A DNA stretch of 64,000 nucleotides from an uncultured Bacilli bacterium. GTDB taxonomy: Bacteria > Bacillota_I > Bacilli_A > RF39 > UBA660. Below the pieces are notes generated by a model, which saw only the letters and a list, made by a program, of their open reading frames with translations, had not been told where the DNA came from and ran no database searches. The position numbers and the translations under genes are program-made. The stretch is from contig CAKOKN010000005.1 of NCBI GenBank assembly GCA_934091055.1, forward strand, positions 58 through 64,057. Direction: 5' to 3'. This document shows, in pieces, positions 1-64,000 of the stretch; the stretch's first letter is position 1; each line of letters begins with the position of its first letter.

Positions 1-1277
1 CTGATGACGATGAGGCTAAAGCTGGACTTATGTCTAATTTTGCTTTATCAGAGGTTCAATCTCAGGCTATCCTTGATATGAGATTGAAGAGACTTACTGG
101 ACTTGAAAAATCTAAAATTGAAGAAGAGATTGCTGAACTTGAGAAATTAGTTAAGGAATTAGAAGAAATATTAGCTAGTGAAGAGAAGATTCTTGAGGTT
201 ATTAAGACTGAAATGCTTGAAATCAAAGATAAATATGCTGATGAGAGAAGAACACATATTGATATGACTGCTATTGATTATATTGAAGATGAATCTTTAA
301 TTCCTGTTGAGAATGTTGTTATTACTTTAACTAATAAGGGGTATATTAAGAGATTACCTGCTGATACTTATAAAACTCAAAATAGAGGTGGTATGGGTGT
401 TAAAGGTATGGCTACTAATGAAGAGGATTTTGTAGAGCATTTGATTAATGCTACTAGTCATGATTATATTCTTATGTTTACTAATAAGGGAAAGGTATAT
501 AGAATTAAGGGTTATGAGATTCCTGAGTACAGTAGACAATCTAAGGGCTTACCTATTATTAATTTATTATCTTTAGATAAAGATGAAAAGGTTACTTCTT
601 TATTGAAAATATCTAATGATGATGAATACAAATGTTTAGTATTTGCTACTAAAAGCGGTTTAATTAAAAGGACTGATATATCTGAATTTGATAGTATTAG
701 AACTAATGGTAAGAAATTTATTACTTTAAAAGATGATGATGAACTTGTATCTGTTAAAAAGACTACTGGTAATGATGAGATATTGATGGCTTCTTCTAAT
801 GGTAGAATGGTTAGATTTAATGAAAGTGCTGTTAGAATAATGGGTAGAAGTGCTTCTGGTGTTAGAGGTATTAATCTTGATGGTGGTATACTTGTTGGTA
901 TGGAGATTGTTGAACCTAATGAGTATGTACTTGTTATTACTGAAAAGGGTTATGGTAAGAAAACTCCTGTTGATGAATATAGAATTACTAATCGTGGTGG
1001 TAAAGGTGTCAAGACTGTTAATATTACTGAAAAGAATGGCTCTATAGTGGCATTTAAGACAGTTGATGACAGTAAGGATTTAATGATTATTACTGATTCT
1101 GGTATTATTATTAGATTAGCTGTTGATAAGATATCTACGATGAGTAGGGTTACTCAAGGTGTTAAACTTATTAATTTAAAAGAAGATAGTATTGTTAGTT
1201 CTACATCGATTGTTGATAGAGAAGAAGTTAATGAAGATGATATTACTGACGAAAATAGTGAAAAGGAAAGTGAATAG
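1..1277 (+). CDS. gyrA: DNA gyrase subunit A, C-terminal part (5' end outside window)
   Basis: Frame is open from the window edge. The translation shows LKRLTGLE and a coiled segment. It then has repeated beta-pinwheel blades (GYIKR, KGKVYR, SGLIKRT, NGRMVRF, KGYGKKT, SGIIIRL) and an acidic tail, typical of the GyrA CTD. Confidence 0.9.
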   Translation, partial: DDDEAKAGLMSNFALSEVQSQAILDMRLKRLTGLEKSKIEEEIAELEKLVKELEEILASEEKILEVIKTEMLEIKDKYADERRTHIDMTAIDYIEDESLIPVENVVITLTNKGYIKRLPADTYKTQNRGGMGVKGMATNEEDFVEHLINATSHDYILMFTNKGKVYRIKGYEIPEYSRQSKGLPIINLLSLDKDEKVTSLLKISNDDEYKCLVFATKSGLIKRTDISEFDSIRTNGKKFITLKDDDELVSVKKTTGNDEILMASSNGRMVRFNESAVRIMGRSASGVRGINLDGGILVGMEIVEPNEYVLVITEKGYGKKTPVDEYRITNRGGKGVKTVNITEKNGSIVAFKTVDDSKDLMIITDSGIIIRLAVDKISTMSRVTQGVKLINLKEDSIVSSTSIVDREEVNEDDITDENSEKESE

Positions 1278-1350
1278 CTTTCTTTTTTTCACTTCGAGCT
1301 ATATATTATATCTCTCAGTGTACATTAAAGCCTGTAGTCTTTAATGTAAA

Positions 1351-1380
1351 AAATGAAGCCTTTATGTCTTCATTTTTATT
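1351..1380 (+). terminator. Rho-independent terminator after gyrA
   Basis: Stem aaatgaag/cttcattt with a 9-nt loop, followed by a T-run. A second 10-bp hairpin (tacattaaag/ctttaatgta) lies at 1321-1348. Confidence 0.6.
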
Positions 1381-1392
1381 TCCCGGGAAATA
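1377..1392. promoter_or_regulatory. Noc-binding-site (NBS)-like palindrome, perfect TATTTCCCGGGAAATA
   Basis: Exact 16-bp palindrome matching the B. subtilis NBS consensus ATTTCCCGGGAAAT. Confidence 0.6.
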
Positions 1393-1413
1393 ATTAGATA
1401 AAAATATATAAAA

Positions 1414-1429
1414 TATTTCCCAGGAAATA
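1414..1429. promoter_or_regulatory. NBS-like palindrome with one central mismatch (TATTTCCCAGGAAATA)
   Basis: 15/16 identical to the site at 1377-1392, 37 bp downstream of it. Confidence 0.5.
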
Positions 1430-1522
1430 ATAAAATTTTATTAAGAGGTTGTTGATAAACGAAAAATAAAAAAATTATTTAAGGCAAACAAATGTATGCG
1501 TATTCGATAAATAATATAATAC

Positions 1523-1551
1523 TTGCAATTATTACAAATATATTGTATAAT
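1523..1551 (+). promoter_or_regulatory. sigma-A type promoter of the SRP RNA gene
   Basis: TTGCAA (1523-1528), 17-bp spacer, TATAAT (1546-1551), with the TG of an extended -10 element. Confidence 0.6.
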
Positions 1552-1556
1552 GGTAA

Positions 1557-1639
1557 TCGATACAACATTAAACAATGGAACCAAGTCAGGGACGGAAGTC
1601 AGCAGCTTTAACATTAGTTTGATGTGTGTATCTTTTTTT
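1557..1639 (+). ncRNA. ffs: Small (4.5S-type, about 80 nt) signal recognition particle RNA
   Basis: ACCAAGUCAGG-GAC-GGAA-GUC-AGCAGC matches SRP domain IV (E. coli ACCAGGUCAGGUCCGGAAGGAAGCAGC), including the GGAA tetraloop. A long hairpin is closed by GATACA(1559-1564)/TGTATC(1627-1632) and followed by a T-run. Its position upstream of tadA-dnaX-ybaB-recR resembles B. subtilis, where scr lies immediately upstream of dnaX. Confidence 0.85.
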
Positions 1640-1640
1640 A

Positions 1641-1656
1641 TGTTCCACGTGGAACA
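1641..1656. promoter_or_regulatory. parS site 1 (TGTTCCACGTGGAACA)
   Basis: Matches the ParB/Spo0J parS consensus TGTTNCACGTGAAACA. It sits inside a longer palindrome, roughly 1634-1664. Confidence 0.8.
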
Positions 1657-1739
1657 TAAAAAAAATGTTAGATACATATTTATATTTACTGTATTATTTG
1701 TTTTCACATCTTTTTTAATATTACTTAATGATTCTACTA

Positions 1740-1755
1740 TGTTTCACGTGAAACA
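1740..1755. promoter_or_regulatory. parS site 2 (TGTTTCACGTGAAACA)
   Basis: Perfect palindrome matching the parS consensus. Confidence 0.8.
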
Positions 1756-1875
1756 TATATTATAATTGTGTTTAAGTTTATATTATTTATTTAGAATAAT
1801 TTATTTATTGCTTTAATGAGTATATGTAGATTTAATAATATCTTTTCTCGAAATACAGGAATAAATTAATTTTTA

Positions 1876-1891
1876 TGTTCCACGTGAAACA
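1876..1891. promoter_or_regulatory. parS site 3 (TGTTCCACGTGAAACA)
   Basis: Identical to the canonical B. subtilis parS 16-mer. Confidence 0.8.
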
Positions 1892-1997
1892 TAATTAAAC
1901 ATTTTGTATATAATTAGAATTGTTATTGTATTTATAAATATTGTTTTATTAAGGTATATGTGAAATTAAATAATATGTAAATAGTTATAAATATCTA

Positions 1998-2013
1998 TGT
2001 TCCACGTGAAACA
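1998..2013. promoter_or_regulatory. parS site 4 (TGTTCCACGTGAAACA)
   Basis: Identical to the canonical parS 16-mer. The flanks extend the palindrome (atatctatg...catagatat). Confidence 0.8.
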
Positions 2014-2087
2014 TAGATATTATTAAAAATTGTCGCATTTAAAATTTATTTAGTACATCACTCAACGAAATGCTATTAAGTATTTTA

Positions 2088-2103
2088 TGTTCCACGTGGA
2101 ACA
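2088..2103. promoter_or_regulatory. parS site 5 (TGTTCCACGTGGAACA)
   Basis: Perfect palindrome built from two TGTTCCAC half sites. Confidence 0.8.
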
Positions 2104-2208
2104 TAAAGATTTTTATAATACTTTAATGTGTGAGTAATTATGATAATAAATATTTTTTATGTAATTTAACTATTGCATGTTTTTTATTACAATATTACAT
2201 TAATACAA

Positions 2209-2224
2209 TGTTTCACGTGAAACA
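2209..2224. promoter_or_regulatory. parS site 6 (TGTTTCACGTGAAACA)
   Basis: Perfect palindrome; the flanks tacaa/ttgta extend it. Confidence 0.8.
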
Positions 2225-2395
2225 TTGTATTAAAAGCTTTTATACCATAGACATAATTTAATAGGATTGTTAAAAATAATATAATTTGAATTTAATTATT
2301 AGATATATAAAATATCAGTATTTAATATAAATAGTATAATTAAAAAAAATATATTTTATCTTGTTTTTAAGGAGTTAAATACAAACTTAATTGTA

Positions 2396-2411
2396 TGTTC
2401 CACGTGGAACA
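2396..2411. promoter_or_regulatory. parS site 7 (TGTTCCACGTGGAACA)
   Basis: Perfect palindrome matching the parS consensus. Confidence 0.8.
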
Positions 2412-2473
2412 TACTTTTTTTATAATTCTAAATTTTAGAGTGTATGTAAAAATAATTTAATTAAATTATCTTA

Positions 2474-2489
2474 TGTTTCACGTGAAACA
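2474..2489. promoter_or_regulatory. parS site 8 (TGTTTCACGTGAAACA)
   Basis: Perfect palindrome matching the parS consensus. Confidence 0.8.
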
Positions 2490-2510
2490 TAATACGAAAT
2501 TTTAAAAATA

Positions 2511-2640
2511 AATTTTGAAGGTGTCAAAAGTATATTTTAAAGGTTTCAAAAATATGTTTTGAGGTATCGAAAAAGTAATTTTGAAAAAATGCTCGAAAAT
2601 ACATTTTTGAGGTGTGAAAAAACGTGTTTTGAATTAATAA
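2511..2640 (+). repeat. Degenerate 22-26 bp tandem (iteron-like) array, 5-6 units, core TTTTGA-GGTNTC-(G)AAAA
   Basis: The units read ttttgaaggtgtcaaaagtat, attttaaaggtttcaaaaatatg, ttttgaggtatcgaaaaagtaa, ttttgaaaaaatgctcgaaaatacat, ttttgaggtgtgaaaaaacgtg and ttttgaatt. All are in the same orientation, between parS 8 and parS 9. Confidence 0.7.
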
Positions 2641-2650
2641 TGTATTTATA

Positions 2651-2666
2651 TGTTTCACGTGGAACA
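2651..2666. promoter_or_regulatory. parS site 9 (TGTTTCACGTGGAACA)
   Basis: Reverse orientation of the canonical 16-mer; about 70 bp upstream of the tadA start. Confidence 0.8.
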
Positions 2667-2734
2667 TATAAAATATTTTGAGATTTAACAATTATATATT
2701 AGAATGAAATTAGATTTGAAGTTGGAGTGATATT

Positions 2735-3160
2735 GTGAAAAATAATTTTATGAAAATTGCTTTACAAGAAGCTGAAATAGGTTTTGACAATCAGGAGATA
2801 CCAGTTGGATGTGTTGTTGTTAAAGATGGTGTTGTACTATCTTCTTCTCATAATAGAAAAGAAGATAGTAAGAATGCAATTATGCATGCTGAAATTATAG
2901 CTATTGAGGAAGCTTGTCATATACTTAATAGTTGGAGACTTGATGAATGCGAATTATATGTTACATTAGAGCCTTGTATGATGTGTATGGGAGCGATCTT
3001 AGAAAGTAGAATAAAAAAAGTGTATTTTGGAACAAAAAACAATAGCGAACAAATGTACGATTTTGATAGAATTTCAAAATGTGTTGATATGTACAATTTA
3101 AAAGATAGTGAATGTTCTAAAATTTTATCTGATTTTTTTAAAAATAAACGAAAAAATTGA
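2735..3160 (+). CDS. tadA: tRNA-specific adenosine deaminase
   Basis: CMP/dCMP deaminase zinc motifs HAE and PCxMC. GTG start after the RBS ggagtga. Lies upstream of dnaX, as in Bacillus. Confidence 0.85.
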   Translation: MKNNFMKIALQEAEIGFDNQEIPVGCVVVKDGVVLSSSHNRKEDSKNAIMHAEIIAIEEACHILNSWRLDECELYVTLEPCMMCMGAILESRIKKVYFGTKNNSEQMYDFDRISKCVDMYNLKDSECSKILSDFFKNKRKN

Positions 3161-3209
3161 TTTTTATTTTGCTTTTTTATGATATAATATAGTTTGTGAG
3201 GAGGCAATT

Positions 3210-4847
3210 GTGAGTTATTTAGCATTATATAGGAAATATAGACCGATAAAATTTAATGACATATATGGTCAAGAAGAGATAGTTACTGTTTTAAAAAATG
3301 CAATTATGGGAAATAAAGTGTCTCACGCATATTTGTTTTCAGGTCCAAGAGGAACTGGAAAAACAACTATTGCTAAAATTATTGCAAGATTAGTTAATTG
3401 TGAAAGTCCAATTGATGGTGATGCTTGTGGAAAGTGTTATAGTTGCCTTAATTTTTTAAACAGTAGTGATATTGTTGAAATAGATGCTGCTTCTAATAAT
3501 GGCGTTGATGAGATCAGAGAACTTCGTGATAAAATTAATCTTGTACCAACATCTTCTAAGTATAAAGTATATATTATCGATGAAGTTCATATGCTTACTA
3601 ATCAAGCATTTAATGCTTTATTAAAAACGTTAGAAGAGCCTCCAAGCCATGTTATTTTCATTCTTGCAACTACTGAACCGCATAAAATACCTTTAACTAT
3701 CGCATCTAGATGTCAAAAATTTAGATTTTCTAAGATTAGTGATAACAAGATTGTTGATAGATTGAAAGACATTTCTAAAAATGAAAATATTTCAATTAGT
3801 GATGATGCTTTATTTGAAATAGCAAGAATTTCAGATGGTGGTATGCGTGATGCAATTAATATGTTAGATCAATTAGTAGCTTTTACCAATTCAAAAATAA
3901 CTTTAGATGATATTTATTCTGTTAATGGAACGGTTTCCTATTCTGATTTGTTTGATTTGTTAAAAAACATTAAGGCAAATGACAAAGTGAAAATAATAGA
4001 TTTTATTGATCATTTTGACATCGATGGAAAGGAAATTAACAGATTCGTTTCTGAATTGATTATTTTTGTTAAAGATATTATTTTATATAAAAATACTGGA
4101 AAGCTTTCTGAAGTTGTTGATAAAAATGATGCTATAAAGAAAATTGATGAAATCTTTTCTGATGATGAATTATATATTTTCATAGAGATGTTAAATGATA
4201 CACAAAATAAAATGAAAAATTCTACTCATAGTTCTATAATTTTAATGACTTCTTTATTAAAGTTTTCAGATAATAATTACCATTTTGTGAAAAATGAAAA
4301 TCAAGGAGATATTATTTCTGAAGAAAATATTAGAATAGAATCTACAGTAAAAAAAGATGTTAATAATATTTCACAAAGTAATAATTTACCTGATGAAGAG
4401 TATGAAATACGTATTAATAATGCACTGGCATTAGCTTCGAAGGATGAACTGAACAACATTAGAAGTAAATGGAAATTAATTGATAGTTATATTTTTGAAG
4501 ATGAATATTCAACTATTTCAGGGCTTTTAAAGGATTCTACAATTGTTGTTGGTTCTAATAAGTATTTAATAATTGTGAATGACTTAGATTCAGTTGTTCA
4601 AAGGATTAATAGTAATTATACAGTTGTAGATAAACTTTTAACTAAAATTTTAGGGCATAATGTTTTTTCAGTTTGTATGAGTAAGAACGATTGGAATATT
4701 AAGAAGAATGAGTACATTAATAATTTAAAAAATGGTGTAAAATATAATGTAATGGAAAAAAAACAGGTAAAATTAGAAAAGAATGATGCGTCTCCAGTTA
4801 ATATGTTAATAAACTTGGTTGGAGATAATATGATTGAGTATAAGTAA
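3210..4847 (+). CDS. dnaX: DNA polymerase III subunit gamma/tau
   Basis: Motifs SHAYLFSGPRGTGKTT (Walker A), DEVHML, a Cys-rich zinc module and SRC. GTG start after gaggagg. Confidence 0.95.
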   Translation: MSYLALYRKYRPIKFNDIYGQEEIVTVLKNAIMGNKVSHAYLFSGPRGTGKTTIAKIIARLVNCESPIDGDACGKCYSCLNFLNSSDIVEIDAASNNGVDEIRELRDKINLVPTSSKYKVYIIDEVHMLTNQAFNALLKTLEEPPSHVIFILATTEPHKIPLTIASRCQKFRFSKISDNKIVDRLKDISKNENISISDDALFEIARISDGGMRDAINMLDQLVAFTNSKITLDDIYSVNGTVSYSDLFDLLKNIKANDKVKIIDFIDHFDIDGKEINRFVSELIIFVKDIILYKNTGKLSEVVDKNDAIKKIDEIFSDDELYIFIEMLNDTQNKMKNSTHSSIILMTSLLKFSDNNYHFVKNENQGDIISEENIRIESTVKKDVNNISQSNNLPDEEYEIRINNALALASKDELNNIRSKWKLIDSYIFEDEYSTISGLLKDSTIVVGSNKYLIIVNDLDSVVQRINSNYTVVDKLLTKILGHNVFSVCMSKNDWNIKKNEYINNLKNGVKYNVMEKKQVKLEKNDASPVNMLINLVGDNMIEYK

Positions 4848-4862
4848 AGGAGAATGATAAAA

Positions 4863-5159
4863 ATGAATATGCAAAATATAATGCTTCAAGCAAAAAAGAT
4901 GCAAAAGGATATTGAAAAATCTCAGAAAGAATTAGAAGATAAAATTTATGAGGGTGAATCTCAATTAGTTAGTGTTAAAATGAACGGTAAAGGAAAAATA
5001 GTTTCTGTGAACGTTAATATGGAGAACTTTTCTTCTGATGATAAGGAAATATTAGAAGATATGATTTTAATTGCCATAAACAATGCTGTTGATAAGGTTG
5101 AGTCTGATAAAGAAGAGAAGTTTGGAAAATATGGAAAGATGTTTAATGGATTGATGTAA
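4863..5159 (+). CDS. ybaB: YbaB/EbfC family nucleoid-associated protein
   Basis: About 100 aa, with NMQNIMLQAKKMQ and ILEDMILIAINNA motifs, in dnaX-ybaB-recR synteny. The ATG at 4863 has better spacing from AGGAG than the one at 4854. Confidence 0.85.
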   Translation: MNMQNIMLQAKKMQKDIEKSQKELEDKIYEGESQLVSVKMNGKGKIVSVNVNMENFSSDDKEILEDMILIAINNAVDKVESDKEEKFGKYGKMFNGLM

Positions 5160-5160
5160 T

Positions 5161-5754
5161 ATGTATCCCAATAGTGTAAAAAATTTAGTAGAATGTTTTA
5201 GAGATTTGCCCGGCATTGGTGAAAAAACCGCTGAAAGACTTACATTTTCACTTATGAACTTTGATAAAGAACGATTAACTTCATTTTCTGAAGCGATTAT
5301 TGATTTAAGAGATAAAATTGTAAATTGTAAGATATGTGGTAATATTAGTGAAAATGATGTTTGTGAAATTTGTTCTGATTTTTCTAGGAATGATAAAATT
5401 ATTTTCGTTGTAGAAAAGGCAAAAGATATATCATTATTTGAAAAAATAAATGTTTATAATGGAAAATATCATGTTTTAGGAGGCCTTATTTCTCCACTTG
5501 AAGGTATAGGCCCTGAAGATATTAATATGAATAGTTTAATTGATCGTATTGATAAATACAATGTTGATGAATTAATATTAGCTTTAAAACCTTCTATTGA
5601 AGGAGAAACTACTATGCAGTATATAAAGAAGCTATTGGGAAATAAAAAAATTAGAGTTACTAGAATTGCAACTGGTATTCCTATGGGAACTGATATTGAA
5701 TATATTGATCCAATGACTTTGGAGTTTGCTTTAGAAGGAAGAAAAGACATATAA
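5161..5754 (+). CDS. recR: Recombination protein RecR
   Basis: LPGIGEKTAERL helix-hairpin-helix, a C4 zinc finger (CKICGNxxxxxVCEIC) and a Toprim domain. Confidence 0.95.
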   Translation: MYPNSVKNLVECFRDLPGIGEKTAERLTFSLMNFDKERLTSFSEAIIDLRDKIVNCKICGNISENDVCEICSDFSRNDKIIFVVEKAKDISLFEKINVYNGKYHVLGGLISPLEGIGPEDINMNSLIDRIDKYNVDELILALKPSIEGETTMQYIKKLLGNKKIRVTRIATGIPMGTDIEYIDPMTLEFALEGRKDI

Positions 5755-5790
5755 TTTATTGTTTTTCATATAAATTAATAGGGTGAAAAA

Positions 5791-5976
5791 ATGATAAAAA
5801 AAGTATTCTTTTTGATAAAAAAAATTATTATAGGCTTTCTTTTTATATATGCTTATAATATTATTGTATTTCCTATAAATGCTGTAATTCCAATTAATAT
5901 TTTTACAGTAATATTAGTTATATTATTTGGATTTCCTGCTTTGATTGGTATATCTTTATTTCCATTTTTATTTTAA
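5791..5976 (+). CDS. bofA: BofA-like small membrane protein (pro-sigma-K processing inhibitor family)
   Basis: Two TM segments. The IPINIFTVILVILFGFPALIG motif resembles B. subtilis BofA VPINLVTTAISGILGIPG. recR-bofA synteny. Confidence 0.55.
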   Translation: MIKKVFFLIKKIIIGFLFIYAYNIIVFPINAVIPINIFTVILVILFGFPALIGISLFPFLF

Positions 5977-5990
5977 TGAGGTGATTTAAA

Positions 5991-6929
5991 ATGCTTGATA
6001 AGTATAAAGTTGGACAACCTTTGGTTTATTCTATGCTCAATAATGCTATTGATAATGATAAATTATCTCACGCTTATTTATTTGATGCTAATGGGAATGA
6101 TGAAGTTTATGATATTATTTATTCGTTTGTTAAAACGATATTTTGTAGAAACATTTCTGATGAAGAAAAGATTAAAAATATTTGTAGAAGAATTGATGAT
6201 GGAAACTATATTGATCTTAAGATTATTGAACCAGATGGTTTATGGGTAAAAAAAGAACAAATTTTAGATTTACAAAATGAATTTAGTAAAAGAGCTATTG
6301 AAGGAGATAGAAAAATTTATATTATAAAATCTGCTGATAAAATGAATACTCAAACGGCTAATTCTATTTTGAAATTTTTAGAAGAACCAGTAGATGATAT
6401 TGTTGCAATCTTGGTTGTTGATAATATTAATTTGGTTTTGCCAACAATTTTATCTAGATGTCAAATTGTAAAATTAAATAAAAATAGAAAAGATAGTCTT
6501 TCCAATGTTTTTTCTTTCTTAGATTGTTCTCAAAAATATAAAAATATTGAATTAGAAACACAAAAAAAAATAATAGAAGATGTTCTTGAATTTATAATGT
6601 ATATTGAAAATAATAATTTAGATACTTTAATTTATATTAAAAAGTATTGGCATAATAAATTTAAAGATAGGGATTTAAATATTATTGCTGTTGATCTTAT
6701 GATTAATTTCTATTATACTGTTATTAAATATACTTCTAATATAAATATTGACTTTTTTTGTGATAATAAAGATATTTTAAAAATGGTTGCTGATAAAAAT
6801 GATATTATGAGATTAGTAAATAAAATAGAGGTCTTAGATAATATTAAAAGTAATTTGAAGAGAAATTCAAATATTGGACTTAGTATTGATAAGATGGTTA
6901 TAGATATGTGTGGTGAGATTTATGATTGA
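5991..6929 (+). CDS. holB: DNA polymerase III subunit delta'
   Basis: LSHAYLF, an AAA-like clamp-loader fold, LKFLEEP and the SRC motif (LSRCQ). Confidence 0.85.
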   Translation: MLDKYKVGQPLVYSMLNNAIDNDKLSHAYLFDANGNDEVYDIIYSFVKTIFCRNISDEEKIKNICRRIDDGNYIDLKIIEPDGLWVKKEQILDLQNEFSKRAIEGDRKIYIIKSADKMNTQTANSILKFLEEPVDDIVAILVVDNINLVLPTILSRCQIVKLNKNRKDSLSNVFSFLDCSQKYKNIELETQKKIIEDVLEFIMYIENNNLDTLIYIKKYWHNKFKDRDLNIIAVDLMINFYYTVIKYTSNINIDFFCDNKDILKMVADKNDIMRLVNKIEVLDNIKSNLKRNSNIGLSIDKMVIDMCGEIYD

Positions 6930-7701
6930 TACAGTTGGTGTTAGAATTAATGATGTTGGAAAAATTGTTTTTGTTGATATTAATAATTTAGATTTAAAAA
7001 AAGAACTTGCTGTTATTGTTGAATTTGATAAAGGTTTACAATACGCTACAATAGTAGACTTTTTTAAGAAAAATGAAAACAGTGTAACTGGAAAGGTTAT
7101 TAGAGTAGCTACAAAAAAAGATTATTTACAACATTTAAAAAATCAGGAATTGGCAGAGAAAGCTTTAATTGAATGTAAAAAAATGGTTCAGAAAAATAAA
7201 TTAAATATGTCAATAATTGATGCTGTGTACAGTTTTGATAGGAATCAATTATTATTTAGATTTCTCTCTGATGAAAGAGTTGATTTTAGGCAACTTGCTA
7301 AAACACTTGGCGCTAAATTAAAGACGAGGATAGAACTTCGACAAATTGGAGTAAGAGATAAAGCTAAGGAAATTGGTGGTGTTGGTCCTTGTGGTAGATT
7401 GCTTTGCTGTAGTACTTTTTTAACTTCTTTTAGCACAGTTTCTATAAATATGGCTAAAAATCAGGGATTGGCATTAAATCCTTCAAAAATTAATGGTGTT
7501 TGTGGAAGACTCCTATGTTGTTTGAATTATGAAAATGAAGAGTATACTAAAGCAAAAAAGAATATTCCGGATGTTGGTAAAAAAGTGAATGTAAAGAATA
7601 AAGAGGGAAAGGTTGTTTCCTCAGAACCGTTAAAGGGGAAATATAAGGTGATCGTTGATAATGAAATGATGGAAGTTGATGTAAATGATAGTAAAAAATA
7701 G
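6922..7701 (+). CDS. ricT: PSP1 domain protein YaaT/RicT (stage 0 sporulation protein)
   Basis: PSP1 C-terminal motifs GPCGRLLCC and GVCGRLLCCL. Follows holB, as in Bacillus. An alternative GTG start lies at 6910. Confidence 0.85.
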   Translation: MIDTVGVRINDVGKIVFVDINNLDLKKELAVIVEFDKGLQYATIVDFFKKNENSVTGKVIRVATKKDYLQHLKNQELAEKALIECKKMVQKNKLNMSIIDAVYSFDRNQLLFRFLSDERVDFRQLAKTLGAKLKTRIELRQIGVRDKAKEIGGVGPCGRLLCCSTFLTSFSTVSINMAKNQGLALNPSKINGVCGRLLCCLNYENEEYTKAKKNIPDVGKKVNVKNKEGKVVSSEPLKGKYKVIVDNEMMEVDVNDSKK

Positions 7702-8407
7702 TTTATTAAATTATAAAAATGCTTATATATTTCAAGATACAGAGTATTTTAAGATGTCTTTAGATAGTCTTTTACTTTCTAAATTTGTGACAATTAATTT
7801 ACGAGACAAAAAAATTCTTGATTTAGCTACTGGTAATGCACCAATACCAATGCTTTTAACTTATAGAACAAAGGCAAAAATTTATGGTGTTGAAATTCAA
7901 AAAGCAATGTATAACTTAGGTAGGATATCTATTAATGAAAATAATATGAAAGATCAAATTAGTTTGATTAATGATGATATTAATAATCTTGTAAATGTTT
8001 TTGAGCCTGATACATTTGATATTATTACTTGCAATCCACCTTATTTTAAGACAAATAATGTTTTATTTGAAAATAATAACAAAGTTAAGTCTATGGCTAG
8101 ACATGAAAAAACGTTGTCTTTAGAAGATATTTTTAAAGTTAGTAAGTATTTACTTAAAAATAATGGAAAACTTGCTATGGTTCATAGAAGTGAAAGATTT
8201 ATGGAAATTTTGCTTCTTATGAAAAAATATAATTTTGAACCTAAGAAAATTAGATTTGTTTATCCAAATAAGGAAAAAGATAGCGATTTGGTTTTAATTG
8301 AATGCACTTTAAATGGTAAAAGTGGTGTTAAAATAATGAAACCTTTGTATGTTTATGATAAAAAGGATGTATATTCAAAAGAAGTAGAGGATATGTTTGG
8401 AGAGTGA
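7685..8407 (+). CDS. tRNA (adenine-N6)-methyltransferase, YabB/TrmN6-like
   Basis: SAM-binding motif ILDLATGNA and catalytic NPPY (CNPPYF). Synteny with yaaT and rsmI. Confidence 0.75.
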   Translation: MIVKNSLLNYKNAYIFQDTEYFKMSLDSLLLSKFVTINLRDKKILDLATGNAPIPMLLTYRTKAKIYGVEIQKAMYNLGRISINENNMKDQISLINDDINNLVNVFEPDTFDIITCNPPYFKTNNVLFENNNKVKSMARHEKTLSLEDIFKVSKYLLKNNGKLAMVHRSERFMEILLLMKKYNFEPKKIRFVYPNKEKDSDLVLIECTLNGKSGVKIMKPLYVYDKKDVYSKEVEDMFGE

Positions 8408-9251
8408 TTTTGTGATACAAAATAGTTATGATAATAAACCTAATTTGTATTTAATTTCTACACCTATCGGCAATTTAGAAGACATTACTTATAGGAGTGT
8501 TAAAATATTAAATGAAGTTAGTGCTGTTTTTTCAGAAGATACAAGAGTAACTCTTAATTTACTTACTCATTATGGTATTAGTAAAAAGTTGGTAGCTCTT
8601 CACGAACATAATGAAGATACTGCTAAAGAGAAAGTACTAGACTATCTTAAAAATGGAGAGAGTGTTGCTTTGGTTACTGATAGGGGAACTCCAATAATTA
8701 GTGATCCTGGATATAAAACGGTAAAATACATTAGTGATAATGGCTATAATGTTGTTGCACTTCCTGGGGCCACTGCTTTTGTTCCGGCACTCATTACTTC
8801 TGGTATTGCACCACAACCATTTTTATTTTATGGTTTTCTTGATAGCAAGGATAGTATTAGAAAAAAAGAGTTAGAAGTTTTATCAGATGAAGAAGAAACT
8901 ATGATTTTTTATGAAGCACCTCATAGAATTATGAAAACTTTGAATATGATGCTAGATATATTTGGTGATAGAGATATTAGTATATCTAGGGAAATTACTA
9001 AAAAATTTGAAACTATTTATCGTGGAAAAATTAGTGATGTAATTAATCTTGTTCCTGAAAAAGGTGAGTTTGTTATTGTTGTTAGTGGTATGAAAGAAAG
9101 AAAAATAGATGATACTATTAGTGTTCGCGATGCTGTAAATACTTATATTAGTGCTGGATTTGATGTAATGACTTCAATTAAGAAGGTTGCTAAAGATAGG
9201 GGACTTGCTAAAAATGTTATTTATAAAGAGTATCATCGGGAGGATAAATAA
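8397..9251 (+). CDS. rsmI: 16S rRNA (cytidine1402-2'-O)-methyltransferase
   Basis: Tetrapyrrole-methylase fold with LYLISTPIGNLEDIT, SEDTR and FYEAPHR motifs. Confidence 0.9.
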   Translation: MESDFVIQNSYDNKPNLYLISTPIGNLEDITYRSVKILNEVSAVFSEDTRVTLNLLTHYGISKKLVALHEHNEDTAKEKVLDYLKNGESVALVTDRGTPIISDPGYKTVKYISDNGYNVVALPGATAFVPALITSGIAPQPFLFYGFLDSKDSIRKKELEVLSDEEETMIFYEAPHRIMKTLNMMLDIFGDRDISISREITKKFETIYRGKISDVINLVPEKGEFVIVVSGMKERKIDDTISVRDAVNTYISAGFDVMTSIKKVAKDRGLAKNVIYKEYHREDK

Positions 9252-9820
9252 TGAAGTTAATTGTGGGATTAGGTAATCCTGGACGAGAATATGAAAAAAC
9301 TAGACATAATATTGGATTTAATGTTCTTGATTTATTGGCGGATAAGTATAATATTACATTTAGTGAAAATAAGAGATTTAATGCACTTGAGGCTAGTTTT
9401 AATTTAATGGGAGAAAAAATTATTTTGGTAAAGCCACTTACTTTTATGAATTTATCTGGTGATAGTGTAATTAAGTATATGAATTATTATGATATTAAAA
9501 TTAATGATCTTTTGGTTATTCATGATGACTTGGATATGGAACTTGGTAAAATTAGAATTGTTTTTGATAGTTCTAGTGGTGGCCATAATGGAATTAAAAG
9601 TATCATTAATAATTTGAATAGTCAGAAATTTACTAGATTAAAAATTGGTATTTCTCATAATAAAAATATTGATACTAAGGATTATGTACTTGGTAAATTT
9701 AAAGAAGATGATTGGAAAGTTTTAACTGACTCTTATAAAAAAGTACTTGATATAGTGGAAAACTTTATTAGTAAAGACGTTAATACTTTAAAACAAATTT
9801 ATAGTAATAAAAATAATTAG
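9251..9820 (+). CDS. pth: Peptidyl-tRNA hydrolase
   Basis: Motifs LIVGLGNPG, TRHNIGF and GGHNG. Confidence 0.95.
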   Translation: MKLIVGLGNPGREYEKTRHNIGFNVLDLLADKYNITFSENKRFNALEASFNLMGEKIILVKPLTFMNLSGDSVIKYMNYYDIKINDLLVIHDDLDMELGKIRIVFDSSSGGHNGIKSIINNLNSQKFTRLKIGISHNKNIDTKDYVLGKFKEDDWKVLTDSYKKVLDIVENFISKDVNTLKQIYSNKNN

Positions 9821-9829
9821 ATATAAAAT

Positions 9830-9855
9830 GAGATACAATATTTTTGTATCTTTTA
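9830..9855 (+). terminator. Terminator after pth
   Basis: Stem agataca/tgtatct followed by TTTT. Confidence 0.55.
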
Positions 9856-9874
9856 GCATTGGAGGTGAGAATAT

Positions 9875-12800
9875 ATGAAGTTTTTTGATAATTTATTTGA
9901 TGTTAACAATAGAGATGAACAATTAGTTACTGGTTTAAATAAAGAACTTAATAGTGTTTATACTTATGACTATTTTAACAAATATAATAATAATATTTTA
10001 CTTGTTACTAATTCTTTATATGAGGCTAATGATTTATATAATAGATTATCTAATTATACTGATAGAGTACTATTTTTTCCTATGGATGATTTTATGACAA
10101 GTGAGGCTTCAATTATTAGTCCAGAACTTATGATTGAGAGATTAAATACTTTGAATAAACTTGTTAATAATGATAATTATATTGTTGTAACTAATTTAAT
10201 GGGTCTACTTAGATATCTTCCTAATAAGTCTTTATATAAGAGGAAAATTATTAATTTAAATGTTAATGAAGATGTAAATAGAGAAGTGTTAATTAACAAT
10301 TTAATTGACTTAGGTTATGATAGAGTTCCACTTGTTACTAAGACTGGAGAGGTGGCTATTAGAGGATATGTAATTGATATATTTCCTATGGAAACTGATA
10401 GTCCTATTAGGATAGAATTCTGGGGAGATACTATTGATAGTATTAAATATTTTGATTTGGATAGTCAGATTTCTAATGAGAGTATTGATACTATTTCTAT
10501 ATATCCTTTTACAGAATTTTTACTTGATAATAAGTTAGATGTTGACAGTAAAATGTGTAAGCAGAAATATTTACCACATTATTCTAAAGATATTAATGCT
10601 ATATGGAATTATTTAGATAACTGTACTCTTATATATTATGATTATAACCAAATTATATCGGCTTATAGATTACTTAGAGAGAGTATTATTAATTATGATA
10701 AAGAAATAAAAGATTCTATTAAAACTGATTATATGTTTGATATTTCTGATGTTAAATATAATAATATTATTTATATGTTAGAGTTTGATAATATTCTTGA
10801 TTTAAATATTAAATGTAAAAATAATTATTTATCTAATAACATTGATAATTATCATGGTGATTTTGAAAAGATTAAAACAAGTCTTTTTAAATATATAACT
10901 GGTGGTAAGACTGTTATTATGTGTATCGATAATAAAGACGTTGCTAAGAGAGTTATCACTTATTTAGATATTATGGATGATGTTGTGCTAACTAGAGAGA
11001 ATGAAATTATTAAGAATAAGATTAATATTATTAATAAATATATTATAAGTGGATTTATATATGATAATTATGTTGTTATTTCTTCAAATGATTTATTTGG
11101 CAAGATAGAAGAAAAGAAGAAAGTTAAAAATAAGTATAAAGTTGGTACTAAGATTAGTAATATTAATAACTTAGAGAAGGGTGATTATATTGTTCATATT
11201 GATCATGGTATTGGACAATATGTTGAATTATGTACTTTATCTAAGAATGGTTTGAAAAAGGATTATATTAAACTTTTATATGCTGATGGTGATGTTTTAT
11301 ATTTACCAGTAGAAAAAATTGATAAAATTACTAAGTTTACTGGTAGAGAAGGAGCTATTGTAAGACTTGATAAATTGGGTACTGATTCTTGGAATAAGAA
11401 GAAGGCTAGAGTTAGAAGTAAACTGGAGAATATTGCGGGTGATTTGATTAGAGTGTCTGCTGAAAGGGAAAATTCTAAAGGTTTTGCTTTTAGTCCTGAT
11501 GATGAAGAACAAATATTATTTGAAAGTAAATTTAAATATACTGCTACTGCTGATCAGGAAAGGGCTATAGGTATTATTAAGCATGAAATGGAAAAGGATA
11601 AACCTATGGATATGCTCTTATGTGGCGATGTTGGATATGGTAAAACAGAAGTAGCTTTTAGGGCAATATTTAAAGCTGTTAATGATGGTAAACAAGTTGC
11701 TTATTTATGTCCTACTACTATTCTTTCTAGTCAGCAATATAATTCTGCACTAGATAGATTTGCTGATTTTCCGATTAATATTGCATTACTTAATAGGTTT
11801 ACTTCTGTTAAAGAGCAAAATAGAATTTTTAAGAACTTAAAAGAAGGTAAAATTGATATTTTATTTGGTACTCATAAACTTCTTAATGATAAAGTGGATT
11901 TTAAAGATTTAGGATTACTTATTATTGATGAAGAACAAAGATTTGGCGTTGTACATAAAGAGAAAGTTAAGAAATATAAGAGTAGTATTGATGTTTTAAC
12001 TCTTAGTGCTACTCCTATTCCTAGAACTCTTCAAATGTCTATGTCTGGTATTAGAGGGCTTGCTCTTATTGAAACTCCTCCAGAGAAGCGAAGACCAATA
12101 CAGACTTATGTAATGCCTGAAAGCACTAATATTATTAAAGATGCTATTTATAAAGAATTATCTAGAAATGGTCAAGTATTTATGCTTTATAATAGTGTTG
12201 AGAAAATAGATAATAAACTTGAAGAGATACATAAATTGGTACCAGAAGCTAATATTAGATATGCTCATGGTAGAATGACTAAGGTTGAACTTGAGAATAT
12301 TATGATTGATTTTACTAATCATAAATTTGATATATTACTTTGTACAACAATTATTGAAACTGGTATTGATATTCCTAATGTTAATACTTTGATTGTTTTA
12401 GATGCTGATAATTTTGGTTTATCACAGTTATATCAAATTAGGGGTAGAATTGGTCGTAGTGATAGAATTGGTTATGCTTATCTTATGTATAATGGCAGAA
12501 AAGAACTTAATGATTTGGCAGTTAAAAGACTTAATACTATAAAAGAGTTTACATCTCTTGGTAGTGGTTTTAAGATAGCTATGAGAGATTTATCTATTAG
12601 AGGAGCAGGAGATATTCTTGGTAGTGAACAATCTGGTTTTATTGACAGTATAGGTATTGATTTGTATTTGAAGATGTTAAAAGAAGAAGTTGATAAACTT
12701 AAGGGTATTAAGATAGAAGAAGAAAAAGAAGAAAGTTCTAAACCTCTTATTGAAGTTGAAACGCATATTTCTAATGAATATGCTCCTGATGATGAAATTA

Positions 12801-13192
12801 AACTCGAAGTTCATAAATTAATTAATAGGATTAATTCTAAGGAAGATATTGATAATTTATGTACTGTACTTAGAGATAGATTTGGTAAAGTTACTGATGA
12901 AATGATTATTTATATGCATGAGGAATGGTTTGAGAAACAGGCTAAGTCTCTTAATATTAAAGAAACTAAACAGACTAAGAATTACGTTGAGATAGTTCTT
13001 CCACAGTATTTGTCTAAACAAATTGATGGAGAAAAGTTATTTTTTACGGCATATGAGATATCTAAATATTTTAGATTTTCTTATAGTAATAATCAGATTC
13101 ATATTTACTTAGATACTATTAAGTTAGATAAACATTTTGTTTATTATTTGAATGATTTACTTAGTGTCATTATTAGAGATATTAAGAAATAA
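9875..13192 (+). CDS. mfd: Transcription-repair coupling factor
   Basis: 1105 aa. UvrB-homology N-terminus, CarD-like RNAP-interaction domain (GDYIVHIDHGIGQY), and a superfamily-2 helicase (GDVGYGKTEVA, DEEQRFG). Confidence 0.95.
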   Translation: MKFFDNLFDVNNRDEQLVTGLNKELNSVYTYDYFNKYNNNILLVTNSLYEANDLYNRLSNYTDRVLFFPMDDFMTSEASIISPELMIERLNTLNKLVNNDNYIVVTNLMGLLRYLPNKSLYKRKIINLNVNEDVNREVLINNLIDLGYDRVPLVTKTGEVAIRGYVIDIFPMETDSPIRIEFWGDTIDSIKYFDLDSQISNESIDTISIYPFTEFLLDNKLDVDSKMCKQKYLPHYSKDINAIWNYLDNCTLIYYDYNQIISAYRLLRESIINYDKEIKDSIKTDYMFDISDVKYNNIIYMLEFDNILDLNIKCKNNYLSNNIDNYHGDFEKIKTSLFKYITGGKTVIMCIDNKDVAKRVITYLDIMDDVVLTRENEIIKNKINIINKYIISGFIYDNYVVISSNDLFGKIEEKKKVKNKYKVGTKISNINNLEKGDYIVHIDHGIGQYVELCTLSKNGLKKDYIKLLYADGDVLYLPVEKIDKITKFTGREGAIVRLDKLGTDSWNKKKARVRSKLENIAGDLIRVSAERENSKGFAFSPDDEEQILFESKFKYTATADQERAIGIIKHEMEKDKPMDMLLCGDVGYGKTEVAFRAIFKAVNDGKQVAYLCPTTILSSQQYNSALDRFADFPINIALLNRFTSVKEQNRIFKNLKEGKIDILFGTHKLLNDKVDFKDLGLLIIDEEQRFGVVHKEKVKKYKSSIDVLTLSATPIPRTLQMSMSGIRGLALIETPPEKRRPIQTYVMPESTNIIKDAIYKELSRNGQVFMLYNSVEKIDNKLEEIHKLVPEANIRYAHGRMTKVELENIMIDFTNHKFDILLCTTIIETGIDIPNVNTLIVLDADNFGLSQLYQIRGRIGRSDRIGYAYLMYNGRKELNDLAVKRLNTIKEFTSLGSGFKIAMRDLSIRGAGDILGSEQSGFIDSIGIDLYLKMLKEEVDKLKGIKIEEEKEESSKPLIEVETHISNEYAPDDEIKLEVHKLINRINSKEDIDNLCTVLRDRFGKVTDEMIIYMHEEWFEKQAKSLNIKETKQTKNYVEIVLPQYLSKQIDGEKLFFTAYEISKYFRFSYSNNQIHIYLDTIKLDKHFVYYLNDLLSVIIRDIKK

Positions 13193-13276
13193 AGTTTAAT
13201 TATTTTATTTCTTTTTGTTTACTTGTATAATTATTTATTTATTTGATAAAATATTAAAGAAAGTATAGGTGAATAT

Positions 13277-13807
13277 ATGAAAACAACTGGAGTTATAAGA
13301 AGAATTGATGAACTTGGTAGAATTGTTATACCAAAAGAAATTAGAAAGAGTTTAAGAATTAAAAATGGTGAAAGTTTAGAAGTTTATTTGGATGGTGATA
13401 GTATTATATTAAAGAAATTTTCACAAATTGAAAGTTTAGAGAGTATTTCTGTTGACTATGTAGAGGCATTTAATCAGATTATTAAACATAATATTATTGT
13501 TACTGATAGAGATAAAGTGGTTGCTGTTAGTGGTCCTTTAAAGAAGAAGTATTTGGGTAAAAATATTAATGAATTTACTGAACGCTCTATTGAAAGAAGA
13601 GATTCTTTTTCTGAAAAGCAAAAGAAGGAGTTTAAAATAATTGAGGATGAAGAAGATGTTGGTTATTATACTTTTGCTTCGATTGTTAATAATGGTGATG
13701 CTATTGGTAGTGTAATATTAATATCTTTGGATACTCCTTTATCTGATACTGAAGATAAACTGGCTATTGTTTTATCTAATTTGCTTAGTAAACAATTTAT
13801 TGATTAA
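13277..13807 (+). CDS. spoVT: Stage V sporulation protein T (AbrB-type N-terminus plus GAF-like domain)
   Basis: SpoVT/AbrB swapped-hairpin motif TGVIRRIDELGRIVIPKEIR. About 176 aa and follows mfd, as in Bacillus. Confidence 0.85.
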   Translation: MKTTGVIRRIDELGRIVIPKEIRKSLRIKNGESLEVYLDGDSIILKKFSQIESLESISVDYVEAFNQIIKHNIIVTDRDKVVAVSGPLKKKYLGKNINEFTERSIERRDSFSEKQKKEFKIIEDEEDVGYYTFASIVNNGDAIGSVILISLDTPLSDTEDKLAIVLSNLLSKQFID

Positions 13808-13811
13808 TAAA

Positions 13812-13845
13812 AAAGCATACAAAATTAAAATGTATGCTTTATTTT
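13812..13845. terminator. Bidirectional terminator shared by spoVT (+) and the RHH gene (-)
   Basis: 10-bp stem aaagcataca/tgtatgcttt, with an A-run 5' and a T-run 3'. Confidence 0.65.
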
Positions 13846-14018
13846 TCTTTATTATCTAGATTTTCTAATGCAAAATCAATACATTGGTTTATTAATTCAT
13901 TTCTACTTATATCTATTCTATTCGCTTCATTATCTACTTTATTTAACGTTTCAATATCTATTCTTATACTAATTACTATTTTTTCATTGTTTGTTTTTGT
14001 CGGTTTGAACTTTTCCAT
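13839..14018 (-). CDS. Ribbon-helix-helix (CopG-like) small DNA-binding protein, 59 aa; not in the supplied ORF track
   Basis: The reverse strand reads ggaggacaaaaatATG, then MEKFKPTKTNNEKIVISIRIDIETLNKVDNEANRIDISRNELINQCIDFALENLDNKEK. The beta strand (ISIRID) plus two helices pattern fits an RHH fold. The overlapping + ORF 13834-14112 looks spurious. Confidence 0.6.
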   Translation of the reverse strand: MEKFKPTKTNNEKIVISIRIDIETLNKVDNEANRIDISRNELINQCIDFALENLDNKEK

Positions 14019-14140
14019 ATTTTTGTCCTCCTATCAAAATTATATTATTTACAATAAACTAAATATATATTCAAATATTGAATACAAAAAGTATTTACTT
14101 TTTGATAATTAGTTGTTATAATGATAATGTAGAGTAGGAG

Positions 14141-14419
14141 GTGAAGGCAGTGATCGCTTTTGTTTTATCGTTAATTAGTGTTGTTATTTTACTTTTTAAT
14201 TATGAATTTGCTTTTATTTTAGGTATTGTGTCTATAGTGGTGGCTATTATTAATAGAAAGAAAAAGAGTAAATTAACTATACCCGCTATTATTATTTCAA
14301 GTATTGTATTGTTAATAAGCATTATTTGTTTTTGTAGTGAAGCTGTTAAAGTTACAAATATTATTAATGAAACAAACAAAGAAGTTGATAGAATAGCAGA
14401 AAAGTATAAAAATGAGTAA
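14141..14419 (+). CDS. Small membrane protein (DUF4190-like, two TM)
   Basis: GTG start after aggagg. Two hydrophobic helices separated by RKKKSK. Confidence 0.5.
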   Translation: MKAVIAFVLSLISVVILLFNYEFAFILGIVSIVVAIINRKKKSKLTIPAIIISSIVLLISIICFCSEAVKVTNIINETNKEVDRIAEKYKNE

Positions 14420-14438
14420 TTTTATATGGAGGTAAATA

Positions 14439-15101
14439 GTGTATAATAGTGAAAGTGTAAATAATAATTTAGAGCAGAATTCTATACAGAACTCTTTTAA
14501 TAATCAAAACGAACTTAATTCCAATAATAATATAAATAAAGTAAATAAAAGTAAGAAGCTACTTATTATTTTAGGAATAATTATTGCTGCAATTATAGTT
14601 ATATTTGTTTTTTTTAATAAAGAAAAAAACAGCAATAGAGAAGTTGATTTTGGAGAAACTTTAAAGGTTTATGAGATGAAAGGAAAGTATAATTTTGATT
14701 TTCAAGTTCTTGATATTGAAGAAAACTATGATATTTCTAATTCAATATTTTATACAGGTGAATGTTATGCTTTAAAAGTTAAAATAAAAAATAATAGCAG
14801 TAAGAATTTAGATCTTTATTCATTAATCTACTTTACTTTATTAGATTCTGAAGGTCAAAAAATCGAATCTAACAATTTGCTTGTTACTTCTAACTTTGAT
14901 GGGAGTTTAAAACTTAATATACCTAGCGATACTACCGATACTGGGTATTTGTATTTTTATCATTTTGATGAAAATGGTAAAAATTCTAACATTGATGCAA
15001 GTCGTGTTGATAAACTTAAAATATCTGTGGTAAAAAAACTTTATAGCGATAATGGTATGTCTAAGGGAGAATATAATGATTATTATGTTAAATTAAGATA
15101 G
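14439..15101 (+). CDS. N/Q-rich N-terminus, one TM, and an extracellular DUF4352-like beta-sandwich protein
   Basis: GTG start after ggagg. TM helix LLIILGIIIAAIIVIFVFF. The pattern ALKVKIKNNSSKNLDL...FTLLDSEGQ is typical of DUF4352. Confidence 0.5.
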   Translation: MYNSESVNNNLEQNSIQNSFNNQNELNSNNNINKVNKSKKLLIILGIIIAAIIVIFVFFNKEKNSNREVDFGETLKVYEMKGKYNFDFQVLDIEENYDISNSIFYTGECYALKVKIKNNSSKNLDLYSLIYFTLLDSEGQKIESNNLLVTSNFDGSLKLNIPSDTTDTGYLYFYHFDENGKNSNIDASRVDKLKISVVKKLYSDNGMSKGEYNDYYVKLR

Positions 15102-15109
15102 GATGTGTT

Positions 15110-15436
15110 ATGATGAAAGATTTTGAGAAAATGCAAAAATATTTAGTTAGTGATTTTATATTTATGTTAGTTATTAATTCTTATTTATTTATTGATTCTT
15201 TACTTGAAATAGGTTTACTTGGTTCTGGAAGATTTTCTTTTGTGTCTGCGTTATTATCTGTAATATTATTAATAATTGGGATAATAGTTACTAAAAAAGG
15301 AGATATTTCTGGTGGAATAATAGGAATTATTATTGGATTACTTATGTTTTTATCAGGTTCTATTGTTTATTTAGTACTTGGCATATTTGTAATTATTCAC
15401 TCTAGTGTATATTTAACTAATTATAATAAAAAATAA
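15110..15436 (+). CDS. Hypothetical membrane protein (3 TM)
   Basis: The ORF has hydrophobic segments and follows the previous gene closely. Confidence 0.45.
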   Translation: MMKDFEKMQKYLVSDFIFMLVINSYLFIDSLLEIGLLGSGRFSFVSALLSVILLIIGIIVTKKGDISGGIIGIIIGLLMFLSGSIVYLVLGIFVIIHSSVYLTNYNKK

Positions 15437-15528
15437 ATATTAATATCATAGATTGTTCTATGGTATTTTTTATTGAAAAATAAAAAATAGAAATTGCTTT
15501 TAAGACAATTTCTATTAATTATAATGAT

Positions 15529-16128
15529 TTAATACATTGAGGCTTCAATTACTTTAAAGGTTGCATTTTTCATTTTATTAAGGTTATCACTACTTACATA
15601 TTCAAACAAATTAAAATTTTGACTTTGTCCTGATGCTAAGTTGTTGGCATAAATATAATCTGTATCAATTCGACTTCCATCAGCGGCAATTGCTTCAATA
15701 GTTAAGTTGAATGATTTTATTTCTTTAGCATTATTAGTTATTTTTACAGTTAGACCTGTATCATTAAAACCATATTCATCAGTTGTAGTTTGAAAACTTC
15801 CGATATTGACATCTACATTTTTTAAAACTTCTTCGGTATTCTTTCCTGTCATAGTATCTAGATCATTAGACAAATTATCAAGACTATTTGACCAACTATT
15901 TTGTAGAGATATTGTTATTATAATAGATAAAATACCAAGTACTAATGCCGCTATTGACGAACCTTTGCTTGTTTTTTTAATTAATGATATTATTGCAAAA
16001 ATTATCGCTAATACTCCTAAGAAAAAAGAAGCATTGTTAATTATTGGTATAAAGCAAGTACATATACTTATTATACTTAATACTAATCCTGCAACAGCTA
16101 GTCCACTTTTTTTATTCTCTTGTTTCAC
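15529..16128 (-). CDS. DUF4190-like TM N-terminus plus a DUF4352-like extracellular domain
   Basis: GTG start 9 nt after aaggag. Two TM helices, then TVKITNNAKEIKSFNLTIEAIAADGS. A convergent hairpin terminator lies at about 15485-15520. Confidence 0.55.
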   Translation of the reverse strand: MKQENKKSGLAVAGLVLSIISICTCFIPIINNASFFLGVLAIIFAIISLIKKTSKGSSIAALVLGILSIIITISLQNSWSNSLDNLSNDLDTMTGKNTEEVLKNVDVNIGSFQTTTDEYGFNDTGLTVKITNNAKEIKSFNLTIEAIAADGSRIDTDYIYANNLASGQSQNFNLFEYVSSDNLNKMKNATFKVIEASMY

Positions 16129-16224
16129 TTTTATTCACTCCTTTCATTATTATTATAACATAAAATCTTCTGGCAGGCGACATATTTTTTTCTCTTTTTG
16201 TGAAATAATAATTTTTGTTAGGAG

Positions 16225-16494
16225 ATGATTGCTTCTATGGGAAGATATTCTAAACAAAATTTATCTATTCAGGTTAGAAAAAATATTAGAAAATATCGCT
16301 TGATTAGAGGTTATACTTTGCAAGAACTTGCAGATAGAGCAGAACTTACACATGGATATGTTAGAGATTTGGAATGTTTAACTATTAATAAAACTCCAAC
16401 ACTTGAAGCAATCGGAAAATTTGCAGATGCATTAGAGATAGATATAAGACAATTATTTGACGATGTTGAGATTAGTTTAGAACATAATAAATAA
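16225..16494 (+). CDS. XRE-family helix-turn-helix transcriptional regulator
   Basis: HTH_3 motif RKYRLIRGYTLQELADRAELTHGYVRDLE. The start at 16237 is also possible and has better SD spacing. Divergent from the 15529-16128 gene. Confidence 0.75.
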   Translation: MIASMGRYSKQNLSIQVRKNIRKYRLIRGYTLQELADRAELTHGYVRDLECLTINKTPTLEAIGKFADALEIDIRQLFDDVEISLEHNK

Positions 16495-16502
16495 TATATT
16501 TC

Positions 16503-16553
16503 AATACTGAGACTTTAGGCTCAGTATTGCTTAGAGAGACTTTAGGCTCTCTA
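16503..16553 (+). repeat. Tandem pair of hairpins sharing the core GAGACTTTAGGCTC
   Basis: aatactgag-actttagg-ctcagtatt (16503-16528) and tagagag-actttagg-ctctcta (16532-16553). Neither has a 3' T-run. Confidence 0.6.
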
Positions 16554-16574
16554 GAAAAAAATAATAAATAGTAC

Positions 16575-16603
16575 TTGAAAATATATTTATTGTATGATAA
16601 AAT
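16575..16603 (+). promoter_or_regulatory. Promoter of the T-box leader
   Basis: TTGAAA (16575-16580), 17-bp spacer, and the extended -10 element TGaTAAAAT (16595-16603). Confidence 0.5.
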
Positions 16604-16609
16604 ACTTTG

Positions 16610-16820
16610 TGTAAAGCGAAGAAGGAAAGAGTAATAGTAATATTTATAGAGAGTCTATGTTTGGTGGAAATAGATAAGAAAAGCTATTATAAATGGTTCT
16701 GGAGCAGTTATATCTAATAGGTATAAACGGTTGTTACGTTATAACTTAATGAGTGTATATATTATAAAATAAGGTGGTACCGCGGAATGTTTTCGTCCTT
16801 TGGTTAGCCTTATTTTTTTA
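16610..16820 (+). promoter_or_regulatory. T-box riboswitch leader (probable Met specifier AUG at 16693-16695)
   Basis: Stem I elements are present: the GA/K-turn region, the AGAGAG bay at about 16650, and the GGTGGAAA distal loop. There is an F-box-like ACGGTTGTTAC. The canonical T-box AAGGTGGTACCGCG lies at 16771-16784, followed by a terminator helix and T-run ending about 16819. Downstream is dut-metG. Confidence 0.8.
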
Positions 16821-16837
16821 TTTTATGGAGGTATGTA

Positions 16838-18851
<2,014 letters not shown>

Positions 18852-18853
18852 CT

Positions 18854-18880
18854 AAGAGGACTTTAATGGTCTTCTTTTTA
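18854..18880 (+). terminator. Terminator after metG
   Basis: Stem aagaggac/gtcttctt with one mismatch, then a T-run. Confidence 0.55.
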
Positions 18881-18979
18881 CATTTTATTAGTGTAAAATA
18901 ATGGAAAATGTGTTTACTAATTTATTAAAGTATGGTATATTTTTAATGTAGTACCTGCAGTGGAAAAGGAGAAAAAGGT

Positions 18980-19147
18980 ATGCTTAGTACTAAAAAGTGG
19001 GATCTTGTATTTAAAATATTTTGTTATATTTCAAAAGGTATTTTGATTTCCTTAGTTTGTGTAGGTTGTAATATTCTTGATTTATTATATTTATGTATAA
19101 TAATTGTAGTTATTTTTGAATATGTAGTTGATAAAAAATTAAAATGA
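18980..19147 (+). CDS. Possible 55-aa hydrophobic Cys-rich peptide (below the ORF-track cut-off)
   Basis: RBS aaaaggag, then ATG, then MLSTKKWDLVFKIFCYISKGILISLVCVGCNILDLLYLCIIIVVIFEYVVDKKLK. Confidence 0.3.
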   Translation: MLSTKKWDLVFKIFCYISKGILISLVCVGCNILDLLYLCIIIVVIFEYVVDKKLK

Positions 19148-19189
19148 TTGTACTATATTATTAGTATAATTTTTTTATGGAGGTATTTT

Positions 19190-19951
19190 ATGTATATTGA
19201 TACACACTGTCACGTATTAAGCGAATATTATAATAATATAGAGGTTATTGTAAAAAAATGTATAGAGAATAATGTTACTAAAATTATAGTTAGTGGTTGT
19301 GATATGAAATCTAATAAGGAAGTGTTGGAACTTGTTAATAAATATGATATTATTTATGGTACTCTTGGTTTTCATCCTACAGAATTAGAAGATTTTAAAG
19401 AAGAGTATTTTGATTTTTTAATAGAAAATATTAATAATAAAAAAATAGTTGGCATAGGTGAAATAGGTCTTGATTATCATTATGAAAATACTGATAAGGA
19501 GAAACAAAAAAGAATTTTTAATAAACAGCTTGAAATTGCAGAAAAATTTAATAAACCAGTTGTTATTCATAGTAGAAATGCAATTCAAGAGACATATGAT
19601 ATGTTAAGTAAATATAATTTAAAGGGCAGTATTCATTGCTTTAGTGGTTCGTTAGAAATGGCAAAATTATTTATTAGACTTGGTTATAAAATAGGAGTAG
19701 GGGGTATAATTACCTTTAAAAATGCTAAGAATATTATTAAGGTAATAGAAAATATTGATTTATCATATATTTTATTAGAGACGGATAGTCCTTATTTGTC
19801 TCCAGAACCTTATAGAGGTAGCAAAAATGATCCTTCTAATATACCTATTATAGCTGAGAAATTAGCTAGCCTTAAAAACGTTTCAATTGCAGAAGTTGCA
19901 AGGGTTACAACCTCTAGTGCAGAGGAGGAATTTGACTTTTTTTCTAAATAA
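19190..19951 (+). CDS. tatD: TatD-family metal-dependent DNase/hydrolase
   Basis: The start MYIDTHCHV follows ggagg. Motifs IGEIGLDYH, HSR and the ETDSPYL-type. metG-tatD synteny. Confidence 0.9.
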   Translation: MYIDTHCHVLSEYYNNIEVIVKKCIENNVTKIIVSGCDMKSNKEVLELVNKYDIIYGTLGFHPTELEDFKEEYFDFLIENINNKKIVGIGEIGLDYHYENTDKEKQKRIFNKQLEIAEKFNKPVVIHSRNAIQETYDMLSKYNLKGSIHCFSGSLEMAKLFIRLGYKIGVGGIITFKNAKNIIKVIENIDLSYILLETDSPYLSPEPYRGSKNDPSNIPIIAEKLASLKNVSIAEVARVTTSSAEEEFDFFSK

Positions 19952-19993
19952 TGTTACAATTAATATGCTTAAAAATATTAAGAGGTGAGACTT

Positions 19994-20698
19994 ATGAAGA
20001 AAATAGCCACTAAGCTAATAACTATTTCTTCACAATTGTTGATGGTCGTTTTGTTTATGGTTTTCTTTTTTGCGGGAACTAAAACAAATGATAAATCTTT
20101 AACAATTGATAATGATAATTTTAGTAAAATGGCTGATTCGGTATCTTTTCTTTTTAAAAATGAAGAAAAGATGTTAAGCGTAGAGAACGATGATGTTGTT
20201 GTAGATTTAAGTGAATCTACTACTGATAAAAAAGAAGAAGAGGTAAATACAGAGGAACAAACTCAGGAAGAAGTTGTTCAAGAAGAAGCTACTCCTGATC
20301 CAGTTCCAGAGCCAACTCCTACTCCTGTTCCACTTGAGCCTTCAGTATTAGAGACTTTTGTTGGTAATCTAACAGGATATGGTCCAGATTGTTATGGATG
20401 TACTTCTGGAAAAACTAGCAGTGGTCATAATTTAAGAGAATCTATATATTATGAAGATGCTGAGTATGGTACTGTTAGAATATTGGCTGCAGATTCTTAT
20501 TTTCCATTCTATTCTATTATAAAAGTTAGTAATGTTCCAGGTATGGATCCATTCCTAGCAGTTGTATTAGATACTGGTGGAAATGTAGGATTTAATAAAA
20601 TGACTTTATTTGACTTAGCTTATGCTACTGAGAAAGATCCTAATATTATAGGACTTACTAGTAATGTTAAATTTGAAGTTTTAAGAAGAGGTAGATAA
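19994..20698 (+). CDS. 3D-domain cell-wall protein (YabE-like, short)
   Basis: TM helix, an E/T/P-rich linker, and a C-terminal 3D (MltA-like) domain with GYGPDCYGC and VVLDTGG. Confidence 0.65.
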   Translation: MKKIATKLITISSQLLMVVLFMVFFFAGTKTNDKSLTIDNDNFSKMADSVSFLFKNEEKMLSVENDDVVVDLSESTTDKKEEEVNTEEQTQEEVVQEEATPDPVPEPTPTPVPLEPSVLETFVGNLTGYGPDCYGCTSGKTSSGHNLRESIYYEDAEYGTVRILAADSYFPFYSIIKVSNVPGMDPFLAVVLDTGGNVGFNKMTLFDLAYATEKDPNIIGLTSNVKFEVLRRGR

Positions 20699-20766
20699 TT
20701 TAATACCTCTTTTTTTTTCGACATTTTTATTTCTATCTATGTCATATAATGTTATAGGAGATAAAA

Positions 20767-21693
20767 ATGAAAAAAATATTACTATTGACATTTATAATTA
20801 TATTAATTCCATTTACTATTGTTAATTTTTTTAAAGTTGATCAAAAAGAAGAAATAAAACTTAATTATGAATCTAATACTATTATTAGGGTGAAGAGAAT
20901 GGCTTCTGGGAAAATAGTTGGTGTTCCTTTTGAACAATATATAGTCGGTGTATTAGCAGGAGAAATGCCTATATATTTTAATTTAGAAGCGCTTAAGGCA
21001 CAAGCAGTGGCTGCGAGAAGTTATGCACTAAAAAGAATGGAATATAATAAAGATAATGATTTTGATGTTGTTGACTCTATTTTAAATCAGGTTTATTTAG
21101 ATGATAATTATTTAAAAGATGCTTGGGGAGATGATTATGTTAACAATATTAATAAATTAAGAGAGGCTGTTAATGCAACTAGTATGGAATACTTAGATTA
21201 TAATGGTGATGTAATAGATGCCTTGTTTTTTTCTACTAGTAATGGTTATACAGAAACTTCTTCTTTAGTTTTTAATATTGACCTACCATATTTACAAAGT
21301 GTCTCTTCATCGTGGGATGAAAAAACTAGTTCTGCTTTTAAATCAACGACTTCTATGCCATTAAGAGACTTTTATAATAAATTAAATATTGATTATTCTG
21401 ATTATTTTGATGTAAAAATATTAGAAAAGAGTTCTACTAATAGAATAATAAAACTTAGTATTAATGGAAAAGAGTTTTTAGGTAGAGATTTATATAATAC
21501 TTTAGGTCTTAAATCTACTGATTTTTCACTAAAGAAAGATGGTGATAAAGTTATTATAAATACTATAGGATATGGTCACGGAGTTGGTATGAGCCAATAT
21601 GGAGCAGAAGGAATGGCCGAAGAAGGGTACTCTTATATTGATATATTGAAACACTACTATGTTGGTACTAATATTAAAAAAATTGAAAATTAA
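20767..21693 (+). CDS. spoIID: Stage II sporulation protein D (SpoIID/LytB lytic transglycosylase)
   Basis: Motifs EQYIVGVLAGEMP, ALKAQAVAARSYAL and HGVGMSQYGA. Confidence 0.85.
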   Translation: MKKILLLTFIIILIPFTIVNFFKVDQKEEIKLNYESNTIIRVKRMASGKIVGVPFEQYIVGVLAGEMPIYFNLEALKAQAVAARSYALKRMEYNKDNDFDVVDSILNQVYLDDNYLKDAWGDDYVNNINKLREAVNATSMEYLDYNGDVIDALFFSTSNGYTETSSLVFNIDLPYLQSVSSSWDEKTSSAFKSTTSMPLRDFYNKLNIDYSDYFDVKILEKSSTNRIIKLSINGKEFLGRDLYNTLGLKSTDFSLKKDGDKVIINTIGYGHGVGMSQYGAEGMAEEGYSYIDILKHYYVGTNIKKIEN

Positions 21694-21739
21694 GTATATA
21701 TTTTTTAATTTAGGAAACAACTATATTAGAGGTGAAAAT

Positions 21740-22384
21740 ATGAATAGTAAAAGAATTAAATCATTTATGGTTCCTATAGTTTATGGAGGATGTGTACTTG
21801 TATTTTTATTTAGCATTTATTTTGCTGGAAGATTTGCAAGAAGAGTTTTGTTTACTGACGACTCTAACTTGAAATACGTTGATGGTGAGATTACTAAAGA
21901 AGGAGGTAATAGTGAGTTACCTGTTGTTAGTACTTCCAGTCAAATAGTAAGACCTTATCTAGATAATACAGTTTCTGTAGTTAAATCTTTTTATGATTAT
22001 AAAGGAGATTCTACTACTCAGGAAGAGTCTATAATTGTGTATGATGGTACATATATGCAAAACTCTGGTGTTGATTATTCAGGAGATAATATCTTTGATG
22101 TAATTAGTATACTAGATGGAACTGTTATTTCTGTAGAAGACAATGAGTTATTAGGTACTACTGTTGAAATAAGACACAGTAATGATTTGATATCTGTATA
22201 TCAAAGTTTATCTGATGTTATTGTAAAAAAAGATGATTTGGTAATTCAAGGTCAAATTATTGCTAAAAGTGGCACTTCTAATATAAATAAAGAATTAGAA
22301 AATCATTTACATTTTGAATTGTATTACAAGGGTAAAATTGTTAATCCTGAAGAATACTATAATAAATCTGTAGATGAGTTATAG
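21740..22384 (+). CDS. spoIIQ: SpoIIQ-like membrane protein with a degenerate LytM/M23 domain
   Basis: Start MNSKRIK after gaggtg, with an N-terminal TM. VVKSFYDY...TVEIRHSNDLISVYQSLSDV...HLHFELY parallels my recollection of B. subtilis SpoIIQ. The first zinc-ligand position reads QNSGVD, so the His is absent. Confidence 0.65.
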   Translation: MNSKRIKSFMVPIVYGGCVLVFLFSIYFAGRFARRVLFTDDSNLKYVDGEITKEGGNSELPVVSTSSQIVRPYLDNTVSVVKSFYDYKGDSTTQEESIIVYDGTYMQNSGVDYSGDNIFDVISILDGTVISVEDNELLGTTVEIRHSNDLISVYQSLSDVIVKKDDLVIQGQIIAKSGTSNINKELENHLHFELYYKGKIVNPEEYYNKSVDEL

Positions 22385-22446
22385 GCAGTAATGCCTTTTT
22401 TTACATAATATATTTCTCTCTTAATATAATATACTAGGTGAAATAT

Positions 22447-22704
22447 ATGAATAAAATTATATACAGTAGAGTATTAGATGAGGCAAATTATATAATTGCC
22501 ACTAATAAAACTTTAAGAGAGACTTCCTCAGTATTCTTGGTATCAAAGAGTACAGTTCATAAAGATATGAATGATAGACTAAGAGAAATTGACTATAATT
22601 TGTACAAAAAAGTGTCAAGTATTTTGAAATATCATATTAATATTAAGCATATTAGAGGAGGAGAAGCGACAAAAAGGAAATTTTTGGCGAAAAAGTGTAA
22701 TTAG
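22447..22704 (+). CDS. spoIIID: Sporulation transcriptional regulator SpoIIID
   Basis: VSKSTVHKDMNDRL and HIRGGEATKRKF motifs, nearly as in B. subtilis SpoIIID. Lies upstream of mbl. Confidence 0.9.
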   Translation: MNKIIYSRVLDEANYIIATNKTLRETSSVFLVSKSTVHKDMNDRLREIDYNLYKKVSSILKYHINIKHIRGGEATKRKFLAKKCN

Positions 22705-22757
22705 AACTGTAAAAAAAGGGAAAAGTGTGTTAAAATGTATAAGAGGATGGTGATTTT

Positions 22758-23750
22758 ATGTTTAACAAGGATATTGGAATAGATTTAGGAACTGCAAATG
22801 TACTTATTTACATTAAGGGTCAAGGTATAGTACTTAATGAACCATCTGTTGTTGCAATAGACGCTGATACTAAAAAACCCCTAGCGGTTGGTAGTGAAGC
22901 ACACGAAATGCTTGGAAGGACTCCTGGCAAAGTAAAAGCTATTAAGCCTATGAAAGATGGAGTAATTGCCGATTATGATACTACAGAGGTTATGCTTAAT
23001 TATTTTATTAAAAAAGTAAATGGCAAGAGTTTCTTTTCTAGACCTAGAATTCTTATATGTTGTCCTTCTAATATTACTCAAGTAGAAAAAAATGCTATTA
23101 AAGAAGCTGCTGAAAGAACTGGTGCTAAGAAAGTATTCTTAGAGGAAGAACCTAAAGTTGCTTCAATTGGTGCGGGTATGGATATATCTAAACCTAGTGG
23201 TAATATGGTTATTGATATTGGTGGTGGTACTACTGATATAGCTATTTTATCTTTAGGTGGTATAGTAAATAGTGCATCTATTAGAATAGCTGGTAATGCT
23301 TTTGATAATGATATTGTAAAATATATTAAAGATAAATATAAGTTGTTAGTTGGAGAAAGAACTGCTGAAGATATTAAAATAACTATTGGTACTGTTTTTC
23401 CTGGTTCAAGAGATGAGAAGATGGAAGTTAGAGGTAGAGATTTAGTTACTGGTCTTCCACATACTATAACTTTAACTAGTGATGAAGTAGAAGAGGCATT
23501 AAGAGAGAGTATATATACAATTATTCACGCTGTAAAGAGTATATTAGAACAAACTCCTCCTGAATTGTCTGCTGATATTATTGATAAAGGAATTGTTCTT
23601 ACAGGTGGGGGAGCAATGGTAGATGGTTTTTCTCAAATATTAAGTCAAGAACTTAAAGTACCAGTATTTATAGCAGAATCTCCTCTTACTTGTGTAGCAG
23701 AGGGAACAGGAATACTTTTAGATAACCTATATATGTTAGAAAGACAATAA
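22758..23750 (+). CDS. mbl: MreB-family actin homologue (Mbl-like by synteny)
   Basis: Motifs DIGIDLGTANVLIY, DIGGGTTDIA and LTGGGA. spoIIID-mbl adjacency as in Bacillus. Confidence 0.9.
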   Translation: MFNKDIGIDLGTANVLIYIKGQGIVLNEPSVVAIDADTKKPLAVGSEAHEMLGRTPGKVKAIKPMKDGVIADYDTTEVMLNYFIKKVNGKSFFSRPRILICCPSNITQVEKNAIKEAAERTGAKKVFLEEEPKVASIGAGMDISKPSGNMVIDIGGGTTDIAILSLGGIVNSASIRIAGNAFDNDIVKYIKDKYKLLVGERTAEDIKITIGTVFPGSRDEKMEVRGRDLVTGLPHTITLTSDEVEEALRESIYTIIHAVKSILEQTPPELSADIIDKGIVLTGGGAMVDGFSQILSQELKVPVFIAESPLTCVAEGTGILLDNLYMLERQ

Positions 23751-23879
23751 TTGAATTAGAGTTCTTTATTTAGAATTCTAATTTTTATTTAAAATGTAAA
23801 TAATATGTAAAAATGTAACTAATTATATAACATTTAATAAAAATTTTAGTATAATTATATTAGAAGGATTGGTGGTAAA

Positions 23880-24314
23880 ATGACTATTGGTATTGCAAGC
23901 GATCATCGTGGTTATAAGTTAAAAAAATTGTTAAAAGAAAATTTAAGTAATTATAATATAATTGATTATGGAACTGATAGTGAAGAGTCTGTTGACTTTC
24001 CTATTTATGCTGAGAAATTAGGAAGTGCAATTCAAAAAGGTGAAGTAGACTTTGGAGTAGCAATTTGTGGTACTGGTATTGGTATGAGTATAACTCTTAA
24101 TAAGATGAAAGGTGTTTATTGTGCTAAAGTATCTAATTTGAGTGAGGTTATGCTTTCTAGATCACATAATAATGCTAATGCTCTTGCTATGTCTGAGGAT
24201 ATATCTATAGAGGTTGCTATTGAGATGGTAAATAAATTTGTTGAAACACCTTTTTCAAATATAAATAAATATATAAAAAGAAATGATATGATTAGAGAAT
24301 TAGAAAATGATTAA
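23880..24314 (+). CDS. rpiB: Ribose-5-phosphate isomerase B
   Basis: RpiB/LacAB fold with IASDHRGY and CGTGIGMSI motifs. Confidence 0.85.
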   Translation: MTIGIASDHRGYKLKKLLKENLSNYNIIDYGTDSEESVDFPIYAEKLGSAIQKGEVDFGVAICGTGIGMSITLNKMKGVYCAKVSNLSEVMLSRSHNNANALAMSEDISIEVAIEMVNKFVETPFSNINKYIKRNDMIRELEND

Positions 24315-24495
24315 ACTATTTTTATATTTAATATGTATACCTATTACCATTTTTGCTATAGATAGTATTAATATTAATTGTATCTTTAAAAAGAATAAAG
24401 TCTATCAGGCAAAGCTATTTTATTTAATACTTGTTTTTTCTGTATCTTATTTGTTTACTAATTTTATATATGATTTTGTTTATTCAATTAAATGA
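24307..24495 (+). CDS. Small membrane protein, DUF1146 (YwzB)-like
   Basis: Two TM helices separated by a FKKNKVYQAKL-type loop. Confidence 0.4.
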   Translation: MIKLFLYLICIPITIFAIDSININCIFKKNKVYQAKLFYLILVFSVSYLFTNFIYDFVYSIK

Positions 24496-24574
24496 TGTTA
24501 TTAATAAAAGATATTTTAATTAATGTCTTTTATTTATTTTGATTATGTGTTAAAATATGTTGCGAGGGATTTTT

Positions 24575-25558
24575 ATGTTTAAAATAGGAAATATTGAAAT
24601 GAAAAATAATATAGTACTTGCTCCTATGGCTGGTGTTTGTAACAGTGCTTTTAGAAAGATAATAAAAGAAATGGGATGTGGTCTTATTTATGCCGAGATG
24701 GTAAGTGATAAGGGAATGATTTACAATAGTCAAAAAACAAAAGATATGCTTTATTTTGAGGAATGTGAGCGGCCAATAGCACAACAAATATTTGGCAGTG
24801 ATAAGAGTACTTTTGCTAGTGCTGCTAAAATGGTTGAGGATATTATGCATCCAGATATTATTGATATTAATATGGGATGTCCTGTTCCTAAGGTGGCTAT
24901 TAAGTCACAAGCTGGTAGTGCTCTTTTGAAGGATCCTGAAAAAATAAGAGACATAGTTAGTTCAGTAGTAAAAACAGTAAAAGTACCTGTAACTGTTAAG
25001 ATTAGAAGTGGTTGGGATACAAATAGTATAAATGCAGTTGAGGTCGCAAAAATATGTGAAGAGGCAGGTGCTAGTGCAATTACAGTACACGGTAGAACTA
25101 GAAGTCAAGGTTATTCTGGGAATGTTGATTTAGATATCATAAAGAAAGTAAAAGAAAATGTTAATATACCTGTTATTGGTAATGGGGATATTACTTCTTT
25201 AGAAAGCGCTAAAAAAATGATAGAGTACACTGGCTGTGATGCTATTATGATTGGAAGAGGTGTACTTGGAAATCCTTGGCTTATTAAGGAATTAGTAACA
25301 TACTTTGATACTGGTGAGATTATAGAAAAACCTAGTTACGAAGAGAAGATTAATATGTGTTTTCATCATTTAGAGTATTTATTGAAGATAAAACCAGAGA
25401 AAACTGCTGTACTAGAAATGCGTAGTTTTGTAGCTTGGTATATTAAAGGTTTACCTAATGCTCAAAGTGTTAAAAACGAAGTATTTAAAGCAAAAACTAG
25501 TGATGAACTTAAAAAAATTCTTAATAACTATTTAAAAGTATTAAAAAATAGTATATAA
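24575..25558 (+). CDS. dusB: tRNA-dihydrouridine synthase B
   Basis: Motifs LAPMAGV, DINMGCP and HGRTR. The start MFKIG follows gaggga. dusB-lysS synteny. Confidence 0.9.
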   Translation: MFKIGNIEMKNNIVLAPMAGVCNSAFRKIIKEMGCGLIYAEMVSDKGMIYNSQKTKDMLYFEECERPIAQQIFGSDKSTFASAAKMVEDIMHPDIIDINMGCPVPKVAIKSQAGSALLKDPEKIRDIVSSVVKTVKVPVTVKIRSGWDTNSINAVEVAKICEEAGASAITVHGRTRSQGYSGNVDLDIIKKVKENVNIPVIGNGDITSLESAKKMIEYTGCDAIMIGRGVLGNPWLIKELVTYFDTGEIIEKPSYEEKINMCFHHLEYLLKIKPEKTAVLEMRSFVAWYIKGLPNAQSVKNEVFKAKTSDELKKILNNYLKVLKNSI

Positions 25559-25577
25559 TATTTATTAGGTGATGTGA

Positions 25578-26177
25578 ATGAAAGCGAATATTTTTAAGAG
25601 AGTTAGTGCTTATCTAATTGATTATTTTATAGTTATGTTTATACTTTCATTAATAACTATGGGTATTGGTGGGAATAGTACAATAACTAAAGAAATAAAT
25701 AATTTAGCAGAAAGTTATGCAAATAAAGAGATTACTATTGAAGAATATAGTGAAAAAACGCAAGAATTAAATTATGAACTTCAGAAAAGTAATGTAGCTG
25801 TTAATGCAGTTTCAGTAACACTATTTATTGGTTACTTTATTGTATTTGCATATTTTAATAAAGGGCAAACTATTGGTAAGAAATTATTAAAAATTAAGGT
25901 AGTAGAAGATAATAAGAAACCTAGTATAAAGGCAATGATTATTAGAGGCTTGTTTGTATATGGTATACTTACAGGACTATATACTGCGATTTTTGTTAAT
26001 ATTCTTAGTAAAAAATATTTTAATTATGGTAGTGCAATATGTAGTTATATTGAATTATTCTTTGTAGTGGTATCTTTCTTTATGGTACTATACAAAAAGG
26101 ATGGAAGGGGATTACACGATTTGATGGCTGGTACTAGCGTTATAGAAGAGGTGAAAGAAAATGGAAAGACAATTTAG
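25578..26177 (+). CDS. RDD-family membrane protein
   Basis: RVSAYLIDYFIV, several TM segments and GRGLHDLMAGT, which are RDD hallmarks. Confidence 0.65.
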   Translation: MKANIFKRVSAYLIDYFIVMFILSLITMGIGGNSTITKEINNLAESYANKEITIEEYSEKTQELNYELQKSNVAVNAVSVTLFIGYFIVFAYFNKGQTIGKKLLKIKVVEDNKKPSIKAMIIRGLFVYGILTGLYTAIFVNILSKKYFNYGSAICSYIELFFVVVSFFMVLYKKDGRGLHDLMAGTSVIEEVKENGKTI

Positions 26178-28059
26178 TGAACAAGAACAAGTAAGAAGGG
26201 ATAAATTAGAGGAGATAAAGAATTATTGCAATCCTTATCCTGAAAAATATAATATTACGCATAAGATTAGAGAAGCAAGATTATTAGAGGATGGTACCAC
26301 TGATGTTGCTATAGCAGGTAGAATTGTATTTATGAGAAAGATGGGTAAGCTTTCATTTGTAAGAATTCGTGATATTGAAGGGGATATGCAACTTGAAATT
26401 AAGATAGATATGGTTGGGGAAGATAAATATAATTTCTTTAAAAAACTAATTGATACTGGAGATTTCATTGGAGCAAATGGTGAAATATTTACAACACAAA
26501 CTGGAGAGAAAACTTTAAGAGTACATAGTTTTGAGTTTTTAGGAAAAGCTCTTAGACCATTACCAGAGAAGTTTCACGGTCTTACAGATACTGAAATGAA
26601 GTATAGACAAAGATATGTTGATTTAATTATAAATGAAGATTCTAGACGTGTATTTTTAGGTAGAAGTAAATTTTATTCTTACTTACATAAATATTTAGGA
26701 GAAAATGGCTTTTTACAAGTAGAAACTCCTATACTACAAAATGCTGTGTGTGGAGCTAGTGCTAGACCTTTTTATACACATCATAATGCTTTAGATATGG
26801 ATTGTAATCTTAGAATAGCTCCTGAAACATATTTAAAACAATGTATAGCAGGTGGCTTTGATAAGGTATATGAACTTGCTAAATGTTTTAGAAATGAAGG
26901 AATGGATACAGAACATTTACAGGAATTTACTCAAGTAGAGTGGTATGCTTCTTATTGGAATTTTGAAGATAATATTAAGTTTTATCAAGGATTTATAAGA
27001 GGATTACTTAAAGAACTTATAGGTGATACTGTTGTTAATTATCAAGGTAATAAAATAGACTTTGGTGCTGATTGGAAAAGAATTAACTATGTCGAAGAAA
27101 TGAGAAATGTATTAGGTTTTGATTTTCTTGATATAGATGATCCTAAAGCCCTTAAAGATAAAGTGGTAGAAAAAGGTTTATTTACTTATGATGAACTAGA
27201 AGAATATAAGTCTCTTAGTCAAATTATAGATTTTATATATAAAAGAAAAATTAGAACTGACGTTCTAGAACCTACTATTATATATAACTATCCAGCAGTT
27301 TTAATTCCTCTTGCAAGAAGAAATGATACTGATCCTAGAGTTATAGATGTGTTCCAAGTTGTTGCTTGTGGTACAGAATTGTGTAAGGCTTATTCAGAAC
27401 TTGTTAATCCATTTACACAAAGAGAGGCTTTTGAGGATCAATTAAAAGCTAAAGCTCAAGGTGATGATGAGACTATGGAACTTGATGAAGATTTCTTGTC
27501 TTCAATGGAACAAGGTATGCCTCCTATATCTGGACTTGGATTTGGTATTGATAGACTTATGATGATTATTTATGATAGACCTTCTATTAGAGATGTTGTT
27601 TTATTTCCACAAATGAAGCCATTAAATGATACAAAGAAGATTGTTACTGTAAATAATACATCTTTAGTAGATACAAAAGTAATAGACTTTTCTAATGTTA
27701 AAATAGAACCTTTATTTGAAGAGGAAGTAGACTTTGATACTTTTAGTAAATCTGATTTTAGAGTTGTAAAAATTATTAATTGTGAGGAAGTTCCAAATTC
27801 TAAGAAATTATTAAAATTTACTTTGAATGATGGTACTGGTACTGATAGAATAATTTTAAGCGGCATTCGTGAATATTATACGCCTTCGGAGTTGATTGGT
27901 AAAACTTGCGTTGCAATTGTAAATCTTCCTCCTAAAACTATGGCTGGAATTGATTCTTGTGGAATGTTAATTAGTGCTGTTTATGAAGATAGTGGAAAAG
28001 AGAAGTTACATCTATTAATGATAAGTGATTGTATACCAGCAGGAGCTAAGTTATATTAA
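26161..28059 (+). CDS. lysS: Lysine--tRNA ligase (class II) fused to a C-terminal Trbp111/MetRS-type tRNA-binding domain
   Basis: N-terminal OB anticodon domain, then class II motifs (FRNEG, GFGIDRL). An extra roughly 125 aa (about 27688-28056) follows. Its sequence DFRVVKIINCEEVPNSKKLLKFTLNDGTG...SGIREYY...VNLPPKTMAGIDSCGMLISA resembles the MetRS C-terminal/CsaA fold. Confidence 0.85.
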   Translation: MERQFSEQEQVRRDKLEEIKNYCNPYPEKYNITHKIREARLLEDGTTDVAIAGRIVFMRKMGKLSFVRIRDIEGDMQLEIKIDMVGEDKYNFFKKLIDTGDFIGANGEIFTTQTGEKTLRVHSFEFLGKALRPLPEKFHGLTDTEMKYRQRYVDLIINEDSRRVFLGRSKFYSYLHKYLGENGFLQVETPILQNAVCGASARPFYTHHNALDMDCNLRIAPETYLKQCIAGGFDKVYELAKCFRNEGMDTEHLQEFTQVEWYASYWNFEDNIKFYQGFIRGLLKELIGDTVVNYQGNKIDFGADWKRINYVEEMRNVLGFDFLDIDDPKALKDKVVEKGLFTYDELEEYKSLSQIIDFIYKRKIRTDVLEPTIIYNYPAVLIPLARRNDTDPRVIDVFQVVACGTELCKAYSELVNPFTQREAFEDQLKAKAQGDDETMELDEDFLSSMEQGMPPISGLGFGIDRLMMIIYDRPSIRDVVLFPQMKPLNDTKKIVTVNNTSLVDTKVIDFSNVKIEPLFEEEVDFDTFSKSDFRVVKIINCEEVPNSKKLLKFTLNDGTGTDRIILSGIREYYTPSELIGKTCVAIVNLPPKTMAGIDSCGMLISAVYEDSGKEKLHLLMISDCIPAGAKLY

Positions 28060-28202
28060 TTTATTTAATAGGGTACTAATTTATCTATTTTTGATATATT
28101 TAGTCTTAATGTGTTATAAAATAAGGGAAAACGTTTGAAATTTTCTCTTTTTTATTTACTTTTAATTCATTTGTGCTATAATTATTGTTAGAGGAGGTTA
28201 TT

Positions 28203-29666
28203 ATGAAAAAACATAGTTTATTTAAAGTGATGTTGATTATTTTGGGATTATTAGTAATTTGTAGTTACATTATTCCTGGAAGAGAAGGCAGTCTATCATA
28301 CATAGCATTAGGTGATATTGGACTTAACTTTGCACAGTCATTCTATTATTTCTTTGATACTGTTGTTTACTTAATAGTACTTGGTGCATTTTATGGAATA
28401 CTAAATTCTATACCTGCATATAAGAAATTATTAGATGGCATTACATCAAAAGTAAGATCACATAGTAAATTATTCGTATTCCTTACTACTGGAGTATTTG
28501 CAGTACTTACTTCAATAACTGGACTTATGAATACTATTCTTATTTTTGTACCATTTGTTATTTCAATTATAATGCTACTTGGATATGATAAACTTGTTGC
28601 TGTAAGTGCTACTATAGTTGCTATGCTTGTAGGTTATGCTGGTGGAATATTTGTAACATTCAGAGATCCTAGTAGCTATTATGGATATGCATCTACTACT
28701 CTAGAACAAATGGCAGGTTTAGATACTTATACTTGTCTATTAGTAAAAATTATATTACTAGTTTTAGGTGTAGCTTTCCTTATACTTTATATCAATTGGC
28801 ATATTAAAAATGTTCAAAATAAAAAGGTTAAGTATGAGTTAAATGAGAGCAGCGAAGTAATGGTATCAGAAGTAAAAGGTGATTATAAGAATATTAAGAC
28901 TTGGCCTTTATTGGTAGTTTTATCATTAATCTTAGTTATCTTAGTATTAGGATATATGCCTTGGAATTCATTATTTGGAATTGAATGTTTTGACAAATTC
29001 CACGAATGGTTAATTGGCTTGACTATTCCTAAATTTAGTGTATTTGGTATTAAGTTCCCTGAATATCCAGTATTTAATAGTTTAATTTCAGGTAATCTAT
29101 ATGCTTTAGGTAATTGGGGAAGTTTAGGTTCATATATGTCAATTATTATAACTTTGATTGTCTTCTCTATTATATTGAAGATTATATACAGAGTTAAATT
29201 TAATGATGTAATTGATTCTTTTGTTGAAGGATCTAAGAAGATGATACCTAGTATTCTATTAATGATGATTGCTTATGCTATATTGGTTTGTTCTTATAAT
29301 AATGGTATAATGTCTACTATTATCACTTGGCTTGCTGGTACAAAATTAGGTCTTAATGCTGCTGCTACTGTTTTAGTAAGTGCACTTGGTACTTTATTAC
29401 ATCCAGATTTCTATTATGCAGTTGCTGGCGTATTTAATCCTATTTTAACAGCTGCTACTGATGAATCAATGACTTCTACATATGTAGTTGCTTTCCAAAG
29501 TGTTTATGGATTAGTATCTGTAATTGCACCTACTAGTTTCTTATTAATAGTAGTGCTTAAATACTTTGATATTCCATATACTACTTGGATTAAGTACATA
29601 TGGAGATTTGTGTTAGTGTTATTATCAATTATAATATTATCATTAATTGTGCTTTCATTAATATAG
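28203..29666 (+). CDS. Polytopic membrane transporter, YfcC/DcuC-like
   Basis: The start MKKHSLF follows agaggagg. About 11-12 TM segments. The N-terminal YIIPG motif and overall length resemble the YfcC family. Confidence 0.45.
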   Translation: MKKHSLFKVMLIILGLLVICSYIIPGREGSLSYIALGDIGLNFAQSFYYFFDTVVYLIVLGAFYGILNSIPAYKKLLDGITSKVRSHSKLFVFLTTGVFAVLTSITGLMNTILIFVPFVISIIMLLGYDKLVAVSATIVAMLVGYAGGIFVTFRDPSSYYGYASTTLEQMAGLDTYTCLLVKIILLVLGVAFLILYINWHIKNVQNKKVKYELNESSEVMVSEVKGDYKNIKTWPLLVVLSLILVILVLGYMPWNSLFGIECFDKFHEWLIGLTIPKFSVFGIKFPEYPVFNSLISGNLYALGNWGSLGSYMSIIITLIVFSIILKIIYRVKFNDVIDSFVEGSKKMIPSILLMMIAYAILVCSYNNGIMSTIITWLAGTKLGLNAAATVLVSALGTLLHPDFYYAVAGVFNPILTAATDESMTSTYVVAFQSVYGLVSVIAPTSFLLIVVLKYFDIPYTTWIKYIWRFVLVLLSIIILSLIVLSLI

Positions 29667-29674
29667 AAATAAAA

Positions 29675-29701
29675 TGTCTACCTTATGGTAGGCGTTTTTT
29701 T
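29675..29701 (+). terminator. Terminator after the transporter gene
   Basis: Stem gtctacc/ggtaggc (with G-U pairs), loop ttat, then T7. Confidence 0.6.
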
Positions 29702-29782
29702 GCGCACAAAGTCTTATTTTAGTGTTTAAAATATTTCAAAATATATCATTATATACATAGAATAGATTGAGAGGAGAATAAT

Positions 29783-32092
29783 ATGATAGGCAATTTTAGT
29801 GAGGAAGCACAGAAGGTTCTACTTAATGCAAAAAATGAAATGTTAAATTTAGGACATCCTTATATAGGGACAGAACATCTTTTATTATCTATACTTAAAA
29901 GTGATGGTAGTATTTCTGATAGATTAAAAGAATATGGACTTAATTATAATAATTTTAAAGAGGAATTATCAAGAATAGTTGGTAGTACTAATAATAAGAC
30001 AGAGTTTTTCTTATATACCCCTTTGTTAAAGAAGGTTATAGAGTCTGCTATAATGGATAGTAGAGAAAATAATGATGGAGAGGTTACAGTAGAGCATTTA
30101 TTTTTCTCTATGTTAGAAGAAGGAGAAGGTATAGCAATAAGACTTCTTATTGGTATGAAGATTGATATAGAGACAATGTACGATGATTTTTCTATAAGTT
30201 TAATAAAAAAAGGAAAAAAGAATAAGAAGAAAAAGCTTTTAATAGATGATCTGGGTGTTGATATTACAGAGAGGGCTAAAAATAAAGAACTTGATCCAGT
30301 GATTGGAAGAGATAAAGAAGTTAAAAGGGTGATGGAAATATTATGTCGTAGAACAAAAAATAACCCTATTTTGATAGGTGCTGCAGGTGTTGGCAAGACT
30401 GCAATAGTGGAGGAGTTATCTAGACTTATAGCTAATGATGATGTTCCAAATAATCTTGCAAATAAGAAAATTATTTCTCTTGATATGGCTACTATGGTGG
30501 CAGGAACAAAGTATCGTGGTGAGTTTGAAGAAAGAATGAAAAAAGTATTAAAGGAAATTGAAGATAATTCTGAGATAATTCTATTTATAGATGAGATACA
30601 TACTTTGGTTGGGGCAGGTGGAGCTGAGGGGGCAATAGATGCTTCTAATATATTAAAACCTGCACTTGCTAGAGGCAAGATTAGATGTATAGGGGCAACA
30701 ACAACAGATGAATATAAAAAGTTTATAGAAAAGGATTCTGCATTAGAGAGAAGATTCCAAAAAGTTAAGGTAGAAGAACCAAACATTAAAGAAACAAAAA
30801 ATATTTTATTAAAAATCAAATTTTTATATGAAAAATACCATAATGTTATTATAGAAGACACTATAGTCGATGAAATTGTCAATTTATCTGAGAAGTATAT
30901 ATTTGATCGCAATAGACCAGATAAAGAAATAGATGTGTTAGATGAAGTTTGTTCTATGGTTAGCATTAAAGAAAATAAGGATACTGGTAAACTAAAGAGT
31001 ATAAAAAAAGAAATTACTAAATTAAATAAAGAAAGAAATAGTTATATTATTGATAATTCAATAGATAGGGCGTATGAAATTAGAAAGAAGATAACTAAGC
31101 TTTCATCAGACTTAAATAAAATTGAGTTGATGTGCAAGAATGAAAAGAATGTAATTTCAAAAGAGGATGTAGCTACAGTAATTAATAATAGAACAGGTAT
31201 TCCTATATATGATATAATGAAGAATAATGTTGATGGTGGTTCAATGTATAATAGTTTAAGTAGTGTCATTGTAGGACAAAACAAAATTATAGATAATTTA
31301 ATAGATATTACAAAAAGAATCAAAACTGGTTATAATAATAAATGCTATTCTTGTTTATTTGTAGGATCTTCAGGTGTTGGTAAAAGTATGTTGGCTAAAA
31401 GATATGCTGATTTATTAGTGGGTCATAAAAACCTTATTAGATTAGATATGAGTGAATACTCAGATAGTACTTCAGTTAATAAGATACTAGGTTCTTCGCC
31501 TGGATATGTCGGATATGATGATAATAAAAATATTTTAGAAGAAATTCGTAATAAGCCTAATAGTGTGTTGTTGCTTGATGAGATAGATAAAGCTCATCAA
31601 GCAGTTATTAATTTGTTTTATCAGATATTAGAGGAAGGAGAAATAAAGAATTCTAAGGGGGTTAATGTTAAATTTAATAATGTTCTTATTTTAATGACTT
31701 CAAATGTAGGCTTTGATAAGAATAGTATTGGATTTAATAAAGTATCTGATGGTAATGTTATGGTAAGCTTAAAGAATTATTTTAATAGTGCGTTTGTTAA
31801 TAGAATAGATAATATTTTAGTATTTAATAGATTAAAAGAAGAAGATATTAGAAATATAATTACTGATAGAATTAATAATTTACAAACTAAATATAATAAT
31901 ATTTCTATTAATATTAAACCAAGAGTAATAGATGAAATATTAGATAAAAGTGATTATTATGAGTTTGGAGCTAGAAGAATAGATAAGATTATTTCTAAAA
32001 ATATAGAGAGTATTATTATTGATAATATTGTTATGGGAAATAGTGAAGTAGTTATTAATTCGATAAATGAAAAGAATATCACGATGATGTGA
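29783..32092 (+). CDS. clpC: ATP-dependent Clp protease ATP-binding subunit ClpC-like
   Basis: Two Clp_N repeats and two AAA modules (GAAGVGKTA/DEIH and GSSGVGKS/LLDEIDKAH). A middle coiled coil and an IGF loop are also present. Confidence 0.85.
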   Translation: MIGNFSEEAQKVLLNAKNEMLNLGHPYIGTEHLLLSILKSDGSISDRLKEYGLNYNNFKEELSRIVGSTNNKTEFFLYTPLLKKVIESAIMDSRENNDGEVTVEHLFFSMLEEGEGIAIRLLIGMKIDIETMYDDFSISLIKKGKKNKKKKLLIDDLGVDITERAKNKELDPVIGRDKEVKRVMEILCRRTKNNPILIGAAGVGKTAIVEELSRLIANDDVPNNLANKKIISLDMATMVAGTKYRGEFEERMKKVLKEIEDNSEIILFIDEIHTLVGAGGAEGAIDASNILKPALARGKIRCIGATTTDEYKKFIEKDSALERRFQKVKVEEPNIKETKNILLKIKFLYEKYHNVIIEDTIVDEIVNLSEKYIFDRNRPDKEIDVLDEVCSMVSIKENKDTGKLKSIKKEITKLNKERNSYIIDNSIDRAYEIRKKITKLSSDLNKIELMCKNEKNVISKEDVATVINNRTGIPIYDIMKNNVDGGSMYNSLSSVIVGQNKIIDNLIDITKRIKTGYNNKCYSCLFVGSSGVGKSMLAKRYADLLVGHKNLIRLDMSEYSDSTSVNKILGSSPGYVGYDDNKNILEEIRNKPNSVLLLDEIDKAHQAVINLFYQILEEGEIKNSKGVNVKFNNVLILMTSNVGFDKNSIGFNKVSDGNVMVSLKNYFNSAFVNRIDNILVFNRLKEEDIRNIITDRINNLQTKYNNISINIKPRVIDEILDKSDYYEFGARRIDKIISKNIESIIIDNIVMGNSEVVINSINEKNITMM

Positions 32093-32099
32093 TATTCTT

Positions 32100-33359
32100 T
32101 TAATCTACAGTTTCTTTTACGTATATGTTACTGTCTAACTTTTGTACTATTTCTTTATAGGTATTATATACTTGTTTATAGTTTGGTAGATAATCTTTGA
32201 TTTCACTATTACTAAATGGTATGACTTTAAAGCCTCTCCAAGTTGATTGGTTATAATAATTGTATATTAATTCATTTTCTACGTTAGTTATTTTTATACT
32301 TGATTTGTCTTTGCTTACTGTTTTTTCAATGTTTAAGCTTGTCATTAATCCTGTAGTGCATTTGTAATCTGTGCAAGGTGCTTTGTTTTGATATTGTGCT
32401 GATATGAAATTTCCTAGAGAGTATATTACTAGTGTATTATCTATCCAAGTTACTGGTTGTATTACGTGAGGATGTGTTCCTATTATTATATCTACTCCTA
32501 GTGATGCTAGGTAATTGGCCATATCTTTTTCATAAGCGGTTGGCTCAAATGTATATTCTACTCCCCAGTGGGCTGCTACTATAAGGACATCTACTTTGTC
32601 TCTTACTTTTTCAATATCTTCTTTTACTTGTTTCTTATATGCTTGATATTTAGTGTCTTTTTCTGGATTATTAATATTGTCTATATCAGTAGGCCAAACA
32701 TTTACTAAATAATCATTTGGTACGGGCATACCATTTGTTCCATATGTATAATTAAGCATTGTGTATTTAATATTGTTTTTTTCTGCTATTTTAATTTCAT
32801 TTCTTTCTTCGTCACTACAATAACTACCAGCAGTTAATACATTTGTTTTTTCTTTCCAATATTTACAAGAGTTTTCTACGGCTTTTTTGCCACTGTCCAT
32901 AGTGTGGTTTGTTGCTAAGCTTACTAGGTTAAATCCAGCATCTAACATTGCATCTCCTGCTTCATATGGTGAATTAAATGTTGGGTAGTCAGATAGTCCT
33001 AATTCTGTTCCTCCTAATATTGTTTCTTGATTGTAATAACCAATGTCGTAATTGGAAACTATTTCTTTTATATTTGTTATCATTGGTTTGAAATCATAAC
33101 CGTCATAATTGGCATGTTTATTGGCATCTTTATATAATGATGAATGTATTAAATAATCTCCTACTGCTATTAATGATAACTCATATTTTTTTTCTTTATT
33201 ATCATTATTTTTGTCTGTTTTTTCTTCTATATTTGGTTCTTTTTCTTTATTTAATAGTTTATATGTTGGATATGAACCCGCTATTAATATTAAAAGTATA
33301 ATTAATACTATTTTTACACTTTTTTTAAGTTTTCTCTTTCTTTTTCTTCGTTTACTCAT
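32100..33359 (-). CDS. CapA-family metallophosphatase (poly-gamma-glutamate capsule synthesis-like)
   Basis: The start MSKRRKRKRK follows aaggtgg, then a TM helix. Motifs AVGDYLIHS, ATNHTMD, HWGVEY and GNFIS. Confidence 0.7.
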   Translation of the reverse strand: MSKRRKRKRKLKKSVKIVLIILLILIAGSYPTYKLLNKEKEPNIEEKTDKNNDNKEKKYELSLIAVGDYLIHSSLYKDANKHANYDGYDFKPMITNIKEIVSNYDIGYYNQETILGGTELGLSDYPTFNSPYEAGDAMLDAGFNLVSLATNHTMDSGKKAVENSCKYWKEKTNVLTAGSYCSDEERNEIKIAEKNNIKYTMLNYTYGTNGMPVPNDYLVNVWPTDIDNINNPEKDTKYQAYKKQVKEDIEKVRDKVDVLIVAAHWGVEYTFEPTAYEKDMANYLASLGVDIIIGTHPHVIQPVTWIDNTLVIYSLGNFISAQYQNKAPCTDYKCTTGLMTSLNIEKTVSKDKSSIKITNVENELIYNYYNQSTWRGFKVIPFSNSEIKDYLPNYKQVYNTYKEIVQKLDSNIYVKETVD

Positions 33360-33435
33360 TTTTACCACCTTACTATATAAGTATAACAAAACTATTATAT
33401 TTTGTAAATGAAAAAAACTTACTTTATAGTAAGCT

Positions 33436-34467
33436 TTAATTCATAAGTCCCCAACCGGTAACTACATATCTTCCGCCTTGTCTTTTGGCAGCAGCAGGTG
33501 GGTTATTATATAGTTTGTTATCAATTATTAATGATGAGGATTGTCCTCCATCTAGATTAGCAGCATTATATGCTCCGTATTTTAATAGGACATCAACCAT
33601 ATCTTGAAGACTTGCTCCGTTGATGTAGTTTTCTCCATCTATTACTAGGAACATCATAACTCCATCTTTTGTTTGGGCTATGGCTACACGTGGTGCTTGA
33701 CCCCAAGGGTCACCATATATTTCTAATGGCTTTCCATTAACTATTAGGAATGGACCGAATATCATACCATCACTTATGTTGGCTGCTAATGCTTCGTTAG
33801 CAGTGGCATTTGACATTAGTTTTAATTTGCTATCTTTGGTTATTCCAATAATATTGTCTCTAGCTGTGTCTGCGTCTTCTTTACCCCAAGTTATTTTTCC
33901 GTCTTGTATAACTATTCCAATTGGTATATCAGAACCATATCCTTCATCAATAAAGCCACCACCATTGATGCATACACTAGCGTCATATCTTTGACACATT
34001 GTTAGAACTCTTTCACCTTTACCACCAATATTAAATTGTTTTGTTGATATTAGTTTAACTTTTTCAGGTTTATATATTGCCACTAGATATCCTTTTGAAG
34101 TTCCTATTTTTAAGTTTATTACTTTGTAGGCATCATCAGGATTATCTCTAGTAAATAGTTCTTCTTCATATTTATCTTTATATTTAGATTTCTCTTTAGT
34201 GTTTATTACGACATCTTCAGTATTTGCATCTTCATCTATAGTTACAAAATAATTACTTTTATTTATTTTATCAATTGTTTCTTGACTATAAAAGATATTA
34301 GCAAAATATTGATGATTCATAGTTTTTAATGCTGTAGTTACATATAGGTTTCTTACATAATCAAATGGACCATACATCATTACAAAACCTGCTATAGCTA
34401 GAACATCTAAAATAATAAATACTATTGTAGTTTTATATATCTTTTTCTTACTTCTTTTCTTGTGCAT
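33436..34467 (-). CDS. Phosphodiester glycosidase family protein (DUF2233/NAGPA)
   Basis: The start MHKKRSKKK follows gaggtgg, then a TM helix. Motifs NGGGF, GPFLIVNG, PRVAIAQTKDG and ANLDGGQSS. A hairpin terminator lies at 33414-33432. Confidence 0.75.
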   Translation of the reverse strand: MHKKRSKKKIYKTTIVFIILDVLAIAGFVMMYGPFDYVRNLYVTTALKTMNHQYFANIFYSQETIDKINKSNYFVTIDEDANTEDVVINTKEKSKYKDKYEEELFTRDNPDDAYKVINLKIGTSKGYLVAIYKPEKVKLISTKQFNIGGKGERVLTMCQRYDASVCINGGGFIDEGYGSDIPIGIVIQDGKITWGKEDADTARDNIIGITKDSKLKLMSNATANEALAANISDGMIFGPFLIVNGKPLEIYGDPWGQAPRVAIAQTKDGVMMFLVIDGENYINGASLQDMVDVLLKYGAYNAANLDGGQSSSLIIDNKLYNNPPAAAKRQGGRYVVTGWGLMN

Positions 34468-34468
34468 T

Positions 34469-35806
34469 TTAATCCACCTCATATGGGTCAGAACTTGTTC
34501 CTGTTCCTTTTGTTAATATTTCTTTTTTGATTGATATTGTTGGAACAATTTTTAAGTTAGTAGTAGATACTTTAGTATATAATTTATAATCACTTTCCAT
34601 TACATATATTTGATTATTATCTTTAGATACTCCAGTTGATAAGTAATAATTAGTGGTTTCGTCATTTAGGAATATGTCTCCTATACTAAGTAGTCCTACT
34701 TTAGTATCCACTGTTGATGCTAAAACTTTAGTGTAATCATAATTAGTTGTGTTATTATATATTCCATTTGCAAATTTATCTTCATTAATTATGTTTTTAT
34801 AACTTAATGATGTTAAGTAAGTATTTTTTAGATAATAAGCAAGGGAGCCATTAGTAGTGTCATTATGATAATAACCATTATTTGAATATTTATATTTTAC
34901 TTCTTGATTGTTAAGTTTTAAATAGTCATTTAATGATAACTTTATTGAATTATCTGTTACGTTATAAACTCTCCATATGTCTTTGCCTAATTTAACATAA
35001 CTACCAAATAGTCCTTTACTGTCTTCAAATGTATAAGGATTTTCTTTACTACCATTTCCTTCTTTAAGAGTTATGGTATTTTTGATTGTGATAACTGGTT
35101 TAACTCCTAGTATTTCATCTTCTGTATAGTTTGTCTTTCCTGTGTCATCAATATACATTAAATTGTTATCTTTATTAGCATTAGCTAAATAGAAGTATTC
35201 TTCATTATTTAGGAAACCATTATTGCCACCAGTGTTTACATAGTCATATATTGATGGTAGGGTAATGTAAGTTTCTTTTATTTTATCTTTACAAGTAATA
35301 TTTTTGGTATCAGTTACTGTATCTTTACAAGTTTCTGTATATGTAAGATATTTTTCTATGTTGTTTAAATTACTTTCTAATATACCAGTATTATTTTCAT
35401 TACTCTTATTTAACCATTTATTTATATAAGTGTCATCATATTTTTTATTTTGACCTGGTGCAAGAGAAGTTATTGCTTTGTCTGCTACTACAGTTACAGA
35501 TTTATCTTTATTAATTTTAATTATTCTCCATAATATGTTTGAATATTCTACATAGTTATTTTCTTCATCGTTTGTAAAATAGTAGGCTTCATTTATTTCT
35601 TTAAAATTTTGGTTATCTTTGTTATTGTCTTTAATGTTATCTGATAATACAGTTATTTTTTCTACTTTGTTATTCTCTATATATAGTTTTATAAATCTAC
35701 TTCCATAGAAGATAACGCAAGCTAATAGAAATGTGAAACTAACTAGATTAAATACTTTTTGTATATTTATTTTTCTTTTTCTACCTTTTTTTACTTCTTT
35801 ATTCAC
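34469..35806 (-). CDS. Membrane-anchored protein with two repeated modules of about 190 aa, function unknown
   Basis: N-terminal TM helix. Each of the two modules contains a WR(I/V) motif (ILWRIIKINKD and DIWRVYNVTDN). Each ends in ITIK..G.GS..NPY or ISIK..GTGTSSDPY. Confidence 0.5.
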   Translation of the reverse strand: MNKEVKKGRKRKINIQKVFNLVSFTFLLACVIFYGSRFIKLYIENNKVEKITVLSDNIKDNNKDNQNFKEINEAYYFTNDEENNYVEYSNILWRIIKINKDKSVTVVADKAITSLAPGQNKKYDDTYINKWLNKSNENNTGILESNLNNIEKYLTYTETCKDTVTDTKNITCKDKIKETYITLPSIYDYVNTGGNNGFLNNEEYFYLANANKDNNLMYIDDTGKTNYTEDEILGVKPVITIKNTITLKEGNGSKENPYTFEDSKGLFGSYVKLGKDIWRVYNVTDNSIKLSLNDYLKLNNQEVKYKYSNNGYYHNDTTNGSLAYYLKNTYLTSLSYKNIINEDKFANGIYNNTTNYDYTKVLASTVDTKVGLLSIGDIFLNDETTNYYLSTGVSKDNNQIYVMESDYKLYTKVSTTNLKIVPTISIKKEILTKGTGTSSDPYEVD

Positions 35807-35936
35807 TAAATCATCCCTTTTCTACCTTTTTTATTATAACAAATATACTTTATTTTTACAAGGACTTATAAAAAAATCTAATCATTTAATTTACTTAGAT
35901 AAAAATAAATGATATAATGTTATTGAGAGTGATTAT

Positions 35937-36134
35937 ATGAATTATAGTTTAAATGATAGAGTTATTATGAAGAAGGTGCATCCTTGCGGGTGTAGTGAAT
36001 TTGAGATTATTAGACTTGGAGCAGACATAAAAATTAGATGTGTTAATTGTGATAGAGTTATTATGCTTCCAAGAGTTGAGTTTAATAAGAAAATAAAAAA
36101 GGTGATAAATAATGAAGAAAAAGAAAAGAATTAG
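35937..36134 (+). CDS. DUF951 family protein
   Basis: MKKVHPCGCSEFEIIRLGADIKIRCVNCDR is the characteristic DUF951 zinc-ribbon-like motif. Confidence 0.7.
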   Translation: MNYSLNDRVIMKKVHPCGCSEFEIIRLGADIKIRCVNCDRVIMLPRVEFNKKIKKVINNEEKEKN

Positions 36135-37650
36135 ATTACATCCTGCTTTGGTATTTTTGATACTTACACTTGCTATTATGATTATTAGTAGTATAGGTAG
36201 TATTCTTAATTTAGAGGCTAGTTATTATGTTGTTAATGAAGCTACTGGCGATTTGACTACTCAAGTTGTTACTATTACTAATTTGTTTAATAGAACTGGA
36301 CTTCAATACTTAATTAGTAATATGATAAATAATTTTCTTGAGTTTGCACCTTTAGGTAATTTAATAGTTGGTTTGTTAGGAGTAGGAGTAGCTTATAAAT
36401 CAGGCTTTCTTAACTCGCTATTTAAGATGATTAGTGAAAAAGTTCCTAGAAAGTTTTTAACATTTGTAGTAGTTCTTTTGGGTATTATATTTTCAATGTT
36501 TTATGAGGTTGGATATGTTATTTTGATACCACTTGCAGCAATATTGTTTATGAATTTAGGTAGACATCCTTCTGCAGGTATATGTGCAGCCTTTTCTGGA
36601 ATAACTTTTGGATATGGTGCTAATGTAGTTATAAATAGATTAGATAGTATGCTTACCTCTTATACTAATAAAGCTGCTTCAGTACTTGATACATCTTATG
36701 TTACTAATTTATATGGTAATTTAATTTTCACAATAGTTAGTATGTTCTTGTTATCATACGTTGGAATGTTAGTTACTGAAAGATTTATAATACCAAAATT
36801 GGGTAAATATTATTTTGATGAGGAAGAACCATCACAGGAAAGAGAAGTTACTAAAAAAGAAAAGAAGGGTGTTATCATATCATTACTTGCTACTTTCTTA
36901 GTATTTTTAGTGCTTGCTTATTGTTTAATAGATGGTTTACCATTTTCTGGTTTATTACTTGATCTTAGTCAGTCTGATTATGTTAATATGTTGTTTGGAG
37001 AAGGCTCATATTTTTATCAAGGATCTGTTACTATTGCATCATTTATGTTGATATTTAGTTCTCTTATATATGGAATAAGAGTAAAGAGTATAAAAGATAA
37101 TAGAGATTTAGTAGATGGTATGAGTTACTACTTAAAAGATGTTGCTTCTTTATTAGTTTTAATATTCTTTGTAGCACAATTTTGTTTAATATTTAAAAAG
37201 ACTAATATTGGTTTATTTATTGTAGCTTCACTTTCAGAATTACTTAATGGTATGCAGCTTTCTGGTCTTGCTCTTGTTGTTATAACATTTATAGTTGTTG
37301 CTATATCTACATTCTTTGTTCCTATGGCCTCAACTAAATGGGCTATGCTTTCACCAGTAATTGTACCTATGTTTATGCAGAGTTCTATGACTCCTGAGTT
37401 TGCTGAAGCAGTATTTAGAGCAGCAGATTCTAGTATGAAAGGACTTACACCATTATTTAGTTATTTTGTTATACTGATTGGCTTTCTTCATATTTATAAT
37501 AAGAGAAAAAATGGTGTTATTACTATAATAGATGCTATGAGTTTAATGGTTCCTTATGCTATTGCCTTTACGATATTATGGATAATTATAATTTTAGCAT
37601 TCTATATAATTGGAATACCTATAGGTATTGGAACTGGTGTAATGTTATAG
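36112..37650 (+). CDS. AbgT-family transporter (p-aminobenzoyl-glutamate/antimetabolite exporter family)
   Basis: 512 aa, polytopic. The N-terminal RLHPALVFL motif and the size fit AbgT. Confidence 0.55.
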   Translation: MKKKKRIRLHPALVFLILTLAIMIISSIGSILNLEASYYVVNEATGDLTTQVVTITNLFNRTGLQYLISNMINNFLEFAPLGNLIVGLLGVGVAYKSGFLNSLFKMISEKVPRKFLTFVVVLLGIIFSMFYEVGYVILIPLAAILFMNLGRHPSAGICAAFSGITFGYGANVVINRLDSMLTSYTNKAASVLDTSYVTNLYGNLIFTIVSMFLLSYVGMLVTERFIIPKLGKYYFDEEEPSQEREVTKKEKKGVIISLLATFLVFLVLAYCLIDGLPFSGLLLDLSQSDYVNMLFGEGSYFYQGSVTIASFMLIFSSLIYGIRVKSIKDNRDLVDGMSYYLKDVASLLVLIFFVAQFCLIFKKTNIGLFIVASLSELLNGMQLSGLALVVITFIVVAISTFFVPMASTKWAMLSPVIVPMFMQSSMTPEFAEAVFRAADSSMKGLTPLFSYFVILIGFLHIYNKRKNGVITIIDAMSLMVPYAIAFTILWIIIILAFYIIGIPIGIGTGVML

Positions 37651-37660
37651 GAGGTTTTAT

Positions 37661-38620
37661 ATGTATTTATTAACTACTACAGCTGATATACCAGTATGTC
37701 AGCTACCTGCAGTTTTGGAAGTTATCTATTTTGGAAAACTACTTATAAATGTTGTTAGGTTACTTTTACCAATAGGACTTATTATATTTTGTATGTTTGA
37801 TTTTAGTAAGTGTGTTGTTGCAGGTGATACTGAAGAGCAGGCTAAGAAATCTAAATTAGTATTTAAAAGAATTATATATGCTGTTTTGGTTTTTTCAGTT
37901 CCTTATATTGTTAGTTTGATGTCTACTGTTTTAAATGGCTTGGTACCAGATTATGATTCTTGTATAAATAATGCTACACTTGAAAATATTCAAATTTATA
38001 AGAAAGAGTATGATAAGGCGGTAGAAATAGAAAATCAACAAATAAAAGAAGCTTATGAAGAAACATTAAATAATACTATAAATAGTTCTGTAAATAGTTT
38101 AAATTCTGAGAGTAATCAAAATGTAGAATTTATAAATTTAAAGCAGGCTGATCCTAGATGGGGAAATGTTCCTTTATGCACTAATTATCAGAGAGGTGGT
38201 AATGATAAGAGAACAATAGCATCATCTGGGTGTGGTTTTGTATCTTATACAATGGTACTTAGAAGTTTTGGTAATGATATATATCCTAATCAATTAGTTG
38301 AAAAAGTATGTAGCTTGGGTGGAGGAAGATTTGGACACGCCGTACCTGATGATTTCTTTTTACTTAATAAGACTTATGGATTAAAGGGTAAATCTTTAGG
38401 AGTTACTGATTATGATGCTATGTATGCTGCATTAAGAGAAGGAAAAAGATTAATAATTAATTTTCCAGGACATTATATTTCAATTTTAGGAATTAAAAAT
38501 GGAAATATTGTTAAAATTGGAGATTCTTCAAGAAGATATGGTGATGGTTCATATACACTACAGAATATAGCTAATAATGAAGGTACATTTTATAATGTAA
38601 CTGCTATATGGAAGGAGTAA
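37661..38620 (+). CDS. Membrane protein with a C-terminal C39-like (papain-fold) cysteine peptidase domain
   Basis: Two or three TM segments, then SSGCGFVSYTMVL (Cys) and GHYISILG (His), typical of Peptidase_C39_2. Confidence 0.5.
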   Translation: MYLLTTTADIPVCQLPAVLEVIYFGKLLINVVRLLLPIGLIIFCMFDFSKCVVAGDTEEQAKKSKLVFKRIIYAVLVFSVPYIVSLMSTVLNGLVPDYDSCINNATLENIQIYKKEYDKAVEIENQQIKEAYEETLNNTINSSVNSLNSESNQNVEFINLKQADPRWGNVPLCTNYQRGGNDKRTIASSGCGFVSYTMVLRSFGNDIYPNQLVEKVCSLGGGRFGHAVPDDFFLLNKTYGLKGKSLGVTDYDAMYAALREGKRLIINFPGHYISILGIKNGNIVKIGDSSRRYGDGSYTLQNIANNEGTFYNVTAIWKE

Positions 38621-38625
38621 TTTAA

Positions 38626-39273
38626 GTGAAAAAAATATTATTATTATTGATGCTTATTTTAGTTACTGGATGTAGTGCCACATATGATCTATATATAGGA
38701 AATAATTTGACTGATGATATTTCTATACTAGAAGATAAAGAAAGATTAAAGACTATAAAAGAATATAATATGGAAGATGATACAATATTTAATACAGATA
38801 ATTTATCTTATAATATTTATAGTTTAGAGTCCGGTTTTGATTACAAAAGACAAGAAATATCAAATGATACTACTTCTGGATACCGCTATAGTTATTCTTA
38901 TGATATGAAAAATATGAATAAAAAATCAATGGTTTATGACTGCTATGATAATATAAGTATATCTAAGAAGGGTAAGATATTGATAGAGACAAGCGATGAG
39001 TTTAAGTGTTTTGATAAATATAATTTATTAGATGATGTAACAATTAATATTCATTATGATGGTGATTTATATGATACTAATGCTGATCGTTATGGTGGAG
39101 GTATTTATACTTGGAATATAAATAAAGATAATTATAAGAATAAGAAGATTTATTTAGAACTATATAAAACTAAAAGAAATTATACATTTGATATAATAGG
39201 AGGCTGCATTCTTTCCATTTTAATTATTGTTCTTTTAGTTATTGTTAAGAAGTTTGAACGTAAATCATATTAA
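38626..39273 (+). CDS. Lipoprotein with a C-terminal TM anchor, function unknown
   Basis: GTG start, lipobox LVTGC, and a C-terminal hydrophobic helix. Confidence 0.5.
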   Translation: MKKILLLLMLILVTGCSATYDLYIGNNLTDDISILEDKERLKTIKEYNMEDDTIFNTDNLSYNIYSLESGFDYKRQEISNDTTSGYRYSYSYDMKNMNKKSMVYDCYDNISISKKGKILIETSDEFKCFDKYNLLDDVTINIHYDGDLYDTNADRYGGGIYTWNINKDNYKNKKIYLELYKTKRNYTFDIIGGCILSILIIVLLVIVKKFERKSY

Positions 39274-39276
39274 TTA

Positions 39277-39316
39277 AATAAACTTTCTATATTTTTGTTA
39301 GAAAGTTTATTTTTTA
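39277..39316 (+). terminator. Terminator
   Basis: 13-bp stem aataaactttcta/tagaaagtttatt followed by a T-run. Confidence 0.7.
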
Positions 39317-39352
39317 TGGTATAATAAAATGGTTAAGAAAGAAGTGATATAA

Positions 39353-40450
39353 ATGAGTTTGACTGCTGGTATAGTTGGACTTCCAAATGTAGGGAAATCA
39401 ACTTTATTTAATGCAATTACTAAAAAGAATATATTGGCCGCTAATTATCCTTTTGCTACGATTGATCCTAATGTTGGAGTAGTTACTGTTCCTGATAAAA
39501 GAGTAGAAGTATTGGAAAATATGTATGTTCCTGAGAGAACCATTCCTACTACTTATGAATTTACGGATATAGCAGGGCTAGTAAAGGGTGCTAGTACTGG
39601 TGAAGGACTTGGTAATAAGTTTTTATCACATATAAGACAAGTAGATGCTATTGTTGAGGTTGTTAGATGTTTTGATGATGAAAATATTATTCATGTTGAT
39701 GGTAATGTTGATCCAATAAGAGATATTGAAGTTATTAATGTAGAACTAGTTCTTTCGGACTTAGAAATTATTACTACAAGAATTAGTAAGATTGGTAAAA
39801 AGGCTATGACTACTAAAAACAAGGATGATGTTAAAGAGATAGAATTACTAGAAAGAATAAGAGATGCTTTAGAAAAGAATGTTCCTGTTAGGAAACTTGG
39901 ATTAGATGATGAAGAAAAGAAGATTATTAGTTCTTTTAATTTAATTACTTTAAAACCTATTATATACGCTCTTAATGTTAGTGAAGAAGATATTGTTAAT
40001 GGTAATGAGTATACAAATAGAGTATTTGAGTATGCTAAAAATGAAGGTAGTGAAGTAGTTATTATTTCTGCGAAGATAGAAAGTGAACTTGCTGAACTTG
40101 ATGATGATGAAAAAATGCTATTCTTAAATGATCTTGGTATTACTTCAAGTGGTCTTGATAAGTTAATTGATAAAACTTATAAATTACTTGGACTTGCTAC
40201 ATTCTTTACTGTTGGATCGGATGAAGTTAGAGCTTGGACATTTAAAAAAGGTATGAAGGCTCCTGAATGTGCTGGTATTATTCATTCAGATTTTGAAAGA
40301 GGTTTTATTAAAGCAGAAGTTATGTCTTATGATGATTTAGTGGCTGCGGGTAGTGAACTAAAGGTTAGAGAAGCTGGTAGGGCAAGAATTGAAGGAAAAG
40401 AATATGTAATGCAAGATGGAGATATTTGTCATTTTAGATTTAATGTATAG
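39353..40450 (+). CDS. ychF: Redox-regulated ribosome-binding ATPase YchF
   Basis: G1 motif GIVGLPNVGKST, and the C-terminal TGS-like signature FTVG..EVRAW, FIKAEV. Confidence 0.95.
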   Translation: MSLTAGIVGLPNVGKSTLFNAITKKNILAANYPFATIDPNVGVVTVPDKRVEVLENMYVPERTIPTTYEFTDIAGLVKGASTGEGLGNKFLSHIRQVDAIVEVVRCFDDENIIHVDGNVDPIRDIEVINVELVLSDLEIITTRISKIGKKAMTTKNKDDVKEIELLERIRDALEKNVPVRKLGLDDEEKKIISSFNLITLKPIIYALNVSEEDIVNGNEYTNRVFEYAKNEGSEVVIISAKIESELAELDDDEKMLFLNDLGITSSGLDKLIDKTYKLLGLATFFTVGSDEVRAWTFKKGMKAPECAGIIHSDFERGFIKAEVMSYDDLVAAGSELKVREAGRARIEGKEYVMQDGDICHFRFNV

Positions 40451-40461
40451 AAAGGGTAAAT

Positions 40462-42246
40462 ATGAAAGATAGAAAAGATATTGATAAGAAGTATACTTGG
40501 AATTTAGATGTTATTTATAGTAATACTACAGAATTTGATAAGGACTATAACTTAGTAATAGATAAAATTAATTCTTTAAAAAAATATGAAAATACTATGA
40601 TGGATAATAGTGATAATTTTTATGATTCTATTAGACTATCATTTGAAATAGAAAGACTAATTGATAAGCTATATTGTTATGCTAATTTGTCTTTTGATTT
40701 AGATACTTCAAATAATGATAAACAAGAACTATGCGAGAAAGTATCTAATTTGAGAAGTAAGTATAGTGAGAATAGTTATTTTATAGTACCTAGTCTTTTA
40801 AAGCAAGACTATAGTGTTATAGAAGAATATATGAAAGAGAATCCTTTAATTAAAGATTATGAAATTTCTATTAAAGAAATATATAGATATAAAGAACATA
40901 CTCTTTCTGATGCAGAAGAGAGACTTTTATCCAGTATTGGTAAGATGGTGGGAAACTGCTATGACACATATGAACTATTTAAAGATTGTGATATGTCTTT
41001 TGATAGTATTGAAGATGAGAATGGTAATAAAGTAGAACTTAATAATAGTAATTATAGTCTATATATTGAAAGTAAAGATAGAAGAGTAAGAAAAGATACT
41101 TTTAATACTTTATATAAGGAGTATAAAAAATATACTAATACTTTTGCTTCATTAATATCTTCGAATATGAAAGAACTATCTACGATGGCTAAGATTAATA
41201 AGTATAATAGTGCTATTGAAATGAGTTTATATGCTGATGATGTTGATATTAAAGTATATAATAATTTAATAGATAGTGTTCATAAACATATTGATTATAT
41301 TTATGATTATTATAAGTTAAAAAAAGATATTCTTAATTTAGATAATATTCATTTATATGATATATATGTACCTATTGATAATAGTTTTGATAAAAAGTAT
41401 AGTTATGAAGAAGCTAAAGAAGTTATACTTAAGGTATTAGAAGTATTTGGAGATGAATACATAAATAAAGTAAAAGAGGCTCTTGGTAATAGATGGATAG
41501 ATGTATATCCCACTAAAAACAAGAGAACTGGTGGATATTCTGGTGGTAGTTATGATACTTATCCATATATTTTACTAAATTATCAAGATAAGTATAATGA
41601 TATGTCTACTTTAATTCACGAAATGGGGCATTCTATGCATAGTTATTATTCTAGAAGCTATAATGATTATCAAAATAGTGAATATAGAATATTTGTTGCT
41701 GAAGTTGCTTCGACAGTTAATGAGTTATTACTTAGTCATTATTTACTTGAGCATAGTAGTGATGTAGAAGAGAAGAAATATATTTTAAATAATTTAATGG
41801 AATTATATAGAGCCACTGTATACAGACAGACTATGTTTGCTGAATTTGAAAGAGATATATCTAATATTGTTGATAATGATGGGGCACTTACGGCGGATAA
41901 ATTATCTAATATGTATTATGATTTGAATAAATTTTACTTTGGTGATGGAGTAGTAGTTGATGATGAAATCAGATATGAATGGGAGAGAATACCACACTTC
42001 TACTACGACTTCTATGTATATAAGTATGCTACAGGAATAAGTGCGGCGACCACTATTGTGAAGGGTATACTAGATAAGAAAGAAAATGCTGTGGAAAATT
42101 ATATTGATTTTCTAAAGTGCGGTTCTAGATTATCGCCAATTGAATCTTTAAAAGTGGCTGGTGTTGATTTAACTAATAGTAGTGTTGTAGATACCGCTCT
42201 TGATGAATTTAAAAATATACTTGATATGTATAAAGAGTTAATATAA
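40462..42246 (+). CDS. pepF: Oligoendopeptidase F (M3B)
   Basis: 594 aa, HEMGH zinc motif, M3B architecture. Confidence 0.9.
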   Translation: MKDRKDIDKKYTWNLDVIYSNTTEFDKDYNLVIDKINSLKKYENTMMDNSDNFYDSIRLSFEIERLIDKLYCYANLSFDLDTSNNDKQELCEKVSNLRSKYSENSYFIVPSLLKQDYSVIEEYMKENPLIKDYEISIKEIYRYKEHTLSDAEERLLSSIGKMVGNCYDTYELFKDCDMSFDSIEDENGNKVELNNSNYSLYIESKDRRVRKDTFNTLYKEYKKYTNTFASLISSNMKELSTMAKINKYNSAIEMSLYADDVDIKVYNNLIDSVHKHIDYIYDYYKLKKDILNLDNIHLYDIYVPIDNSFDKKYSYEEAKEVILKVLEVFGDEYINKVKEALGNRWIDVYPTKNKRTGGYSGGSYDTYPYILLNYQDKYNDMSTLIHEMGHSMHSYYSRSYNDYQNSEYRIFVAEVASTVNELLLSHYLLEHSSDVEEKKYILNNLMELYRATVYRQTMFAEFERDISNIVDNDGALTADKLSNMYYDLNKFYFGDGVVVDDEIRYEWERIPHFYYDFYVYKYATGISAATTIVKGILDKKENAVENYIDFLKCGSRLSPIESLKVAGVDLTNSSVVDTALDEFKNILDMYKELI

Positions 42247-42280
42247 AAAGAGACAATTACAATGTCTCTTTTGTTTGTTT
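42247..42280. terminator. Terminator between convergent pepF and the 42305-42721 gene
   Basis: Stem aaagagaca/tgtctcttt followed by a T-rich tract. Confidence 0.6.
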
Positions 42281-42304
42281 TTATTTAGATATAATAATAT
42301 TAAA

Positions 42305-42721
42305 TTAATATTTATTAAATAATTCATTTAGATAGTCTACTACACTTTTGGCGTTTGTATAATATCTGTTTCCATCATTCAAGACTAAAACTATAGAGTT
42401 ATCATCTATTATTTTTATTTCTCTTTTTTGGATTACATTATTTTTTTCATAAGTTATAGTTACAGTACTATAACATTTGTCTTCCTCTCCAGTCCAAGGA
42501 CCATTATCAGATAAACTGTTCCATTTATCAAATATTTTTGAAACTTCTTCTTTAGGAAAAGTAGTTTCTCGATTGTTACAATCTTTCATAGTTATTTCAT
42601 AGTTATTTGCTTCAGTTATCTCTTTCATCCAATTAGCTTTATTATTATTTAGTAAAAATAGAACTGCAATAGCAATTACTACTATAATACCACCTATTAT
42701 AATATAATTCTTTTTATTCAT
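42305..42721 (-). CDS. Membrane-anchored hypothetical protein
   Basis: N-terminal TM helix (IIIGGIIVVIAIAVLFLL) and RBS aggagg. No family was recognised. Confidence 0.5.
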   Translation of the reverse strand: MNKKNYIIIGGIIVVIAIAVLFLLNNNKANWMKEITEANNYEITMKDCNNRETTFPKEEVSKIFDKWNSLSDNGPWTGEEDKCYSTVTITYEKNNVIQKREIKIIDDNSIVLVLNDGNRYYTNAKSVVDYLNELFNKY

Positions 42722-42838
42722 ATTCTCCTCCTAATTATACTTTCATTTTAATAGTAACATTAAGATTATTTTGTGTCAATATTTTTATAAATAATCTTTC
42801 TTTTTTTTTGGTTTTACTGTATACTAATACTAGGTGAT

Positions 42839-43931
42839 ATGATGGAATTGTATGAATTAAAAAAAGAATATAAAGATCTTAGTGAGAGAACAGATATTCT
42901 TAGGAGGTCTCTTTGACTTAGATAATAAAATTAAGAGAGTAGAAGAAATTAATAAATTAATGCTTAACAGTTCTTTTTGGGATGATAGAGAGACTGCTGA
43001 TAGAGTTGTACAAGAACTTAAGATAACTAAAGAAATTATAGAAAAGTTCAATAATTTGAATAAAAAAATTAATGATAATATAGATATAATAAATAATTTT
43101 AGTGATGACTTAGAACTTGTTGATTTATCTATAGCAGAGTGTGATGAACTAAAAAAAGATATATATAATTTAGAACTTGAAACGTATTTAAATGGTGAAT
43201 ATGATAGTAATAATGCTATTGTTGAAATACATGCTGGAGCTGGTGGAACGGAATCTTGTGATTGGGTTTCAATGTTATATAGGATGTATACAAGGTATGC
43301 TGGCAATAACGGATTTATAGTTGAAGAATTAGATAGACAAGATGGTGAAGAGGCTGGGATTAAGTCTGTAATGTTTCAAATAAATGGTTTTAACGCATAT
43401 GGCTATTTAAAGGGTGAGAAAGGAGTACATAGACTTGTTAGAATTAGTCCTTTTGACTCTAATAAAAGACGTCATACTTCTTTTGCTGCAGTTGATGTTA
43501 TGCCAGAAATTAATAAAAATATTGATATCAAAATAGATGATAATGATCTTAGAATAGATATATATAGAAGTAGTGGCCCTGGAGGACAAGGTGTAAACAC
43601 TACTGATAGTGCAGTTAGAATTACCCATATACCTACAGGTATTGTAGTTACTTGTCAACAAGAAAGAAGCCAAATTAGAAATAAAGAAAAAGCACTTGAA
43701 GTTCTTAAAGGTAAACTATTATTACTTGAAAAGGCAAAACAAGATGAAAAGATTAATGGTATAAAAGGAGAACAATTATCTAATGGATGGGGAAGTGCTA
43801 AGAGAAGTTATGTATTGTGTCCTTATACTTTAGTAAAAGATAATGATAGTGGTTTTGAAAGCAGTAATGTATCTGCGATACTTGATGGTGAAATTAGTAC
43901 TATGTTGGAGGAAGGAATAAGAAAAAAATAA
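42839..43931 (+). CDS. prfB: Peptide chain release factor 2, requiring a programmed +1 frameshift at 42911-42917
   Basis: ORF0 MMELYELKKEYKDLSERTDILRRSL ends at TGA 42914-42916. The +1 frame continues DLDNKIKRVEE and contains the SPF and GGQ (SGPGGQG) motifs. Confidence 0.95.
42899..42917 (+). promoter_or_regulatory. RF2 autoregulatory frameshift site (CTT AGG AGG TCT CTT TGA C)
   Basis: An internal SD-like AGGAGG lies 3 nt upstream of the slippery CTT TGA C, as in the classical prfB site. Confidence 0.9.
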
Positions 43932-43964
43932 AGTTGGTTATGTAATTTTAAATGGAGTTGGTTT

Positions 43965-44870
43965 GTGATGAGTTTTTTTGATTATTTTAGAAAAAAGAAA
44001 ATTAATAATGTTGTTGAAATAGTTAGAAGAAAAAATGTTGGTAAAAGATATTTAATGTTAATAAGTGGTTGTTTAATAGTGGCTTTTGCCTTCAATTTAT
44101 TTTTCTTAAGATATGGTATAGTTTGCTTTGGTGTCAGTGGAATATCTATTGTACTAAATAAATTTGGAGTTAATCCATCAGTATTTATTTTGATTGCTAA
44201 TATACTTTTGATGATTCTTGCATATTTTGTTCTTGGTAAAAAAGATGCTAAAAATCAATTAGTTGGAGCTTTGACATATCCTGTACTTGTTGAGATTACT
44301 AGTAAAATTACACCTTATATTAGTTTAGATGGCATAGAGATGGTTGTTATTATATTACTAGGAGGAGTACTTGCTGGTATAGGATATGGTCTTATATATA
44401 AAAGTAATTTTTCTACTGGTGGAACTGATGTACTTATTGAAATAATATGTAAATATTTAAAGATGTCAATGGGAAATGCTGGTCTTATAGTGAATGGAAC
44501 TATTGTTGCTCTTGGAAAGATTGTTTTTCCTTGGAGTACTATTTTGTATGGTGTATTAGTGTCATATTTAATATCTATATTTACAGATAAAGTATTACTT
44601 GGTATATCAAAAAGTAAAGCTTTTTATATAGTTGTTGATAAAAAGAAAGATGATTTGGTAAGAGACTTTTTAATTTCTCTTAAGGGCGTTGGAACTACTG
44701 TTATTGATGCTGAAGGAGGATATTCTAGTGATTCTCAGACACTTTTGTTGGCGGTAGTACCTACTAAAGACTATTTTATAGTTAAAGAAGGTCTTAGAGA
44801 AATAGATAAAAATATTTTCTTTTTAGTATGTGATTCTTATGAAGTTAGTGATAGGAGTGGATCACTATGA
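43965..44870 (+). CDS. YitT-family membrane protein (DUF2179 C-terminal domain)
   Basis: Five or six TM segments with the FSTGGTD motif, and a C-terminal DUF2179-like domain. Confidence 0.7.
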   Translation: MMSFFDYFRKKKINNVVEIVRRKNVGKRYLMLISGCLIVAFAFNLFFLRYGIVCFGVSGISIVLNKFGVNPSVFILIANILLMILAYFVLGKKDAKNQLVGALTYPVLVEITSKITPYISLDGIEMVVIILLGGVLAGIGYGLIYKSNFSTGGTDVLIEIICKYLKMSMGNAGLIVNGTIVALGKIVFPWSTILYGVLVSYLISIFTDKVLLGISKSKAFYIVVDKKKDDLVRDFLISLKGVGTTVIDAEGGYSSDSQTLLLAVVPTKDYFIVKEGLREIDKNIFFLVCDSYEVSDRSGSL

Positions 44871-45766
44871 TATTAAAAAGAAGAAAATATATTAATTTGC
44901 CTCTTTTAGAAAAAAGAATAAAGAGTGACTTAGAATATAAAAACTTTTTTATGTTTATTATGGGAATGCTTGTTTGTTCTATAGCAGTTAATTTATTTTA
45001 TGTGCCAAATGATATTGTTACTACCGGAAGTACTGGATTAGCTATTGTAATAGATCATTTTCTTAATATAGATTTATCAATTACTGTTTTTGCATTATCA
45101 TCAATATTTCTTTCTTTAAGTTTTTGTGTTTTTGGTGCAGAGTATGGAGCTAAAAATATAATGGCTACGCTATTTTACCCTATATTTATTAAAGCTACAT
45201 CACTTATTTGTAATTATATTACATTTTCAGATACGTCACTTTTTCTTTTAGTAGTTATTGGTGGAGTTTTAATGGGTACAGGTTTTGGTATCATTAAAAA
45301 AAGTGGCTATACTTTAGGAGGCTTTTATTTCTTGTATGATTTTTTATATGATAAATTGAAAATCTCTTTAGGTAAGTCTAGTTTTTTATGTAATTCAATT
45401 GTTATAGTATTAAGTTTATTTATATTTGGATTAGATAAATGCATATATGCTATTATTGCTTTATATATATGTTCTTTAATGACAGATAAAATAATGCTTG
45501 GAGTATCTAGAAATAAAGCTTTCTTTATTGTTACTAAAAGACCTTTATTAGTTAGAGATTATGTTGTTAATAATTTAAATTATACAGTTACTATAGTTAA
45601 TGCAAGAGGAGGATACTCTAATCAAAAAAAGAAAATGCTTATTTGTATTATTCCGACGATTAAGTATTGTGAAGTAAAAGAAGTTATTAGAGAAATAGAT
45701 AAAGATTCTTTCTTCTTAATAACAGACAGTTATTTTGTTTCAAAACAATTAAGGAAAAATATGTGA
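44867..45766 (+). CDS. YitT-family membrane protein, tandem paralog
   Basis: Same architecture as the preceding gene, with a 4-nt overlap (ATGA). Confidence 0.7.
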   Translation: MILKRRKYINLPLLEKRIKSDLEYKNFFMFIMGMLVCSIAVNLFYVPNDIVTTGSTGLAIVIDHFLNIDLSITVFALSSIFLSLSFCVFGAEYGAKNIMATLFYPIFIKATSLICNYITFSDTSLFLLVVIGGVLMGTGFGIIKKSGYTLGGFYFLYDFLYDKLKISLGKSSFLCNSIVIVLSLFIFGLDKCIYAIIALYICSLMTDKIMLGVSRNKAFFIVTKRPLLVRDYVVNNLNYTVTIVNARGGYSNQKKKMLICIIPTIKYCEVKEVIREIDKDSFFLITDSYFVSKQLRKNM

Positions 45767-45836
45767 ATTTCATTAAAGATATTTTAAAAATATGTAAAAA
45801 GTGATATAATTAATATTACGGATATGGAGGAGTATT

Positions 45837-46532
45837 GTGGAGTTAATTAGAGTTAGTGATGTACAAAAGACTTATAAAACTGGTACGGTTGCTTTATATG
45901 ACTTCAATCTTACTATTAAAAAGGGTGAGTTTGTATTTGTTATAGGAGCTTCTGGTAGTGGTAAGTCTACACTTATAAAGATGTTATATAGAGAAGAAAA
46001 ACCTGATAAAGGTTCAATTATTATTGGAGGAATTAATGTTGCAAAGCTTAGAAATAGAAAAGTATATATTCTAAGAAGAAAACTTGGTGTTGTTTTCCAA
46101 GATTTTAAATTGTTACCTAAATTAACAGTTTATGAAAATGTTGCTTTTGCTATGGAAGTACTTGGTTATGATAAAAAACAAATACATAGAAGAGTAATGG
46201 AAGTATTAGATTTAGTTGGTTTAAAGAATAAAGTAAGACAATTTCCTAATCAATTGTCTGGTGGTGAACAACAAAGAGTTGTAATAGCGAGAGCTATAGT
46301 TAATAAACCTAAGTTACTTATTTGTGATGAACCTACAGGAAATTTGGACCCTGACACTTCAATGGAGATTATGAAAGTTCTAGATGAGGTTAATGCAATG
46401 GGAACTACTATTATAATGGCAACACACGATAGAGATATAGTGGATAGAATGAAAAAGAGAGTTATCTTACTTGATCACGGAAGACTTGTTAAGGACATAG
46501 AAAAGGGGTGCTATTATAATGAAAGGTTTTAG
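45837..46532 (+). CDS. ftsE: Cell division ATP-binding protein FtsE
   Basis: ABC ATPase motifs GASGSGKST, LSGGEQQR and DEPTGNLD. Followed by ftsX. Confidence 0.9.
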   Translation: MELIRVSDVQKTYKTGTVALYDFNLTIKKGEFVFVIGASGSGKSTLIKMLYREEKPDKGSIIIGGINVAKLRNRKVYILRRKLGVVFQDFKLLPKLTVYENVAFAMEVLGYDKKQIHRRVMEVLDLVGLKNKVRQFPNQLSGGEQQRVVIARAIVNKPKLLICDEPTGNLDPDTSMEIMKVLDEVNAMGTTIIMATHDRDIVDRMKKRVILLDHGRLVKDIEKGCYYNERF

Positions 46533-47439
46533 AGCAATAAAAAGATATTTTAGAGACTCTATACACGGAGTTTTTAGAAATTTCTCATTATCATTAGCAT
46601 CTATTTCTTGTATAACTATAACTTTAATAGTAGTGGGTGTTTCACTTATAATGTCTGCGAATGTTGAAAATTTTTCAGATTCTATTAGAAAAGATGTAAC
46701 TGTTGTTATGTTCTTAAAGAGTACTACTACTTCTGAAGATGTAGATAAAATAAAAAAAGAATTAGAGAGCATAGAAAATATTGAAAATAAAAGTATAGAG
46801 TTTAAATCTAAAGTTGATTCTGCGAATGAATTAAAAAAGGGAAATGATATATTCTCTAATACAGTAGATGGTTGGACTCCAGAAACTAATCCATTGCTTG
46901 ATAGTTATATGTTTAAAGTAAAGGATATAGAAAAAATAGATGATACTGTCAATGCTGTTAAGAATTTAGAGTTTTCTAAAGATAAAATTAATAATATAAA
47001 TTATGGTGAAGATATAGTACATCAATTGATAATTGTGTTTAATGTAGTTAAAAAGATATGTATAGTAGCAGTAGTTGCTCTTGTACTTGTAACAGCTTTC
47101 TTGATAGCTAATACTATTAAGCTAGCAATATATTCTAGAAAAAGAGAAATTGAAATAATGCGATTAGTCGGAGCTTCAAATGTATCTATAAAAATACCAT
47201 TTATATTTGAAGGCTTGTTTATTGGAATACTTGGTTCTATTATACCTATATTAATAGCAATATTTGGTTATACTTCTTTGTATGATTTCTTTGGAGGTAA
47301 GCTATTTGGTTCTGCTTTAGCATCTTTGATAGCTCCTATGCCATTTGTATATTATATATCTGGTATATTACTTCTTATTGGTATAGTAGTTGGTATGATA
47401 GGAAGTTATCAAGCTGTAAGAAAGTATTTAAAGATATAA
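46519..47439 (+). CDS. ftsX: Cell division permease-like protein FtsX
   Basis: One TM, an extracellular domain, then three TM segments in FtsX topology. Overlaps ftsE. Confidence 0.85.
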   Translation: MKGFRAIKRYFRDSIHGVFRNFSLSLASISCITITLIVVGVSLIMSANVENFSDSIRKDVTVVMFLKSTTTSEDVDKIKKELESIENIENKSIEFKSKVDSANELKKGNDIFSNTVDGWTPETNPLLDSYMFKVKDIEKIDDTVNAVKNLEFSKDKINNINYGEDIVHQLIIVFNVVKKICIVAVVALVLVTAFLIANTIKLAIYSRKREIEIMRLVGASNVSIKIPFIFEGLFIGILGSIIPILIAIFGYTSLYDFFGGKLFGSALASLIAPMPFVYYISGILLLIGIVVGMIGSYQAVRKYLKI

Positions 47440-47468
47440 TAAAAAAAGAAACTAATTTGTTAGTTTCT
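47439..47468. repeat. Left copy of a 30-nt hairpin repeat (ATAAAAAAAGAAACTAATTTGTTAGTTTCT); acts as terminator for the minus-strand regulator gene
   Basis: 29/30 identical to 55714-55743. 9-bp stem agaaactaa/ttagtttct. The A7 on + gives a T7 tail on the minus strand. Confidence 0.7.
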
Positions 47469-47496
47469 AGGAACTTTTAACTAAGTTCTTTTTTTT
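47469..47496 (+). terminator. ftsX terminator
   Basis: Stem gaactt/aagttc followed by T8. Confidence 0.6.
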
Positions 47497-47521
47497 ACAT
47501 TTTCATTAAAAGTTTTATTGT

Positions 47522-47944
47522 CTAAATATCCATAGGATTTTCTGGTTTTAATTGTCCATCACAGTTAGTACAATCAAACACGGGTAGATTTTTGTTTCCG
47601 GCTATTTCATAAATATTTTTAAAGTGGTTAACTACTTGTATTGGCATTTTACTTTCAATTCCACAAGAATCACATTTGTATTTTATGTACTTAATATTTG
47701 TTTTAACATTATCATCCTCACATAATTTATAAAAATCGACTCCTAAAGCTCTTGATATTCTCCATAATGCACCGAGAGAAAAAGTTTGATGATATGAAGA
47801 TTCTATTCCACTTATAAATGATAACGAATAATCAATTTCTTCAGCTAGTTTCTCTTGAGTCCATCCACGAAGTTTTCTATATTTTTTAATATTTTTACCT
47901 ATTACTTGGTAAATATAGTTTTCATCATCTTTTTTAAATTCCAT
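47522..47944 (-). CDS. XRE-family HTH regulator with a C-terminal CxxC...CxxC zinc-ribbon-like domain
   Basis: RBS aaggagg. HTH motif KKYRKLRGWTQEKLAEEIDYSLSFISGIE. C-terminal CDSCG and CTNCDG motifs. Confidence 0.7.
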   Translation of the reverse strand: MEFKKDDENYIYQVIGKNIKKYRKLRGWTQEKLAEEIDYSLSFISGIESSYHQTFSLGALWRISRALGVDFYKLCEDDNVKTNIKYIKYKCDSCGIESKMPIQVVNHFKNIYEIAGNKNLPVFDCTNCDGQLKPENPMDI

Positions 47945-48003
47945 AACTACACCTCCTTAATGTCATAGTTTTTTTAGAACAATTACCTACAATATAATTA
48001 TCT

Positions 48004-48081
48004 TACAAAAATAGTGCATTTTTAATCGACTATTATTGCAATTTTTGTATAAAATATTCAAAAATAATGCAATATTTTGTA
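48004..48081. promoter_or_regulatory. Three operator-like repeats of TGCAAT(A/T)TTTTGTA
   Basis: One inverted copy, tacaaaaatagtgca, at 48004-48018. Two direct copies at 48037-48049 and 48068-48081. The last overlaps the -35 of the operon promoter. Confidence 0.5.
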
Positions 48082-48095
48082 AATTGTGTTATAAT
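48067..48095 (+). promoter_or_regulatory. Promoter of the 48126-55662 operon
   Basis: ATGCAA (-35), 17-bp spacer, and the extended -10 element TGtTATAAT (48087-48095). Confidence 0.5.
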
Positions 48096-48125
48096 TGTAT
48101 ATGATAGAAAGGAGTGAGTATTGAT

Positions 48126-49391
48126 ATGCTTTGCCCTAAATGTGGTAATTATATTGAAAGTGGGACTAAATATTGTAATAAGTGTGGCTTATTTTTAGGA
48201 TATCCTATTAACAATATTTTTATGCAATCATCATTGGAACAAAACAATGGAATGGATAATTCAAATCAATATCCACCTCATATAATTTCTAATGTTAATC
48301 AAAATTATGGTTTAGCTGATAAAACTAATAATAAAAAAATGATATTTATAGGAGTTGGAAGTGGTGTGGGTTTATTAGTTGTGATTGTTTTAATGATAGC
48401 TTTATTTGGTGGGGGAAAGTCTAATTATTATTTTTCTTCTTCAGGAAATTATGATAATGAAAATAATACAACAAATACTGAAAATAAAGGAGAAGAAAAT
48501 TCTAAAAAAGGAAAGTACCAAACAGTTATAATTACAGATAATACATATAGTGGTGTGAAAGTTAGTAATAGTAGTGATGCTTATAAATTGATTGAAAAAG
48601 ATTCGATTTCACAAAAAAATAAATGTCCTACTGAAATAAAAAAAGTTGAAGATGAAATAATTGAAAAATATAATATTACAGCAGTTAATTTATGTGAGAT
48701 GGATGTGGAATTTGCAAGAGAATTAGAAAATGTATTTGAAGTCATATATAAGGATTATCCAAGTGCTAGAGGTTATATTACAAATTTAACTTTGAGAAAT
48801 ACTAATATGTTATCAGAGGGGGGCGTAATAGCTGCTTTTATGCCAGTATTTAATTTTGCAACATCAGATTCTGATTCGACGTATCCGTGGGTTATTAAAA
48901 CACAGATTTTATTAAGTAGTCAATTTTTTTTGAATAGAAGTAAGCTTGAAGCAAGTACAAAAGATGGTTCATCATTAGGTCATTTTCCACCTAATTCAAC
49001 AATTTATTCTCCGGTTGCACATGAGCTTGGTCACTATTTATCGTTTCTAGCAATGATGAATTACTATAAAATAAATTCAATATTATTAATAAACAATGAT
49101 AGTATTGATACATTTTACAAATTATATTCTGATTTTGGTGATGGTAATTATTCATTTTCTATGATTAATGAAGCTTATGAAAATTATAAAAAAGATACTA
49201 ATACATCAATGAGTTTAGATGAATGGAGAGGGACTATTTCAAAATATGCTTTAGCTAAAGATAATAGTGGAGAATATATTTACGATGAGACTATTGCTGA
49301 GGCATTTCACGATGTATATTTAAATAATGAAACCGCTAAAGATGCAAGCAAGTATATTGTAAAAGTTTTGAAAGAAAAGTTGGAGGGGTAG
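48126..49391 (+). CDS. Zinc-ribbon / TM / extracytoplasmic HExxH metalloprotease-like protein (M34/ATLF-like)
   Basis: N-terminal CPKCGN...CNKCG and one TM helix. HELGH at 49020-49034, with a downstream ETIAEAFHD resembling the third-ligand EFFAE motif of lethal-factor/PPEP-type M34 peptidases. Confidence 0.55.
   Translation: MLCPKCGNYIESGTKYCNKCGLFLGYPINNIFMQSSLEQNNGMDNSNQYPPHIISNVNQNYGLADKTNNKKMIFIGVGSGVGLLVVIVLMIALFGGGKSNYYFSSSGNYDNENNTTNTENKGEENSKKGKYQTVIITDNTYSGVKVSNSSDAYKLIEKDSISQKNKCPTEIKKVEDEIIEKYNITAVNLCEMDVEFARELENVFEVIYKDYPSARGYITNLTLRNTNMLSEGGVIAAFMPVFNFATSDSDSTYPWVIKTQILLSSQFFLNRSKLEASTKDGSSLGHFPPNSTIYSPVAHELGHYLSFLAMMNYYKINSILLINNDSIDTFYKLYSDFGDGNYSFSMINEAYENYKKDTNTSMSLDEWRGTISKYALAKDNSGEYIYDETIAEAFHDVYLNNETAKDASKYIVKVLKEKLEG

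Positions 49392-64000: not shown

Follow-up and report, generated by a model that had tools for sequence, protein, structure and literature searches.

Nine parS Sites Clustered near the Replication Origin of an Uncultured Gut Bacilli Bacterium as a Probable Chromosomal Centromere

INTRODUCTION

What is the function of a 1-kb stretch of DNA, free of protein genes, that holds nine copies of a parS-like palindrome? We address this question for an uncultured human-gut Bacilli bacterium, using a 64,000-nucleotide stretch of its DNA, referred to throughout as the window, in which the array lies between gyrA and tadA. In Bacillus subtilis, parS sites are spread over a large origin domain, mostly within genes. 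Spo0J binds about 10 sites (PMC7022226). What has been learned of the ParB-CTP clamp, of SMC loading, and of Noc rests on a few model species with few or spread-out parS sites, and the present locus and its relatives would offer natural loading arrays of very high density. On the evidence given below, we consider it likely that the interval is the main centromere of the chromosome, with nine loading sites for a Spo0J-type ParB ∼8 kb to the right of oriC.

RESULTS

Nine Exact parS Sequences between gyrA and tadA

We searched the window for the pattern TGTTNCACGTGNAACA and found nine exact matches with no mismatches, all within the one spacer (Table 1). Allowing a single mismatch added none in the 64 kb (chance expectation 0.00 from 100 shuffles), and at up to three mismatches just three additional matches appeared, all of them plainly unrelated. 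When the window is joined with L131, a locus that carries the same array and extends to dnaA, the other 82 kb of the resulting 83 kb contain no parS at up to two mismatches. The nine sites fit the 16-bp palindrome consensus TGTTNCACGTGAAACA quoted for chromosomal parS (PMC7022226), all nine are flanked by A...T, and they fall into three classes of three copies each, namely TGTTCCACGTGGAACA, TGTTTCACGTGAAACA, and a hybrid class that, on one or the other of its strands, is the canonical 16-mer of B. subtilis. The start-to-start distances are 99, 136, 122, 90, 121, 187, 78, and 177 bp; these are not multiples of ∼10.5 bp, and no helical phasing of the sites is apparent.

An earlier note on this DNA had reported nine consensus copies spaced 78–187 bp apart in the gyrA-tadA spacer, and each of these points is borne out, the location agreeing also with the Pfam annotation of identical contigs. 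Its count of two copies equal to the canonical B. subtilis 16-mer has to be raised to three when strand is ignored. Its view that the motif is not a generic repeat of the genome is upheld by the contrast of nine copies in 1 kb with none in the remaining 82 kb examined, and dispersed palindromic repeats of the REP or MITE kind were rejected because, within the 83 kb, all copies are confined to one spacer. Taken together, the sequence evidence supports the nine sites as bona fide parS-type sequences rather than a genome-wide palindromic repeat.

Table 1. Features of the gyrA-tadA spacer and its borders, in window coordinates
Feature	Position	Strand	Details
gyrA 3' part, C-terminal 415 aa	30..1277	+	ORF; PF00521/PF03989 on identical contigs; left spacer border
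Noc-binding site (NBS) palindrome	1377..1392	.	TATTTCCCGGGAAATA; exact B. subtilis NBS match; 14-mer core 1378–1391; invariant among strains
Second NBS-like palindrome	1414..1429	.	TATTTCCCAGGAAATA; 1 mismatch (core 1415–1428); 37 bp from first
DnaA-box variant, single	1450..1458	-	TTATCAACA; L131 19163–19171
Promoter-like TTGCAA-17-TATAAT	1523..1551	+	Consensus match only; probably drives SRP RNA gene
SRP RNA gene, small (4.5S-type)	1549..1647	+	RF00169, 56.1 bits vs gathering score 40
parS 1	1641..1656	.	TGTTCCACGTGGAACA; palindrome +8 bp per side (T7A / TA7)
parS 2	1740..1755	.	TGTTTCACGTGAAACA
parS 3	1876..1891	.	TGTTCCACGTGAAACA, B. subtilis canonical
parS 4	1998..2013	.	TGTTCCACGTGAAACA; within 32-bp perfect palindrome AATATCTA..TAGATATT
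parS 5	2088..2103	.	TGTTCCACGTGGAACA; + strand terminator-like
parS 6	2209..2224	.	TGTTTCACGTGAAACA; within 34-bp perfect palindrome TTAATACAA..TTGTATTAA; + strand terminator-like
parS 7	2396..2411	.	TGTTCCACGTGGAACA, then T7; terminator-like
parS 8	2474..2489	.	TGTTTCACGTGAAACA
Repeat of 22–24 bp (TTTTGA-GGTnTC-AAAA), ∼six copies	2504..2640	+	Phased A/T tracts; species-specific
parS 9	2651..2666	.	TGTTTCACGTGGAACA; 12 bp upstream of tadA promoter-like site
Promoter-like TTGAGA-16-TAGAAT	2678..2705	+	Consensus match only; upstream of tadA
tadA-type tRNA adenosine deaminase	2735..3160	+	Pfam, identical contigs; right spacer border; then dnaX, ybaB, recR

The description of the DNA between the sites as unrepeated holds for the spacers, in which the repeats consist of parS plus short AT-rich flanks, but not for the ∼22-bp tandem repeat, unrelated to them, at 2504–2640. 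We rejected this repeat as a conserved element, its motif being missing from all 14 GTDB relatives. Similarly, the stretch is non-coding insofar as it contains no protein gene, but a small SRP RNA gene lies inside the interval, and its terminal T7 run (1633–1639) directly adjoins parS 1. The earlier reader had overlooked this RNA gene, as well as the NBS palindromes at 1378 and 1415 and the palindromes reaching beyond the 16-mer that are described below. SRP RNA was the sole Rfam family above threshold in the spacer. Hidden genes or RNAs were rejected, as the sub-threshold Rfam matches were microRNA and sRNA models falling on the palindromes and the ORFs are short and of low complexity. Promoter-like sequences are not enriched in the spacer (27 sites compared with 22 ± 5 expected).

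The Array Is Proximal to the Origin

We reached the dnaA region through the full DnaA of the species, which was recovered by homology search. Clusters of DnaA boxes flanking dnaA mark oriC (L131 9773–9904 and 11373–11464), and in the same coordinates the array occupies 19354–20379 (window position + 17713), so that its start lies 7.9 kb from the dnaA-dnaN DnaA-box cluster. The array is origin-proximal, as chromosomal parS should be. It was rejected as oriC itself, because the DnaA boxes concentrate around dnaA and not in the array; the isolated DnaA-box variant on the minus strand of the spacer may be a chance occurrence.

We looked for the cognate proteins over the interval from -19 kb to +64 kb around the array and found no ParB, Noc, or SMC gene. 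A six-frame search of the window for the GERR motif gave no match, and Pfam searches of the scanned window ORFs, together with precomputed Pfam assignments for the contig genes, revealed no ParB, Noc, or SMC. A tblastn probe consisting of the B. subtilis Spo0J sequence, which recovered ParB in 57 unrelated loci, had no match in the window, L001, or L131. The 10 kb upstream of dnaA hold polA, fpg, and genes for a glycosyltransferase, an LtaS-like sulfatase, and a DUF87 ATPase; parAB, noc, and rsmG are absent from these 10 kb. The ancestral Firmicute arrangement is a dnaA-parAB-noc cluster (PMC8136486), and because this cluster is broken up in the present organism the cognate proteins are unconfirmed.

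Noc-binding Sites and DnaA Boxes in the Same Spacer

The spacer also contains palindromes built on the 14-bp NBS core ATTTCCCGGGAAAT, one exact and one with a single mismatch (Table 1), and this core agrees with the B. subtilis NBS sequence given in PMC7383237. The 83 kb contain four NBS; all are no more than 21 kb from oriC, and the following 61 kb have none. NBS share the spacer with the parS array both in the window and in relatives, where the two can be brought very close: the 82-bp tandem unit of L130 has NBS and parS in 1:1 alternation, and 8–10 bp separate the two in L116. In sister lineages, a DnaA box follows parS by 4–5 bp, in constant orientation, at 78 of 240 sites, and no such parS-paired box is present in the array of the window itself. 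As far as we found, the literature holds no earlier description of parS co-located with exact Noc sites, nor of a composite unit of parS and a DnaA box.

The Sites Are Conserved while Their Number Varies

The same array, with 7–9 sites, is present in 10 independent metagenome contigs of the species. Four of the five columns that vary within sites among strains are degenerate N positions of the consensus, and the fifth (window 2005) borders a 90-bp deletion and looks like an alignment artefact. The deletion in question removes unit 2006–2095 in strain L004, and strains L006 and L010 have lost unit 1745–1880 (136 bp); both deletions are exact parS-to-parS units. The proposal of the earlier note that selection acts on the 16-mers and not on a copied unit gains from these data, as the spacers are unique and the strain substitutions fall on degenerate positions, and purifying selection on the parS sites is supported at the level of sequence. 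The comparison of the spacer with related genomes that the note had called for finds the position of the array conserved. Fourteen GTDB species with 56–64% GyrA identity carry 2–10 parS in the gyrA-tadA or tadA-dnaX spacers, and 1–10 are present in every one of the 29 metagenome relatives whose spacer is complete, among them L189, L190, L192–194, and L206 with one or two sites in a spacer of similar length. The copy number of the array is labile, through recombination between sites and, in relatives, also through tandem duplication.

Given this variation, the locus might be an ordinary redundant parS cluster in which one or two sites do the work and extra copies come and go neutrally, generated by slippage, tandem duplication, or recombination between 16–20-bp repeats in a tolerant gene-free spacer. 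We regard this as possible but doubtful. Copy numbers of 1–10 among close relatives and 7–9 within the species are compatible with it, as are the exactness of the parS-to-parS deletions and the plain tandem arrays with identical flanks in L130 (82-bp units), L078 (∼105 bp), and L047 and L054 (∼42–44 bp). Forty-seven of 80 metagenome contigs end inside the array, as an unstable repeat would cause them to do, and a single parS is enough in model species (PMC7083940, PMC7022226). However, multi-site arrays recur independently in many phyla, and condensation in vitro scales with parS number: under force, B. subtilis ParB-CTP condensed DNA with 7, 13, and 26 parS but not with 1, 2, and 4 (PMC8299390). 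Moreover, since none of the nine 16-mers has a flaw although the sequence between them is unique, the old copies appear to be kept by selection instead of decaying.

Palindromes Extend beyond the 16-mer

The palindromes at the nine sites run on past the 16-mer, on average by 5.1 bp; partner-shuffled controls gave 2.1 bp, and none of 2000 shuffles attained the observed figure. The parS sites of other phyla are also extended palindromes (1.81 versus 0.69 bp). The palindromic flanks differ from site to site, and those of parS 6 show compensatory changes in the sister species L139 and L148. On the plus strand, three of the nine are terminator-like (2083–2108, 2200–2233, and 2393–2414) against 0.2 expected; the other six do not fit this pattern. 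The extended palindromes may be a trace left by mutation through template switching inside a perfect palindrome. That the extension is site-specific and kept by compensation hints either that hairpin or cruciform formation matters at parS or that template-switch mutagenesis shapes centromeres.

These properties, together with the lack of a ParB gene nearby, could also indicate that the palindromes act chiefly through their nucleic-acid structure or by binding some other protein, whether as terminators or insulators against SRP RNA read-through into tadA-dnaX, as cruciforms, or as non-ParB operators with a CACGTG core. We think this improbable. The 14 specified bases match the ParB consensus in 9/9 copies and in hundreds of sites of relatives, and since a role as hairpins alone would leave the sequence free to change, this invariance counts against it. 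Most sites lack a downstream T-run, and site 1 is reversed, with its T-run upstream and an A-run downstream. The motif lies beside parB in about half of the unrelated genomes sampled, and the extended palindromy recurs at the parS of other phyla. Very improbable, too, is that the array arose by misassembly or belongs to a mobile or plasmid-derived element that entered beside gyrA: many contigs do end in it, and L179 runs from gyrA into unrelated DNA, but the same order and spacing are found in more than 20 metagenomes from different assemblers, contigs of 200–640 kb included, the flanks are core housekeeping genes in a conserved B. subtilis-like order, and genes for an integrase, replication, or partition are missing from the vicinity.

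Dense parS Arrays Are Common in Bacteria

When one genome was scanned for each species, at least 120 species showed parS pairs 60–90 bp apart. Three or more sites per 1.1 kb occur in 86 of the 120 species listed and five or more in 23, and about half of the dense-pair species listed carry parS beside parB. Tight arrays span phyla, including Patescibacteria, Bacteroidota, and Collinsella among the matches listed, which corrects the impression of sparse chromosomal parS given by model organisms. A claim that the array is exceptionally tight is not supported, with 86 of the 120 listed species at three or more sites per 1.1 kb and intergenic clusters already described. Because arrays of such density are frequent among bacteria, this one would be a good, but not a unique, chromosomal centromere.

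DISCUSSION

For the centromere that we propose, established ParB biochemistry suggests a mode of action. CTP-bound ParB dimers would nucleate at each 16-mer, clamp shut, and slide onto the flanks, so that a single partition complex over the oriC region would be supplied from nine entry points inside 1 kb, and this complex would recruit SMC and interact with ParA. Binding and spreading of ParB at the array, the loading of SMC there, and a dosage effect of site number would all be expected from such a scheme. A ∼1-kb stretch of sites without protein genes would escape coding constraints, and collisions with RNA polymerase are probably fewer, the stretch lying between the terminator of the SRP RNA gene and the promoter of tadA and containing three terminator-like sites. 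Having several copies would make the system redundant and raise the loading flux. Nine copies need not exert a special "super-centromere" effect, because close relatives have one or two sites and a single parS suffices in model species.

The spacer would also load Noc, a ParB paralogue specific to Firmicutes, with two NBS 250 bp upstream of the array and more in relatives, and Noc would tether origin-proximal DNA to the membrane. Tentatively, and with some doubt, the gyrA-tadA(-dnaX) spacer of this clade could be viewed as a dedicated, fast-evolving hub that co-arrays loading sites for ParB, Noc, and DnaA. The composite units of some species point in this direction, be it the 82-bp NBS-parS tandem, the NBS-parS pairs 8–10 bp apart, or parS followed by a DnaA box at +4/5 bp. 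If true, this would imply direct functional coupling, for example Noc-mediated membrane tethering of the centromere or cross-talk between ParB/ParA and DnaA. The co-location of parS with Noc sites and its pairing with DnaA boxes suggest a testable coupling among segregation, nucleoid occlusion or membrane tethering, and initiation control. In addition, the 1–10 copies found in near-identical backgrounds amount to a natural titration series in which parS number can be set against loading flux, complex size, and SMC recruitment.

Comparison with Known Systems

The plasmid centromere sopC of F consists of tandem 43-bp units. Like such centromeres, the array packs many sites of the ParB family into a short non-coding stretch that would act as one centromere. 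Plasmid centromeres are, however, regular tandem arrays of plasmid-specific sequence, whereas here universal chromosomal parS sites are spaced irregularly at 78–187 bp with unique spacers, and the "plasmid-like" analogy of the earlier note is therefore weak. An iterated centromere of the plasmid type was rejected, as no tandem repeat runs over the sites; this organization was seen only in the relatives L130, L078, L047, and L054.

Among chromosomal systems, Caulobacter crescentus and Pseudomonas aeruginosa also group their parS near the origin, forming one ParB zone of ∼10–50 kb, but the sites are fewer (at least five and four, respectively), extend over several kb, and are in part intragenic (PMC5815017, PMC4368675). 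Corynebacterium glutamicum offers a closer parallel, in which about ten consensus parS, most of them intergenic, form a redundant cluster close to oriC. There, ten parS lie in 35 kb, nine of them intergenic; these clusters are functional, one site of any kind is enough, and their multiplicity is considered to contribute robustness and ParB mass (PMC7083940). It differs in belonging to another phylum, in a density ∼30-fold apart (35 kb compared with 1 kb here), and in having three nucleation zones or subclusters, as opposed to the one ParB footprint expected here.

The nearest counterpart is B. subtilis, likewise a Firmicute with origin-proximal sites and the gene order dnaA-dnaN-recF-gyrB-gyrA ... 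tadA-dnaX-ybaB-recR. Three of our nine sites equal its canonical TGTTCCACGTGAAACA, and the other six differ at degenerate positions only; in the present organism, by contrast, nine sites are gathered in a gene-free 1 kb, and dnaA has no parB beside it. The NBS core of the window is identical to that of B. subtilis, ATTTCCCGGGAAAT, although in that species NBS are scattered over the chromosome except near the terminus (PMC7383237, PMC8429893), and here they stand beside the parS array. Finally, B. subtilis has DnaA-box clusters close to oriC that modulate initiation and show genetic interaction with spo0J (PMC3245932). The sister lineages, not the window, similarly accumulate DnaA boxes in the origin-proximal spacer, but at a fixed distance of 4–5 bp after parS.

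Nine Perfect parS Sites in a Gene-free Spacer near the Origin

A pattern search with TGTTNCACGTGNAACA recovered nine sites without a mismatch, exactly where the earlier note had placed them by inspection, and no further match with up to one mismatch in the 64-kb window, for which the chance expectation is 0.00; with three mismatches allowed, only three more hits appeared in the window, all of them unrelated. Three of the sites have the form TGTTCCACGTGGAACA, three the form TGTTTCACGTGAAACA, and three are hybrids that read as the canonical B. subtilis 16-mer on one of the two strands, so that the two canonical copies counted previously become three once strand is ignored. A and T flank every site (9/9). 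The 1457-bp spacer that holds them, from the gyrA stop (1277) to the tadA start (2735), has a G+C content of 21%, compared with 26.6% for the window. Its description as non-coding stands insofar as no credible ORF was found in it, but it does contain the gene of the small SRP RNA. The terminal T7 run of this gene adjoins parS 1 (gene and site together cover 1549-1656), an A8 run lies 3' of the site, and the junction, gtgtgtatcttttttta running directly into TGTT, is kept in five metagenome loci (L139, L148, L202, L203, and L204). The DNA between the sites is unrepeated, as had been claimed, with the exception of an unrelated 22-24-bp repeat, which is kept among strains and was not found in 14 GTDB relatives, and which may form bent DNA or serve tadA-dnaX as an operator array.

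Coordinates of the array and of related features (L131 is a same-species locus covering the oriC region; L135-L214 are metagenome loci chosen by GyrA similarity; the other loci in the table are from the parS-pair scan)
Feature	Locus	Coordinates	Details
parS 1-9	window	1641, 1740, 1876, 1998, 2088, 2209, 2396, 2474, 2651	start positions
NBS palindrome TATTTCCCGGGAAATA	window	1377-1392	exact
Second NBS palindrome	window	1414-1429	one mismatch to NBS
Small SRP RNA gene	window	1549-1647	RF00169, 56 bits
22-24-bp repeat, ~6 copies	window	2504-2640	TTTTGA-GGTnTC-AAAA, phased A and T tracts; between parS 8 and parS 9
Long palindromes	window	1633-1664, 1990-2021, 2200-2233, 2645-2672	
Long palindromes	L214	6552-7815	
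Long palindromes	L023	3470-3700	
DnaA-box cluster	L131	9773-9904	seven boxes, directly upstream of dnaA
DnaA-box cluster	L131	11373-11464	five boxes, between dnaA and dnaN
NBS-parS tandem units	L130	900-1600	seven 82-bp units, each one NBS and one parS
NBS-parS pairs	L116	860-1575	three pairs, 8-10 bp apart
NBS	L013; L092	2960-3225; 2850-3000	three or four each
NBS	L078	2328-2390	two
NBS	L028, L061, L128		one each
parS-DnaA-box units	L147	6786-6815, 6914-6943, 7069-7098, 7232-7261, 7479-7508	
parS array	L053, Parcubacteria MAG	7008-7813	10 in 0.8 kb, also directly downstream of gyrA
parS array	L044, Moraniibacteriota MAG	6414-7911	10 in 1.5 kb
parS array	L058, Bacteroidetes MAG	5202-5810	7, 99-bp period
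parS array	L071, Lachnospiraceae genome	1014-1353	7 in 340 bp
parS array	Collinsella, many species, e.g. L027	2083-2176	three at 39-bp spacing

The gene order around the array is dnaA, dnaN, comK, recF, gyrB, gyrA, SRP RNA and array, tadA, dnaX, ybaB, recR; comK sits between dnaN and recF. DnaA boxes number 22 in L131 against 8.4 expected, and the two clusters around dnaA are a bipartite oriC of the Firmicute type. With oriC placed at these flanking clusters, the array (L131 19354-20379) starts 7.9 kb to its right. Upstream of dnaA (L131 1-10000) are polA, fpg, and genes for a nucleotidyltransferase, a glycosyltransferase, an LtaS-like sulfatase, and a DUF87 ATPase. The ancestral Firmicute origin cluster rpmH-rnpA-jag-gidAB-noc-parAB is broken up, with these other genes upstream of dnaA.

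An identical TadA is encoded on at least 22 human-gut metagenome contigs (Hadza and other cohorts), the longest of 221.8 kb. The window encodes SpoVT, SpoIID, SpoIIID, an M23 peptidase, and MreB (13277-13807, 20767-22704), and the host is therefore probably a spore-forming rod whose genome is small and AT-rich. At 16610-16803 a T-box leader (RF00230, 104 bits) precedes a dUTPase-like ORF and the gene of methionyl-tRNA synthetase.

Conservation of the Sites and Lability of Their Number

Arrays of the same species carry 7-9 parS on ten contigs. In the alignment of their spacers, 5 of the 21 variable columns fall inside parS sites; four of these coincide with the two degenerate N positions, the remaining one lies at the edge of a deletion, and the 14 specified bases are invariant among strains. 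Length variants are exact parS-to-parS units, of 136 bp (1745-1880) in strains L006 and L010 and of 90 bp (2006-2095) in strain L004. The synteny gyrA-tadA-dnaX-recR is common to at least 14 GTDB species representatives in the pattern scan (GyrA identity 56-64%), which have 2-10 parS in the spacer between gyrA and tadA, in that between tadA and dnaX, or in both.

For an unbiased sample we used 80 gut-metagenome loci picked by GyrA similarity alone (70-100% identity), parS not being a criterion. The gyrA-tadA spacer, whose comparison across relatives the earlier note had proposed, carries parS in all 29 loci in which it is complete (1-10 sites each). As 47 of the 80 gyrA contigs stop within 1.5 kb past gyrA, it is evidently in the array that short-read assemblies break off; another contig, L179, runs on past gyrA into unrelated DNA. 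The DNA between parS sites is unique in the window species and a true tandem repeat in L130, L078, L047, and L054. Because relatives keep 1-10 sites at gyrA-tadA-dnaX, the array is conserved in the clade, and its copy number is labile.

The earlier note had named the lack of a ParB homologue among the findings that would refute it. No ParB-like sequence was found with the GERR motif, tblastn with Spo0J, or Pfam in the window, L001, or L131, which together reach from -19 kb to +64 kb relative to the array. For sites of this sequence, conserved and under selection, binding of ParB is by a wide margin the most likely role.

Dense parS Arrays in Other Phyla

A scan of GTDB, at one genome per species, for two parS 60-90 bp apart returned at least 120 species. 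The matches listed span Actinomycetota, Bacteroidota, Acidobacteriota, Pseudomonadota, Patescibacteria, Planctomycetota, many Clostridia, and other groups, and at their densest 34, 50, 13, 9, 3, 9, 1, and 1 species among them have 2, 3, 4, 5, 6, 7, 8, and 10 sites per 1.1 kb, respectively. Since arrays reach 10 sites per 1.1 kb, nine per kb is near the top of the range and not unique; dense parS arrays as such are widespread across phyla, and the exceptional standing that the earlier note gave to a tight array is not supported. Among the matches listed, 57 of 106 non-clade loci have parB in the same 8-kb block. The clade is distinguished by how dense its arrays are, by their position beside gyrA and not parB, and by the co-resident sites. 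A MAG labelled Nitrosopumilus, an archaeon, has four bacterial-type parS beside a ParB homologue (L057 3246-3548), perhaps through misbinning or the transfer of an element.

Noc-binding Sites, Extended Palindromes, and DnaA Boxes

The window has only two palindromes of the type bound by the ParB paralogue Noc (NBS), which shortly precede the SRP RNA gene and with it the parS array, and none in the 61 kb after the array; the NBS sequence agrees with the published B. subtilis site (PMC7383237). Two further exact NBS lie in the oriC region, one in the spacer between polA and fpg and the other where recF meets gyrB (L131 1573 and 14498). Exact NBS share a spacer with the parS array in 8 of 14 GTDB relatives, and occur in 1 of 106 non-clade parS loci, both counted among the matches listed; in most metagenome relatives an NBS lies ~105 bp past the gyrA stop.

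At parS 1-9 the palindrome extends past the 16-mer by 8, 2, 3, 8, 4, 9, 3, 3, and 6 bp, a mean of 5.1 bp. Pairing the left flank of one site with the right flank of another gives 2.1 bp, and none of 2000 shuffles attains the observed mean. Against shuffled-partner controls the extension is weaker yet significant in the clade (2.57 versus 1.61) and in other phyla (1.81 versus 0.69). The extensions are site-specific, and between the window and the sister species complementarity is kept through paired changes: the flanks of site 6 pass from TAATACAA and TTGTATTA to TTAATTATAA and TTATAATTAA, and those of site 8 from TCTTA..TAATA to TACTA..TAGTA. Three parS sites are terminator-like on the + strand. 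Selection may act on the hairpins, in the role of insulators or cruciforms; alternatively, the flanks may have been made symmetrical by template switching within a perfect palindrome.

In sister lineages, whose GyrA C terminus is ~97% identical to that of the window, 78 of 240 parS have a DnaA box (TTATCAACA or TTATCCACA) 4 or 5 bp after them, with side and orientation constant throughout (L147, and also L145, L149, L152, L172, L174, L200, L201, and L209). The unit is found at 0 of 9 parS in the window and at 4 of 371 in other phyla among the matches listed. When L131 12743-21365 (lineage A, that of the window) was compared with L147 and L194 (sister lineage B), nucleotide identity was 89% left of the array, in a recF-gyrB-gyrA-SRP RNA block that ends exactly at parS 1, and ~75% to its right; amino acid identity was 97% for the GyrA C terminus, 49% for TadA, 61% for DnaX, and 79% for RecR. 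This jump in divergence at the array, with the homology block ending at parS 1, points to the array as a recombination boundary.

Proposed Function and Comparison with Known Systems

ParB nucleates at parS, closes to a clamp on binding CTP, slides onto flanking DNA, and recruits SMC. For the array we infer a mechanism of loading, partition, and tethering in which nine entry sites in one ParB footprint would feed a single partition complex reaching oriC 8 kb away. The gene-free location, between the SRP RNA terminator and a promoter-like site of tadA, would escape coding constraints and would probably also avoid transcription conflicts, and the NBS would load Noc next to the array, tethering origin-proximal DNA to the membrane. 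With B. subtilis ParB-CTP in vitro, condensation scales with parS copy number, DNA with 7, 13, or 26 parS condensing under force and DNA with 1, 2, or 4 not doing so (PMC8299390); because condensation is seen at 7 and not at 4 parS, a natural array of 7-10 sites would fall in the responsive range. The main rival leaves the identity of the sites as it is and changes their significance: an unstable repeat may have generated the extra copies neutrally, as relatives with just one or two parS and the sufficiency of a single site in model species would allow, although nine perfect parS persist amid unique, diverged spacers.

The locus is best described as a chromosomal parS centromere, a known kind of element, in a layout that is conserved, free of genes, and unusually dense. 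The observation in the earlier note is confirmed, and its interpretation is supported in part. If the coupling of parS, NBS, and DnaA boxes or the palindrome extension is functional, the locus would be of greater interest. A redundant, intergenic, origin-proximal cluster has already been described in C. glutamicum, where ten parS are spread over 35 kb, all but one in intergenic DNA, and each is enough on its own (PMC7083940); Caulobacter has at least five parS near ori (PMC5815017) and P. aeruginosa four (PMC4368675). In B. subtilis the NBS are scattered round the chromosome, the terminus region excepted (PMC8429893, PMC7383237), whereas in the window and its relatives they share one spacer with the parS array, and it is this co-residence of Noc sites with the array that is new here, within an existing category.
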